Of a stretch of 51,433 bases of DNA, positions 1-51,433 are shown one piece after another (position 1 is the stretch's first letter; every line of letters starts with the position of its first letter). Source of the DNA: a virus (taxonomy: Duplodnaviria > Caudoviricetes); the IMG/VR virus record IMGVR_UViG_3300024275_000004, positions 1 through 51,433 of that record. One strand, 5' to 3'. The notes under the pieces were generated by a model, which was not told where the DNA came from, made no database searches, and saw nothing but the letters and a program-made list of their open reading frames with translations. The translations under genes were made by a program, and so were the position numbers.

Positions 1-127
1 CTGCTCTTCGTATCGGCTTTGTGAATGTGAACGGCAGCGTAGTGTATGTCACTCGTAATCCCATTCGTCGCTACAAGGCAGGGCTGAGCAGTGAGAACAC
101 CTCTGTAGCCACTCTCCGTGTGCATTA
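1..127. repeat. 127-bp exact terminal direct repeat (assembly circularisation overlap), copy 1
   Basis: CTGCTCTTCG...GTGCATTA is identical to 51307-51433. 127 is a common assembler k-mer size, and the repeat lies inside a CDS. Confidence 0.95.
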
Positions 128-431
128 CCCTGACGGGGAAGGCCTTACGCTGCATAAGGTGCAGGAGATGGAGTGTATTGAATTGGCAGATGCTTTGCTG
201 AATAAGTACCCCTCCAAGCGTAAGTGTGTCAATCACCTCCTGCAATTCCGTGGGGCAATGGCATTCGATAAGCAATTCGCTATTACAAGCGATATGGCTG
301 TTCTGTACAAGAAGCATATTGTAGGGGAGATTAATGCTGGCTCCCTGGAAATCACCTTTTACGACGGTTACAAGCATCTAGGCATTCTTCTGGACAATAA
401 TTATGAAAAAAGTATTCGAGCTTCTCAATAA
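1..431 (+). CDS. C-terminal part of a 201-aa hypothetical protein in the amidoligase cluster (starts at 51132 and spans the join)
   Basis: The reading frame runs from ATG 51132 across the overlap to TAA 431. Confidence 0.85.
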   Translation, partial: ALRIGFVNVNGSVVYVTRNPIRRYKAGLSSENTSVATLRVHYPDGEGLTLHKVQEMECIELADALLNKYPSKRKCVNHLLQFRGAMAFDKQFAITSDMAVLYKKHIVGEINAGSLEITFYDGYKHLGILLDNNYEKSIRASQ

Positions 432-1527
432 GAAACAAGTGAAGGGTGACGTAGGCATTGAGATTGAGTGTGAGGGTGAGGGCATGGATGCGGTAGACAC
501 TGCCCTTTGGAAGAGCGAGGACGATGGCAGTCTTCGCGGTGTCTATCCTGAAACTCGTGCTGAATACATCCTCAAGAAGCCGATTGCTGTAGGGGATGTT
601 AGGTTCGCTGTGGGGGAGCTTCAGGCCATTCTTGAAGAAGCTACATTTAAATTCTCCTTCCGTACCAGTGTCCACGTTCACCTGAATGTCCAGCAGCTTA
701 CGTATGTCCAATTGCTGAATCTGGTGTACACATATCTGCTGTTGGAAGAACCCATGATGACGTTCGCTGGTAAGGAACGTAAAGGTAATCACTTCTGTCT
801 TCGTCTTAATGATGCAGAGGGAATGCTTGATCTGCTGAATGAGATGTTCCGGCACGGTGAGAATACCATTCGGGACAACATGCAGAAGGATATGTATCGC
901 TATTCCGCCCTAAATCTCGAAGCTCTGGGTAAGTATGGCAGCGTAGAGTTTCGTGGTATGCGAGGTACGATGGATGTTGATGTATTGGAGACGTGGTGTA
1001 AAGCCATTGTTGCCCTTCGTACATACGCTGAGGAATTGGAATCTCCTTCTGTCATCTTCGCTGAATACGCAGCACTTGAGCCTCTGGCATTCATGCAGAG
1101 AGTGTTTGGGGGTGTCTTGGCGGATAAGCTGAAGTATCCGAAGGTGGTAAAGGATATCCAGCGTAGTTTCTCCCTGTCTCTTGACCTGCCTTATGCCTAT
1201 TCCGCTTACGTGGAAGAGCAAGCTCGTTACGCTGTCGAGTTTAAGGATGATTGGAAGGTGGGCGATATCCTGTCGTATGACCAGGCTGTTGAGTTTAATC
1301 GGCGTGGAGGCATTGTTAAGGATCGTATGGATGGCCGATATGATGTCACTCGTATGGCAGAGAAGCCTCCCGGTCAGAAAGCAGAGAAGGTGGCTAAGGT
1401 GGCTGTGAAGAAGGCAAAGCCTATTGCTGCAGATGTGCCTGTCGGAGCTGGCATTATTCGCGGTGTTGGGGCTGCTCCAGCATTCAATTTCGATATTCCA
1501 GGTATTGTGGAGGAAGTGCAATGGTAA
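403..1527 (+). CDS. putative amidoligase (Amidoligase_2-type, glutamine synthetase-like COOH-NH2 ligase)
   Basis: Motifs GIEIECE, DGSLRG, RTSVHVHLNV, RYSALN and GSVEFRG; sits next to GATase and ATP-grasp genes. Confidence 0.85.
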   Translation: MKKVFELLNKKQVKGDVGIEIECEGEGMDAVDTALWKSEDDGSLRGVYPETRAEYILKKPIAVGDVRFAVGELQAILEEATFKFSFRTSVHVHLNVQQLTYVQLLNLVYTYLLLEEPMMTFAGKERKGNHFCLRLNDAEGMLDLLNEMFRHGENTIRDNMQKDMYRYSALNLEALGKYGSVEFRGMRGTMDVDVLETWCKAIVALRTYAEELESPSVIFAEYAALEPLAFMQRVFGGVLADKLKYPKVVKDIQRSFSLSLDLPYAYSAYVEEQARYAVEFKDDWKVGDILSYDQAVEFNRRGGIVKDRMDGRYDVTRMAEKPPGQKAEKVAKVAVKKAKPIAADVPVGAGIIRGVGAAPAFNFDIPGIVEEVQW

Positions 1528-2279
1528 GCCTTAAGCTGTACCCATACAATCCGAATAGCGAGAGCGCAAAGGCTCTTGCTGAAGCCCTTAATATTAAGCG
1601 AGTGAAACATCATGGCAAGCCTCTACGTACAGATGTACTTATTAACTGGGGTGCAACAAAGATTAATCGAGAGGTACTGGCAGGACGTATTCTCAATGTG
1701 CCTGAATCCGTGGGGAACGCTTCAAACAAGCTACAAGCGTTTAAATTAATGGAAGGTATCACCACTACCGTGCCGTTCACAGAATCGATTGTAGAGGCTT
1801 CTAGGTGGGTTGCAGAGGGTTTTAGTGTAGTAGTGAGGCATAAGCTGAATGGACATAGCGGAGATGGTATTGAAATCATCGAACCTGCTGAGGGTCCGGG
1901 CGGTTTAACTAAGGCTCCGCTCTATACGAAGTATGTCAAGAAGCGTGATGAATATCGCATTCATGTATTTCAAGGTGAGGTGATTTTCCAACAACGAAAG
2001 GCTAGGAAGAAAGAGGTTCCAGATGATGAAATCAATTGGCAAGTGCGGAATCTGGCTGGTGGGTTTATTTTTGCTAATGCCGATGTTGTTGCTCCTGATT
2101 GTGTACGGAGGGAAGCTATTGCTGCTGTTGAGTCTCTCGGTCTGGATTTTGGGGCCGTTGATGTTCTGTATACGAAAAGTGGCGAAGCTTATGTCTGTGA
2201 AGTCAACACTGCCTGTGGGCTCGCTGGCACGACTTTGAATAAATATGTTGAAGCTGTGTCCAAATTTCTTCAAAACTGA
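1521..2279 (+). CDS. ATP-grasp ligase (RimK/YheC-like)
   Basis: LINWG, NKLQAF, GHSGDGI, EYRIHV, RNLAGG, GLDFGAVD, EVNTACG. Confidence 0.9.
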   Translation: MVSLKLYPYNPNSESAKALAEALNIKRVKHHGKPLRTDVLINWGATKINREVLAGRILNVPESVGNASNKLQAFKLMEGITTTVPFTESIVEASRWVAEGFSVVVRHKLNGHSGDGIEIIEPAEGPGGLTKAPLYTKYVKKRDEYRIHVFQGEVIFQQRKARKKEVPDDEINWQVRNLAGGFIFANADVVAPDCVRREAIAAVESLGLDFGAVDVLYTKSGEAYVCEVNTACGLAGTTLNKYVEAVSKFLQN

Positions 2280-2288
2280 GGTACTTAC
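2256..2288 (+). promoter_or_regulatory. putative phage-sigma promoter GTGTCCA-N18-GTACTTAC, upstream of the replication genes
   Basis: The same boxes with an identical 18-bp spacer occur at 9001 (+) and 30944 (-); variants at 41522 and 46354. Confidence 0.8.
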
Positions 2289-2294
2289 ACTCCC

Positions 2295-2408
2295 ATGCTT
2301 ACGATTCGAAGATTTGTACCTATCGGGTATCGTTGCCCACACGGACTTCATCAAAACGAGTGCCATACCTGTGTAGCTGCGAAACAACATCAAAGAAAAT
2401 TCAAATGA
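2295..2408 (+). CDS. 37-aa Cys/His microprotein, possibly on a leaderless mRNA
   Basis: Hand translation MLTIRRFVPIGYRCPHGLHQNECHTCVAAKQHQRKFK; the ATG is 6 nt after the promoter's downstream box and has no SD. Confidence 0.45.
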   Translation: MLTIRRFVPIGYRCPHGLHQNECHTCVAAKQHQRKFK

Positions 2409-2443
2409 TTTCGGAAGTTGACATTAACGATTGGAGAGATGAC

Positions 2444-2623
2444 ATGATTACCACTGAACAAGCCAAAGAAGCTCTGGAAGATATGGACGATTACGCTCGT
2501 ATGGATGTTGGTGTAATCCCCACTGGCCCTTACGAGGTGTTGAAGGAATTCATTTCCCAATACCATGATCTCATGAAAGTTAAAACTCTCCCTTACATTC
2601 TTCGTCCTAAGAAAGGAGACTGA
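2444..2623 (+). CDS. hypothetical protein (59 aa)
   Basis: GGAG 7 nt before ATG 2444, inside ORF 2333-2623. Confidence 0.6.
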   Translation: MITTEQAKEALEDMDDYARMDVGVIPTGPYEVLKEFISQYHDLMKVKTLPYILRPKKGD

Positions 2624-2624
2624 T

Positions 2625-4280
2625 ATTTCCAAATGTGTCGAAAAACTTCCTCACTTTACAGATAAATGCCAGTCACGTGATGGGTTACAGGTGTTTGCTA
2701 AGGACGATGGGACATTCGATGGCTATTGCTTTAGCTGTGGAAGCTATGTCCCTTCGCCCTATCAAGATAAACCTGAAGGATATAAGCCTGCATTCGTCAC
2801 GAAGACGAAGGAACAAATCCAACAAGAATTAGAGGAAATTCATGGCTATCGTGTGGTTAATTTGGACGATCGCAAGCTACGTAGTGATACTCTTGAGTAT
2901 TTCGGTGTTAAGGTGGGTGTCTCTGAGCAAGACGGTGAAACTCCTGCTCTGCATTATTACCCCTACACTGCTGCTGGTGCCGTGGTTGGCTATAAAGTAC
3001 GTCTCGTAAATCCCAAACGACTTTGGTCAGTCGGTAATCAAAGGGATGTAGACTTATTCGGGTGGGAACAAGCAAAGAAAACCGGGGGAAAGAAGTTATT
3101 CATTACTGAGGGCGAGATAGATGCTATGTCTCTTTTTCAGATTATGAAGGATAAAAACAAAGGTACTCAATATGCAGACAATAATCCTGCTGTTGTATCT
3201 CTTGCCCACGGCGCTGCTGCTGCTATGCGTGATTTGGCTAGATCGGTTAAAGATATCAGAGAGTTTTTCAAAGAGATTGTTCTGGTATTCGACCAGGATG
3301 ATGCTGGGAGAGCCGCAGCTACTGCTGTTATGCGTGTTATTCCAGACGCTCTCGTAACCACTCTCCCATTTAAGGATGTAAATGAGGGGCTACAGAAAGG
3401 ACATGGGAATCAAATCTATTCGTCCGTTGTGTTCAATGCCAAGAAGCCGAAGAACACTCGCATAGTTACCGCTTCTAGCGTTGTAGCCGATGCCCGCAAG
3501 GAGGCTGAATGGGGGTTTTCTTATCCTTATAAGAAGCTTACAGATATGACACGAGGGCAACGATTAGGAGAAGTAGTTTACTGGGGTGCTGGTGTTAAGA
3601 TGGGTAAGAGCGAGTTCCTAAACGATCTCGTAGCCCACAACATTAAGGCGCATGGCTGGAAGGTGTTTGTAGCTAAGACTGAGGAAACTAATGCTCGAAC
3701 TCTACAAGGGGTAGTAGGTAAGCTTGCTTCTCGAATCTTTCACGATCCTAAAATCCCATTCGACTACGATTCCTTTGATAAGCATGTGCCGCTAGTTGAA
3801 GATAAGCTGATGATGCTTAATCTGTACCAGGAACTCACTTGGGAAGGGTTGCAGGCAGATATTCGAGAGGCAGCAGCACAAGGAGCTAAGGCAATTTTCA
3901 TTGATCCTATTACCACACTGACTAATGGAGTATCTTCAGGCGATGCTAATACATTGCTTCAGAAAATCTCTCAGGAGTTAGCAGGTTTAGCTAAAGATTT
4001 AAACTTTATTGCGCATATCTATTGCCACCTTAAGGCTCCCGATAACGGCCTGTCGCACGAAAGAGGAGGTGCTGTTCAGTCTACTCAATTTGCAGGCTCA
4101 CGAGCAATGATGCGAAGTGCTCATGCAATGATTGGTTTTGAAGGAAATAAAGACCCTGATTTGCCTGATGACGAGCGTAATGTTCGCAGCATTGTACTTT
4201 TAGAGGACAGAAATACAGGGGCATCTGGTAGGGTTCCAGTCTTCTACGATAAGAACACAGGTATGTTTAACGAGATGTAA
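2625..4280 (+). CDS. T7 gp4-like primase-helicase (Zn-binding + TOPRIM + SF4 helicase); probable ATT start
   Basis: YCFSC, ITEGEIDAMS, FDQDDAG, Walker A GAGVKMGKS, IFIDPI, CHL, GS. The frame stays open upstream of GTG 2691 and carries more Cys/His. Confidence 0.92.
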   Translation: MSKCVEKLPHFTDKCQSRDGLQVFAKDDGTFDGYCFSCGSYVPSPYQDKPEGYKPAFVTKTKEQIQQELEEIHGYRVVNLDDRKLRSDTLEYFGVKVGVSEQDGETPALHYYPYTAAGAVVGYKVRLVNPKRLWSVGNQRDVDLFGWEQAKKTGGKKLFITEGEIDAMSLFQIMKDKNKGTQYADNNPAVVSLAHGAAAAMRDLARSVKDIREFFKEIVLVFDQDDAGRAAATAVMRVIPDALVTTLPFKDVNEGLQKGHGNQIYSSVVFNAKKPKNTRIVTASSVVADARKEAEWGFSYPYKKLTDMTRGQRLGEVVYWGAGVKMGKSEFLNDLVAHNIKAHGWKVFVAKTEETNARTLQGVVGKLASRIFHDPKIPFDYDSFDKHVPLVEDKLMMLNLYQELTWEGLQADIREAAAQGAKAIFIDPITTLTNGVSSGDANTLLQKISQELAGLAKDLNFIAHIYCHLKAPDNGLSHERGGAVQSTQFAGSRAMMRSAHAMIGFEGNKDPDLPDDERNVRSIVLLEDRNTGASGRVPVFYDKNTGMFNEM

Positions 4281-4298
4281 TGCTATCACCAAGTCAAT

Positions 4299-4463
4299 AT
4301 GAGCGATACTTTTAAAATAGACCCCCGCACTTTTGAAGAAGAACAGGAACGCCATCGTGGTGTTCATGACCAGGAGCGTAAGAAGCGTAAGCTAGAGAAT
4401 AAGCGTTTCCGAGAACAACGAGATAATGAGGCTTGCTATGGAATTACGGAACGAGACGATTAA
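4299..4463 (+). CDS. hypothetical protein (54 aa)
   Basis: Hand-read ORF MSDTFKIDPRTFEEEQ... fills the gap between helicase and sigma factor. Confidence 0.5.
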   Translation: MSDTFKIDPRTFEEEQERHRGVHDQERKKRKLENKRFREQRDNEACYGITERDD

Positions 4464-4932
4464 TCAGCATTACGTAGAGAATTACAATCGTCTATGTAAG
4501 TACATGAGGTTCCGCTCAGGAACCGAATGGAATGCTGAAGATGTTGTTCAAGAGGCTTATCACAATGCTCTGAAGTATTTTGAGAATTACGATCAGACAC
4601 AGCCCTTTCAAGCTTGGTTTAATCGTATCCTCATTAATGCCCTTGTAGACTTTAAGCGAAGGGAGAAGGGCAATATGGCTGAGGAGTTTGAGGAAGAACA
4701 TGCAGAAGGATTTGCTTGCACTCATTACACTGACCATGTTCTAAATCAGATTTACGAGCGTATCGAAGCTAAGGAAGAGGAGCATCATCGAGACATTCTA
4801 TTCCTACATTTCAAGCATGGATATTCTCCAAAAGATATTGCAGCTATTACAGGAAATTCCCCTCACGCCTCTCATAAAGTTATTCAGAGGTTTCGTAACG
4901 AATTGAAGGAACTATACGGCACAAAGCTATGA
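4438..4932 (+). CDS. phage-encoded ECF-type sigma70-family factor
   Basis: Region 2 AEDVVQEAY..ALKY, FQAWFNRILINALVDFKRR; region 4 HTH GYSPKDIAAITG; GAGG before ATG 4438 (alternative start 4426). Confidence 0.88.
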   Translation: MELRNETINQHYVENYNRLCKYMRFRSGTEWNAEDVVQEAYHNALKYFENYDQTQPFQAWFNRILINALVDFKRREKGNMAEEFEEEHAEGFACTHYTDHVLNQIYERIEAKEEEHHRDILFLHFKHGYSPKDIAAITGNSPHASHKVIQRFRNELKELYGTKL

Positions 4933-5054
4933 ATAAGTACATCGTGCATATTCAAGGGGAAGACGGTTACTTCTATTCCTTTGAAGCTGTTGCAGAATCT
5001 ATTTACGAATTGATGAAGGAGTTTCCGAATGCCTATCTCATTGATGAGCTATGA
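4929..5054 (+). CDS. hypothetical protein (41 aa)
   Basis: ATGA overlaps with both neighbours; MNKYIVHIQGEDGYFYSF... Confidence 0.6.
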   Translation: MNKYIVHIQGEDGYFYSFEAVAESIYELMKEFPNAYLIDEL

Positions 5055-6922
5055 AGGTATGCGTATTTGATATTGAAGCTGATGGCCTCCTAGATACGAT
5101 TACAAGGATACATTGTGCAGTCTTTAAAACTTTGGATGGGAAAGAGAAAGTTAAATTCAGGCCTCATCAAATGGCTGATATGCTTTCTTATATGGATTCC
5201 TGTGATGTTCTTATCGGACACAATGTACTCGATTATGATTTTCCTGCTATTCGTAGGATACTTGGATACCGTTATAAGGGAAAGATTGTAGACACCCTCA
5301 TCATGTCTCGTGCTCTAAACCCTAAGCGTCTTCTTCCTCCTCATGCTGTCAATCGTAAGGCTGGCCCTCATAGCTTATATGCTTGGGGTGTCCGAGTTGG
5401 TGTGGACAAGCCAGACCATGAGGATTGGGAAAACTTCTCTGAGGCTATGCTTCATCGGTGCTCAGAGGATGTGGAGATTAACTGGAAGGTTTATCACGAG
5501 CTGTTGAAAGAAGCAGCAGGAGGAGATTGGAAACACGCTTTCCAGATGTCCTTTAAGCTGTTTGAATTCCTTCAAGAACAGGCAGACTATGGATGGCTAT
5601 TCGACACTGAATACGCCAAGAAATCCATTAGCCGATTAGATAGGCTTATCGAATTTATTGATAAGGCTGTCACTCCAAAGCTACCTCTAATCCTGGAGGT
5701 AGACGAACAAAAACTAAAAGGAGAATATGGCTACATCAAAAAGCCTTTCCTCAAATCCGGGGACTACTCGCAGTCAGTTAAAAGTTGGGCTGGCGCTAAT
5801 GGCATTGACCTTGCTGACCGCCCCGTGCTTGGCTGCTTTTCTCGTGTTCATTACAGGATTGTAAATCTCAATTCAAATGAAGAAACAAAAGACTATCTCC
5901 TATCGGTTGGTTGGGAGCCTGTCGAATGGAACTACAATGACGAAGGAGAGCGCAGCTCTCCTAAGATGTCTAAGGACGACCCGTTTGAAGGTGTTGAGGG
6001 GACGGTGGGTAAGTATGTCGCCCGAAGAGTTCAATGTAGACAGCGAAAGAGTATTATCGAAGGTCTTATTGATGCAGTTAGGGCGGATGGGCGAATACCA
6101 TCAGCAGTCGCTAATATGGCTGTTACAGGACGTCTTACCCACAGAAACATCGTAAACATCCCCAATGCTAATGCATTCTGGGGTAAGCAGATGCGTAAGA
6201 TGTTTACCTGTTCTCCTGGAAAGGTGCTCGTCTCTACAGACTCGGCAGGTAATCAGATTCGTATGTTATGCGGACGTATGGGTGATGAGGATTACACCAA
6301 TACAGTGTTACACGGAGATGTTCATGAAGCTAACCGAATTGCAGCAGGCTTACCGACTAGAGCTAATGCAAAAACATTCTTCTACGGATTCCTCTTTGGA
6401 GCCGGAGACGCTAAGACTGGTAAGATCGTTAAGGGAACTGCGGAGCATGGCAGAAAGCTTAAGGAACAATTCCTTAATGGATTACCGAAGCTCAGAGAAC
6501 TACTTGACAATCTTGTCAAAGAATGGAGAAAGACAGCTAAGAAGCGGACAGTTATGCGTTTCGGAAGATTGCAAGTAGAATACTATGACGGTGTTGTTCG
6601 CGGCCTTGATGGTCGCCCTATCTTAATTCCAAGTGAACACCAAATCCTAGTGTATATGCTTCAATCGGATGAAGCCATCCACATGACTGCAGCTTATAAC
6701 AAAGCCAATATGGAACTCCGTAAGCGATATAAGTACGGAGAAGATTTCGGCTGTGTCTGCTTCTACCATGACGAATTCACTTTCGAATGTAAGGAGGAGA
6801 TAGCTGAGGAAGTTAAGAAAATCTCTGAGCAAGCTATTGCTTGGGCTGGACGGTATTTTAAAATCAATTGTCCTCATGAAGGGCAAGGGAAGATTGGTAA
6901 AAACTGGTACGAGGTGCATTGA
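5051..6922 (+). CDS. family A DNA polymerase with 3'-5' exonuclease (T7 gp5-like)
   Basis: FDIEADG, GHNVLDYD, TGRLTH, motif A DSAGNQIR, motif B RANAKTFFYGFLFG, motif C YHDEF. Confidence 0.95.
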   Translation: MKVCVFDIEADGLLDTITRIHCAVFKTLDGKEKVKFRPHQMADMLSYMDSCDVLIGHNVLDYDFPAIRRILGYRYKGKIVDTLIMSRALNPKRLLPPHAVNRKAGPHSLYAWGVRVGVDKPDHEDWENFSEAMLHRCSEDVEINWKVYHELLKEAAGGDWKHAFQMSFKLFEFLQEQADYGWLFDTEYAKKSISRLDRLIEFIDKAVTPKLPLILEVDEQKLKGEYGYIKKPFLKSGDYSQSVKSWAGANGIDLADRPVLGCFSRVHYRIVNLNSNEETKDYLLSVGWEPVEWNYNDEGERSSPKMSKDDPFEGVEGTVGKYVARRVQCRQRKSIIEGLIDAVRADGRIPSAVANMAVTGRLTHRNIVNIPNANAFWGKQMRKMFTCSPGKVLVSTDSAGNQIRMLCGRMGDEDYTNTVLHGDVHEANRIAAGLPTRANAKTFFYGFLFGAGDAKTGKIVKGTAEHGRKLKEQFLNGLPKLRELLDNLVKEWRKTAKKRTVMRFGRLQVEYYDGVVRGLDGRPILIPSEHQILVYMLQSDEAIHMTAAYNKANMELRKRYKYGEDFGCVCFYHDEFTFECKEEIAEEVKKISEQAIAWAGRYFKINCPHEGQGKIGKNWYEVH

Positions 6923-7077
6923 TGTGGAAAGTAATGAAGCAAGATTATGAAATGTCTTGGGAGGCAGAAATGATTAATCTATTTAAGGAAGAGGTTGCTG
7001 CTGATACTTGGATTGAAAATAACTCAGAGCAATACAACGACAATGGTCAGTTTCTTTTTACCGAGGAACTGGTATGA
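6922..7077 (+). CDS. hypothetical protein (51 aa)
   Basis: TGATG overlap with the polymerase stop; GAGG upstream. Confidence 0.55.
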   Translation: MWKVMKQDYEMSWEAEMINLFKEEVAADTWIENNSEQYNDNGQFLFTEELV

Positions 7078-7241
7078 AGTTCATTGATATCGAGAAGTGT
7101 AAAGAATATCTCCGCTCTTGTCATTATATGCGGGATGCTATGCTAGAGGAAGAGTTGCAACTTTCCAATCGTATTGCAGACATTACAAATAAAATTAATG
7201 AAGCTCAGATGTGGCTTCGTTCTAACAAGGAAGATAAATAA
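7074..7241 (+). CDS. hypothetical protein (55 aa)
   Basis: ATGA overlap; GAGGA SD; ends just before the SSB start. Confidence 0.55.
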   Translation: MKFIDIEKCKEYLRSCHYMRDAMLEEELQLSNRIADITNKINEAQMWLRSNKEDK

Positions 7242-7242
7242 T

Positions 7243-7953
7243 ATGGCACTAATTGCAAAGGCCCAACCGAAACAAGAGAATCGTCAATTCGTAAAGCAGC
7301 CTAGCCTTGAGGCAGGTACGTATCCTGGTCGTCTGGTACAGATTATTGATCTTGGCTTGCAGCCTCAGCGTCCTTTCAAGGGAGAAGAAAAGAAGCCTGC
7401 TCAAGAGGTGATGTGGACTTACGAGCTGGTAGATGCCTTCATGCTGGACGAACAAGGAAAGGAAATTGAAGATAAGCCTCGCTGGATTAGCGAGTCTCTG
7501 CCTTTCTATTCACTAGATAACGATAAGGCGAAGAGCACACAGCGTATTAAGGCGCTTGATCCTGACAATCAGTTTGATGGGGATGTGTCGCAAATGATTG
7601 GCACTCCTGTCAATGTCACCATCGTCCTTAAGCCTAATGCTAAAGACCCTGAGCGTCCTTATGAGAACATTGCTGGTACTTCGTTTATGCGTCCTCGTGA
7701 TGCTGCTAAGTGCCCTGAACTGGTTAATCCTCCGAAGGTGTTCGATCTTAGTGCTCCTGATATGGATGTGTATGCGAAGCTTCCTAAGTGGATTCAGGAA
7801 AAGATTGAAAGTAATTTGAATTTCAAGGGGAGCAAGCTTGAGAAGCTGCTTGGTGGAAAGCCTGAAGAAAAGGAACGAGCTGAGGAGAATCCGGTGGTGG
7901 CTGATAAGGGTGAAGATACGCCGCCTTGGGAAGACAGCGACGCCCCCTATTAA
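7243..7953 (+). CDS. putative single-stranded DNA-binding / replication protein
   Basis: Acidic-aromatic C-terminal tail (EDTPPWEDSDAPY), GTYPGRLVQIIDLG motif, position between polymerase and exonuclease; start at MALIAK. Confidence 0.65.
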   Translation: MALIAKAQPKQENRQFVKQPSLEAGTYPGRLVQIIDLGLQPQRPFKGEEKKPAQEVMWTYELVDAFMLDEQGKEIEDKPRWISESLPFYSLDNDKAKSTQRIKALDPDNQFDGDVSQMIGTPVNVTIVLKPNAKDPERPYENIAGTSFMRPRDAAKCPELVNPPKVFDLSAPDMDVYAKLPKWIQEKIESNLNFKGSKLEKLLGGKPEEKERAEENPVVADKGEDTPPWEDSDAPY

Positions 7954-8756
7954 TGCGTCAACCTTTGATTGATGCCGATGTGATTTCGTACGAATGCGGT
8001 TTTGCGGCTGAAACTGCATGGAAGGGAAGGGAGGGTGAAGGCCCTCCTCCTTGGGAGCTAGTAGAAGAAATGTTGGGGATGCGTATTGCAAATATCTGTG
8101 CGTTAGTTGACGCTACTGAACCTCCCATCATGTTCCTGACAGGCAAAACTAATTTCCGAAATAACATCGCTAGACGTAAGCCGTATAAAGAACGAGCAGG
8201 CAATAAGCCTTGGCATTACTATAACATCCGTGCCGTATTGAAGGGGCTATATGAATCAAGAGAAGTTGAGGGACTTGAAGCAGATGATCTTATGGCTATC
8301 GAGCAGACAAAGCGAGGAGATGAAACAATCATCTGCACCCGCGATAAAGACCTATTTCAAGTGCCTGGATGGATTTTCAGTTGGGAGTTGGGAAATCAAC
8401 CCCAACGAGGCCCTATGGTTATCGAAGGTTATGGAGAGATCAGGCTATCCGACAAGCGTGACAAAATCATCGGTCACGGTAGTTCTTTCTTTCTCTCGCA
8501 GTGCCTTACAGGGGATGTGGTAGACAGTGTACCTGGCCTGCCTAAATGCGGGCCTGTAGCAGCTCTTAAAATCCTTGAAGCTACCTCTGCCTATGCTGAG
8601 GGCTTAGAGGCTGTCAGAGAGGCTTATAGAGGCTCCTATGGGGGTGTTCTAGAGGCAGATGAGGCTTTAACAGAACAGGCTCGTCTCCTGCATATGGTGA
8701 GAGAGCTAGACGAACAAAACAATCCAGTGATGTGGAGTATTGAAAATGTTTATTGA
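7953..8756 (+). CDS. 5'-3' exonuclease (T7 gp6 / FEN-like)
   Basis: LIDAD, NFR, YK..R, LEADD, RDKDL.QVPG, GD.VDSVPG. Confidence 0.9.
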   Translation: MRQPLIDADVISYECGFAAETAWKGREGEGPPPWELVEEMLGMRIANICALVDATEPPIMFLTGKTNFRNNIARRKPYKERAGNKPWHYYNIRAVLKGLYESREVEGLEADDLMAIEQTKRGDETIICTRDKDLFQVPGWIFSWELGNQPQRGPMVIEGYGEIRLSDKRDKIIGHGSSFFLSQCLTGDVVDSVPGLPKCGPVAALKILEATSAYAEGLEAVREAYRGSYGGVLEADEALTEQARLLHMVRELDEQNNPVMWSIENVY

Positions 8757-8967
8757 ATTGCCGCACGAAGACGGATTTAAAGAATTTACAGTAACTGATG
8801 TAGGCTGCAATGAAGGATCAGGTTTCGCTGTTTATTTGAAAGAGTATCCATATGAATACTATCCAGATACTGAAGAAGAGTGCAGGAAGGTTGTAGAATT
8901 CTTTTTCACTTCAGCTAAGAAAGTGTATTCAAAGAAGTTTGGCAAGAATTTAGATGACGACATCTAA
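8740..8967 (+). CDS. hypothetical protein (75 aa)
   Basis: ORF with GGAG upstream, packed between exonuclease and HNH cassette. Confidence 0.6.
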   Translation: MKMFIELPHEDGFKEFTVTDVGCNEGSGFAVYLKEYPYEYYPDTEEECRKVVEFFFTSAKKVYSKKFGKNLDDDI

Positions 8968-8983
8968 TCGCAATGGAGGCTAG
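8954..8983 (+). pseudogene. 9-codon remnant (MTTSNRNGG*), probably the original 5' end of the 9471-9899 HNH gene
   Basis: Resembles KTRCNGAW, where the downstream gene resumes after the inserted HNH-AP2 cassette. Confidence 0.45.
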
Positions 8984-9000
8984 CTTTTATTTTTAAAAGT

Positions 9001-9033
9001 GTGTCCATTTTCCATTACAATTTAAGTACTTAC
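9001..9033 (+). promoter_or_regulatory. putative phage-sigma promoter GTGTCCA-N18-GTACTTAC
   Basis: Boxes and spacer length match 2256-2288 exactly. Confidence 0.8.
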
Positions 9034-9061
9034 ATTGTGTCCACTTTACATTGTAAGAACC

Positions 9062-9541
9062 ATGATAACTCAAGAAGAAGCAAATAGAATTTTCAATTAC
9101 GACCCTGAGACTGGAATTTTTACTTATAAGATATCCACTTGCAATTGTGTTAAAGCAGGCGCTATTGCGGGATCACCCTCTCACGGATATTTGACAGTTA
9201 TGTATAAGGGTCGTAACTATAAACTGCATAGGTTAGTTTTCTTATTGGAGAGTGGTATGTTTCCAGAAGAACAGGTAGACCATATCAACGGAGTCCGATC
9301 AGACAATCGAAGGTGCAATTTACGATTAGCATCTAATGCGCAGAATTGCCAAAACAAGTCAGCCAAGGGAGTGATTTTCTACCGTAATCGATATGTGGCC
9401 TATGCTTACCACAACAATAAGTCTTATTACCTGGGCAGGTATGAGTCTTTTGAAGAAGCGAAAAAGGTAAGTGAGGAAAAAAGAAAAGAACTCAAAGGCG
9501 AATTCTACAGAGAAGACTCGATGCAACGGAGCTTGGAGTGA
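9062..9541 (+). CDS. free-standing HNH homing endonuclease with C-terminal AP2-like domain
   Basis: YDPETGIF, HRL, VDHINGVRSDNRRCNLR, YLGRYESFEEA; AT-rich. Confidence 0.9.
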   Translation: MITQEEANRIFNYDPETGIFTYKISTCNCVKAGAIAGSPSHGYLTVMYKGRNYKLHRLVFLLESGMFPEEQVDHINGVRSDNRRCNLRLASNAQNCQNKSAKGVIFYRNRYVAYAYHNNKSYYLGRYESFEEAKKVSEEKRKELKGEFYREDSMQRSLE

Positions 9542-9899
9542 ATCCCGATACCGCAGTTTTATTAAATCAGCATTGCGTTCAGCAAGCAAAAGATGGCCTC
9601 CAAAATTTGAATGTCTCAATTCAGCATATACAGGCCAAAGGGTTAATCCTGCCTCTGGACGTATGGCAAAACATTATCGCTGCGCTGGATGTGGCGGAGA
9701 GTTTATTGGAGCAAAGATGCAAGCCGATCACATCGAGCCAGTTGTCCCCCTAACAGGGTTTACGACATGGGATGAAGTGATTGAGCGATTGTTCTGTGAG
9801 AAGGACAACTTTCAAGCGTTGTGCAAGGAATGCCATGCTCTCAAAACAAAAGAAGAGCGGGCTATTGCTAAGGAATATAGGAAAAATATAGATGAATAA
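9471..9899 (+). CDS. HNH endonuclease (Zn-binding, conserved podophage type)
   Basis: CAGC...ADHIEPVV...NFQALCKECHALKT; start uncertain. Confidence 0.85.
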   Translation: MRKKEKNSKANSTEKTRCNGAWSESRYRSFIKSALRSASKRWPPKFECLNSAYTGQRVNPASGRMAKHYRCAGCGGEFIGAKMQADHIEPVVPLTGFTTWDEVIERLFCEKDNFQALCKECHALKTKEERAIAKEYRKNIDE

Positions 9900-10134
9900 T
9901 TATAAAGGTTTCTCCCTTTTCAATGATGTCGAAGACAAAGAACTGCAACGCTTCAATCGTGCTCGTGTAATGGTCAATATGGCTCAGGATCACTCCAAGA
10001 AGGGTCGTATCAATGCGGTAGGTAGTGCTCTTATTCTTGGCTACTTCGGTCAGATGCCTTTCGATGAGCGAGAGGTAATTAAATCTGAGTTTGCCAAGCA
10101 GATGAATAAAAATGGGTTTCAATTGAAAGTATGA
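9892..10134 (+). CDS. hypothetical protein (80 aa)
   Basis: AGGA SD; overlaps both neighbours. Confidence 0.75.
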   Translation: MNNYKGFSLFNDVEDKELQRFNRARVMVNMAQDHSKKGRINAVGSALILGYFGQMPFDEREVIKSEFAKQMNKNGFQLKV

Positions 10135-10274
10135 CGCTAGACGATATTGTAAAAGAGATTGATGAGCTTCTTAAGGAAGAAGCTGTACTAAGCGAGGATT
10201 GGGAAGATGGTTGGAATTCCGCTCTGAAATATCTTCGTAAATACATCACAGGAGATTTTGGCAATGTCAACTGA
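10131..10274 (+). CDS. hypothetical acidic protein (47 aa)
   Basis: Hand-read ORF MTLDDIVKEIDELL...WEDGWNSALKYL; ATGA overlap. Confidence 0.6.
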   Translation: MTLDDIVKEIDELLKEEAVLSEDWEDGWNSALKYLRKYITGDFGNVN

Positions 10275-10530
10275 GCATCCTTATAACGCTAATAGCCGCC
10301 AAGAGGGCGGCTCCCATTACCAAGATAAAGCCATTCAACCTTGGGACTACATCGTCTCTAATGGGCTTGGCTATCTAGAAGGGAATATTGTGAAGTATGT
10401 GTCCCGATACAAAGACAAGAATGGTATTGAGGATTTGAAGAAAGCTAAACACTATCTAGACAAGCTCATCGAGACACTGCTGAAAGAGCAGCACTCTAAA
10501 TACTACTTTGATACGGATCGAAATAAATGA
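10264..10530 (+). CDS. DUF3310-type protein (T7 gp1.7-like, putative nucleotide kinase)
   Basis: GGSHY...IQPWD...GNIVKYVSRYKDKNGIEDLKKAKHYL. Confidence 0.85.
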   Translation: MSTEHPYNANSRQEGGSHYQDKAIQPWDYIVSNGLGYLEGNIVKYVSRYKDKNGIEDLKKAKHYLDKLIETLLKEQHSKYYFDTDRNK

Positions 10531-11198
10531 AGATTGCAGATATGGAGGTAACGTATGTGGATGGCTGTGGCTCTGACCTTAACGTCTGTAATGCTGCTCG
10601 TGTATCTTTCCATAAGGTATCCGAGGAGTTCACTGAAAAGGATTCTAAACTTATTGCTTATCTGTACAAGCATAAACACTTTAGCCCTTTCAATCATGCT
10701 TTTCTTTCTTTCCGTGTAAAGGCCCCCATCTTCGTAGCAAGGCAGCTTGTCAAGCATAAGTTTATGCCTTGGAATGAAGTGTCTCGTAGGTACGTGGATG
10801 AAGAGCCTGAATTCTATTTCCCTAACGGTTGGCGATTGAAAGCAGATAATGTTAAGCAAGGCAGCAGTGATGTGTTGCATAAAGGCACTAGCTTTGACTA
10901 CATCTACTGGACTCCTGAGAAGGAAGTAGAAGGTTGCACTGAGAGTGCACTAGATACCTACCGTGCTCTTTTGGATGAAGGCATCTGCCCTGAACAAGCT
11001 CGTATGGTGTTACCTCAGAACGCTATGACTGAATGGATTTGGAGTGGAACACTAGGAGCCTTCCTAGACATGTTGAAGCTACGCCTAGACACACATACAC
11101 AACAAGAGACTAGGGAAGTGGCATTGAAGATTGCTTACTTCGTAGAGGCATTCTTCCCACATTCCTTTAACGCTATGATGGAGAGCACTAAACAATGA
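10527..11198 (+). CDS. thyX: flavin-dependent thymidylate synthase
   Basis: NAARVS, HFSPF, PIFVARQLVKH..WNEVSRRY, EQARMVLP, LRLD.HTQ.E. Confidence 0.93.
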   Translation: MKIADMEVTYVDGCGSDLNVCNAARVSFHKVSEEFTEKDSKLIAYLYKHKHFSPFNHAFLSFRVKAPIFVARQLVKHKFMPWNEVSRRYVDEEPEFYFPNGWRLKADNVKQGSSDVLHKGTSFDYIYWTPEKEVEGCTESALDTYRALLDEGICPEQARMVLPQNAMTEWIWSGTLGAFLDMLKLRLDTHTQQETREVALKIAYFVEAFFPHSFNAMMESTKQ

Positions 11199-11959
11199 AG
11201 CATTTCATCTTACCTGATGTTCAGGCAAAGCCTGGTACTGATTTTGAATTCCTGTATGACATTGGTTCTTATGTAGTTGATAAGAAGCCTGATGTAATTG
11301 TCTGTATTGGTGACTTCGCAGACATGCCCTCTCTTTCCTCGTATGATGTAGGCACTAAGGATTTTGAAGGACGACGTTATCACAAGGATATTGAAGCTGC
11401 GCATGAAGCAATGAATGCTTTCTGTCAGCCTATTTACGAATACAACAAACAGAAGAAGAAGAACAAAGAGAAGCTCTATCGTCCTCGTCTGGTAATGACA
11501 CTAGGCAATCACGAAGAGCGTATTAATAAGGCTGTTAATAAGGATGCCAAACTTGATGGTCTCATTTCTGTTGACGACCTGGCTTACAAAGAATGGGGCT
11601 GGGAAGTGATTCCTTTTAAAGAGCCAATCGTTATTGATGGAACTACTTATGTTCACTACCTTCCTACTGGGCTTGCTGGCAGGCCTTGCTCTACTGCTAA
11701 CGCTCAGCTCAATAAGAGTCATATGTCAATCATTACAGGACATCAACAAGGGCTTCAAGTGGCTATTGGAAAACGCGCAGATGGTCAACGGATCACGAGT
11801 GTTATTGCAGGAAGCTGCTACGAGCACGAGGAACATTACATGGGCCATCTGGAAAATCGTCATTGGCGTGGTGCTCTTATGCTCCATAACGTTATTGATG
11901 GTGAATTCGATCTGATGCCAGTATCTCTCCAATATATTCGTGAAAGGGCAAATCGTTGA
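11195..11959 (+). CDS. calcineurin-like metallophosphoesterase
   Basis: PDVQ, IGDFAD, LGNHE, GHQQ. Confidence 0.85.
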   Translation: MKHFILPDVQAKPGTDFEFLYDIGSYVVDKKPDVIVCIGDFADMPSLSSYDVGTKDFEGRRYHKDIEAAHEAMNAFCQPIYEYNKQKKKNKEKLYRPRLVMTLGNHEERINKAVNKDAKLDGLISVDDLAYKEWGWEVIPFKEPIVIDGTTYVHYLPTGLAGRPCSTANAQLNKSHMSIITGHQQGLQVAIGKRADGQRITSVIAGSCYEHEEHYMGHLENRHWRGALMLHNVIDGEFDLMPVSLQYIRERANR

Positions 11960-13806
11960 AATATCGTGGAATTAAATTAGACCTTGAGCGAGACTTGCTG
12001 TTCTCGGAACAAGGCATCCAACTGCTGAATAAATATTATAGCGATGGAAAAGAAGGCGTACAAAAGGCTCTTGCTCGTGCTGCTAATTGTTTTAGCTACG
12101 GTGACTCCGACTTGGCTCAGTTCATTTATGACGCTGCTAGTAGACACTGGTTTTTCTACTCGTCACCGATCCTCTCTAATGCAGTAGATGGTGAGTGGAA
12201 GACAGGGCGTAACCCCGAGCTGATGTGGGAAAATAGCGGATCAGGAAGGACTTACCGAAGAAGTTTATGGAAGGGAGAGATGCCCAAAGCAATGCCTATT
12301 GCTTGCTTCGCTGGCTACGCTCCTGACACTATTAAAGGACAAATTGATGTTGCTGCAGAGTTGTCTCTTCTTTCCGTTATGGGTGGCGGTGCTGCTCTTC
12401 ATAATGGAATTCGAGCTGTTTCTGACAAGGCTCCCGGACCAATCCCGTTTTTCAAAACCATTGACGGAATTATGGGATATTATCGGCAAGGACGGACTCG
12501 TCGCGGCAGCGTGGCTTTATATCTTGATGTGTCCCATCCCGATATTTTAGAATTCATTAAGATGCGGACACCCTCTGGTGGTGATCCTGCTCGTAAGATT
12601 AACAATCGTAGTGGTGTACATAACGCTATTAACATTACAGACAAGTTTTGTGATGCTGTTGTAAATGATGAACAATGGGAATTGATTTGCCCTCATACAA
12701 AAGAAATTAGGGAGATCGTTAAAGCACGAGACCTCTGGGAATCAATCCTCGAAACACGGGAGCTTACTGGTGAGCCTTACCTTTGGTTTATTGATGTTGC
12801 TAATCGCAGCTTGCCTCCTAGCCAGCAGGCACTCGGCCTTTCAAACAACGGGAGTAATCTTTGTTCTGAAATCAGCTTGGCTACTAATTCTGAGCGCACT
12901 TTTGTTTGCTGTCTGTCTAGCCTTAATTTAGAGAAATATGATGAATGGAAAGATACCCCTCTTGTCGCCAATCTCGTTCGCTTCCTTGATAATGTGCTCC
13001 AATGGTTTGTGGATTACGCACCGGAAGGGCTCGAAAAGGCTGTATATTCAGCCACCAGGGAGCGTGCTCTCGGGATTGGGGCGATGGGGTTTGCCAATTG
13101 GCTAATGAAGAATAACATCCCATTTGAGAGTGGTGGCTTTGGTTCTGCTGCTCAATGGAATAACATCATCTTTAAGGACATTCATGATAAAGGTATACGA
13201 GCTTCTATTGCTCTTGGTGAAGAGCGTGGCGAAGCCTTGGACATGGGTGGGACGAAACGCAGGAATAGCCACGTTTTTGCTATTGCTCCTAATTCTAATA
13301 GCAGCGTACTTTGTGACACCACTCCTTCCATCGAGCCTATTGCAAGTAATGCCTACACTCAGAAGTCTAGAGCAGGTATTGCCCTCGTTAGGAATAAATA
13401 TCTAATCCCTGTACTGGAGAAGTATGGACAGAATTCAGATTCAGTGTGGAAGTCTATTATTGACTCGAATGGATCAGTACAGCATCTTAGTTTCCTCACC
13501 GACCAAGAGCGAAGTGTATTCCGCACCGCTTGGGAAATGGATCAAGCTTGGCTCGTGGAACATGCAGAACAACGTCAACAGTATATTTGTCAGGCGCAAT
13601 CGCTAAACTTGTTCTTTCTTCCGGGCACGGATAGAGCTTATATTAACTCGGTACATCTGAAAGCAATGAAGGGCAAGAAGGTTAAGAGCCTTTACTACTT
13701 CCGAACAGGGGCTGCTGTAGCTGCTGATACGGTTAAACAAATTCAAAGACAGAGCCTTTCCGATTGGAAGCAAGAAGGCGATGTTTGTATTAGTTGCGAG
13801 GGATAA
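11956..13806 (+). CDS. nrdA: class Ia ribonucleotide reductase alpha subunit (no ATP-cone)
   Basis: SSPILSN, ACF, GGG, SNLCSE, CCLSS, APN, SLYYFR, C-terminal CISCEG; TTG start. Confidence 0.95.
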   Translation: MKYRGIKLDLERDLLFSEQGIQLLNKYYSDGKEGVQKALARAANCFSYGDSDLAQFIYDAASRHWFFYSSPILSNAVDGEWKTGRNPELMWENSGSGRTYRRSLWKGEMPKAMPIACFAGYAPDTIKGQIDVAAELSLLSVMGGGAALHNGIRAVSDKAPGPIPFFKTIDGIMGYYRQGRTRRGSVALYLDVSHPDILEFIKMRTPSGGDPARKINNRSGVHNAINITDKFCDAVVNDEQWELICPHTKEIREIVKARDLWESILETRELTGEPYLWFIDVANRSLPPSQQALGLSNNGSNLCSEISLATNSERTFVCCLSSLNLEKYDEWKDTPLVANLVRFLDNVLQWFVDYAPEGLEKAVYSATRERALGIGAMGFANWLMKNNIPFESGGFGSAAQWNNIIFKDIHDKGIRASIALGEERGEALDMGGTKRRNSHVFAIAPNSNSSVLCDTTPSIEPIASNAYTQKSRAGIALVRNKYLIPVLEKYGQNSDSVWKSIIDSNGSVQHLSFLTDQERSVFRTAWEMDQAWLVEHAEQRQQYICQAQSLNLFFLPGTDRAYINSVHLKAMKGKKVKSLYYFRTGAAVAADTVKQIQRQSLSDWKQEGDVCISCEG

Positions 13807-13956
13807 ATGAATAGCTGCACATGTGACACAGATCAATATCAATATTCAGAAGAAGGAGTAGACTACGGAGGCTCTTATATTGCTTGGGGTTGCCATCAAT
13901 GTGGATGGCGTACTGTAGAATTCTTCCCTAGCAACGACTATAGCAATTACGAATGA
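13807..13956 (+). CDS. 49-aa Cys-rich microprotein between nrdA and nrdB
   Basis: MNSCTCD...WGCHQCGW; abuts the nrdA stop and has an ATGA overlap with nrdB. Confidence 0.6.
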   Translation: MNSCTCDTDQYQYSEEGVDYGGSYIAWGCHQCGWRTVEFFPSNDYSNYE

Positions 13957-14903
13957 GCCTATTAGAACCGAGTAAAACATATGTACCCATCTATCCTGAA
14001 TTCGTAGAGATTACGAAGCAACACGAAGAAGCCCACTGGCACGAAGGAGAGGCCAAGCTTCAACAAGATGTTGAGCAATGGAAGACAGGGATTATTACAG
14101 ACCAGGAGAAACAGTTTGTCAAATCCATCCTACTCCTTTTCACCCAATCAGATGTTGCGGTTGGAGGAGATTATTACGACAATCTCATCCCAGTATTCCG
14201 AAATAACGAGACAAGAAATATGCTTGGTTCTTTCGCGGGACGAGAAGGCGTACATCAAAGAGCGTATGCTCTCCTCAACGACACTCTCGGATTCGGAGAG
14301 AGCTTTTATTCTGAGTTTCTTGATTACGTAGAAATGAAGGAGAAGATGGAATTCATGCTTGATGTGAAGAATCATTCATATCGAGACATTGCTCTATCTC
14401 TCGCTAAACAAGTGCTGGTGGAGGGAGTGTGTTTATTCGCCTCCTTCGCCATGCTTCTCAACTTCTCTCGTACCGGTAAGCTTCTAGGTATGGGTGATGT
14501 CAACCAGTGGTCTATCCGAGATGAATCAATTCATGTTCACGGTCTCGCTAAATTATTCAGACAGTTCCTCAAGGAACATCCTCGAATCGTTAATGACGAT
14601 TTCAAACGAGAAATCTACCAGTGTGCGCGTGACTGTGTTGCCTTGGAGTCGAACTTCATTGATCTTGTATTTTCAAATACACGGCTCGAAGGGATTACGG
14701 TGGAGGATACTAAGCAGTATGTTCAAAGTGTTGCCGATTACCGGATGGAGCAGATGGGTTTCAAGAGTCAATTCGATGTTGTCAATCCATTTGAGTGGCT
14801 TAACTGGCTTACAAGTGGAACAACTATTGAGAACTTCTTCGAGACCAACACTACGGGATACAGCAAGAATTCTATGATCGGGGGGTACAGTGGAGGCTAT
14901 TGA
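13953..14903 (+). CDS. nrdB: class Ia ribonucleotide reductase beta subunit
   Basis: FTQSD, EGVHQRAY, EGVCLF, RDESIH, NFFE. Confidence 0.95.
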   Translation: MSLLEPSKTYVPIYPEFVEITKQHEEAHWHEGEAKLQQDVEQWKTGIITDQEKQFVKSILLLFTQSDVAVGGDYYDNLIPVFRNNETRNMLGSFAGREGVHQRAYALLNDTLGFGESFYSEFLDYVEMKEKMEFMLDVKNHSYRDIALSLAKQVLVEGVCLFASFAMLLNFSRTGKLLGMGDVNQWSIRDESIHVHGLAKLFRQFLKEHPRIVNDDFKREIYQCARDCVALESNFIDLVFSNTRLEGITVEDTKQYVQSVADYRMEQMGFKSQFDVVNPFEWLNWLTSGTTIENFFETNTTGYSKNSMIGGYSGGY

Positions 14904-15084
14904 AACTAGCGAAAGCGGAGTCACGTATGACAAGTGGCAGCAGCTCTATCTTCTCATCAATGAGTGGTTAGAAGCTGAAGAAGAGGGTGATGCTTTTGAT
15001 GATGGATGGACTAGCGCACTAGCTGCTGTGCTAGATGCAATTAATTTCTTAAACGAAGGGAAGTATCCGTATGAAATTCATTGA
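14890..15084 (+). CDS. hypothetical protein (64 aa)
   Basis: Overlaps the nrdB end; shares a DGWxSAL motif with 10131-10274. Confidence 0.6.
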   Translation: MEAIETSESGVTYDKWQQLYLLINEWLEAEEEGDAFDDGWTSALAAVLDAINFLNEGKYPYEIH

Positions 15085-15099
15085 AGGCTGGGGTTTCTA

Positions 15100-15330
15100 A
15101 TGGCAATCAAGATCGAAGGCGGCACCACTAAGATTGCAGAAGGAAGCTATCGTTACGACTACCAAGACACTGCTGGTTATCATATCATCGTATTCACCGC
15201 TAGCCGAACCCCAAGGATCGGCGACAGCATTGTGAATGGTGAACTAGTAGATGCTGTCCTTCCTCAGAGTAATCAAGATAAGAGCAGATGGATTACAAAG
15301 GAAGAGGGCGAATGGCCTGATTACCAATAA
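15100..15330 (+). CDS. hypothetical protein (76 aa)
   Basis: Last ORF of the + arm before the terminator. Confidence 0.65.
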   Translation: MAIKIEGGTTKIAEGSYRYDYQDTAGYHIIVFTASRTPRIGDSIVNGELVDAVLPQSNQDKSRWITKEEGEWPDYQ

Positions 15331-15375
15331 ATAAATAAAAAGAAAGGGGAGCAAGCGCAATGCTCCTCCCCTTAT
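15331..15375. terminator. intrinsic terminator where the two genome arms converge
   Basis: Hairpin AAGGGGAGCA...TGCTC(CTC)CCCTT with an A-tract on the left (U-tract for the - strand). Confidence 0.75.
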
Positions 15376-15377
15376 GA

Positions 15378-15638
15378 TTAATTACTGTTGGCGCCTTGCC
15401 AATACTTATTCTCCATATCGTCACGGCTTCCCGTGTATGTCAATGAGCGTAGATAGCGATTCCACCTATCGTGATTGCTCCCTGTAGTAAATCCCTTTAC
15501 GATAAGAAATTGTCTTTCAGCATCAGCCAGTACATGACTAGTAGCTCCCCTTCCGAGGAGCCACTTGAGATACTGATCTTGGACGCTTCCAGTATATCCT
15601 AACGAAGAGAGTTTAGTCTTCTTCGCCTGTTTGGACAT
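15378..15638 (-). CDS. hypothetical protein (86 aa)
   Basis: Last ORF of the late arm; TAATG overlap. Confidence 0.7.
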   Translation of the reverse strand: MSKQAKKTKLSSLGYTGSVQDQYLKWLLGRGATSHVLADAERQFLIVKGFTTGSNHDRWNRYLRSLTYTGSRDDMENKYWQGANSN

Positions 15639-15910
15639 TAGGCCATAACCCCTGCATTCTTCAGGCTAGTGAGGATACTGTTAATCTGTGTCGCAACAGT
15701 AGCGAAGTTGTTATTAAGAACCGACTGAGAGAACGAACCAGTAACGTCCACAGTACCAGCAGCAGGCGTACCTACAGCAATGGTAAGGGCAGCCACTGTA
15801 GCGCCTTTCTTCACAGTACCAAATGTCGTAGCTGTAGCAGCAGAACTGCCTGTCTGCATCATAGCAGCGAATTCCTTACGATCAACTGGGTTGCTTTTAT
15901 CGAGAGCCAT
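15638..15910 (-). CDS. putative head-fibre/decoration protein
   Basis: GTVKKGATVAAL ... INSILTSLKNAGVMA C-terminal pattern typical of small head fibres. Confidence 0.6.
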   Translation of the reverse strand: MALDKSNPVDRKEFAAMMQTGSSAATATTFGTVKKGATVAALTIAVGTPAAGTVDVTGSFSQSVLNNNFATVATQINSILTSLKNAGVMA

Positions 15911-15911
15911 T

Positions 15912-16076
15912 TTATTTTCCTTTTACACGATTTAAACGGGGATTGGCCTTCTTAGCCTTCTTACTAGCCCCACGAGATGCAGAGGCTAAAATAGCTCCTG
16001 CTGCCTTCTTACTTACACCTTCTTTCTTAGCAATCTGACCTTGCACTTTAGCAAAGCCTGGATGTTTCTTAGCCAC
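15912..16076 (-). CDS. small basic protein (54 aa)
   Basis: GTG start after GGAGG; MAKKHPGFAKVQ..., Lys/Ala-rich. Confidence 0.7.
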   Translation of the reverse strand: MAKKHPGFAKVQGQIAKKEGVSKKAAGAILASASRGASKKAKKANPRLNRVKGK

Positions 16077-16347
16077 CTTTCTTCCTCCCTCCTGTTCCCC
16101 TGTTACGAGCACGGTTCTTAGCTGCAGATTGGACACGAAGGTTAGAAGTACCATTGTGGGCTGTATTCATGTCCTTATGGTCTACGTCCTTACCGTCTCC
16201 CTTCTTCACCTTCCCTGCAGCTTCCATCTTACGTCTAGCCGCATTACGTTGTGCCCTACGCTTTACTTGTTCGGGCTGGCTATTGTATGCCCTCTGTCGC
16301 TTGCTATCTGCTGTAGCATTAGCCTTTAGTTGACCTTTCTTAGCCAC
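16069..16347 (-). CDS. small basic HNH-like protein
   Basis: GDGKDVDHKD...SNLRV...NRARN. Confidence 0.75.
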   Translation of the reverse strand: MAKKGQLKANATADSKRQRAYNSQPEQVKRRAQRNAARRKMEAAGKVKKGDGKDVDHKDMNTAHNGTSNLRVQSAAKNRARNRGTGGRKKGG

Positions 16348-16933
16348 CTAGAATCCTCTTTAAATATGGAATAGTTTCACTCTTCTTAGGAAGAAACTCT
16401 TTCCAGTTCTCCCCTCCCTTCGTGATAGCTCTCTTCACGCTCCCGGCTCCAGCGTTATACGCTGCAACAGCCTTCTCATAATCCCCATCAAACTCTTTTA
16501 ACATAGCACGAAGATAGTCCCTACCGAATCGTAAATACTCTTCCTTGCTCTTATTCTGAATAGGCGTAACACCATATCCAGGATTAGCTCCAGTCTTGGG
16601 CATCACTTGGGTAATCCCTTCAGCGCCAGCAGCAGATGTTGTCAAGTTTCCTTTAGCATCTGTATGTTTACCACCACTCTCTGTTCCTACAAGCTTATTG
16701 AGCACTTGCTCAAAGGAGAAGCTGGGTTTCTGTGCCTGAATAGGGGTAGGAGCTTCTACAGGCCTCTTGGCTGCATAATTCTGTTCCCAAGGCATCAACC
16801 CCTGTACTGCAGCTTTAATTGGCTCTGTGACCGTTTTAACAGCGTCTAGGGCCTGTTTCATAATGGGATTTAAATCCATCTCCCAAGGGAGAGGCCCTTG
16901 AGCCTCTGCTGCTGGTTTAGCTTCATCTGCCAT
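16340..16933 (-). CDS. lytic transglycosylase (SLT), probably virion-associated
   Basis: TESGG, GAEGITQVMPKT, AVAAYNAGAG; real start likely MADEAK at 16933. Confidence 0.88.
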   Translation of the reverse strand: MADEAKPAAEAQGPLPWEMDLNPIMKQALDAVKTVTEPIKAAVQGLMPWEQNYAAKRPVEAPTPIQAQKPSFSFEQVLNKLVGTESGGKHTDAKGNLTTSAAGAEGITQVMPKTGANPGYGVTPIQNKSKEEYLRFGRDYLRAMLKEFDGDYEKAVAAYNAGAGSVKRAITKGGENWKEFLPKKSETIPYLKRILGG

Positions 16934-16934
16934 A

Positions 16935-18728
16935 TCAATTAACCTTTTCGTAGCTAGTTGGGGAAGTCCAAGGGCCAACGCCATCCCACTTATAACCATT
17001 AACCACTTGACCCGGCTTAAGCTGCTTAGGGTCTGGATAAACCTTCGGCAGGAAGAAGTGTTTGTTATCTTCCCAGTATTTTTGATAATCAGTAGTTCCT
17101 TCCATATGCGCGCCAATACGAATCAACTGATTCAGAGCATCCTGACTTTGCTTGAATGTCTGAGCCAATTGGGCATTGTTACGCATATCAACAGTGGGGA
17201 GACCTAAGCGGCCTGTTGTAGGGCCTTTAGCTTGGAACACCACACCAGTTCCGTTAAACGAGATGTCAACAGCATTCAAGAGCTTAACGCTGTCTGTACC
17301 AGGAGCAATAGCATCCAGACGATTGTTAATAGCCCCAACAACTGTAGGTTCGTAGTTCATCTGGAAAGCTCTCTTAGCTGCCTGAGCAAGCTGAGGATCT
17401 AGCGTACCGTTTTTCACCATCGTAGCGAATTGAGGGCCAGCTACAAACTTAGCCACTTCCTTCAAGCTGTTAGCATCTGCTTGTCCAGTTTGAGCGAGGA
17501 AGTTAGTTTGACGGAGGATGTTATTAACTCCTGTCGATGCCTCGGTGAGAGCCTTCTCTTTATCCTTCACCTTGCCAGTGTTAATGGCATCAATACCTGT
17601 ATTCAGCATCTTGTAATTAGCAGCTTCAATCTGACCATTACCAACCACTTGCGGAGTCATAATACCGCTACCAGGCAGGTTATTCGTAAGCCAAGTGAAA
17701 GACTGAACAGCTTCTGCACTGTTCTGCAGAGGAATACTGTTAGGCAGCAAGCCAGAGGTAGCAGTAAGAGCCAGCAGCTTAGGGCTATTCTGCATAGCCA
17801 TAACCTGAGCCTGCGTGATTAACAGCTTCTTCTGATCTTCAAGCTGTTGCAGATTGCTCTTAGGATCAAACAGCTTCTGATTAACCTCGTTAAGCTGGTT
17901 CAAGATGCCTCGGTATGCACTAGCTAGTTCAGGATTCCCCTGAGAAGCTGCTGTAACTACAGCTTGCATTTGAGCGTGTTGAGCAGCATTCTGAGCTTGT
18001 GCCGATTCAGGAGTAATCTTCCCACTTCGTACACTGTCAGCCAAACTAGTACCTAGAGACGACAAGGCATTGATATTGGTAGATGCCAGATCGGTAATAA
18101 GCCTAAAGCCAAGTTCCTTCTGCTCTCGTGCAGCAATCTCAGCATTGTATGTACCTTGAGCACGCTTCTCGCCATTCTGCTTAATCTGATCTTCCCAAGC
18201 CTGCTTAGTGCGGATAGCACTCTGAGAGGCATTCAGGATTTGATTGGTAGTGTTCTCATCAGCACCAGGAGGGATAATGTAGCCTTGCTGCTGTGCTGTA
18301 GAGACAAGCTGCTCTCTACGCTTCGATTCAGTTTCAAGCTGTTTCTCAATCTCCCCCTTCTCCGTAATTCCCCTCAAGCTGTCATTAGCCGATTTGAAAT
18401 CCGTAGAATACTGAGGGTAGCCAGCTAGGTACTTATTACCAATAGCTCGCTGTCTAGCTGCAGCTTCTGAAGGCTGCATTTGTCCAGTAGCTACGGCATC
18501 GTTAATGACTGTCTGCTCTCTTACGAAAGCACCTACGACCCCCTGCTTTGCTTTCTCTGCTTCATCTTTACGATTCTGTACCAACCCCTTAGCGAAGATA
18601 TCAGCTACATCTTCAACAATCTTAGGGAGAGCGAAGCCGACTACTTGTTCCTGAACAGGTTGTACTGGTTGGCTTCCAGCCCCACTGGGGCCAGAAAGCT
18701 GTGTTGCATTAGTTGAGTAGTCAGCCAC
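16935..18728 (-). CDS. internal virion (ejection) protein
   Basis: 597-aa helical Ala/Gln-rich ORF at the ejectosome position. Confidence 0.7.
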   Translation of the reverse strand: MADYSTNATQLSGPSGAGSQPVQPVQEQVVGFALPKIVEDVADIFAKGLVQNRKDEAEKAKQGVVGAFVREQTVINDAVATGQMQPSEAAARQRAIGNKYLAGYPQYSTDFKSANDSLRGITEKGEIEKQLETESKRREQLVSTAQQQGYIIPPGADENTTNQILNASQSAIRTKQAWEDQIKQNGEKRAQGTYNAEIAAREQKELGFRLITDLASTNINALSSLGTSLADSVRSGKITPESAQAQNAAQHAQMQAVVTAASQGNPELASAYRGILNQLNEVNQKLFDPKSNLQQLEDQKKLLITQAQVMAMQNSPKLLALTATSGLLPNSIPLQNSAEAVQSFTWLTNNLPGSGIMTPQVVGNGQIEAANYKMLNTGIDAINTGKVKDKEKALTEASTGVNNILRQTNFLAQTGQADANSLKEVAKFVAGPQFATMVKNGTLDPQLAQAAKRAFQMNYEPTVVGAINNRLDAIAPGTDSVKLLNAVDISFNGTGVVFQAKGPTTGRLGLPTVDMRNNAQLAQTFKQSQDALNQLIRIGAHMEGTTDYQKYWEDNKHFFLPKVYPDPKQLKPGQVVNGYKWDGVGPWTSPTSYEKVN

Positions 18729-18731
18729 TCT

Positions 18732-21700
18732 TTACTCCTTATTTGCTTTTTGATAATCGAGAACAGCATTCTGTGCATCGTTGTATCGTTGCTCCATCAT
18801 CTTACGAGTTTCCTCGTCAACAGGGGCTCTACGAATACCATCCTTCATGCTTGTGGCATCAGGGATACCAGAACGCTTCATCATCAGGTACACAAGGTTG
18901 CTATCCTCTGTACGAAGACGCTGCCTAATAGCTGCGCTAGCAAGGGCTTGAGCTTGAGGGTCATCCTTGAATGCCATCAATGCCATGCCCACAACACCTT
19001 GCACAAACTCTGTATCTGTGTTCTCGGAGTTCAATTGATTCTTGTAATAGCGGAAGATGTCATCTACAACACCCTCAACATCTTTCTTTTGCTTCTTGAT
19101 GTCCTTAGACCATTCCTGAGACAGAGCATAATACTCTCTGGTATCTGCAGTACCAAAGCCAAACGCTGCTGCCCATGCTTCTGCTGTAGAGACGCTAGGA
19201 TCAATTGCATTACCATACTGATCCAACACCTTATGACCTTGCAGCAGCACAGCAGCCTTAACTCCATTATTCCAACCAGAGCTAATCTTAGCCACTTCGT
19301 TCATCATGGTTAGGAATGTTTCAGGGCGAGTTTGTTTTTCAAAATGCCCATTGAACCAGCGAGACATAGAGCCTAAAGCATTCTGCACTCTACCGCCATC
19401 CTTTAACCACAACTGTCCAGAAGGGCTAGCCATCACCACACCATAAATACCTTCTGTGGAAACCTTGGCAAAAATCTTACCCCATCCATCCATGTTGTAA
19501 GGAGCTAACGAGGAGAAGTCAATATCTGTCTCTTCCTTCGTCAAGTCTGTAAACATCTTATTAATCAGGACGCTCTCAGCACCTTCCATCAGAAACTTAC
19601 GAGTAGGTTCGTCATCAGGAAGAATATCTCCACCCAAGAACGAAGACACTGTAGCAATCGGAGTACCCCACATAAACAGATCGAAGAGCGTGAGCTTGAT
19701 ACGATCATTCAGAGGAATACGTCTATTAGTAATTTGCAGAGCAGCCTTAATAGGAATCTGCAAGAACTGTAGGGCGACAGAGGGAGAAGTTTGGTTATAC
19801 GGCATATCCCCTGCAAAGTTCATATCATAAGACAGAGCACGAGCTTCAGAGAATGCTTCATCCCGTACAGCCTTATCACTAAGATTGCGGCCTAAGCGAA
19901 GATACCTATCGTATACGGCAGCAGCGTGTCCAAGCAAGTTAGCCTGTTCAGCGATGTCAAAGCCGTATTCCTGCATCTTCTCTAGCGGCTTATTAGCAGC
20001 CCGTACAACCCTATTACTAGAGTTAGCTGCTTCTCTCAGCGTACCTCGTACAAGATTATTCTGATCCACACCCTCAAGCGCACCCCATTCATCTACAAAC
20101 TTAATGAATTCCTTATCAGAAGCATTAATCCAGCTACCTCCCATACCGCCCTTATGTGCTAAGTAGGCAGTAGCATATCTCTCTACCGAACCCTTAGCCC
20201 AGCCTACAGGATTGTAAACCCATGTACGCATAACCTGGTGAGGTTGCACGATGAACTGACGAAGAGGGTTAGAAGCAATGTAAGCATTGAACACAATACC
20301 CTTATTCAAACCGCTTACGTTCTTAGTAGCGAGCCCTAATGCAGCACGCTCTACCGAAGACAGTCCTTTCTCTCCTGCTGTTGTAGCAATAGCTCGCATA
20401 CCCATCTTGAACGCTTCGTCAATGGAATTCAGGTAACCATTCTCTAGGTAGTTTACATATTCCCAATTCGTACGAGCATCTCCAGAGAACTTGGAAGTCA
20501 TAGCACCAGGTTGGCCTACATCAGCTATATTGCTAGGCCATTTACGGCCACCCATACCATTGCTAGGGAATGCTTCAGCAAACTGATCCAGAATACGAGC
20601 CTTAGCTGTATCTAGCATCTGCCTAGTCATAGTACGCCCTGCAATCGATTTAGCGGCCTTTGTAGCGCTTTCTACAGGGTGCATGACATAGGAGTTATCC
20701 CCTAGTTGATTAGGGGCGCTAGCGTCCTCTAAGAGCTTCCCACGATGCCTCTGTGCAATACGCCCACTGGCTTGTTGAATATCCCAATACTCGTCACTGT
20801 CTCGGCTAATAGCACGATAGTCATCACGAACTGAATACTCTCCACCAGTGTTCTTAGCTTGCCTATCGGCAAACAACTGAGCTTCCTTGGTATCCCCAGC
20901 TACCGCTACGGTACGCTTCTTTGTCACATTCCCTGCAGAATCCCTGATAACCTCGTCAACAAACTTAGGAGCAGTATACTGAACCTGATAATAACCTTGA
21001 CGATAGTTCAATACTTGATCGCTATCCCTCAGTCCTCTCAGATATTCAGTTGGTGTATTGCGAACCATAATATGCTCTGCAACCTCTCCATTGAAGTCTA
21101 CAGGACGACGGAATGCAGCTACAGTGCCGCCCTTGTTGTACAAATCATCTAGGGCATCCTTGGACAGCGTAAGCACCATATCCGAAGAAGGATCGTACAC
21201 CTTAGCTTTGTTAATATTCTTTTGAATCGGCTTAGCAAAGAATGTATCCTTGCTATTCTGAAATACTTGGAAGCCCTTGTTCTTGAGGCTTCGCACTACA
21301 TCATAGTTTTCCAAATAGAAGTGACCATCCCAGAAATCTCTCCAAGCCTTGATTGCACTGATCTCATCAGGCCCGAATCCACGAGCAATAAGGTCAGCTT
21401 GATCGTAAGGAATGCCATTGAGATTCGCTTCACGAATATAGTCATCAATTTTTGCCTTTGCTAAATCACCAAGCTTAACGTATTGGTCTGTGTAATTGGC
21501 TGCGTATGATAGCATTGTCTTTTCAGCTCTCGACACAGCATCTGTTGCCACTGTTGCAGGAGTGGTGATCTTCGTATCAAGCATCGAAGAAGCATCAAAG
21601 ATATAGCGAGACAAGCTGCTCTTACGGCTAGACACCAGAGCGGGTGCTCTGTCAAACCAGTTGAATCGTGTTGTTAGTTTATCGAAGTTACCAATGTCAT

Positions 21701-23504
21701 CTGCAGAGAATTCATAAGGAGTACGAACACGAATGAGATAATCACCAGGAAGGTCACCAGCCTCTTCTAAACTAACTGGCACATGGTCAATCCCTTGCTT
21801 CTTCAGCAGGGTGATATCCTCATCTGCTACACCATAATGACGAAGAGCAAACTTAGCTTGTTCAATAGCTTCCTTAGCTGTAGACCACGAGCCATCATTA
21901 GCTCCGTACACAGCATCAGCAAATACACGCCCACCATCGACAGTGAAGGAAGACATGTTCTCATTCATAGTCATACCTGTGGCATTAGAGAAGTCATTAA
22001 CTACATTCGCCTTAGCAGCAGCCTTCTCACCAGGAGTGAAATAGGTAGCGCCAGTGTTATGAACCATATCTACAAGTTCATCAGAAGCTACAGGTTTACG
22101 CAGGTTCTTCTGAATATCGAAAGGCTTAGAAGCTACTGCCCCGCTCTCTGTAGCAGCTTGAGGGAATGTGTTATTAACTACAGCCTGTTGACGGCTAGTG
22201 CCGTAGAAAGCCTTAGCTGCTTCATCGCTTTCACTCTGCACTACGATGTCATTAATCGCTCTAGCTTGCTGAGGGTTGCTCTGATTAGCAATCTCACCCG
22301 GAGAAGCAGGATTAGACTGATGCACGGGGCTATTCATCTCAATACGCTTAGTCTTATCTTCGTACGGAAGCTTCTTCTGCGGATTAGGAAGCTGTGCGCT
22401 AGGGGGGAGCTTATCCTCTACCAATGTCCAATCGGCACGATGTACTTCCTCAAAATCTACATCAGACACATCAGGGGCAGGCTTACGGCCTGGTGTGGCC
22501 CTAGTGCCTCCATATGCAGCTTCCTCAGCAGTACCTGCCCTAGCTGCTTTACCTGAAGCAGCCTTAGCAGCAGTATTAGTTTTACCACCCCAACCCAAGC
22601 CCACCACATCTAGGATAGTGCTAATGGTATCCATAGCAGCTTCCTTGTCACTATAGCCAGACAGCCAAATCTCATCCATCTGTTGAAACTTAACATACTG
22701 GTTTTCATTACCGAAGATGATGGAGCTATTGGCACCGATGGCATCTACAAGCTTCTTCGTAAAATCTACTCGCTCTTGCGGATTCATAGCTTCAATCTTG
22801 TTACGAAGCTTCAGCTTAGTACCGCCCTTATCCACACCAGCCTTAACAAAATCCCACAGAGAGAACTTCTCACCAGAAACCTCAGCAGCTTGTTTAGCCA
22901 GTTTAGCTGTAGTGTAATTCGCTACACCTGGAATTACTGAAGCAATTGCATCAAATAATGCACTTCCAACATTACGGTTTTCAGTAGAAGCAATATGAGC
23001 ATTAACAATACCTTGCGCCTCCACTCTGGCCCTCTGAGTTTCTGCAATAGCATCTGCAGTAGAAACACGAGCTTCCTCCTGATCCTTGCTCTCTCCGTTA
23101 CTACCTCGTGCTAGCAGGTTCGTATGCAGAGTAGTGAGATTATCACGAAGAGCGAAGGAAGCCTTATAACCTTTAACTACCTGCTGTTTTGTCTCAAACG
23201 GAACAGAGCTATCTGCCAAGATATTCATAATCGTCTTGGTGTCAAGATTATCCGTCTTCGTATCAATATCCTGCTGCAGCATCTTCTGTGTAGTAGACAT
23301 ACCCTGTTGGGCTTCCAGAAGCATTTGCCGATAGTTATTAACAGCCTCTTCTGGATTTCCTGAGAGGAGTGCCGTAGTAGCTGCCCTATTCCTCACTGCT
23401 CCCTCTGGAGGGATTGTAGTGCTTTGCTGAGGAGCTTGAATGAAGTCATCCAGTTGAATATCTGGTTGCTGTTGTCCAAAGCCCTCGTCTAGAAAATCCG
23501 CCAT
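18732..23504 (-). CDS. large internal virion (ejection) protein
   Basis: 1590-aa ORF after the tail genes; AAGGA SD. Confidence 0.75.
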   Translation of the reverse strand: MADFLDEGFGQQQPDIQLDDFIQAPQQSTTIPPEGAVRNRAATTALLSGNPEEAVNNYRQMLLEAQQGMSTTQKMLQQDIDTKTDNLDTKTIMNILADSSVPFETKQQVVKGYKASFALRDNLTTLHTNLLARGSNGESKDQEEARVSTADAIAETQRARVEAQGIVNAHIASTENRNVGSALFDAIASVIPGVANYTTAKLAKQAAEVSGEKFSLWDFVKAGVDKGGTKLKLRNKIEAMNPQERVDFTKKLVDAIGANSSIIFGNENQYVKFQQMDEIWLSGYSDKEAAMDTISTILDVVGLGWGGKTNTAAKAASGKAARAGTAEEAAYGGTRATPGRKPAPDVSDVDFEEVHRADWTLVEDKLPPSAQLPNPQKKLPYEDKTKRIEMNSPVHQSNPASPGEIANQSNPQQARAINDIVVQSESDEAAKAFYGTSRQQAVVNNTFPQAATESGAVASKPFDIQKNLRKPVASDELVDMVHNTGATYFTPGEKAAAKANVVNDFSNATGMTMNENMSSFTVDGGRVFADAVYGANDGSWSTAKEAIEQAKFALRHYGVADEDITLLKKQGIDHVPVSLEEAGDLPGDYLIRVRTPYEFSADDIGNFDKLTTRFNWFDRAPALVSSRKSSLSRYIFDASSMLDTKITTPATVATDAVSRAEKTMLSYAANYTDQYVKLGDLAKAKIDDYIREANLNGIPYDQADLIARGFGPDEISAIKAWRDFWDGHFYLENYDVVRSLKNKGFQVFQNSKDTFFAKPIQKNINKAKVYDPSSDMVLTLSKDALDDLYNKGGTVAAFRRPVDFNGEVAEHIMVRNTPTEYLRGLRDSDQVLNYRQGYYQVQYTAPKFVDEVIRDSAGNVTKKRTVAVAGDTKEAQLFADRQAKNTGGEYSVRDDYRAISRDSDEYWDIQQASGRIAQRHRGKLLEDASAPNQLGDNSYVMHPVESATKAAKSIAGRTMTRQMLDTAKARILDQFAEAFPSNGMGGRKWPSNIADVGQPGAMTSKFSGDARTNWEYVNYLENGYLNSIDEAFKMGMRAIATTAGEKGLSSVERAALGLATKNVSGLNKGIVFNAYIASNPLRQFIVQPHQVMRTWVYNPVGWAKGSVERYATAYLAHKGGMGGSWINASDKEFIKFVDEWGALEGVDQNNLVRGTLREAANSSNRVVRAANKPLEKMQEYGFDIAEQANLLGHAAAVYDRYLRLGRNLSDKAVRDEAFSEARALSYDMNFAGDMPYNQTSPSVALQFLQIPIKAALQITNRRIPLNDRIKLTLFDLFMWGTPIATVSSFLGGDILPDDEPTRKFLMEGAESVLINKMFTDLTKEETDIDFSSLAPYNMDGWGKIFAKVSTEGIYGVVMASPSGQLWLKDGGRVQNALGSMSRWFNGHFEKQTRPETFLTMMNEVAKISSGWNNGVKAAVLLQGHKVLDQYGNAIDPSVSTAEAWAAAFGFGTADTREYYALSQEWSKDIKKQKKDVEGVVDDIFRYYKNQLNSENTDTEFVQGVVGMALMAFKDDPQAQALASAAIRQRLRTEDSNLVYLMMKRSGIPDATSMKDGIRRAPVDEETRKMMEQRYNDAQNAVLDYQKANKE

Positions 23505-23516
23505 TGTATTCCTTAA

Positions 23517-24020
23517 TTATTTGCTGGGACCAAACAGAGTGCTGAAACCGCCTGCTCCTTGGAAGATTGTAGAACCAATCCCATAAATCTGATTACCGAA
23601 AGCCACTTGATTCTGGCCTCGTTGGATATCCGCCTTAGCTGTAGCTGCATCTTGCAGGAAACCACCAATACGTCCTGCACGAGCCTCACCACCCACATTG
23701 CCACCTAAGCCAGTGGACAAGCCAGTGCTCAGTGAACCGAGTGCCCCTGCCTCACCAGAACTGTATGCTGTACCTGTATTCACGCTAGACTGGATAATAC
23801 GAGCACGCCTTACACGCTCCTCTCGTACCTGTCTACGTCTGTCTTCTGCTGCGGCTTGGGCTTGAGCAGCCTTCTGCTCACTCTGAGCTTCCTCTTGTGC
23901 CCTTTTGTTCCTGTCTGCAGCCGCCTGTGCTTGTTGTTGACCCTGGTAGGCCACAGCAGTACCGGCTACCGCAGCGGCAGCAGCAATACCCGCAATAATA
24001 GTAGTTGTTGCGATTGCCAT
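23517..24020 (-). CDS. small internal virion protein (T7 gp14-like position)
   Basis: Hydrophobic Ala-rich N-terminus, coiled coil, Gly-rich C-terminus. Confidence 0.7.
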   Translation of the reverse strand: MAIATTTIIAGIAAAAAVAGTAVAYQGQQQAQAAADRNKRAQEEAQSEQKAAQAQAAAEDRRRQVREERVRRARIIQSSVNTGTAYSSGEAGALGSLSTGLSTGLGGNVGGEARAGRIGGFLQDAATAKADIQRGQNQVAFGNQIYGIGSTIFQGAGGFSTLFGPSK

Positions 24021-24021
24021 A

Positions 24022-24468
24022 TTAATACCTCTTTGTAAATGCTACTTCACATAACTTATGTCCACGCTTCTCTAGCGATCTAAAGGACACAGCCGAACTA
24101 GGGAGAAGAGACATTGTAGATTCATCTGCTACCTCACTAGCTTTCTTTTCAAAAGCTTTAAGAAGAAGAAAACCAGCTCGTGTCTCACGGAATGTAGGCT
24201 CAACCCACCAGAACACCTCTGCCAGAGTTTGTATGTTTGGATTGAAGGGGTTGGGGGTGAGAATAGCTCCAAGGGCTCCTACATTCCCATTGAAATCTTT
24301 AGCCACCCATGCAGTTCCTGCATTTGCTCCTTGAGCCGCAAGCTGGTAGAGCCTGTCTAGATTGACAAGCTCAGGTCTTTGTAATTCTTCTGTCAGCATT
24401 CGTACAGCCGCTACTTCTACAAACCATTCTAAATCTTCAATGCCTAACGGCTGTACTGTTGTTGTCAT
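24022..24468 (-). CDS. GNAT-family acetyltransferase-like protein
   Basis: EVFWWVEPTFRETRAGFLLL motif A; located after the nozzle gene. Confidence 0.8.
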   Translation of the reverse strand: MTTTVQPLGIEDLEWFVEVAAVRMLTEELQRPELVNLDRLYQLAAQGANAGTAWVAKDFNGNVGALGAILTPNPFNPNIQTLAEVFWWVEPTFRETRAGFLLLKAFEKKASEVADESTMSLLPSSAVSFRSLEKRGHKLCEVAFTKRY

Positions 24469-26750
24469 GTTATTTGATTTCCATTAAGCGTAAGGCTCCA
24501 GCCTACAATCTGACAATCCTTACCAGGTTCTGTTTCCATATACATCTGGAATGCTCTACCAGCACCTCTCACTTTATTCTTCGTAGTGAGAATGCTAAAG
24601 CCATTATCGAATGCATCACCGCCAGCATTAGGGAAGAACGGTTTAACATAGCGATACACTTGGAACATCGTAGAGAACTTCTTAGATACCGAACTATTAC
24701 TAAAATTCCATTGATACCTAACCCTACAGCCTGACTGATGCAGAGGAGTACCTTCCGAATCTGTTGTTGTTTCTGTACGATACATATGGAAGACGAGATA
24801 AGGAATCTGCTTCTTAATCGCACTATCTCCTGCTGACTGTACACCTGTATAGCCGAAAGCCTTAGCATCCATACCTACACCATCTACATCCTTCCAATCC
24901 TTCCATTCAAGGCTATTAAACTCTCCGAATGTGAAATTGAATGTGGTGCCGTTCTTAATCAGTAACAGATACTTAGTAGATTGAAGGCTTGACCTAATCT
25001 CTTCAATACTAACCAATACATCATCTGTATTAGCTTGTACCTGGTCATTCTGTACGAATACATCAGTACCATCAGGATTAACAGTGAATGCTGAAGATCG
25101 GAACAGACTAAACACCTCAGCTCCGAATGTAGGCAGATTCATAATCCTATTCACACTGAAAGCGCTTAGGGTAGAATCGAATACTAATTCCTTAGTGATT
25201 GAATCGTCAGTGAATGGCACTCCTTCCTTATAAATCCATCTCACTTTCTTGGTAAGCAGATCGTATGAACCGATTACATTCAGCTTCGAGACATTAGGAA
25301 TATTCTCGTAGAACTTCTGAATGGTTTGCAAGGTCATGTTCTGAACTGCCATGTCCCCTAGTTCATTTCTACCGATGTAATAGATACCATCTTCCGACCA
25401 GTAGTAGGCCTTATTGCCTTCCACTACGATAGAGCTTTCCGACAATACACCGAAGGAACTGATCTTAGTGGCTTTATAATTGGTAGCGCTAAAGCCATAA
25501 TCATTACCACCAGTTACCGACCAGATACCGTTAGAGGCAAACACAATCAAGCTTGTCTCTAGGTTACGGAGAGCGATAATACTCTTAGCGCCTGAGATAC
25601 GAACGAATCCGCCATCTGTATCGATGACATCAGACTTATCTCTTGCGGTAGGGTCCCCATCCTGGTAGCACTTATAGAAGTCAGCTTTGCTCTTTACAAT
25701 CTGAGAGAAGAAGATGTAATTAGAATACTCAGGGCTTCTAGAATCTCCCCCTACCACTTCCCCATTAAATCCTGCATAGAATACTCGCCCAGCGAAATCA
25801 GCTACACAAGTGACCCCTCCTGTAGTTAGGTCTGGACGGATATCAGGGATATTAAATACAAGCTCTGGATACTTAGTCTTATTCGCAGCAGCTTGTTCAA
25901 TACGAGACTGGCCTCTACGAAGCACATCGATAATGAAATAACCCTTAGCCGATGTGGTAGTAGCGCCTAGCACTTCCGTATACAGATTAAAGAACACTCG
26001 TTCAAACGGAGCCTGCCCTGATGTTACTGCTTGGAACTGCAAACCGGGCCACACCTGCTCAGAGTTACTAGGATACTTCCCAAGCTCCTGCCTATAATCC
26101 CAAGTGATGTCATGGAGATCACCAGCAGCATTTCTACGAGGGATACCCCAAGATTGGTTATACAGATTATATGCGTGCTCTACGCTAGTATCTGGCCCTC
26201 TGAATGATGGGTCTGTCTCGTAGCTAGGGATAAGGGTTTCTTGTATCCCCCATACATCTCTAGTGAGTAGTCGCCCGTATTCCACTGTAAAACCTGGATA
26301 GGTAACCACTGCTACCGTATCTGCTCCAGACACCACCACCAATCGCCCCTCTAAAGAAGCGAAGGAATATCTAGTATTCTCTTGGAACGAGGAGAGCGTT
26401 ACTTCTCCCTGATAACCAGCAGACAGAGGATTAATATTCAGATCGAAGAAGAACAGCTTCTGACCCATCTGAATAGCTAGGAAGTCTTTTGTTACATCAC
26501 CTCCCACAGTGAGCCATCGGAACGTATTCACCTTAGACGAATTAACATTAATCTCTGTCAGCAAGCTATTACGAATCTGAGCATCTTTCTCGTAGCCCAA
26601 TCCTAGACGCCTATTAACAGTGCCCTTACGATTAAGCTCGAAGTTCTCTACATCTACGAAAGCATTAGGTGGAAAGTTTAATTCACTTGCCTCGGTAATC
26701 AATCCTTTTACGAAGGAGTTAATCTCCGCTCTTTGACTTTGCTTTGGCAT
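24465..26750 (-). CDS. tail tubular protein B / nozzle
   Basis: 761 aa; SFVKGLITEAS, FAGRVFYAG, TTKNKVRGAGR; synteny. Confidence 0.8.
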   Translation of the reverse strand: MPKQSQRAEINSFVKGLITEASELNFPPNAFVDVENFELNRKGTVNRRLGLGYEKDAQIRNSLLTEINVNSSKVNTFRWLTVGGDVTKDFLAIQMGQKLFFFDLNINPLSAGYQGEVTLSSFQENTRYSFASLEGRLVVVSGADTVAVVTYPGFTVEYGRLLTRDVWGIQETLIPSYETDPSFRGPDTSVEHAYNLYNQSWGIPRRNAAGDLHDITWDYRQELGKYPSNSEQVWPGLQFQAVTSGQAPFERVFFNLYTEVLGATTTSAKGYFIIDVLRRGQSRIEQAAANKTKYPELVFNIPDIRPDLTTGGVTCVADFAGRVFYAGFNGEVVGGDSRSPEYSNYIFFSQIVKSKADFYKCYQDGDPTARDKSDVIDTDGGFVRISGAKSIIALRNLETSLIVFASNGIWSVTGGNDYGFSATNYKATKISSFGVLSESSIVVEGNKAYYWSEDGIYYIGRNELGDMAVQNMTLQTIQKFYENIPNVSKLNVIGSYDLLTKKVRWIYKEGVPFTDDSITKELVFDSTLSAFSVNRIMNLPTFGAEVFSLFRSSAFTVNPDGTDVFVQNDQVQANTDDVLVSIEEIRSSLQSTKYLLLIKNGTTFNFTFGEFNSLEWKDWKDVDGVGMDAKAFGYTGVQSAGDSAIKKQIPYLVFHMYRTETTTDSEGTPLHQSGCRVRYQWNFSNSSVSKKFSTMFQVYRYVKPFFPNAGGDAFDNGFSILTTKNKVRGAGRAFQMYMETEPGKDCQIVGWSLTLNGNQIT

Positions 26751-26934
26751 TTGTTTCCTTAGTCGCTAGGTAAAAGTCAATAACCGACTTAGCTACTTTA
26801 CGGTCTGTAAACATGCCAGTCATGATGTCAGGGATTTTACCTCCCCGACCTTCCGTAACGATTACGTAGCTCTTAGGGTGTTCCCTGTGCGGCTTAATAT
26901 AATAGCCTTGATACGATTCTTGATAATCACTCAC
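26719..26934 (-). CDS. hypothetical protein (71 aa)
   Basis: Between tail tube A and B, overlapping both. Confidence 0.7.
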   Translation of the reverse strand: MSDYQESYQGYYIKPHREHPKSYVIVTEGRGGKIPDIMTGMFTDRKVAKSVIDFYLATKETNAKAKSKSGD

Positions 26935-27692
26935 TTCCTGTCCTTTCTTCCGTAGCTATGGTAACGAACACCACCGTGGGTTCTCCAAGCCTTACGGGCT
27001 AGCCATCGCTGTTGCCTATTGGCTTTCTGTTCACTCTTCTGGTCTGCCATCTGTTTCAGCTTGAATGAGGCAGTGCTCTTAGCTTCCTCTACAAGGGCTG
27101 CAAAAGCGTCTGTAGGCAAATCAGGAACAAAGTCATCTACCAGGAAGAACTCAGGATCAAGATAGGCTAGGGCCTGTGTCTTGCTCTTCTTAAGCGTACT
27201 GTCCAGTGTCTTGTCATAGCTGTCGCAGACAATGTAACGATCATCAAACGATGTCCAGAACATAGGAGCAGAGTTATTCAGAATAAGCAGCTTAGTGCCA
27301 CTCACATCCGTAATCACTTCCACATTCGGATTACTAGTGGTACGATTAGAGGTATAACGAAGGAAGTCGTCAGGATACTTATATTTCACTTCCTGCATGA
27401 ACACTTCGTTAGCATCTCCTGTCTTATGACTCTCGTACTTGAAGAATGTAAGCTCTTTCAGATTCTCAGGTACTTGTAAGTGAGTAGGGAGGGCGAGATT
27501 ACCAGAATGCTCTAGCTGAATCAGTTTCTGTGTATGAGGCCAATTACGATTACTAATCATCTCGTAGAAACAGCTACGAACGATGTTAGCTACCTGGGTC
27601 GCTTCGATCGTGTCATCAACACTGTTGACATCATCACTATCCAGGTCATTAAGTACATCTTTCACGATCTCTAACAGTGTTAACTTTGGCAT
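26931..27692 (-). CDS. tail tubular protein A / adaptor
   Basis: TLLEIVKDVL.DLDSDDVNSVDDT.EA.QVA N-terminus; synteny. Confidence 0.8.
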   Translation of the reverse strand: MPKLTLLEIVKDVLNDLDSDDVNSVDDTIEATQVANIVRSCFYEMISNRNWPHTQKLIQLEHSGNLALPTHLQVPENLKELTFFKYESHKTGDANEVFMQEVKYKYPDDFLRYTSNRTTSNPNVEVITDVSGTKLLILNNSAPMFWTSFDDRYIVCDSYDKTLDSTLKKSKTQALAYLDPEFFLVDDFVPDLPTDAFAALVEEAKSTASFKLKQMADQKSEQKANRQQRWLARKAWRTHGGVRYHSYGRKDRK

Positions 27693-28372
27693 TATGTTTC
27701 CCTAAGCAATGTCAGAATGCTATTGGCATTTGAGATAATCAAACCACCAGTTACCGAAGAGGCTGCGTATAGCTGAACGTAATCACCAGCATTGAGGTTG
27801 GCAAAGCCAAAGCCATTCAGTTGACCGTAATCACCACCACTATTAGACTTCACAATAACCTTACGAGGACCGAAGGTGGTACCATTCACCCTATATTGAA
27901 CACCAACCTTAGCTGTGTTAGATGGGAACGATGAGATATTAGCCCACAGATCAATTCGGTAAATGCCTGTCACCGGGACAGTAAGCTGATTAGTGGTGAA
28001 TGTAATACCACCAAATAGCACCTCACTAGCCCAAGGGGCGCCTGTGCCAGTAATCAATACGTAATCTGTATTGGTGAGTAATGTGGAATCTACAGCGGCA
28101 GTCATGGCGAAGTTATTAGTGTTATTAGTAATAGTCATGTTACCGTGAACATGATCAGTCTTAGCCACTAAGCCATTAGCGCCATCTGTGCGCATATATT
28201 TATTTGTAGAGCCTGCATCTCCTGTGGCCCCTTTCAGGTCTGTTGTATCAACTTGTTTCCATGTACCACTACCGGAACCATTAGCAACGTACACTTTATG
28301 GTTAGAGGCTGTAGAGACCCCCTTAGGTTCATGGAGTTCTGCTTCTGGAATCAAGCGGTGTTGAATAGTCAA
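27692..28372 (-). CDS. virion structural protein (beta-rich C-terminal domain)
   Basis: ELHEPKG, VYVANGSGSGTW; TTG start with GGAG. Confidence 0.7.
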   Translation of the reverse strand: MTIQHRLIPEAELHEPKGVSTASNHKVYVANGSGSGTWKQVDTTDLKGATGDAGSTNKYMRTDGANGLVAKTDHVHGNMTITNNTNNFAMTAAVDSTLLTNTDYVLITGTGAPWASEVLFGGITFTTNQLTVPVTGIYRIDLWANISSFPSNTAKVGVQYRVNGTTFGPRKVIVKSNSGGDYGQLNGFGFANLNAGDYVQLYAASSVTGGLIISNANSILTLLRET

Positions 28373-28384
28373 AGCGATTCTCCA

Positions 28385-28426
28385 AATAAAAATAGGGACT
28401 GCAGAGCTTTTGGCCCCACAGCCCCT
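28385..28426 (-). terminator. intrinsic terminator after the capsid genes
   Basis: - strand reads TAGGGGCTGTGGGGC-CAAAA-GCTCTGCAGTCCCTA-TTTTTATT. Confidence 0.8.
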
Positions 28427-28432
28427 AGAGGA

Positions 28433-28912
28433 TCAAGTACGTTGCTTGTAGATATACTTGAGAGTCAGCGTAGCCTTACCAGCGTCCTTAGTGACGGTAG
28501 TGGGGCCAGTGTACGTAACCTTCTCGGCAGCAGTAGTACCTACAGCCGCGTTAGTTGCCCAAGTACCTGCCAGCGAAGCAGACAGATCAATCGAAGTATT
28601 AGCCACGTTAGCCAGGTTAGCAGCAGTGAGCGGGATACCATTCGTACCGGGAGTAGTGCCACCATAAGTCAGAGTACCAGTGATGGTAATCGGGCTATGG
28701 ACGCTAAGAGTAGCACGAGTAAAGCGAGCACCCTTCGGCAGAACAAACGGAGGAAGATAACCAGCACCGTTAGCAACCAGCTCTTGTGCAGTAACTTCAA
28801 TGGTGAGTTCATGTTCTGCACCATATGTATGGTCAGTACCAATGCTCACACCTGTATTACGGGAACCGTATTGCGTAAAAACGTTACGGCCCGAAGAATT
28901 TTCATACGACAT
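28433..28912 (-). CDS. putative capsid decoration protein
   Basis: 159-aa Thr/Gly-rich ORF between the MCP gene and the terminator. Confidence 0.65.
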   Translation of the reverse strand: MSYENSSGRNVFTQYGSRNTGVSIGTDHTYGAEHELTIEVTAQELVANGAGYLPPFVLPKGARFTRATLSVHSPITITGTLTYGGTTPGTNGIPLTAANLANVANTSIDLSASLAGTWATNAAVGTTAAEKVTYTGPTTVTKDAGKATLTLKYIYKQRT

Positions 28913-28925
28913 ATTCTATTCCTTA

Positions 28926-29870
28926 TTAGGCGATGTTAGTAGCGTCAGTAATCAGGATACCCAGCGTATCAACGCGCTGAGTGCCAAGGCCCCAACGGCA
29001 GCTAGTAACGAATTCGTCACGACGCAGATCCTTATTACGCTCACCTTCCACCTTGGGCATACGACGCCATGCACCCATAATAGGCTTAGTGTTATCGTCC
29101 GACAGGCTCATGAAGACGTTAGCAACACCATTAGTGATGGTAGTAGTGCCGTCACCAAACGAACCCTTATCCAGACGATTCGAAGTGATGATGTTCCAGC
29201 CATACAGGTTCATCAGGAACGAGTGTTCGCGATCAAAACCATTTTCCAGGATACGGGCACCAAACGGAGTAACGTCACGGTTAATAGTAACCAGACCGTC
29301 CAGAGTAGCAGCCACAACCGGATCAGCGATAAAGACACGACCAGCAGCAGGCACGTTAGCCTTGTCGAATGCCAGCTTCATCTTAATCAGATGCGACAGA
29401 GCAAAGACACCATTCGTTTCAGCCGAAGCGATACGATGGGCAAAGCCGTTAATCGTATTGGCAGCAGCATTAGTCTGCGAGGTATTAGCCTTACGCAGGA
29501 AACGAGTTTCAAACGTTTCTTGAATGGCACGGGTCGATTCCGAGCTACGAGCCGACATCAGGGCTTCAACCTGAGCACCATCTTCACGCAGTTCATCTGT
29601 GACATACCAGGCATCACCAATGTAATCGGTAATGGTAAGAGTCACTTCACCCGATTCAATCGGAGTGTAATCAAATGCTACGTCTTCAGCGCCATCCTGA
29701 ATGGTAACTGTACCAACCGTCTTGATATGCAGCGTAGTACCCGAACCGAAGTCAGACACGTTACGATACATAACACCCGGAAGCATACCGTCATGCAGGT
29801 TACGCAGAATGAACGCAGAGTACTGTTCAGCTTCAATAAAAGCTGTGCTATTAGCACGATTCTGAGACAT
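28926..29870 (-). CDS. major capsid protein
   Basis: AFIEAEQYSAFIL, VSDFGSGTTLHIKTVG, LTITDYIGDAWYVTD; follows the scaffold gene. Confidence 0.9.
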   Translation of the reverse strand: MSQNRANSTAFIEAEQYSAFILRNLHDGMLPGVMYRNVSDFGSGTTLHIKTVGTVTIQDGAEDVAFDYTPIESGEVTLTITDYIGDAWYVTDELREDGAQVEALMSARSSESTRAIQETFETRFLRKANTSQTNAAANTINGFAHRIASAETNGVFALSHLIKMKLAFDKANVPAAGRVFIADPVVAATLDGLVTINRDVTPFGARILENGFDREHSFLMNLYGWNIITSNRLDKGSFGDGTTTITNGVANVFMSLSDDNTKPIMGAWRRMPKVEGERNKDLRRDEFVTSCRWGLGTQRVDTLGILITDATNIA

Positions 29871-29885
29871 GTGTTATTTCCTTAT

Positions 29886-30716
29886 TTAATGACCAAAATA
29901 TTTCTTATAAACTTTAGGATCGGTGAGGTCATAAACGCTCATGCCTTGTGTATGCAGTTCTTCCACCATACGATTGGAACGAATACGCTCTTCATTCAAT
30001 TCGGAAGAAGAGGCGCCTACACTAACACTTACGTCATTACGTTTCACAAAACTATCCTGAGCAGGGGAGAAACCTGCTGTATTAACGTGGGTTGACATTG
30101 GAGCAGTTGTGCCCTGTTTATTAATAGGCTGCTCATTGACACCCATCATTTTGAGAACCGCCTTGGGACTCCTAGCTGCCAGAGCTTCCAGTTCTTGAAC
30201 CGAAAGACCAGCCTCTTGCGCTGCTTGAATAAATTTCTTGCCTGCTTCTTCTTGAGTACCGAATGCCTTAGTGGCAGTAGCTACAACAGCAGCTTGGTTC
30301 TCTTTGGCAGACTTTTCTGTATCGCGCTGAGTCAAAGTACGATTAACTAATTCAGCAATATCCTCTGGGGCTACAGACGCCTTCTGGTTGGAAGAGTCAT
30401 TCACCTTGTTGAGTAGTTCCTGTACAGTACGTTCAAGTTCAGCTTGCTTATTAGCGTCAGTTTGTTTAGCTTGTACCTGGGATTCCAGATCACGCTTCTC
30501 TTGCAAAAGCTGTTGAATGAATGTTTGCGCATTAGCTGCACCCTTAAGTGCTTCCTCTACGCTATTGTATTTAGGAACACCTTGCTCATTACGAATAGTC
30601 CCAAGCAGGTCTGCATAAGGATTATTGTTCTGAACACTCGTAGCTGCTGTAGCTACATTGTTGTCCTGGGTCGCAGGAGTATTCGTTTGATTACTAAACA
30701 TTGTCTGGTCAGACAT
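29886..30716 (-). CDS. capsid scaffolding protein
   Basis: Coiled-coil ORF between portal and MCP. Confidence 0.8.
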   Translation of the reverse strand: MSDQTMFSNQTNTPATQDNNVATAATSVQNNNPYADLLGTIRNEQGVPKYNSVEEALKGAANAQTFIQQLLQEKRDLESQVQAKQTDANKQAELERTVQELLNKVNDSSNQKASVAPEDIAELVNRTLTQRDTEKSAKENQAAVVATATKAFGTQEEAGKKFIQAAQEAGLSVQELEALAARSPKAVLKMMGVNEQPINKQGTTAPMSTHVNTAGFSPAQDSFVKRNDVSVSVGASSSELNEERIRSNRMVEELHTQGMSVYDLTDPKVYKKYFGH

Positions 30717-30738
30717 GTAGTTTCCTTTATGATAGTAT

Positions 30739-30814
30739 TGGTGCTAGATGTAGGAATCAAACCTACGACCTTCACATTACAAGTGTGTTGCTCTATCTGC
30801 TGAGCTAATCTAGC
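30739..30814 (-). tRNA. tRNA-Thr(TGT)
   Basis: 76-nt cloverleaf GCTAGAT...ATCTAGC-A-CCA; anticodon loop CTTGTAA; T-loop TTTGATT. Confidence 0.9.
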
Positions 30815-30865
30815 TATGTTCTTTTGTTGAGACGGAATTACCCTTATGTATATTCTCAAGGAGCA

Positions 30866-30943
30866 CGCCTACGGCTAACTCACTCGCTCGCTTACACTCA
30901 CTCGCTCACTCGACTACGCTTACGCTACGTCTCACTCACTTGA
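30866..30943 (-). repeat. low-complexity GAGY / CGTAG repeat tract
   Basis: - strand GTGAGTGAGACGTAGCGTAAGCGTAGTCGAGTGAGCGAGTGAGTGTAAGCGAGCGAGTGAG. Confidence 0.75.
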
Positions 30944-30976
30944 GTAAGTACCCTCCAAACGGACTTTTTTGGACAC
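30944..30976 (-). promoter_or_regulatory. putative phage-sigma promoter GTGTCCA-N18-GTACTTAC for tRNA-Thr, scaffold and capsid genes
   Basis: Exact box match with an 18-bp spacer, intergenic and correctly oriented. Confidence 0.82.
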
Positions 30977-30988
30977 TAAATTGAAAAT

Positions 30989-31228
30989 TTATTTCAGTAG
31001 AGCGCAGATTTCTTCGAGCGCACGCTCGTAACCTACTGCGTCGGCCTGAAGATACGCCCAATTAGCAATGCCGTAGGCATCCTTTGAACGAGTGCTTTTG
31101 TTATTTGAATCTATCTTTTTGCGTAACACTTCTTCTAATCGTTCTCGGAACGCTAACGAAGAGAGGAAAGAAGCCTTTACTTCGGCTTCCTTTTCCTTCG
31201 TCAATCCTGCTGTAATGCTTGTCTTCAT
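30989..31228 (-). CDS. hypothetical protein (79 aa) after the portal gene
   Basis: ATGA overlap with the portal gene; NWAYLQADAVGY.RAL. Confidence 0.75.
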   Translation of the reverse strand: MKTSITAGLTKEKEAEVKASFLSSLAFRERLEEVLRKKIDSNNKSTRSKDAYGIANWAYLQADAVGYERALEEICALLK

Positions 31229-32994
31229 TGCGTAACCCCTTGGGCTGCGCCATCCATTGCAACTCCTTGCTCAACAGACAAATCCTCTTGCGCTTGATTC
31301 GCAAGACGGGAGGTTTCCTGTTGCTCAAAGATAGCAACGTTAGGCTTATACAAGTCCCAACGATTAAGACCTAGTACGTCCTCTACGAGGGCTGCTAGAG
31401 ACTTTGTACTCGTATGAGGCATAATCAGTTGACCAATCGCTCCTGCGTACACCTGGTTAAGGTTCTGCATTAGCTGCGCTTGAGCAGCGAAGTGACGAGC
31501 ACCAATAGGACGGAGAATGCCGGAGGCTGTGATATCGTCCTTAGTAATGTCTAGGAACTGCTGTACGCCTAGATCATCATCCATCACTCGTACCACATCG
31601 TTCTGGTCAAGATTGCGTCTAGATGTCTCTAACATAGCGTTAAGAAGCTTTTCCAGAAGCTCAATCTCAAAGGTAGTGATTTTCTCTTGGAAGATACGAC
31701 CAGCAGCATTATCAAGCTGCTGCACTTCAAAGGCAGTCTTCTCACCAGGAGTACGAATACCCATAGCTTCACGAGGAGCACCAGCATACTGTTCCATACG
31801 CATCTCTAAGCGATCAATAGCATTATCTGCCTGAATCACCCATTGAGCATTCCTACCAAGCTCTGTGACACTACCATTCTCATCAATGTGAATCTCTGCA
31901 CCAGGTGCCCATTCAAAGGCTTCTACTTCACCTGCGATAACCAATGGCGGTAGGACTGCAAGGTCCATTGCGTCAGCCTTAAGATTCTCCAAGTGGTCGA
32001 TGCGATACTGCATACCCACGAGGTTATCAAGAGGACCCATCGCCCACAGATTATCAGGGCGCTTGCGCCAACCCACATGGTAAATAGGAGGCCCACCAAG
32101 CCAAGAAGGAACTGGTTCATTGTGAATCACCCACATTCTGTCAACAACGGTTACTCGTACACCACGATAGACCTTGTTGGTTTCGCTATCGTGAATGTCC
32201 CCATAGAACTCTAGAAACTCTACATAGTTGCTTTGCAGGTATTGAGAGTAGTTACCAAAGCCATCCATCTGGTAGCCTTGTTGCTTATCCATCTCCTCAA
32301 TGCCATATGCGTTCATATGAGCAACCATCTTATCCCGATTGAGCAGGGCTTTCTTCAGCCAAGCATTATCAGGTTCATCCTCTGCCATCATATACAGCTC
32401 ACCGATATTACGGAGGCTACGGATGATTTTATATGTGTCCTGGAAGCTCTGGGCTGTCGGGTTGAAAACGATGTCATACGGGCTGATTCTGCGAACCCTA
32501 GGGCCAATATAGATGGGAGTTTTCTTTCCATATTGATCGTCCCGATAGGAAGCCTCAAAGTCTACTGTAGCAAAGGCATTACCGAAGTCGATATAGTCAT
32601 ACAGAAGCTGAGACATCTCAGTACGGAATCCGCTCTCCCGGCACTTATTACCCATGTAAGCTTCGATGGCTGTAACCTTCTGCTTGACAGCATCGTTCTT
32701 GCTATACCCCTCCCACTTCAACCATTCATCATTAGGGAACAGAGCACTGATATAATTGGAATGAAGGTTGTCTCTAATCTGGCATAGCTTCGGGAGCGTC
32801 GTCGAGTTTTTCCATGGAAGAGTACGGTTAGTTGTAGTAGTAGTGTCTGTAGCGAATACATAGTCTCTCAGCTCACGCCATTGATCTCGTTTAGGCTGTC
32901 GTTCAGAGTTCAGTCGAAACCACTCTTGTGCAATATATTTGGCCATAGGGTCCTGGCCATACTTCTGACATAGTTCTAAAGGCTTGCGGGCCAT
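31225..32994 (-). CDS. portal protein
   Basis: 589 aa; PWKNSTTLPKLCQIRDNL, RISPYDIVF, GIRTPGEKTAFEV. Confidence 0.9.
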   Translation of the reverse strand: MARKPLELCQKYGQDPMAKYIAQEWFRLNSERQPKRDQWRELRDYVFATDTTTTTNRTLPWKNSTTLPKLCQIRDNLHSNYISALFPNDEWLKWEGYSKNDAVKQKVTAIEAYMGNKCRESGFRTEMSQLLYDYIDFGNAFATVDFEASYRDDQYGKKTPIYIGPRVRRISPYDIVFNPTAQSFQDTYKIIRSLRNIGELYMMAEDEPDNAWLKKALLNRDKMVAHMNAYGIEEMDKQQGYQMDGFGNYSQYLQSNYVEFLEFYGDIHDSETNKVYRGVRVTVVDRMWVIHNEPVPSWLGGPPIYHVGWRKRPDNLWAMGPLDNLVGMQYRIDHLENLKADAMDLAVLPPLVIAGEVEAFEWAPGAEIHIDENGSVTELGRNAQWVIQADNAIDRLEMRMEQYAGAPREAMGIRTPGEKTAFEVQQLDNAAGRIFQEKITTFEIELLEKLLNAMLETSRRNLDQNDVVRVMDDDLGVQQFLDITKDDITASGILRPIGARHFAAQAQLMQNLNQVYAGAIGQLIMPHTSTKSLAALVEDVLGLNRWDLYKPNVAIFEQQETSRLANQAQEDLSVEQGVAMDGAAQGVTQ

Positions 32995-33009
32995 AGTTAT
33001 CCTTAATAT

Positions 33010-34611
33010 TTAACGGAAGGCTACGCCCCCGAATTTTCCGTGGAACTGCAATACATTCGTAGCTTTACCGAAGTCTCTACTATTGCTCTTAGGCTTCACT
33101 GCAATTGCTACAGCATTAGCTAAGGCATCCTTAATATCGTCATGTGCTGGGCGAGCCTGGATAAGCTCTTCTTCCAGAACATCTGTATAGCCGCCCTTGA
33201 AGTGCCAGATAGATTGGTTCTCATATCTGTGCTCTAAGGCCGCAGCAATACGTTCTTCCTTATTACCTTCGTACTTGAGAGGACGATACTCATCAATAGA
33301 TAAAGACATACCTTCACTACGCATAGTGTCCTTTAGATCGCGTACAATCACTGCCTGAGCCACTGTAACCTCAGCCCTTAGCTTCTTGAACTCCCAACGA
33401 GAATGAAGCCTCTTAAGGGCTGCAAAGTAGTCTCCAATACGTTCACCCTTGAAGCGATCAATATCTAGAATGTAGATGAAGCCATCAGGATCAATGCCAA
33501 TTACTACGATAGCTGTGAAGTCAGCTTTCTTACGTAGAGAGAAGGCGAAGTCAATTGCAGCATAGACATTAAGTTTCTTTCCCTTGTAATGCCAGTATCC
33601 GCCCTCCTGACGCAAAAACTTCTTGTCATAGTACTGGAACCTATCTGCATTAATTCTATTTGATCCTGAGTCGTTTGGATCGTTGTAGTACTGTGCGAAG
33701 AACTGAACCTTATCTACATACTGTGCCCTAATCTTAGAGAGCACTTGAGCATCAAAACCAAAGAACTTCATATCGACAGGGCGCATTACCTTGGGCCACA
33801 GGAAAGAGCCATCAGTTTCTACGGTGTGCTCCTTAATCTCCCACACCATCGCCCTATCTGTTACTTCCCCTTCCGAGTTGTAAAGGTCGTACTCTTGAGT
33901 TTTCCAAGTCGCATAAATATCAGCAGGGTGATAACGAGTGCCACAAGCAAGAGTAAAACCACCAGCATTAAGAATAGAGGTAAACTGAGAAGCCTTCTTA
34001 GCCACAGACTCACGTCCGTCCTCAGTATAAGCATTCTCTGGCACAACCAAGTCATCAGGAATGAGAATGTCTGCGTGCCAGCCAGTAGTGTTGGTAGTAA
34101 GACCTGCTGTAGAAATTGTCGCATCTCTGATGCCCTCCTGACGCCTCTTAGGATGGTCAATACTAATACGTGTATTCGTCCACTTCTCTCGTTTACCTTC
34201 TTGCGGATTAATGTATTCCGGGAAGTAACGAGTGAAGACGCTGCTCTCGAAGATATTCTTAATCGCCCCTAATTGTGTCTCTGCAAGGTCTGCCGTAGCA
34301 GAGATGTAGAGAATAGTAACTTCAGGGTGACGAGTAACAATCCATGCCGCCCATGTAGCCACCATATGGCTCTTTAAATGGGCTCGTGGGAGCATAATAA
34401 GCTTGTTGGTAATGCCTACCTTACCTTGACCGAATAAGGTGTATTCCTGCATCCATTTGAAACAATCTCTATGGATGTCTCCATACATATAGCCTGGATT
34501 GACTAGCTGGGCGAAGAAGAATAAATCTTCCTTAGCAGTCTCTCGAATCTGCTTAACCTGCTCAGGCATCTTGTCAATCTTCTTTAAGGCGTCTGCTAGC
34601 CACTGTTCCAT
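33010..34611 (-). CDS. terL: terminase large subunit
   Basis: PRAHLKS Walker A variant, DDLV Walker B, GTRY, IDFAFS, HDDIKDAL. Confidence 0.93.
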   Translation of the reverse strand: MEQWLADALKKIDKMPEQVKQIRETAKEDLFFFAQLVNPGYMYGDIHRDCFKWMQEYTLFGQGKVGITNKLIMLPRAHLKSHMVATWAAWIVTRHPEVTILYISATADLAETQLGAIKNIFESSVFTRYFPEYINPQEGKREKWTNTRISIDHPKRRQEGIRDATISTAGLTTNTTGWHADILIPDDLVVPENAYTEDGRESVAKKASQFTSILNAGGFTLACGTRYHPADIYATWKTQEYDLYNSEGEVTDRAMVWEIKEHTVETDGSFLWPKVMRPVDMKFFGFDAQVLSKIRAQYVDKVQFFAQYYNDPNDSGSNRINADRFQYYDKKFLRQEGGYWHYKGKKLNVYAAIDFAFSLRKKADFTAIVVIGIDPDGFIYILDIDRFKGERIGDYFAALKRLHSRWEFKKLRAEVTVAQAVIVRDLKDTMRSEGMSLSIDEYRPLKYEGNKEERIAAALEHRYENQSIWHFKGGYTDVLEEELIQARPAHDDIKDALANAVAIAVKPKSNSRDFGKATNVLQFHGKFGGVAFR

Positions 34612-35129
34612 TATTTAAACAACCTCACAATATCTGCCTGGTAATCTTCAGCAATACGCTCATCCTGAGCCATCCTACGCTCCTTCTCTTCCTTGGAGGG
34701 TCTACCTGCTCCTCGTGCCTCCCAGCCCCTATCTGCTAGCCATTTAGCTGCTTGGAAGCTGCCTCCTGAGGCTTGACTAATGGCAGAGCGTACACCTTGA
34801 CTACGGAGTTTATATTCCAGCTCGAATCTCCATTCATCAACATGCTTCCGTAATTGTTTGTTGTCACAGATACGGAGCCAGTGTTTCCATCCCAGAAGAC
34901 AGGTTGTGGCAAATTCGTATTCAGTGGGGTCTGCGATGAGTAGGTATAATCGTTTGAGAGATGGTAGATATCGTCCTTCGTATTCATAATCCTCTTCCTT
35001 AAGCGTATAAACTGCGGTATCCGAGTAAGCTACTTCAAGGAATAGGCTCTGTGTGAATGGCCTCCCCTGGTCGTCCTTCATCTTGCTTTTCGGAGGCAAG
35101 AGTTCTTCTAGCGTTTTCATATCGTTCAT
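34611..35129 (-). CDS. putative terminase small subunit
   Basis: Directly upstream of TerL; AAKWLADRGW..RGAGRP. Confidence 0.7.
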   Translation of the reverse strand: MNDMKTLEELLPPKSKMKDDQGRPFTQSLFLEVAYSDTAVYTLKEEDYEYEGRYLPSLKRLYLLIADPTEYEFATTCLLGWKHWLRICDNKQLRKHVDEWRFELEYKLRSQGVRSAISQASGGSFQAAKWLADRGWEARGAGRPSKEEKERRMAQDERIAEDYQADIVRLFK

Positions 35130-35523
35130 AGTAATAATCCCTTTCAGCTACTACTTCGTCTGCTCTGGCAGCTTCCCTTGCAAGAAATTCCCCATCCTCT
35201 CTGTAAAGCTGGGCACCTGTGCAGGCTTCTCTATTGGGGGTAGCTGGGGGATTGCTGGGACGACTTGGCCTTTGAGACAGCAACCTGAGAGTATCAGCAA
35301 GCTTACGGTTAATAGTGTTAATCTTTTCATCTTTCTCTTGTCCTAGCTTAAAGGCTTCATATGTGAGGATTTGCTCTTTGGCTCTCATCTGAGCTTCAGC
35401 ACTAGCCTTCATTTCCATTTTAAGAGCCTCTAGCGCCTTTGTTTTATCATCATGGTGCCAATACCATAGACCGAAGACAAAAGCGGTTAGGAAGGCGTAT
35501 TTGAGTATTTGTTGCCAAGGCAT
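35035..35523 (-). CDS. Rz-like inner-membrane spanin
   Basis: N-terminal TM segment, coiled coil, follows the endolysin. Confidence 0.7.
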   Translation of the reverse strand: MPWQQILKYAFLTAFVFGLWYWHHDDKTKALEALKMEMKASAEAQMRAKEQILTYEAFKLGQEKDEKINTINRKLADTLRLLSQRPSRPSNPPATPNREACTGAQLYREDGEFLAREAARADEVVAERDYYYERYENARRTLASEKQDEGRPGEAIHTEPIP

Positions 35524-35984
35524 AATTTCATCTCGTAGACACGTCTGTTCTGTAATCCTTGTACAAACTTACCACCAGCAAAGCTCCATACAGGCTCACC
35601 TTTAGGTCCGAATGCTAGGGCAGTGCAAGCTGCTTCATATTTTCTTTCGCTTAGGAGTTTATTAGCTCTAGAGTTACAGAAACCAGAAACGCCAACATTA
35701 TAAGTAAACAGAGTAAAAGCATCGTATTGGTTTTGTGTTAATGGGACACTCGTACATTTGAGGACACCTGCTCCATATTCGGCTAGGCGAGTCTTTAAGA
35801 GAGCTTGACATTCCTGTTTAGAATATGTTTTTCCAAGAAGTACATTCTCTGTCTCACCATAGCAATATGTGGCCACTCCTCCTACATCTCTATATACTTT
35901 AGGGCTATATCCTTCCAATAAGGCAGCCCCAGATACCAGGGCTGCGCTTACAGTGCCGATAAGCCATTTATTAGCTTGATTCAT
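35487..35984 (-). CDS. GH24 lysozyme, probable SAR endolysin
   Basis: E-X8-D-X5-T triad (EGYSPKVYRDVGGVAT) right after a weakly hydrophobic N-terminal segment; YNVG; GLQNRR. Confidence 0.9.
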   Translation of the reverse strand: MNQANKWLIGTVSAALVSGAALLEGYSPKVYRDVGGVATYCYGETENVLLGKTYSKQECQALLKTRLAEYGAGVLKCTSVPLTQNQYDAFTLFTYNVGVSGFCNSRANKLLSERKYEAACTALAFGPKGEPVWSFAGGKFVQGLQNRRVYEMKLCLGNKYSNTPS

Positions 35985-36023
35985 ATTTTTATTTACTCCG
36001 CTCAGGGCGGGCCGTGGTTGTGG

Positions 36024-37550
36024 TTAAACGACCTTTCCGCAATACACATCAGCCCACGAGAACGTGCAATTCGTACCGGCTTTTGTGTACGCTTCCAAAG
36101 TAACGACGAGGGATGGCCCAGCACTACTTGTCGTGTTCGCCAGGTCAAAACCAGCAGGCAAAGCGACAGGCGGCGTTTCGAGAATGAAATTCGACGGATA
36201 CGGCCACGAACCGGGGAACGTTCCGCCTTCGTCCTGCGCAGAAATCAGAATCAACTGCGAAGTGCCGGCAGTGTTCTTGAAATTGGCGTTAAGGCGCGGG
36301 ACAAAGGCGCCAGCAGTCAGCGCCGAGACATTGCAGTCCGCGAACATTTGCATGATGTCGCCGGGGACAATCGGTTCGCAGCATTGCAACGTCGCCGTGC
36401 CATTCGGGAACGTGACTCCGATATCAGTCAGCCACGTTGTCGGGTCTGCATTCGAGGCAAGCTGACCAGTGCCGCCCGGAATCGCGCGATAATGCGCCCC
36501 CGTCTGCGGGACATAAAAGCGGGTGGTATCCAGAACAGCCGCAGACGGCACAGCCAACCGGAAATTCACCGTATAACTCAACTGGATTCTGTCGTTGTCG
36601 GCGCCGCCTGTTGTGATATTGACCTGCCACCGCGTGTCCTGCCGGTAGTCCAGCGATGCAACTTTACTGAGTGCAGCAACCAAGGCGCTGCCAGTCCGTG
36701 CGGCAAACCAGCCGTTAGGGCCATTGCCAGTCACGCCGGTACCGACCCCGAATCCATTCGCCCCGGAAGCATTGTTTCCCATCAACCTGCCGTTACTGAC
36801 AAGATTGGTGCCTTGCTGATTCGTGCGGGACTCCACGATTTTCGGGATAAATCCGTCCAGCCTGTCTTTGGCGACCCATCCACAATTCAACCCCAGCAAG
36901 GGGCCGGGGTGAACGTTATCAATCGTGCCTCCTGCAATGGAAGTGCCGTCCGAATTTGTCGCTGCGCCCGCCCAATCAACCACATAAACCGGCGCATTCG
37001 TTTTCTCTTGCTGGCGGATAAATTCGTTGATCTTTTCCAGCGCGACGCGTGTAAGCGTTCCGCCTGTCCCGACCGTGCCGCTGTTCGGCGGAATCGTGAA
37101 CAGAATGGGTCGAATGCCGGCGCCGAGAAGCGTAGAAATAATCGTCGTTAAGTTGGCAATGGTTGTTGCATACGGGACAGATGAAACAATGTCATTCACG
37201 CCGCCGAATAGCGTGCAATAGTCCGGACTATATGCCAGCACGTCAGTCTGAATGCGAGCCAACATCTGCGCCGTGGTATCGCCCGATACCCCGGCATTAT
37301 TCACGACATGAAAACGCCGCTTCAAGAAGGCGTTCATCCACGCCACAAACGACCCGGCTGACGAATAGACGTTGGGCGTCGAGGACGCGTTGGCATATTG
37401 CCGCGTGATCGAGTCGCCAAGGATCACCAGCGTATTCTTTGCGGTGCCTTTCGGTCGGGCCGGGAGCACGGCATTTCCAAGCCTCAATCCGGAGGCCGCG
37501 CCATTTTGAGTGCGAACGGTGGCTACGCCGGGAATATCAAGAATACCCAT
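36024..37550 (-). CDS. SGNH/GDSL esterase-domain protein, probable tail-associated deacylase
   Basis: Blocks GDSIT, NAGVSGDTT, GGVND, DNVHP; GC-rich relative to flanks. Confidence 0.85.
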   Translation of the reverse strand: MGILDIPGVATVRTQNGAASGLRLGNAVLPARPKGTAKNTLVILGDSITRQYANASSTPNVYSSAGSFVAWMNAFLKRRFHVVNNAGVSGDTTAQMLARIQTDVLAYSPDYCTLFGGVNDIVSSVPYATTIANLTTIISTLLGAGIRPILFTIPPNSGTVGTGGTLTRVALEKINEFIRQQEKTNAPVYVVDWAGAATNSDGTSIAGGTIDNVHPGPLLGLNCGWVAKDRLDGFIPKIVESRTNQQGTNLVSNGRLMGNNASGANGFGVGTGVTGNGPNGWFAARTGSALVAALSKVASLDYRQDTRWQVNITTGGADNDRIQLSYTVNFRLAVPSAAVLDTTRFYVPQTGAHYRAIPGGTGQLASNADPTTWLTDIGVTFPNGTATLQCCEPIVPGDIMQMFADCNVSALTAGAFVPRLNANFKNTAGTSQLILISAQDEGGTFPGSWPYPSNFILETPPVALPAGFDLANTTSSAGPSLVVTLEAYTKAGTNCTFSWADVYCGKVV

Positions 37551-37558
37551 AAATCACC

Positions 37559-38158
37559 TCACGAAATAGTAATAGCCGGCTGCACGGTGACAGCGCCGTT
37601 GGAGTCGCGCGTCACAGCAGGCTGTGTAATTGTTTTAGAAGGCGTGCCTAAATAAGAGGCGTGCCATGCGTCGATAGCTCCTGGAAAGGATGTACTAGCC
37701 ACATCAGTAGTAAATACTCCATTCTTGCCATCAGGCCATTTAATTATTGCAGTAGTGATTGCGCCATTAGAATCTCTCGTTGCACTCACTAATTGGAATG
37801 TTTGGCTGTAAGCCCATGTTGCCAGCTCATAAGCAGCAGCGTTAGCAGCAGAGGCTGCACTAGAAGCGGCACTAGATGCGCTAGAAGCGGCAGAGGCTGC
37901 AGAAGCACTTGCAGATGACACAGCATTATTGAATATCTGCTCTACATCTACACCATCTAGAATAAGAGAATCAGCATGAACAGCATCAGCATTCAGGAGG
38001 CTATTCCCATTCAGATCAATGGGCACCTCCATCGTATTCGGCTCACCATCTGGATTATCTCGATACAACACCTTCTGGTTTAGCTCGTCTTCAAGCTTCT
38101 GGAAGTTGCTATTAATACCGAGCAGTGTTAATACATTACTCAGACTGATCTTTGCCAT
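37559..38158 (-). CDS. short tail fibre / adaptor with virion-anchor domain
   Basis: N-terminus paralogous to 39801-40985; Ala/Ser coiled coil; TRDSNGA repeated twice. Confidence 0.75.
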   Translation of the reverse strand: MAKISLSNVLTLLGINSNFQKLEDELNQKVLYRDNPDGEPNTMEVPIDLNGNSLLNADAVHADSLILDGVDVEQIFNNAVSSASASAASAASSASSAASSAASAANAAAYELATWAYSQTFQLVSATRDSNGAITTAIIKWPDGKNGVFTTDVASTSFPGAIDAWHASYLGTPSKTITQPAVTRDSNGAVTVQPAITIS

Positions 38159-38348
38159 TCTTAATTTCCTTTAGCCACTTCCATACGCCATGTGCGAGAA
38201 GGAAGATTACATAGACGAGAGAGAAGAGGGTAAGCCATTCAGGGAGAGGAACACCTAAGAAGACCAGCCCACCAGGAGCAGCCCCTAAGGTCACTCCCGC
38301 TTGTGGACTAGTAATATATTCAGTGACTTGTTCGACTACTTGCTTCAT
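38136..38348 (-). CDS. putative holin
   Basis: 70 aa, hydrophobic segments, basic C-terminus. Confidence 0.6.
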   Translation of the reverse strand: MKQVVEQVTEYITSPQAGVTLGAAPGGLVFLGVPLPEWLTLFSLVYVIFLLAHGVWKWLKEIKNGKDQSE

Positions 38349-39781
38349 GGTGTGTTTCTCACTACGTTGGAGCCACCAGAAGCAGCCATATTATAAGGAG
38401 TATTCCCTGGATATCCGCTACCTGCCTCGTTATCGAATGTACGAGTGAAGTCAGTAGTACCAGCCAGCCAGTAACCTACGTTAAATCCTGCTACCTTGTT
38501 ATTCGCAAGTTTAGTACTAACGCAGTTCTCAACGTAATAGCCCACCACTGTAGTACCGCCAACTGCGATAGGGTTGACAACATTATTGCAATCAATGATA
38601 CAGTCATTAGAGCCCTTAATAGAAATACCTACTGGTGTACTGCCAGCGCCCTGGTTTACGATATAAATCAGGTTGTGGTCAATAAACGACTGAGAGAAGT
38701 TCTCTAGGTGAACACCTTGCGAAGTAACATTGGCATGGCTATGTGTTAAACTGAACCAAGGATAATTAGCATCCAGACGGAAGTCATAACCTACCTGAAC
38801 AGCAATAGCAAAGCACTGACTGATATTAACACCCTCGATGTGGCCAATACCCTTGAAACCAGTAATCCCATAGTATACCTTGACATTATGGAGTACGAAG
38901 TCAGTAGGGGCACCTGTAGAGTAATTAGCCAGAAATACGCCAGACTCCATACCAGAGGCGTATCCTGTACCCATAATGTTAATATTCTCTAAGGTAGCGG
39001 CATGGCAGTTAACCAACTCAATGCCACGATACCATCCGGTAACATTGAAATTAGACGGGATCAACTGGAGGTTACGAAGAATAAGACGATCGGTAGTACG
39101 ATTGTTTGTAGCATCGGATACAGAGAATTCCACATGGATACCTGTAACACTATTCACCTGATTAGTGGTTAGTGTCATATCCTCAATCGTAGTGTAATGA
39201 AGGTAGCTATCCTGAGCGATATAGACAAGCGCACCAGATACTACTTCACCCTTTAGGATTGTAAGCCCTTGACCTGCTCCACGAATATGAACTCGCTTGC
39301 TGCCAATAGTGATTGCACTAGAAAGACGATATGTACCAGGAGGGAAATACACTTCTGCAATCGTATTGTTATCCAGCGCATTGAAAGCCGCTTGGATAGC
39401 AGGAGCATCATTAGTAGTACCATCTCCTACAGCACCGTATTGCTTCACATCGACATATCGGCGAAGCTGTGTCTGTACTGTAGTAGCTGTACCGCTAGGA
39501 ACAGTAAAGCCGATTAGGTTAGCACCACCTGAAGTAGCGAGTGTAGTAGAAGTAGGACGAAGAGCATCAGCAGCTTGATAGGCTGCAGTTACTACGCCGT
39601 CAGCAGCGATATAGTCAGTAGCCACTTCCTCAACAGCAGCCTGTACATTAGACGAACTAATAGTACCTGCAGGAGCGAAGTTAACATTAATTGCTTGAGC
39701 GATAGATCCTGGATTAGGGGCAGCAGCAGGAAGTGTCTGCCATGCTGTACCGTCCCAAGCTCGCATTGCGCCATTAGACAT
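38345..39781 (-). CDS. tailspike with pectate-lyase-like beta-helix (putative depolymerase)
   Basis: VDVKQYGAVGDGTTNDAPAIQAA, VYFPPGTY, followed by beta-helix repeats. Confidence 0.85.
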   Translation of the reverse strand: MSNGAMRAWDGTAWQTLPAAAPNPGSIAQAINVNFAPAGTISSSNVQAAVEEVATDYIAADGVVTAAYQAADALRPTSTTLATSGGANLIGFTVPSGTATTVQTQLRRYVDVKQYGAVGDGTTNDAPAIQAAFNALDNNTIAEVYFPPGTYRLSSAITIGSKRVHIRGAGQGLTILKGEVVSGALVYIAQDSYLHYTTIEDMTLTTNQVNSVTGIHVEFSVSDATNNRTTDRLILRNLQLIPSNFNVTGWYRGIELVNCHAATLENINIMGTGYASGMESGVFLANYSTGAPTDFVLHNVKVYYGITGFKGIGHIEGVNISQCFAIAVQVGYDFRLDANYPWFSLTHSHANVTSQGVHLENFSQSFIDHNLIYIVNQGAGSTPVGISIKGSNDCIIDCNNVVNPIAVGGTTVVGYYVENCVSTKLANNKVAGFNVGYWLAGTTDFTRTFDNEAGSGYPGNTPYNMAASGGSNVVRNTP

Positions 39782-39800
39782 ATTATTATTATTCCTTTAT

Positions 39801-40985
39801 TTAACGAACGCGACGAGCACGAATAGATCCATTAACAGTACAGGTGCCGCCTGTAAATGCTGCATCAGCAACGCAGTAAACCGTAGAGGTACTTGTGATG
39901 CTAACTCGTACCGTAGGACTAGCAAGAGTAATAGATCCTAATCCATTATTCCACGATACGCCTGTTACCATATTAGAACCACCAAGACCTACTAATGTTG
40001 CAGAAGTAAGTCCGACCGATGCTGTATAGAAAGTACAAGTAGCGCCAGCACCTAGCGAGTAGTTAACAGTACCTTCAATATCCCAATCTCCTGGAGTCAA
40101 GGAGACACTTGTAGCATTAGCAGCGACAAGATTAGAAATAGAAGTGCCAGTAGTAGTATTAGTAATGAATTCACCTACACTGCCTGCATTAGCATTGTTA
40201 TTAGTTGTTGTCCCAACAATACCTGCTGTTTGCGAAGGAGTGATTGTACCTGTGGCTGTAATCGTAGTGGCGGCTACAGTGTTGGGTGTTGTCGCGCCCA
40301 CTGTACCGTTGTGCGCCCCTGTCGTAGCTCCAGTAACATTACCCGTAAGAGGGCCAGTAAATGCTGACGAGGAAAAAGCAACAGCAGCATCCCCATTAAG
40401 CTTAGCCTTCTCAGTGTCTAGCTCTTGAAGAGCAGCCTGTACTGTTGTAGAGCCGATGTTACCTACGGGAGTTACCGTAATTGAATCAGCAGGGAATGTA
40501 CCTCCTGGCGATAGAGTGGTATCCCAGTACAATGCTCCGATGAGAAGAGGATTACCATCATTATCCACTGTAGGCGGAGAAGCCTTAGCCCCAAGATACC
40601 GATCATCGAATGAATCGAATGAAGCCGCACTAGCTGAAGCACTAGCCGCACTAGAAGTAGCACTGGCTTGCGATAGAATGGCAGAAGCCTCTGAATCAGC
40701 AGCAGCAGCTGTAGCATCAGCTACAAGCCCACCAGCAGCCAGATCAATAGCTTCCTGGATTGTATTCCCATTAAGGAAGATTTCATTATCGACATGTAAG
40801 TCATTAACACCGAATACATTCTTACCATTAGCATCTAGATCATTATCTAGAGCATTAGGTTCCCCTACGGGGTTATCCCGATAGAGTACCTTCTGATTAA
40901 GTTCATCCTCAATTAATTGAAAGTTATTATTAATCTGAGAGAAACCATAATCAGCAATTGAGGTATTTAGCTCAATCTTAGACAT
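39801..40985 (-). CDS. tail fibre protein with virion-anchor domain
   Basis: INNNFQLIEDELNQKVLYRDNP, FDDRYLGAKAS.PTVDNDGNPL..GALYW. Confidence 0.8.
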   Translation of the reverse strand: MSKIELNTSIADYGFSQINNNFQLIEDELNQKVLYRDNPVGEPNALDNDLDANGKNVFGVNDLHVDNEIFLNGNTIQEAIDLAAGGLVADATAAAADSEASAILSQASATSSAASASASAASFDSFDDRYLGAKASPPTVDNDGNPLLIGALYWDTTLSPGGTFPADSITVTPVGNIGSTTVQAALQELDTEKAKLNGDAAVAFSSSAFTGPLTGNVTGATTGAHNGTVGATTPNTVAATTITATGTITPSQTAGIVGTTTNNNANAGSVGEFITNTTTGTSISNLVAANATSVSLTPGDWDIEGTVNYSLGAGATCTFYTASVGLTSATLVGLGGSNMVTGVSWNNGLGSITLASPTVRVSITSTSTVYCVADAAFTGGTCTVNGSIRARRVR

Positions 40986-41521
40986 TTGTTCCTTTTCTTG
41001 CTTTTGGGACTAAAGACTGTTCCGCAAGGAATCAGTCTAGTTCCTTCGTTAATGGCCACATACGTTCGAAGAACGAATGCGTAGCGTCATAAGGCAGCTA
41101 AGGCTGCTCTTATGTATTACTCCTTAGACGCCTTCGGCCTTTACATGAAAATATTCTGCAGAGATATTCTCCTGGCCTTAATTGTCAGAATTTCTGTGAG
41201 AAATTTGTGAGGTTCAATGCACCTAGAAGCACTAGGTGTGTCCCCCTTGTACCCCCTCCCAAGCATCACACATGCTTCGCATAATGTACATTATGTAAAA
41301 TCGACCCCTAGTACGTGCCTTACCAGGCACAATTCTGTTTGTCAATAGGGATTAGTCTCTATTGTGAGGTGTGGGCTAAATGTGCTCCGTATCCCTATTT
41401 CATAGCATGACGTAGCCTGGTAATTGCCCACAATCCCTTATAAATCAAGGGCTTAGGCGCATTCTGCGCCCCTATAAAAGAACGCCTTCGGCCTAATGCT
41501 ACGCATGGTGCACCCTACTAT

Positions 41522-41554
41522 GTATATACGCGCGCAATTACCATTTTTGGACAT
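41522..41554 (-). promoter_or_regulatory. putative phage-sigma promoter ATGTCCA-N18-GTATATAC at the head of the late arm
   Basis: Variant of the repeated motif with the same spacer; points into the structural operon. Confidence 0.72.
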
Positions 41555-41625
41555 GCTGTGTCTATTATCGTTTACCCTGGTATGTTACGAGGTTGATACA
41601 ATATGCAGTGCTAGCGGTTCACCTA

Positions 41626-41655
41626 TTGACATCTCGTTACTGTTACAGATATGAT
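41626..41655 (+). promoter_or_regulatory. early sigma70 promoter P1 (TTGACA-N18-TATGAT)
   Basis: Perfect -35 and near-consensus -10. Confidence 0.65.
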
Positions 41656-41701
41656 TCATCCCGTTGTCAGCAAGTATGTTTCAAGGTTGTAACGAAACAG
41701 G

Positions 41702-41730
41702 TTGACAAGTATGAGTTGATAGTTCATAGT
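41702..41730 (+). promoter_or_regulatory. early sigma70 promoter P2 (TTGACA-N17-CATAGT)
   Basis: Perfect -35 with 17-bp spacer. Confidence 0.7.
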
Positions 41731-41840
41731 TCATACCAACGCAGCATACGAAACACCTGAGAGTCAAAGCAGACGTTAAATGCTAGGTGTAGTAGGTGTT
41801 AGCTAGTACATAAGGCCTAGGCCGGAAGCACTAGACAGCG

Positions 41841-41869
41841 TTGACAAGTAGCAAGAAGTATGAGATAGT
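41841..41869 (+). promoter_or_regulatory. early sigma70 promoter P3 (TTGACA-N17-GATAGT, extended TG)
   Basis: Perfect -35, TGn extension; shares GTTGACAAGTA with P2. Confidence 0.7.
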
Positions 41870-41885
41870 GCGGTTCATGCAGTAG

Positions 41886-42021
41886 TAGTTAGTGCATGTA
41901 AAGGTAACTCCCTAGTAAGGGTAAAGCTGGATCTAAGTAACGCCAGCATACAGCCGCGACGGAGAAGGCAGATCACCGGGTTAATAGCTTGGGTGGGCCG
42001 AACAAACTGAAGCACTAACTA
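41886..42021 (+). ncRNA. candidate multibranch structured RNA
   Basis: A 10-bp perfect closing stem TAGTTAGTGC/GCACTAACTA encloses four small hairpins. Confidence 0.55.
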
Positions 42022-42063
42022 GCAGTAAGCGAAAGGACATGCAAAGCATGGCTAGGTAGCGTT

Positions 42064-42076
42064 CGCCCTTTAACAA
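42064..42076 (+). promoter_or_regulatory. boxA-like antitermination element
   Basis: CGCCCTTTAACAA versus the rrn/lambdoid consensus GCTCTTTAACA. Confidence 0.6.
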
Positions 42077-42385
42077 TGTGATGATGTGAGTACACAGTAG
42101 AATGTGTACATGCCTGAGCTAGCCTGAAACTAGCGCAGCCAGTGTCGTGTAAGAGAATCCATACCGGGGCCGTGGTGCAAAGGTAGGGAAGATACTTGCC
42201 TCCTGGACGCGTGAAGACAGAGTGTGAAGGAGAATGTTCTATCCCTAAGCAATCGCCTAATAAGCCTGAGCAATCGGATAGAACACTACATGTACTGTCA
42301 ATGGTGTACAGAAAGCTATGTGTTTCTGCGCAAGTAGAAATACTATCATGCCTTGCATGTGGCTCTAATTACAGCATCGTCCACC

Positions 42386-42397
42386 CTTCTTTAACAA
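42386..42397 (+). promoter_or_regulatory. boxA-like antitermination element
   Basis: CTTCTTTAACAA, 7 nt before the rod RNA. Confidence 0.6.
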
Positions 42398-42404
42398 TTC
42401 GAAA

Positions 42405-42563
42405 GCTACACCTATCCTCGTTTGTATGCGGCAATGTCTGCGTATGTTCAGGCCCACTAGGTTTATCTCCCTCGCGTAGACCACGGCTCTACGCTGCACA
42501 AGATAGACCAATAGAACCTTGAACAAACAAACATGTTGCCAGTAACGAGGGAAACGGTATAGC
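42405..42563 (+). ncRNA. candidate ~160-nt rod-shaped ncRNA
   Basis: Six nested helices read by hand, several with G-U pairs. Confidence 0.65.
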
Positions 42564-42617
42564 ATGGGACATAGTGACAGTGTGTCCTGTAGTGTATCGT
42601 TAACAAGGAGGTGTGTG

Positions 42618-42848
42618 ATGATCACCAAGAAAGATGCAATTGCGATTGGTTCTGCCATCGTTGCGGGATTGAAGCGTGAAGAGGCTGATCCGCGTATGTC
42701 CGGTACTGACAACAAGGCTCGTTACCATGCACGAGGTGCAGTTATTCATGCAATGGATAACTTGTGGTATGACGTTATTCCGCAAGCTACTCGTGCATCA
42801 TTCAATTACAGCAAGGATGAATTCTTTGCTGCATGTAAGTGGGAGTGA
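42618..42848 (+). CDS. first early protein (76 aa), hypothetical
   Basis: Strong AAGGAGGT SD before ATG 42618. Confidence 0.8.
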   Translation: MITKKDAIAIGSAIVAGLKREEADPRMSGTDNKARYHARGAVIHAMDNLWYDVIPQATRASFNYSKDEFFAACKWE

Positions 42849-42851
42849 GAT

Positions 42852-42968
42852 ATGAGAGAAACTAAAGTTAAGCGTATGGTGCGTATGTGTGGTGTACGTA
42901 TGACTGCACTGTATCTCAAGCGTAGGGGCTACACAGCAGAACAAGCTGTAACCCTCATGTTCCGTTAA
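42852..42968 (+). CDS. hypothetical early protein (38 aa)
   Basis: GGAG SD; MRETKVKRMVRMCGVR... Confidence 0.6.
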   Translation: MRETKVKRMVRMCGVRMTALYLKRRGYTAEQAVTLMFR

Positions 42969-43015
42969 TACATAGAACAAAGGGCGCTGGTTAGCGCCCT
43001 TGATTGTGTGTATTA
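42966..43015 (+). other. putative RNase III processing hairpin
   Basis: TAATACATA...AAGGGCGCT-GGTT-AGCGCCCTT...TGTGTATTA with an internal loop. Confidence 0.55.
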
Positions 43016-43082
43016 GATGATGTGCCGAAAGATATAGCAGACTAATGCTATCATCGTCACAGACAGGTGGCCTAGCGCAAGG

Positions 43083-43595
43083 CTAACGGCCCAAGTCTTT
43101 AAGCATCGCATCATAATCGTCAAGGTCTTTCTTGATGAGATTCCGCTTTTGCTCAGCACCGTCTAGCGTAGCCTTAATGGCGTCTATCTGTTCTGCCTGC
43201 GCCCAAAAGCTAGCTTGCGCCTGCTTGCTAGTTTTGAAGCTGTTCTCAATGTCAGGCTTGTATAGCTCATTGCCGAATACATCAAAGAAGACAGGACGAA
43301 ACACCCTGCCGGCCTCTTGCTCAGGGAATCCGGCAGGAATGGATTCAACGAGGCCAAAGATAAGACCACTGTCTAGGACAGACGTGGAAATGATTTTGCT
43401 GTGAAAAGCCTTGATTGTCTTATCCTCCACGTAATGTGAACGCCCCTCCAAGTTACGTTGAGCTTGTGAGAGGGGATAGCCTGAGCGTGAACGATAGAGT
43501 TCAACCCCGTTCTGTTGAAGGACATGTGCGAGGGTGTCGATAGTAACAATCTTGTTGGGTGCTTTATTCATCATAGCTCTCTGTTGGCATGGCAA
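43083..43595 (-). CDS. hypothetical protein encoded against the early transcription direction
   Basis: 170-aa ORF with globular-protein composition and no convincing + strand gene; start uncertain. Confidence 0.6.
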   Translation of the reverse strand: MPCQQRAMMNKAPNKIVTIDTLAHVLQQNGVELYRSRSGYPLSQAQRNLEGRSHYVEDKTIKAFHSKIISTSVLDSGLIFGLVESIPAGFPEQEAGRVFRPVFFDVFGNELYKPDIENSFKTSKQAQASFWAQAEQIDAIKATLDGAEQKRNLIKKDLDDYDAMLKDLGR

Positions 43596-43662
43596 GGCGC
43601 CATGTCCAGATAGTAGGCCAGTCTCTCAGGCGTAGCAAGTCAACCAAAAGTAGGAGGGCATC

Positions 43663-43857
43663 ATGCCTAACACATACGTAATCAAGTGCAAGGTAGGTGA
43701 CGTGCCAGCCGGCTACCTGTCGATCTACGCCGATCAAGAGACAGTGCAGACGAGGGAGGCAGCGCGTCATTTCCATAGCCTGCTAACTGCGGATTCATAC
43801 GCTGTTGCCCTGGACATGGAGTTTCCAGGCTGGAGCCACGTGGTTGAAGTGTTGTAA
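43663..43857 (+). CDS. hypothetical early protein (64 aa)
   Basis: AGGAGG SD. Confidence 0.75.
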   Translation: MPNTYVIKCKVGDVPAGYLSIYADQETVQTREAARHFHSLLTADSYAVALDMEFPGWSHVVEVL

Positions 43858-43985
43858 CCATCACCTGGGAAATACTATCATGCTCGCCGAATGGTGCATC
43901 AAGTACCGGTCTCGTGCAGTAAGAGGGTTTCTGTCTTCAATGCGGCTATCTGTGCGTGCCGCTAGCTGTAGGAATTAAAGACCCT

Positions 43986-44056
43986 ACAATCGATTTGTTT
44001 TGTTCAAGCTAGGGTTGCTACACCCTATTCATTTAAATGGCTCTATGGGCCTGTAA
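43986..44056 (+). repeat. 71-bp dispersed intergenic element, copy A
   Basis: 51/71 ungapped identity to 48900-48970 by hand count. Confidence 0.7.
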
Positions 44057-44077
44057 TCAAGTTTAAAGGGGATTGTT

Positions 44078-44230
44078 ATGTATAACGCTATGACTGACGC
44101 ATTCATCAAGGCAGGTTTCGCTGTTAAGGACAACATCAACAAGAAGTTTCATACAGGTTGGAATGCACGTCTCTCATTCCGTACGTTCAAGCAATTGCAG
44201 AACGAGGGATACGAGAAGTTTTCCGGCTAA
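44078..44230 (+). CDS. hypothetical early protein (50 aa)
   Basis: AAGGGG SD; MYNAMTDAFIKAGF... Confidence 0.6.
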   Translation: MYNAMTDAFIKAGFAVKDNINKKFHTGWNARLSFRTFKQLQNEGYEKFSG

Positions 44231-44272
44231 CACTTAACATCAAAGGGCATTAGCAATAGTGCCCTTGAGTGT
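44230..44272 (+). other. putative RNase III processing hairpin before tRNA-Leu
   Basis: AAGGGCATTA-GCAA-TAGTGCCCTT; same AAAGGGC...GCCCTTGA frame as 42966-43015. Confidence 0.55.
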
Positions 44273-44289
44273 GACATGTTGTCACTAAT

Positions 44290-44374
44290 GCGAGTATGGC
44301 GGAATTGGTAGACGCAAGAGACTTAAAATCTCTCGCCTATGGGTGTAAGGGTTCGACTCCCTTTACTCGCACCA
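44290..44374 (+). tRNA. tRNA-Leu(TAA)
   Basis: 85-nt cloverleaf with variable arm, GGTTCGAC T-arm and encoded CCA. Confidence 0.93.
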
Positions 44375-44401
44375 TTACATTTCTTTTTATTGGAGCTACA
44401 A

Positions 44402-44947
44402 ATGGAACAAATCAACGTCCCTCAATTTTCGATGGAAGCTTTTGCTGCAGGTTTCGAGAAGAATCTCAAGGCTCTGCAAAAGGCAGAGAAGATCACGAAG
44501 GATTTGCTGCGTGACATGTCCCGCGATGTCCTGAACGCAGTTCACGTCACTCAGGATAGCGGTGTAATCAATAAGCTGATTGCTGTGTTGACGCCTGTCA
44601 ATCGCAAGGTTGCTATCCTGTTTTATAAGGAGTTCAGTGGCTTCAACTGGGACGATGAAGAAGTTTCGTTTGGCAAGAAGAACAAGAAGAAGTACGAGGA
44701 CATCAAGTCGAAGGCCTTGCTCGCTCTGGAAGATCCGCATTTCAACATCTGGACGTGGGCGGACCGAAACGTACAAATCGAAGCTAAACCTTTGGATTTG
44801 AGTAAGATCACCGTGTTCGCAAAGAATGCAATCAAGAAGGCAGAAGAACAAGGTATTCCTCAAGCCGACATCCTAAAGGCATTCTTTGAAGGTGGATTTG
44901 ACGCAGCATCTCTGCTGGCTGTGATGGAAGAGATGGTCAAGGAATAA
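44402..44947 (+). CDS. hypothetical early protein (181 aa)
   Basis: GGAG SD before ATG 44402; the longer ORF start overlaps the tRNA. Confidence 0.85.
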   Translation: MEQINVPQFSMEAFAAGFEKNLKALQKAEKITKDLLRDMSRDVLNAVHVTQDSGVINKLIAVLTPVNRKVAILFYKEFSGFNWDDEEVSFGKKNKKKYEDIKSKALLALEDPHFNIWTWADRNVQIEAKPLDLSKITVFAKNAIKKAEEQGIPQADILKAFFEGGFDAASLLAVMEEMVKE

Positions 44948-45413
44948 ACTTATTCCCTTTCTTTCTGTTCTCTTCTTTTGTGAGGATTTGAAGATTTATT
45001 CCGACATGAAGACCACATACTTTCTCATTGATTAAGGGAACGATGTGGTCTACTTCGTGCCACTCTCCTGTAACCTGGTTCAATAGGTCACAAGCGGCAT
45101 AAGCTAAGAGAATACTATCATCGTCTCGCACGGTGGCACGGTCTTGGATGAGCCTTCGTTTGTTCTGCTGCGCTGCTCTGCGTGGCTTGTTAGCTTCTCT
45201 ATACACCTTGTAATAAGCTAACAGATGATCTTGGTTTTCTTTACGCCATTTCTTAGTTCTTTGTAAATGACTGTCCCTATGCTTACTGTAGGATGCCTTA
45301 CGGCGCAGTTTTCTACATGGCGTGCAATACCTAACTAAGCCGTCAGGATTATTACTCTCTTTAGTGTATTCAGAGAGAGGTTTTAATTCTTGGCAATCTT
45401 TACAAATTTTCAT
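44937..45413 (-). CDS. HNH homing endonuclease with N-terminal Zn ribbon, antisense insertion
   Basis: CKDC...CTPC; EVDHIVPL...VCGLHVGINLQIL..ENRKKGNK; start at 45413 or 45437. Confidence 0.88.
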   Translation of the reverse strand: MKICKDCQELKPLSEYTKESNNPDGLVRYCTPCRKLRRKASYSKHRDSHLQRTKKWRKENQDHLLAYYKVYREANKPRRAAQQNKRRLIQDRATVRDDDSILLAYAACDLLNQVTGEWHEVDHIVPLINEKVCGLHVGINLQILTKEENRKKGNKFIP

Positions 45414-45430
45414 TATTTTTATGGATTGAT

Positions 45431-45619
45431 ATGACAATTGCTGCCGTCTTTGAATACGAAGATGGCTGTAGGTATGAACAAAGGTATGCCAGTAAGGGTA
45501 CCTTTCTTCGTGCTTTGCGTCGTCTAAAGAAAGCTACATTCCTTCATGCTGTGGATTATGAGAGGGGAATAGCTGTGAGACCCAGCAATCTCTGGGACTA
45601 TCGCAACCTGATTACCTAA
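45431..45619 (+). CDS. hypothetical protein (62 aa)
   Basis: ORF resumes the + strand after the HNH. Confidence 0.55.
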   Translation: MTIAAVFEYEDGCRYEQRYASKGTFLRALRRLKKATFLHAVDYERGIAVRPSNLWDYRNLIT

Positions 45620-45817
45620 TGCGACAACGCATTGGAGGGAACCGACAATGCTATCATCATTCGATGTCATGACGTGGCAAGTTAGAAGTGATGTTGCTCG
45701 CTTGCTTATGCCTGCCGTATTGTTCTGGTTTCCTATGCTAGATGCACAAGAGATATGGAAGTATTGGGCGAAGGAATCAGGGATTGGAAGAATTGAGGGA
45801 ATACCTAATATTGGGGG

Positions 45818-46171
45818 ATGGTAATGTGTGAATTTAAGAATGGGGATGTTGTGGAGTACGCCATGCCAGATTTAGCCATGCGTACTGTGGATAAGTGGGC
45901 TAAGGCTGAATATGTGGGCGTTAATCCTCATGACCGTTCATACCATGTCCTACAGAATGCGGGGGGTGTATTCATTACCCGTCTTCTCTCTCAGATTCGT
46001 AAGCCTAAGGTGAAGCGGGAAGGGTGGATTAATCTGTGGAAGACAGGGGGGATATCTCATCGCTGTGGAGGGGATATCTTTGATACTGAACTCAGTGCGA
46101 AGAACTACATAACAAGGGTAGGTAATTCTTCTACTTGTGTAGCTACTGTTCGTATTGAGTGGTATGAGTAG
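45818..46171 (+). CDS. hypothetical protein (~115 aa)
   Basis: GGGGGA SD; KREGWINL...ATVRIEW C-terminal pattern. Confidence 0.75.
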   Translation: MVMCEFKNGDVVEYAMPDLAMRTVDKWAKAEYVGVNPHDRSYHVLQNAGGVFITRLLSQIRKPKVKREGWINLWKTGGISHRCGGDIFDTELSAKNYITRVGNSSTCVATVRIEWYE

Positions 46172-46179
46172 TATCTTCC

Positions 46180-46348
46180 TCTAAGAAAGCTGGACGTAAT
46201 TGCCCCCCTACCCCCATACGTCTTATTAGCTCAGTGCTAGGCGTGAGAGAGTAGTCTTTCTTAGTATTCTGTTTCCTCTGAAGTCTCAGACAGTAACAGG
46301 AACATCCGCTGTTATGCGCCCCCTATGATGTTCTCAGCAATGAAGCTG
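46180..46348 (-). ncRNA. candidate structured antisense RNA with G-tracts
   Basis: Intergenic, directly downstream of promoter 46354-46386; stems CTAAGAAAG/CTTTCTTAG and GACGTA/TACGTC. Confidence 0.45.
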
Positions 46349-46353
46349 CATGT

Positions 46354-46386
46354 ATATATACCCTAGCAATTTATCTTTTTGGACAA
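46354..46386 (-). promoter_or_regulatory. putative phage-sigma promoter TTGTCCA-N18-GTATATAT, antisense to the early genes
   Basis: Variant of the repeated motif with the same spacer; intergenic. Confidence 0.65.
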
Positions 46387-46399
46387 AGGACCTGTAAAA

Positions 46400-48001
46400 A
46401 TGTACAAAATTGGTGATGAAGTGGTGCTGATTGATCCCCCTATGATTGGTGGCAGGTACAATAAGGGGGATGTGTTTGTCATCTCCAAAGAACAGTGGGA
46501 GAACGGCGGCAAACATCCATATATCAGGGCATATCCAAAGGGCAAGGAGAACAAGCCTGAGGAAGAGCGCACCTGGTACGTCACTCGCATTGCTCCCATG
46601 TGGAAGCTGTGGATGCCTGACATGGAGCCCCTGAAGAAAGGGGATATTGTCAAGATTGGTGAGCTTGTGGATGAGCGAGCTAATGGCTTTGAAGATTATG
46701 TAGGCATCGGCGCTGGTATGCGAGCACATATCGGAAAGACAACCACAGTAGCGAGGCATTGGCTAGGTAATGACGCCAATCAGATTGTCGAGCTTGCTGT
46801 TGATGAACACGAATTCATATGGAATGCCCGTTGGCTCTATGTGAAGAACGTCAATGCTGACGCTGTTGTCATTAAGCCTGCTGCTAAGTGGAAGGAAGGG
46901 GACATTGTTGTCTGCGTCAAGAAGATTGAGACGGACGATATGCGTTTCTCTCCCAAGATGGAGAAGATGTTAGCTGAGGCTAAGAAGTTCGCTGTTGAGA
47001 GGGTGGACGAGAAGAGTTTTGTTGTTCAGGGAGGGGGATGGTTCTGGCCCCAAGATTGTTTGGAGAAATACGACATGGCAAAGCATGCGCCAAAGAAGCA
47101 TAAGACAGTGACGCAATTGAAGGCTGACATTCGCAAGAAGGCACAAGAGGAAGGCGCTGGTAGTATGGCTTCGTATGCCGTCATTGTGAAAGATGAGAAG
47201 GGAATCCCCCATGCCATCACTCATCTTACTGATGTGTGTCATGCACGTCTGGATAAGGAATCGAATTACGATAAGCGTGACAAATGGGACAAGGCTGTCG
47301 CTGTCCTAGATTTCTTTAACAATGGAATTAAGCGTCATGCCAAGCGTATGCCTGAATACAAGGCGTATCTGTCCTACATCTTCACTCGTTCCCCTTGGGC
47401 TAGTGCATTCAAGAAGAAGGAAATGAAGAATGTCCTTCTCACAGGTGCTGAATACGATGTGAGCCAGCCTGCCGGTATTATCGCTGGCGCTGCCATTGCT
47501 GCACGTATGGCGTATGAATACCCGGAACGTCTGCCTGTCTTCTCCTTGGTACGGAAACATGCAAGCGAGGAAGCAGCATGGCTGTGCTTCTATGCCTTCT
47601 CCGTGAATGGGAAGAATTACACCCTGAATAACATGGGTGGTGGACATGAAGTGCTGGACGGTAACAACATGAAGCTGGATTGCATCATCAGCTTGTTCGC
47701 TAATGGCTATCCCGAGGAAGCATTCAAGGCTAAGCCTTACAGCGAAGTCAGTAAGTACCGTGTCTTTGCAACCATCGGAGATGACACGTATTACGATGGT
47801 GAGAAGAAGTGGAATCCTAAGTATGGCTTGGCAGGTACGTTCAAGAGGTATGTAAAGGACAATGCCAAGGATGTAGTTAAGGGCAAGGGATGGGCGCAAG
47901 TATCGGCATATGACGACAAAGCTATCATCGAATTCGCCAAGCAACTGGACGTTGTAATCAATGATGTTCGTAACAAGGCTGCCATAAAGGAGGCTGCATA
48001 A
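46400..48001 (+). CDS. hypothetical protein (533 aa) with three N-terminal KxGDxV repeats
   Basis: AAGGA SD before ATG 46400; TAATG overlap with the GATase gene. Confidence 0.85.
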   Translation: MYKIGDEVVLIDPPMIGGRYNKGDVFVISKEQWENGGKHPYIRAYPKGKENKPEEERTWYVTRIAPMWKLWMPDMEPLKKGDIVKIGELVDERANGFEDYVGIGAGMRAHIGKTTTVARHWLGNDANQIVELAVDEHEFIWNARWLYVKNVNADAVVIKPAAKWKEGDIVVCVKKIETDDMRFSPKMEKMLAEAKKFAVERVDEKSFVVQGGGWFWPQDCLEKYDMAKHAPKKHKTVTQLKADIRKKAQEEGAGSMASYAVIVKDEKGIPHAITHLTDVCHARLDKESNYDKRDKWDKAVAVLDFFNNGIKRHAKRMPEYKAYLSYIFTRSPWASAFKKKEMKNVLLTGAEYDVSQPAGIIAGAAIAARMAYEYPERLPVFSLVRKHASEEAAWLCFYAFSVNGKNYTLNNMGGGHEVLDGNNMKLDCIISLFANGYPEEAFKAKPYSEVSKYRVFATIGDDTYYDGEKKWNPKYGLAGTFKRYVKDNAKDVVKGKGWAQVSAYDDKAIIEFAKQLDVVINDVRNKAAIKEAA

Positions 48002-48621
48002 TGAATGTTTATATCGTTGGTGGTGGTGATGGAGCTTACCGTCGTCTGTTTGCAGAGTTGGGCTTTCTTATCACTTCGTCAATGCAGAAGGCTGATCTTG
48101 TTTGCTTCACTGGTGGTGCAGATGTCAGCCCCAGTTATTACGGAGCAGAGAAACACGAGACTACGTGGTCAGACAAGCATCGTGATGAAGAGGAAGCTTC
48201 TGTATTCGAGGATGCCTTGTTCCGTGAGATCCCTATGGTGGGCATCTGTCGGGGTGGACAATTCCTGAATGTCATGTCAGGTGGTGAGATGTACCAGGAT
48301 GTTAATAAACATGCCATTCATGGTACACACGAGATTACAGACCTTCAGACAGGCGAAAAGGTACAGGTGACATCTACCCATCACCAAATGATGAAACCGT
48401 CTCCTAGGGGCCTTCTCGTGGCTTCTAGTGGCCTTGGCGGTTATCGGGAATGGTGGGAAGGTGGTGTATTCGCTCGTGAACAGTCTCAAGAGGATGTTGA
48501 GGTGGTGTATTACGAGCATACGAATGCCTTGTGCTTCCAACCTCATCCTGAATTCGCTGGCTACCCTGCCATGCAAGAATACTTCGCTTCTCTCATTCGT
48601 CGCTTTCTCATTAAGGAATAA
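48001..48621 (+). CDS. class I glutamine amidotransferase / peptidase C26-like
   Basis: TGGADV, GICRGGQ (catalytic Cys), STHHQ, QPHPE. Confidence 0.92.
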   Translation: MNVYIVGGGDGAYRRLFAELGFLITSSMQKADLVCFTGGADVSPSYYGAEKHETTWSDKHRDEEEASVFEDALFREIPMVGICRGGQFLNVMSGGEMYQDVNKHAIHGTHEITDLQTGEKVQVTSTHHQMMKPSPRGLLVASSGLGGYREWWEGGVFAREQSQEDVEVVYYEHTNALCFQPHPEFAGYPAMQEYFASLIRRFLIKE

Positions 48622-48623
48622 TC

Positions 48624-48815
48624 ATGCAAATCGAACAAAACACTGTTGAATTTCAGCCTGTTGTCATCACCCTGGAAACTCAAGCTGAAGTGAATAGCCT
48701 ATTCAATGTCGTCCTTGTCTCGCAAGAGAATAAGAGCGCCCCTCTCACACCAGAGGAAGAAGCATTTGCCCTTGGTGTCGTCAATACGCTTGAGCCCTTC
48801 ACGACAGGCGAATAA
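48624..48815 (+). CDS. hypothetical protein (63 aa)
   Basis: AAGGA SD; FQPVVITLET..E. Confidence 0.7.
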   Translation: MQIEQNTVEFQPVVITLETQAEVNSLFNVVLVSQENKSAPLTPEEEAFALGVVNTLEPFTTGE

Positions 48816-48823
48816 AGAACACG

Positions 48824-48900
48824 CCCTCTGTAGCTCAGCGGATCAGAGCACAAACCTTCTAAGTTTGGGGTCGCATGTTCGAATCATGCCAGAGGGGCCA
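48824..48900 (+). tRNA. tRNA-Arg(TCT)
   Basis: 77-nt cloverleaf CCCTCTG...CAGAGGG-G-CCA; anticodon loop CTTCTAA. Confidence 0.93.
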
Positions 48901-48970
48901 CAATCAATTTGTTTTAAATCAGGTAGGGCAGGTACTACCATTCAATTTAAATCGCTCTATGAGGCTCTAA
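48900..48970 (+). repeat. 71-bp dispersed intergenic element, copy B
   Basis: 51/71 ungapped identity to 43986-44056. Confidence 0.7.
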
Positions 48971-48999
48971 ACGCTTCCTAGTGGCATTGGAGAGCTACT

Positions 49000-50325
49000 T
49001 TGTGTGGAATTATTGGGTGCGCAGGTGATTTGAACCTGAAAGATGAGAAAGCATTTAAGAATATGCTTGTCTTTGATTATGTACGAGGAGAAGACAGCAC
49101 AGGTGTTGCTGGTGTAGCGAAGCATGGCGGTGCTGTAGCTGTAGCGAAGGAAGTTGGACATCCGTTCAATCTCTTCGATACGAAACGATTCGATAAGCTC
49201 ATGTTTCCTAGCAATCGTGTGCTCATCGGTCACAATCGTTATGCTACACAAGGCGCAGTGAATGCCAAGAATGCTCACCCCTTTGACTTCGATGGGCTGG
49301 TGGGTGTGCATAACGGTACGCTGAATAACAAGAGCGTGTTAGAAGACCATAAGGACTTCGCTGTAGACAGCGAGAACCTTTACCATCACATCCATCTGTT
49401 CGGCCTTGAGGATGCCATTAAACGCATTCTAGGGGCATGGGCGCTAGTGTGGTGGGACAAGGACCAAGATACTCTTAACTTCCTGCGTAACAAGGAACGC
49501 CCCTTGTACATGTGCTACAGCGATGATGTTAAACGCATCTACTGGGCATCTGAAGAATGGATGTTGGATATCGCCCTTCAGCGTAACGACATCAAGTATC
49601 ACGCTCCCTTCCTGATTGAAGAGGATATGCACTACGCATTCCATGTTAAGAATGGTGGTGAGTTTGGTAAGCCGAATGTCAAGAAGGTGAAGAGCGAAGC
49701 TGTCCCTTTTGTTCAGGGCAACCGTGGGAAGGTCTCGAACATTCCTACGGCTGGTAAGTCCCAACAGCAACCGCAGCAACAGCAGCAGAAAGGGAATGGG
49801 GTTATTCATATGAAGATTAGTAACCCTGCCTCCCGCTATGACCTGGAATATCTAGGCAAGCGAGATGTGTTGTTGGAAGCTATGGCTACATGTGTGGACA
49901 CCAATGGTGGTGAGTATGTGGCTTGCTTCGATAAGGATAAGCCCTTCTACGAAGTGAGGTTGTATACCCATTCGGCTCATGACATTGATATGAATATCGG
50001 CTGTGAATTCACTGGGAATATCTCCGCATTCTCTCCCACCAATAATTCAGGAGAAGGCTTCTACAAGGTGAGTCCTTCCTCCATTCGACATAAAGTCGCA
50101 GCAGAGGATAAAGCCTCTGTTAAGGAGGAAGTTCTATACCCCACAGCAAAAGGAGTGTACCTCAAAGAAGACGAGTGGAGAAAGGTTCACGACGCTTGCG
50201 CTTGCTGTCAAGAACAGGTATCTCCACTAGGTAATAATCACCGATTCACCACATACAACGATTTGATTTGTGGGGATTGTATCGTTAATGAAAATGAATT
50301 GCTTCAATACGTCACACTGAAGTGA
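49000..50325 (+). CDS. class II (Ntn) glutamine amidotransferase domain protein with C-terminal Cys cluster
   Basis: MCGIIG, RGEDSTG, GHNRYATQG, NAHPF, HNGT, DSE; no SIS domain, so not a full GlmS. Confidence 0.92.
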   Translation: MCGIIGCAGDLNLKDEKAFKNMLVFDYVRGEDSTGVAGVAKHGGAVAVAKEVGHPFNLFDTKRFDKLMFPSNRVLIGHNRYATQGAVNAKNAHPFDFDGLVGVHNGTLNNKSVLEDHKDFAVDSENLYHHIHLFGLEDAIKRILGAWALVWWDKDQDTLNFLRNKERPLYMCYSDDVKRIYWASEEWMLDIALQRNDIKYHAPFLIEEDMHYAFHVKNGGEFGKPNVKKVKSEAVPFVQGNRGKVSNIPTAGKSQQQPQQQQQKGNGVIHMKISNPASRYDLEYLGKRDVLLEAMATCVDTNGGEYVACFDKDKPFYEVRLYTHSAHDIDMNIGCEFTGNISAFSPTNNSGEGFYKVSPSSIRHKVAAEDKASVKEEVLYPTAKGVYLKEDEWRKVHDACACCQEQVSPLGNNHRFTTYNDLICGDCIVNENELLQYVTLK

Positions 50326-50347
50326 CGCCACTTACATAGGACATATC

Positions 50348-51139
50348 ATGCAAATTCTCGTAGGCTGTGACCCGGAAGTGTTTGTTAAGCAGAATGGCGA
50401 ATTCAAGAGCGCTTTCGGTCTGATTAAAGGTGATAAGAAGAACCCTCAAAAGGTCAAGAATGGCGCTGTCCAAGTGGATGGCATGGCGTTGGAGTTCAAC
50501 ATTGATCCCGCAGCTAGCGAGGATGAGTTCTGCTTTAATGTGCAGGATGTGTTCAATACGATGTGCAAGATGGTGCCTGGCTATGAAGTGGTAGCCACGC
50601 CTGTTGCTCACTTCGATCTGTCCTATATGAAGACCCAACCCAAGGAGGCATTGGAGCTTGGTTGCGACCCTGATTATAACGCTTGGACTAATAGCGTTAA
50701 CGTTAAGCCCAATGGCGATCGTCCTATGCGGACCGCCTCAGGACATGTACATATTGGTTGGTGTGATGGTGCTGATATCAATAGTGCTGATCACATTCGC
50801 CGCTGTGAGCTGGTTGTAAAGCAGCTTGATTTCTTCCTTGGCCTTCCTTCGCTGGCATATGACAACGATAAGCTCCGTCGTGAAATGTATGGTAAGGCGG
50901 GTTGCTATCGACCTAAGTCGTATGGAGTGGAGTACCGCACCCTATCTAATGCCTGGCTCAAGAGCGAAGCCCTCATGCGATGGGTATATCGTGCCACGAA
51001 AGCGGGTGTTGAAAAAGTGATGGATGGTGTGATGTTGGAAGACGAGTTTGGCGATATCCAAGACATCATCAATAACAGCGACGCCAAGAAGGCGAAAGCT
51101 ATCATCAAAAAGGCCAAGCTGGAGGTTGCACATGCCTGA
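50348..51139 (+). CDS. phiEco32-like COOH-NH2 ligase type 2
   Basis: GCDPEVF, QVDGMALEFNI, GCDPDYNAW, SGHVHIG, RREMYGKAG.YRPKSYGVEYRTLSN. Confidence 0.92.
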   Translation: MQILVGCDPEVFVKQNGEFKSAFGLIKGDKKNPQKVKNGAVQVDGMALEFNIDPAASEDEFCFNVQDVFNTMCKMVPGYEVVATPVAHFDLSYMKTQPKEALELGCDPDYNAWTNSVNVKPNGDRPMRTASGHVHIGWCDGADINSADHIRRCELVVKQLDFFLGLPSLAYDNDKLRREMYGKAGCYRPKSYGVEYRTLSNAWLKSEALMRWVYRATKAGVEKVMDGVMLEDEFGDIQDIINNSDAKKAKAIIKKAKLEVAHA

Positions 51140-51433
51140 GATTGCAGTAGCAGATATTGAACAGCGTTACGCTAAAGCAGTTGTCATGTATAAGCGTAAG
51201 CCTGTGAAGGTGAAGAAGATCGGTCCTGACGGACAAATGCGCATCCTTGATCTGTTCTCTCAGCGAGAGGAGACGGTTCCCTTTAGCCTGAAAGACTTCA
51301 CCCCTCCTGCTCTTCGTATCGGCTTTGTGAATGTGAACGGCAGCGTAGTGTATGTCACTCGTAATCCCATTCGTCGCTACAAGGCAGGGCTGAGCAGTGA
51401 GAACACCTCTGTAGCCACTCTCCGTGTGCATTA
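51132..51433 (+). CDS. N-terminal part of the 201-aa hypothetical protein (continues to 431 across the join)
   Basis: GGAGG SD; ATG 51132 MPEIAVADIEQRY... Confidence 0.85.
   Translation, partial: MPEIAVADIEQRYAKAVVMYKRKPVKVKKIGPDGQMRILDLFSQREETVPFSLKDFTPPALRIGFVNVNGSVVYVTRNPIRRYKAGLSSENTSVATLRVH
51307..51433. repeat. 127-bp exact terminal direct repeat, copy 2
   Basis: Identical to 1-127. Confidence 0.95.

What the first reader, a model, noticed from the sequence alone, without database searches (positions are those of the whole stretch)
41737..42600. ~900-nt non-coding early leader made of consecutive structured RNA modules with two boxA-like sites
Seen: no credible CDS lies between the tandem sigma70 promoters and the first SD-led gene at 42618, yet pairing is dense. 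Module A (41737-41843) is closed by CAACGC/GCGTTG with inner ACACCT/AGGTGT and CTAGT/ACTAG. Module B is 41886-42021. A hairpin series covers 42090-42360 (GTACACA/TGTGTAC, GCTAG/CTAGC, TGTTCTATCC/GGATAGAACA, a GCAA-capped stem). A rod covers 42405-42563. CTTTAACAA boxA-like sites at 42064 and 42386 each precede a module. Established: boxA with Nus factors shields long untranslated RNA (rRNA operons, some CRISPR arrays) from Rho. Inference: the first product of infection is a polycistronic ncRNA cassette for host takeover, anti-defence or put-like antitermination. This is my best candidate for an undescribed system in the window.
Basis: partly seen in the sequence, partly recalled or inferred. 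Interest (0 to 1): 0.85.

Follow-up and report, generated by a model that had tools for sequence, protein, structure and literature searches.

The report
Untranslated phage early leader with boxA
A soil podovirus begins its early operon with about 750 bases of non-coding RNA that carries ribosomal-operon-style anti-termination signals and one short motif shared with unrelated Ralstonia phages, but most of it is not the chain of folded RNA modules that was first proposed.

Summary
The window is a complete 51.4-kb Zobellviridae podovirus from a soil metagenome. Bases 40986-42617 form a gene-free divergent junction. No ORF there has phage-like codon usage, and three strong sigma70-type promoters cluster at 41626-41869, so the non-coding claim holds.

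Dense structure is mostly not supported. Modules A and B and 42090-42230 fold no better than shuffles. Only 42230-42349 (z -3.5) and the rod at 42416-42550 (z -4.5) stand out.

The boxA reading is supported by comparison. In the six family genomes I examined, boxA-like sites are about 18-fold enriched in the sense strand of the early leaders (12 observed, 0.66 expected).

A new observation is a 32-nt block at 41756-41787. It is identical except at one position in the early leaders of eight Ralstonia T7-like phages and one uncultured phage. It is the only DNA shared with the four of those genomes compared whole.

My best reading is a long 5' leader protected from Rho by rrn-type Nus/boxA antitermination. 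It ends in processing or stabilising hairpins and carries a host-specific cis element of unknown function. A cassette of discrete ncRNAs is unsupported. I found no RNA data, so no transcript has been shown.

The parts
41626..41655 (+). early promoter P1, TTGACA-18-TATGAT (11 of 12)
   Evidence: prediction only
41702..41730 (+). early promoter P2, TTGACA-17-CATAGT (10 of 12). Its upstream flank CGAAACAGGTTGACAAG matches RSJ5 at 16 of 17 positions.
41756..41787 (+). 32-nt conserved block CCTGAGAGTCAAAGC[A/C]GACGTTAAATGCTAGG. It starts about +20 from the predicted P2 start. The flanking pair 41755/41788 covaries (A-U in 2 sequences, C-G in 6).
41841..41869 (+). early promoter P3, TTGACA-17-GATAGT, with TG before the -10.
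42038..42050 (+). small hairpin CATGCAAAGCATG, 14 nt upstream of boxA-like site 1 (boxB-like position)
   Evidence: The pattern occurs only twice in the genome (0.08 expected). The fold itself is weak (z -0.1).
42065..42076 (+). boxA-like site 1, GCCCTTTAACAA followed by TGTG. It has one transition against GYTCTTTAANA and keeps G2, C5 and U6.
   Evidence: PMC5725501 and PMC3177189 (passages)
42235..42285 (+). 10-bp hairpin TGTTCTATCC/GGATAGAACA. Its 31-nt loop holds two direct 12-mers, CCTAAGCAATCG and CCTGAGCAATCG.
42320..42343 (+). 10-bp hairpin capped by GCAA. Together with the previous part it accounts for z -3.5 at 42230-42349.
42347..42359 (+). small hairpin CATGCCTTGCATG, 26 nt upstream of boxA-like site 2
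42386..42397 (+). boxA-like site 2, CTTCTTTAACAA. It lacks G2. It lies at the start of the only stretch of the leader where C exceeds G (42341-42500).
42416..42550 (+). 135-nt interrupted rod (about 47 pairs), z -4.5. It is equally stable on the - strand.
42553..42601 (+). 49-nt hairpin (9 + 10 pairs) ending 3 nt before the SD
42605..42848 (+). SD AAGGAGG and first early gene (76 aa, no family; one 41%-identical relative in a 62-kb viral contig)
42852..42968 (+). second early gene, a 38-aa basic peptide (codon score 0.25)
42980..43001 (.). 9-bp GC-rich hairpin with weak T tracts, between this operon and the convergent gene 43083-43595

Best explanation
Bases 41660-42617 are the long untranslated 5' leader of the host-RNA-polymerase (sigma70) early operon of a virulent Zobellviridae podovirus. 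They are not a set of separate RNA genes. Three tandem promoters fire rightwards.

The nascent RNA carries rrn-type antitermination signals: a small hairpin followed by boxA, strong at 42065 and weaker at 42386. I infer that these recruit host NusB-NusE (S10) and the other Nus factors. That would keep RNA polymerase resistant to Rho while it crosses about 750 nt that no ribosome covers.

The leader ends in two long hairpins, the rod 42416-42550 and 42553-42601, directly before the first ribosome-binding site. I infer that they are an RNase III-type processing site or a 5' stabiliser. This resembles the R0.3 site before T7 gene 0.3 (recalled).

A 32-nt block at about +20 of promoter P2 is a separate cis element. 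It is kept nearly identical in unrelated phages of Ralstonia, so it most likely contacts a host component.

Shown: the region is non-coding, the promoter consensus matches cluster here, the motifs are enriched and conserved, and there are two local structures. Inferred: transcription itself, Nus binding, Rho protection, processing, and the host.
For: 1. The region is non-coding, and 3 of the genome's 8 best sigma70 sites lie within 250 bp in the right orientation.

2. The layout is a family feature. The junctions of PQ867852.1, PQ867841.1, PQ867842.1, O4 and ICP2 are about 1.3-1.8 kb with few or no annotated genes. They carry tandem TTGACA promoters and roughly 440-790 nt of untranslated RNA before the next or first gene.

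3. boxA. GYTCTTTAANA with 1 mismatch or fewer gives 12 sense hits in 5473 nt of these six leaders: window 2, PQ867852 1, PQ867841 1, PQ867842 4, O4 2, ICP2 2. Elsewhere in the sequence held there are 38 hits in 316,491 nt. That gives 0.66 expected and Poisson P about 7e-12. Reversed and complement-only controls give 0.

4. Site 1 shares the extension AACAATGTG with O4 and ICP2 sites. The rrn leader on the megaplasmid of Ralstonia pseudosolanacearum GMI1000 reads hairpin, then GTTCTTTAACAA, then AAGTGTGGGCGC.

5. CATGCNNNGCATG occurs only twice in 51 kb. Both copies lie 14-26 nt before the two boxA-like 12-mers. The expectation is 0.08, and 0 of 100 shuffles reach 2.

6. G exceeds C along the leader except at 42341-42500, where site 2 lies.

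7. A significantly stable fold covers the last 143-146 nt before gene 1. In the 4 relatives folded, z is -2.26, -4.70, -2.91 and -4.52. In the window it is -2.84 and -2.34.

8. The phage encodes its own sigma factor at 4426-4932 (Pfam Sigma70_r2, E 2.6e-11). That fits a short host-sigma70 early phase that starts here.
Against: - No transcript, start site or processing site has been observed.
- Both window sites differ from the consensus by one base, and site 2 lacks G2. Transversions at G2 abolish function in lambda boxA (PMC3177189, passages).
- Genome-wide the motif is not enriched: 13 hits against 8.6 expected.
- In the window the sites lie about 190 and 510 nt downstream of P3, whereas in some relatives they lie about 20-50 nt into the leader.
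- The CATGC hairpins are only 5 bp and are not more stable than shuffles.
- I drew the leader intervals after reading the sequences. PQ867852 and PQ867841 are close relatives. I looked at only 5 of the 126 phage records with a portal match, and I chose them myself.
- The rod folds equally well on both strands, so a DNA-level role is not excluded.
- rrn-type complexes are, from recall, poor against intrinsic terminators.
- Why the family keeps 0.44-0.8 kb of fast-evolving untranslated RNA remains unexplained.
Confidence: 0.55

Rival explanations
1. The leader is a cassette of discrete, structured, trans-acting ncRNAs (for takeover, anti-defence or as a sponge). They would be released from the early transcript and would be the real first product of infection.
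For: - The leader (about 740 nt from P3) is twice as long as the coding part of the operon it heads (76 + 38 codons), and a hairpin follows at 42980.
- Two local structures exceed chance.
- One hairpin loop displays two direct 12-mers, which looks like a binding platform.
- The family keeps long leaders although their sequence drifts.
Against: - Modules A and B and 42090-42230 fold like shuffles.
- There is no Rfam family.
- No terminator-like site was scanned on the + strand between the modules.
- There is no similarity to relatives' leaders beyond boxA, so no covariation test was possible.
- GGA is not enriched (9 observed, 13.9 expected), which argues against a CsrA-type sponge.
- A promoter interrupts the proposed series.
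Confidence: 0.12
2. The region works mainly as DNA, for example as a transcription-activated replication origin, a packaging or terminus region, or protein-binding palindromes. The leader RNA would be incidental.
For: - Cumulative GC skew has its minimum at about 40-41 kb.
- The rod is equally stable on both strands (z -4.5 and -4.9), and the whole region folds better on the - strand.
- The left part of the junction, 40990-41470, has negative z on both strands. It also holds a repeated 13-mer ACGCCTTCGGCCT (twice) and a C-rich tract shared with five relatives.
- The linear O4 record ends beside that tract.
Against: - The skew minimum also coincides with the switch of gene strand, so it does not discriminate.
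- The DNA-like features lie mostly left of the promoters, outside the finding.
- The boxA motif is strand-specific: 12 sense hits in the leaders and 0 for the complement-only control.
- No AT-rich unwinding tract or iteron array was seen in 41737-42617.
Confidence: 0.13
3. This is an ordinary long 5' UTR with little function. On this view the boxA-like words act differently or not at all, for example as Nus-dependent repression as at suhB, or as part of promoter-proximal DNA. The hairpins would simply stabilise the mRNA.
For: - The sequence is not conserved outside short motifs.
- Average structure equals the coding background.
- In ICP2 and in the Ralstonia T7-like phages a boxA-like word lies directly upstream of a -35, not after a start site.
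- The Ralstonia rrn promoter itself contains GTTCTTTAGAAT as its -10 region.
- boxA can repress as well as antiterminate (PMC5725501, abstract and passages).
Against: - The roughly 18-fold, strand-specific enrichment of boxA across six leaders.
- The paired duplication of hairpin and boxA in the window.
- The persistence of long leaders in all six genomes examined.
Confidence: 0.15

Closest known systems
rrn operon leader antiterminator (boxB hairpin, boxA, boxC; NusA/B/E/G, SuhB, S4)
   Same: It shares the order hairpin then boxA, in an untranslated RNA downstream of strong tandem sigma70 promoters. The word CTTTAACAA is identical to the tail of the Ralstonia rrn boxA GTTCTTTAACAA. The presumed purpose is also the same: protection of untranslated RNA from Rho.
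   Different: This is a virulent phage leader and not rRNA. Each window site is one base off the consensus. The sites lie about 190 and 510 nt from the nearest promoter. No clear boxC was tested. Nus binding is untested.
lambda nutL/nutR (boxA, then boxB, plus N protein)
   Same: It is a phage early leader that uses a boxA word after the early promoters.
   Different: The order is reversed, with the hairpin before boxA. No N-like protein was found among four proteins encoded next to the leader (Pfam). The boxA is of the full rrn type rather than the shortened lambda type (recalled). The phage is virulent.
boxA outside rRNA: the suhB 5' UTR and CRISPR array leaders
   Same: A consensus boxA in a non-rRNA transcript governs Rho access (PMC5725501, passages; CRISPR arrays recalled).
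   Different: Those are host genes. Here the motif recurs in the early leaders of a phage family.
T7 early region (promoters A1-A3, untranslated leader, RNase III site R0.3 before gene 0.3); recalled, not tested here
   Same: It has three tandem host promoters about 75-140 bp apart, several hundred untranslated nucleotides, and a long hairpin just before the first gene. The 32-nt block is shared with T7-like Ralstonia phages at the same relative place.
   Different: The phage family is different and has no single-subunit RNA polymerase. The leader is longer. RNase III cleavage is not shown.
HK022 put RNA (cis-acting RNA that makes RNA polymerase termination-resistant); recalled
   Same: The 32-nt block lies just downstream of an early host promoter, always in the sense orientation. 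It has no accompanying shared early phage protein in the genomes compared, and it is followed by long untranslated RNA in the window, RSJ5 and G001.
   Different: put has two stem-loops of about 65-70 nt, whereas this is one short, mostly invariant stretch with 4-6 closing pairs. Downstream promoters bypass it. There is no sequence likeness.

Membership tests
Nus-factor boxA site (rrn type) | Match to the consensus GYTCTTTAANA with G2, C5 and U6 kept (numbering of UGCUCUUUAACA) | tested here: inconclusive
   Site 1, GCCCTTTAACA, has 1 transition and keeps G2, C5 and U6. Site 2, CTTCTTTAACA, lacks G2 (PMC5725501 and PMC3177189, passages). The rules come from E. coli and lambda, and the host here is unknown.
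Nus-factor boxA site (rrn type) | Lies in the sense strand of an untranslated transcript downstream of a promoter | tested here: met
   Both sites lie downstream of three predicted promoters in a stretch with no coding ORF. Transcription is predicted and has not been observed.
Nus-factor boxA site (rrn type) | Conserved at the equivalent place in relatives | tested here: met
   12 sense hits in the six leaders against 0.66 expected, and control motifs give 0. All 6 genomes examined have at least one.
Nus-factor boxA site (rrn type) | Binds NusB-NusE and confers Rho resistance | not testable with these tools
   This needs a binding assay and a reporter assay.
rrn-like boxB-boxA-boxC module | A stable hairpin just upstream of boxA and a GU-rich boxC downstream | tested here: inconclusive
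   A hairpin is drawn within 45 nt upstream of the family sites, but z ranges from +0.36 to -3.3. The window hairpins are 5 bp (z -0.1 and -0.7). They are nevertheless a unique duplicated word. boxC was not tested; TGTGATGATGTGAG follows site 1.
HK022 put-like RNA (for the 32-nt block) | Two adjacent stem-loops of about 65-70 nt in all | tested here: not met
   Only one short stem is supported. One pair covaries (A-U in 2 and C-G in 6 of 8 distinct sequences). The flanks are not conserved.
HK022 put-like RNA (for the 32-nt block) | Directly downstream of an early host promoter, in the sense orientation, acting without a phage protein | tested here: inconclusive
   Position and orientation are met in all 10 loci, where a TTGACA lies 56-65 nt upstream (counted by eye). 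No early protein is shared between the window and four of these genomes. Action on RNA polymerase is untested, and downstream promoters bypass the block.
Known RNA families (Rfam 15) | Score above a family's gathering threshold, or E of 1-10 or below | tested here: not met
   Nothing in 40900-43100 except one chance-level hit outside the leader (STnc50, E 8.1). Nothing but a tRNA in the leaders of RSB2, RSJ5, RpY2, RpT1 and O4.
RNase III processing hairpin (T7 R0.3-like) | About 20 bp or more of near-continuous helix just upstream of a gene, cleaved by RNase III | tested here: inconclusive
   A helix is present: the rod has about 47 pairs and the next hairpin has 19 pairs. Comparable hairpins occur in the 4 relatives folded. 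Cleavage cannot be tested here.

The most novel reading that the evidence does not exclude
The 32-nt block CCTGAGAGTCAAAGC[A/C]GACGTTAAATGCTAGG may be a new, horizontally exchanged, host-specific cis-acting RNA element. It lies at about +20 to +29 of an early sigma70 promoter. It has been captured independently by a 45%-GC Zobellviridae phage and by several genera of 61-63%-GC T7-like Ralstonia phages.

On this reading it binds a host elongation or termination component directly, such as RNA polymerase, a Nus factor or Rho, in the manner of put. Alternatively it decoys a host defence or RNA-binding protein. Either role would secure the first minutes of host-polymerase transcription.

Together with the family-wide rrn-type boxA modules, this would show that virulent podoviruses routinely hijack host processive antitermination without any N- or Q-like protein.
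Probability: 0.2. Interest if true: 0.8.

Novelty: new variant of a known kind. Interest (0 to 1): 0.52.

Why it matters
Nus/boxA antitermination is known from rRNA operons, lambdoid nut sites, suhB and CRISPR arrays. I found no paper in the searchable library describing rrn-type hairpin-boxA modules as a recurrent feature of the early leaders of a family of virulent podoviruses (searches; in the passages I read, the ICP2 genome paper describes only how promoters were identified).

If this is real, it would explain how these phages carry host RNA polymerase across 0.44-0.8 kb of untranslated RNA without losing it to Rho. It would also give a simple sequence marker for early transcription units in uncultured phages.

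The 32-nt block is a rarer kind of observation. It is near-identical in phages that share no other DNA, and it is absent from the reference genomes of 185,579 prokaryote species and from 72,556 plasmids. Such a pattern points to a specific host contact that could be identified. It also gives a weak host call (Ralstonia or a relative) for an uncultured soil phage.

Tried and rejected
- Rfam at gathering and E-value thresholds gave no family in the leader or in the leaders of RSB2, RSJ5, RpY2, RpT1 and O4.
- Searches for close relatives of the whole phage, meant to feed a covariation test, found none. I used four flanking proteins in IMG/VR. One distant homologue of gene 1 lies in a densely coding region without a leader. 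R-scape-type testing of the window's own modules was therefore impossible.
- blastn-short of the junction against the relatives' junctions found only 11-13-nt words, among them the boxA word.
- The 108-aa ORF 42196-42522 is rejected as a gene. Its codon score is -0.20, and the translation is rich in Cys, Ser and Pro.
- No tRNA or tmRNA lies in the leader.
- A CsrA-type sponge is rejected because GGA is not enriched.
- Host derivation of the 32-nt block is rejected. The 22-nt core has 0 matches in genome contigs. It has 1 metagenome contig, which is the source of L004. It has 0 matches on the GMI1000 megaplasmid at 3 mismatches or fewer, and 0 in 72,556 plasmids.
- A covariance model found no second or diverged copy of the block in the loci searched. 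One weak hit at window 36879-36919 (E 0.18) is taken as chance.
- The tail-spike and tail-fibre proteins gave no host call.
- By eye, I rejected readings of the block as a hammerhead core, an IHF site, a -35/-10 pair, a mini-ORF (MLG...) or an antisense boxA. None was tested formally.
- The look-up of sequencing runs listed no RNA holder, only one soil-metagenome DNA run that may be the source.
- Kin of a virus record are not drawn by the genome search.
- Literature searches for the block found 0 papers with the 16-mer. The 12-mers matched only unrelated primers.
- Supplementary files of papers were not consulted. Figure S1 of the ICP2 paper (genome map with promoters) might bear on its junction.
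Full report
WHAT THE WINDOW IS. The 51,433 bases are one complete IMG/VR virus record with terminal overlap. Portal DNA and protein place it in the Zobellviridae. The nearest records are oyster-metagenome phages PQ867852.1 (68%), PQ867841.1 (66%) and PQ867842.1 (64%). Next come the Pseudomonas phages O4 and PA11 (61%), CW02, CVT22 and ICP2. The only sequencing run listed as holding the stretch is a soil metagenome, on record as DNA. Genes run rightwards from about 42.6 kb, across the record end, to about 15 kb, and leftwards from 40,985 to about 15.6 kb. Bases 40986-42617 are therefore the divergent junction between the late cluster (tail fibre first) and the early genes.

CHECK OF THE OBSERVATION: NON-CODING AND PROMOTERS. 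The non-coding claim holds. All 23 ORFs of 25 aa or more in the junction, on both strands, score -0.37 to +0.06 per codon on a log-odds trained on 31 long genes of this phage. Five neighbouring small genes score 0.19-0.35. The first gene starts at 42618, behind AAGGAGG. The promoters are real outliers. Only 8 sites in the genome reach 10 of 12 matches with the conserved A and T of the -10. Three of them, all with a perfect TTGACA, lie at 41626, 41702 and 41841 on the + strand. It lies between 'module A' and 'module B', and its -35 overlaps the GCGTTG arm that was said to close module A.

CHECK OF THE OBSERVATION: STRUCTURE. The claim of dense pairing fails for most of the stretch. The whole 881 nt gives z -1.34 against dinucleotide shuffles on the + strand, and -3.39 on the - strand. 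Module A gives -1.55, module B -0.93 and 42090-42230 -1.31. In sliding 120-nt windows the first 12 windows of the leader average about -0.1. Coding-sense controls average -0.46, with 2 of 160 at or below -3. Two places stand out. One is 42230-42349 (z -3.5). It holds a 10-bp hairpin whose loop carries two direct 12-mers, followed by a 10-bp GCAA-capped hairpin. The other is the rod 42416-42550 (z -4.5, 0 of 200 shuffles as good), which is just as stable on the other strand. A further 49-nt hairpin (42553-42601) ends three bases before the SD.

RELATIVES. Four flanking proteins found no close relative of this phage in IMG/VR. No alignment of the window's own modules could therefore be made. The family layout is nevertheless shared. 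PQ867852.1, PQ867841.1, PQ867842.1, O4 and ICP2 all have a junction of about 1.3-1.8 kb with few or no annotated genes. Each has tandem TTGACA promoters and roughly 440-790 nt of untranslated RNA before a gene. In the 4 relatives I folded, the last 143-146 nt before the gene contain a long hairpin, with z -2.26, -4.70, -2.91 and -4.52. Sequence similarity between the window's junction and the three closest ones is limited to 11-13-nt words, one of which is the boxA word.

boxA. CTTTAACAA occurs three times in the genome, twice in the leader. I used the consensus GYTCTTTAANA, derived for gamma-proteobacteria (PMC5725501, passages), and allowed one mismatch. Genome-wide the motif is not enriched, with 13 hits against 8.6 expected. 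In the sense strand of the early leaders of the six family genomes, however, there are 12 hits in 5473 nt. All the other sequence I held has 38 hits in 316,491 nt, which gives 0.66 expected. The reversed motif and the complement-only motif each give 0 hits in the leaders. There are caveats. I drew the leader limits after reading the sequences, two of the genomes are close relatives, and the five relatives were chosen by me from 126 records.

Several relatives have perfect sites soon after a promoter, such as TTGCTCTTTAACAATCTGG in PQ867842.1. Site 1 of the window (GCCCTTTAACAATGTG) has one transition and keeps G2, C5 and U6. These are the positions at which transversions abolish lambda boxA function (PMC3177189, passages). 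It also shares the AACAATGTG extension with O4 and ICP2 sites. Site 2 (CTTCTTTAACAA) lacks G2 and is doubtful by those rules. It lies at the start of the only stretch of the leader where C exceeds G. Both sites are preceded by CATGCNNNGCATG, a word that occurs nowhere else in the genome (0.08 expected). These 5-bp hairpins are not stable beyond chance. The hairpin-then-boxA order matches rrn leaders. The rrn leader on the megaplasmid of Ralstonia pseudosolanacearum GMI1000 reads hairpin, GTTCTTTAACAA, then AAGTGTGGGCGC.

THE 32-NT BLOCK. blastn of the junction against 50,697 phage records found a single short match. Window 41756-41787 is 100% identical to RSJ5, and 41748-41793 is 91% identical to RSB2. 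A shorter query found 11 records, which are 8 phages: RSB2, RSJ5, phiITL-1, RpY2, RpT1, 10RS306A, 10RS305A and p2137. All are Ralstonia Autographiviridae. IMG/VR added one uncultured 41-kb phage, L004/G001. In all 10 loci the block lies in the sense orientation, 56-65 nt after the start of a TTGACA (counted by eye). That puts it at about +20 to +29 of the predicted transcript, usually with further promoters downstream. Thirty-one of the 32 positions are invariant. The pair that flanks the block covaries, with A-U in the window and RSB2 and C-G in six other distinct sequences. That is the only structural evidence.

I compared four of these genomes whole against the window. They have 61-63% G+C and the window has about 45%. 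The block is the only shared DNA. Of 390 window ORFs, 6 have protein matches (polymerase, primase-helicase and four other ORFs outside the early region), and none is an early gene. A covariance model finds one copy per genome and none in the Zobellviridae loci searched. The core is absent from the reference genomes of 185,579 prokaryote species, from PLSDB plasmids and from Rfam. The 16-mer appears in no searchable paper. Window promoters P2 and P3 also resemble RSJ5 promoters, for example CGAAACAGGTTGACAAG. I take this as weak evidence that the host is Ralstonia or a relative. Tail proteins gave no host call.

HOW IT MOST LIKELY WORKS. My preferred reading (about 0.55) is a long 5' leader of the sigma70 early operon, in which hairpin-boxA modules load host Nus factors so that RNA polymerase resists Rho across untranslated RNA. 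The terminal hairpins would be processing or stabilising sites before the first ribosome-binding site, as at T7 R0.3 (recalled). The phage has its own sigma factor, so this promoter cluster is probably the main entry point for the unmodified host enzyme. The 32-nt block is a separate element. Its invariance across unrelated phages, its fixed place after an early promoter and the lack of any shared early phage protein all point to contact with a host component. A put-like action on RNA polymerase is the most attractive guess. It fails the two-stem architecture test, and downstream promoters bypass it.

The rivals are a true ncRNA cassette (0.12), a mainly DNA-level role (0.13) and an ordinary UTR whose boxA words act otherwise (0.15). 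None of the RNA-level steps has been observed, and no RNA data set was listed (this is a blank, not evidence either way).

VERDICT. What is new is comparative. rrn-type boxA modules recur in the early leaders of a family of virulent podoviruses, and a near-invariant 32-nt motif is shared with unrelated phages of one host genus.

Noticed in passing
window 41243-41262; also L034 about 90-115, L036 about 6035-6000 (- strand), L037 about 6355-6320 (- strand), L040 about 5000-4965 (- strand), L055 about 7838-7866: A C-rich tract (runs of CCCCC) lies left of the early promoters in all six Zobellviridae junctions I read. The linear O4 record ends beside it, so it may mark the genome terminus, a packaging site or an origin.
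   Followed up: partly
window 40990-41470: The left half of the junction has negative folding z on both strands (-1.6 to -3.5). It contains the 13-mer ACGCCTTCGGCCT twice (41128, 41482). That word and TATATACGCGCG recur in the same order in PQ867842.1.
   Followed up: partly
window 4426-4932 (+): A phage-encoded sigma-70-family factor (Pfam Sigma70_r2, E 2.6e-11) lies just upstream of the DNA polymerase. A gene annotated 'RNA polymerase sigma factor' lies at the same place in PQ867852.1.
   Followed up: partly
window 42852-42968 (+): The second early gene encodes a 38-aa, strongly basic peptide (about 9 Arg/Lys) with no family. An arginine-rich RNA-binding peptide is conceivable but untested.
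   Followed up: no
window 30742-30814 (-), 44290-44374 (+), 48824-48897 (+): There are three tRNA genes. The one at 44290 is tRNA-Leu(TAA).
   Followed up: no
window 16340-17116 (-): An SLT transglycosylase-domain protein. Its C-terminal 115 aa are 50% identical to a protein of the uncultured T7-like phage G001, which is far closer than any other protein shared between the two.
   Followed up: no
L002 about 648-661; L005 about 7172-7186; L029-L033; L055 about 8297-8315: In the Ralstonia T7-like phages and in ICP2 a boxA-like word lies directly upstream of the -35 of the next tandem promoter (TCTTTAAGAATCTG in the former, GCTCTTTAAAAATGTGG in ICP2). It would therefore be read only in transcripts from a promoter further upstream.
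   Followed up: partly
L005 about 7296-7310 and the same place in L029-L033: The leaders of the phiITL-1/RpY2/10RS306A group (Serkorvirus for two of them) contain CCTCCTTTCC, which resembles the anti-SD end of 16S rRNA, about 15 nt after the 32-nt block.
   Followed up: no
L034 1-85 and about 290-370: PQ867852.1 has a long inverted repeat (about 85 nt) flanking roughly 200 nt at its junction. It could be real or an assembly artefact.
   Followed up: no
L037 about 5256-5090 (- strand); L034 755-1021: PQ867842.1 seems to have an unannotated 55-aa first early gene with an SD. The annotated '-' strand ORF1 of PQ867852.1 lies inside the early leader and is probably spurious.
   Followed up: no
window 41878-41890, 42018-42030; L003 about 790, 925, 1040: Transcripts from the early promoters of RSJ5 and other Ralstonia phages begin with AGCAGTA(A/G). 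Window P3 is followed by the related word TGCAGTAGTAG, and TAGCAGTAAGCG recurs at 42018.
   Followed up: no
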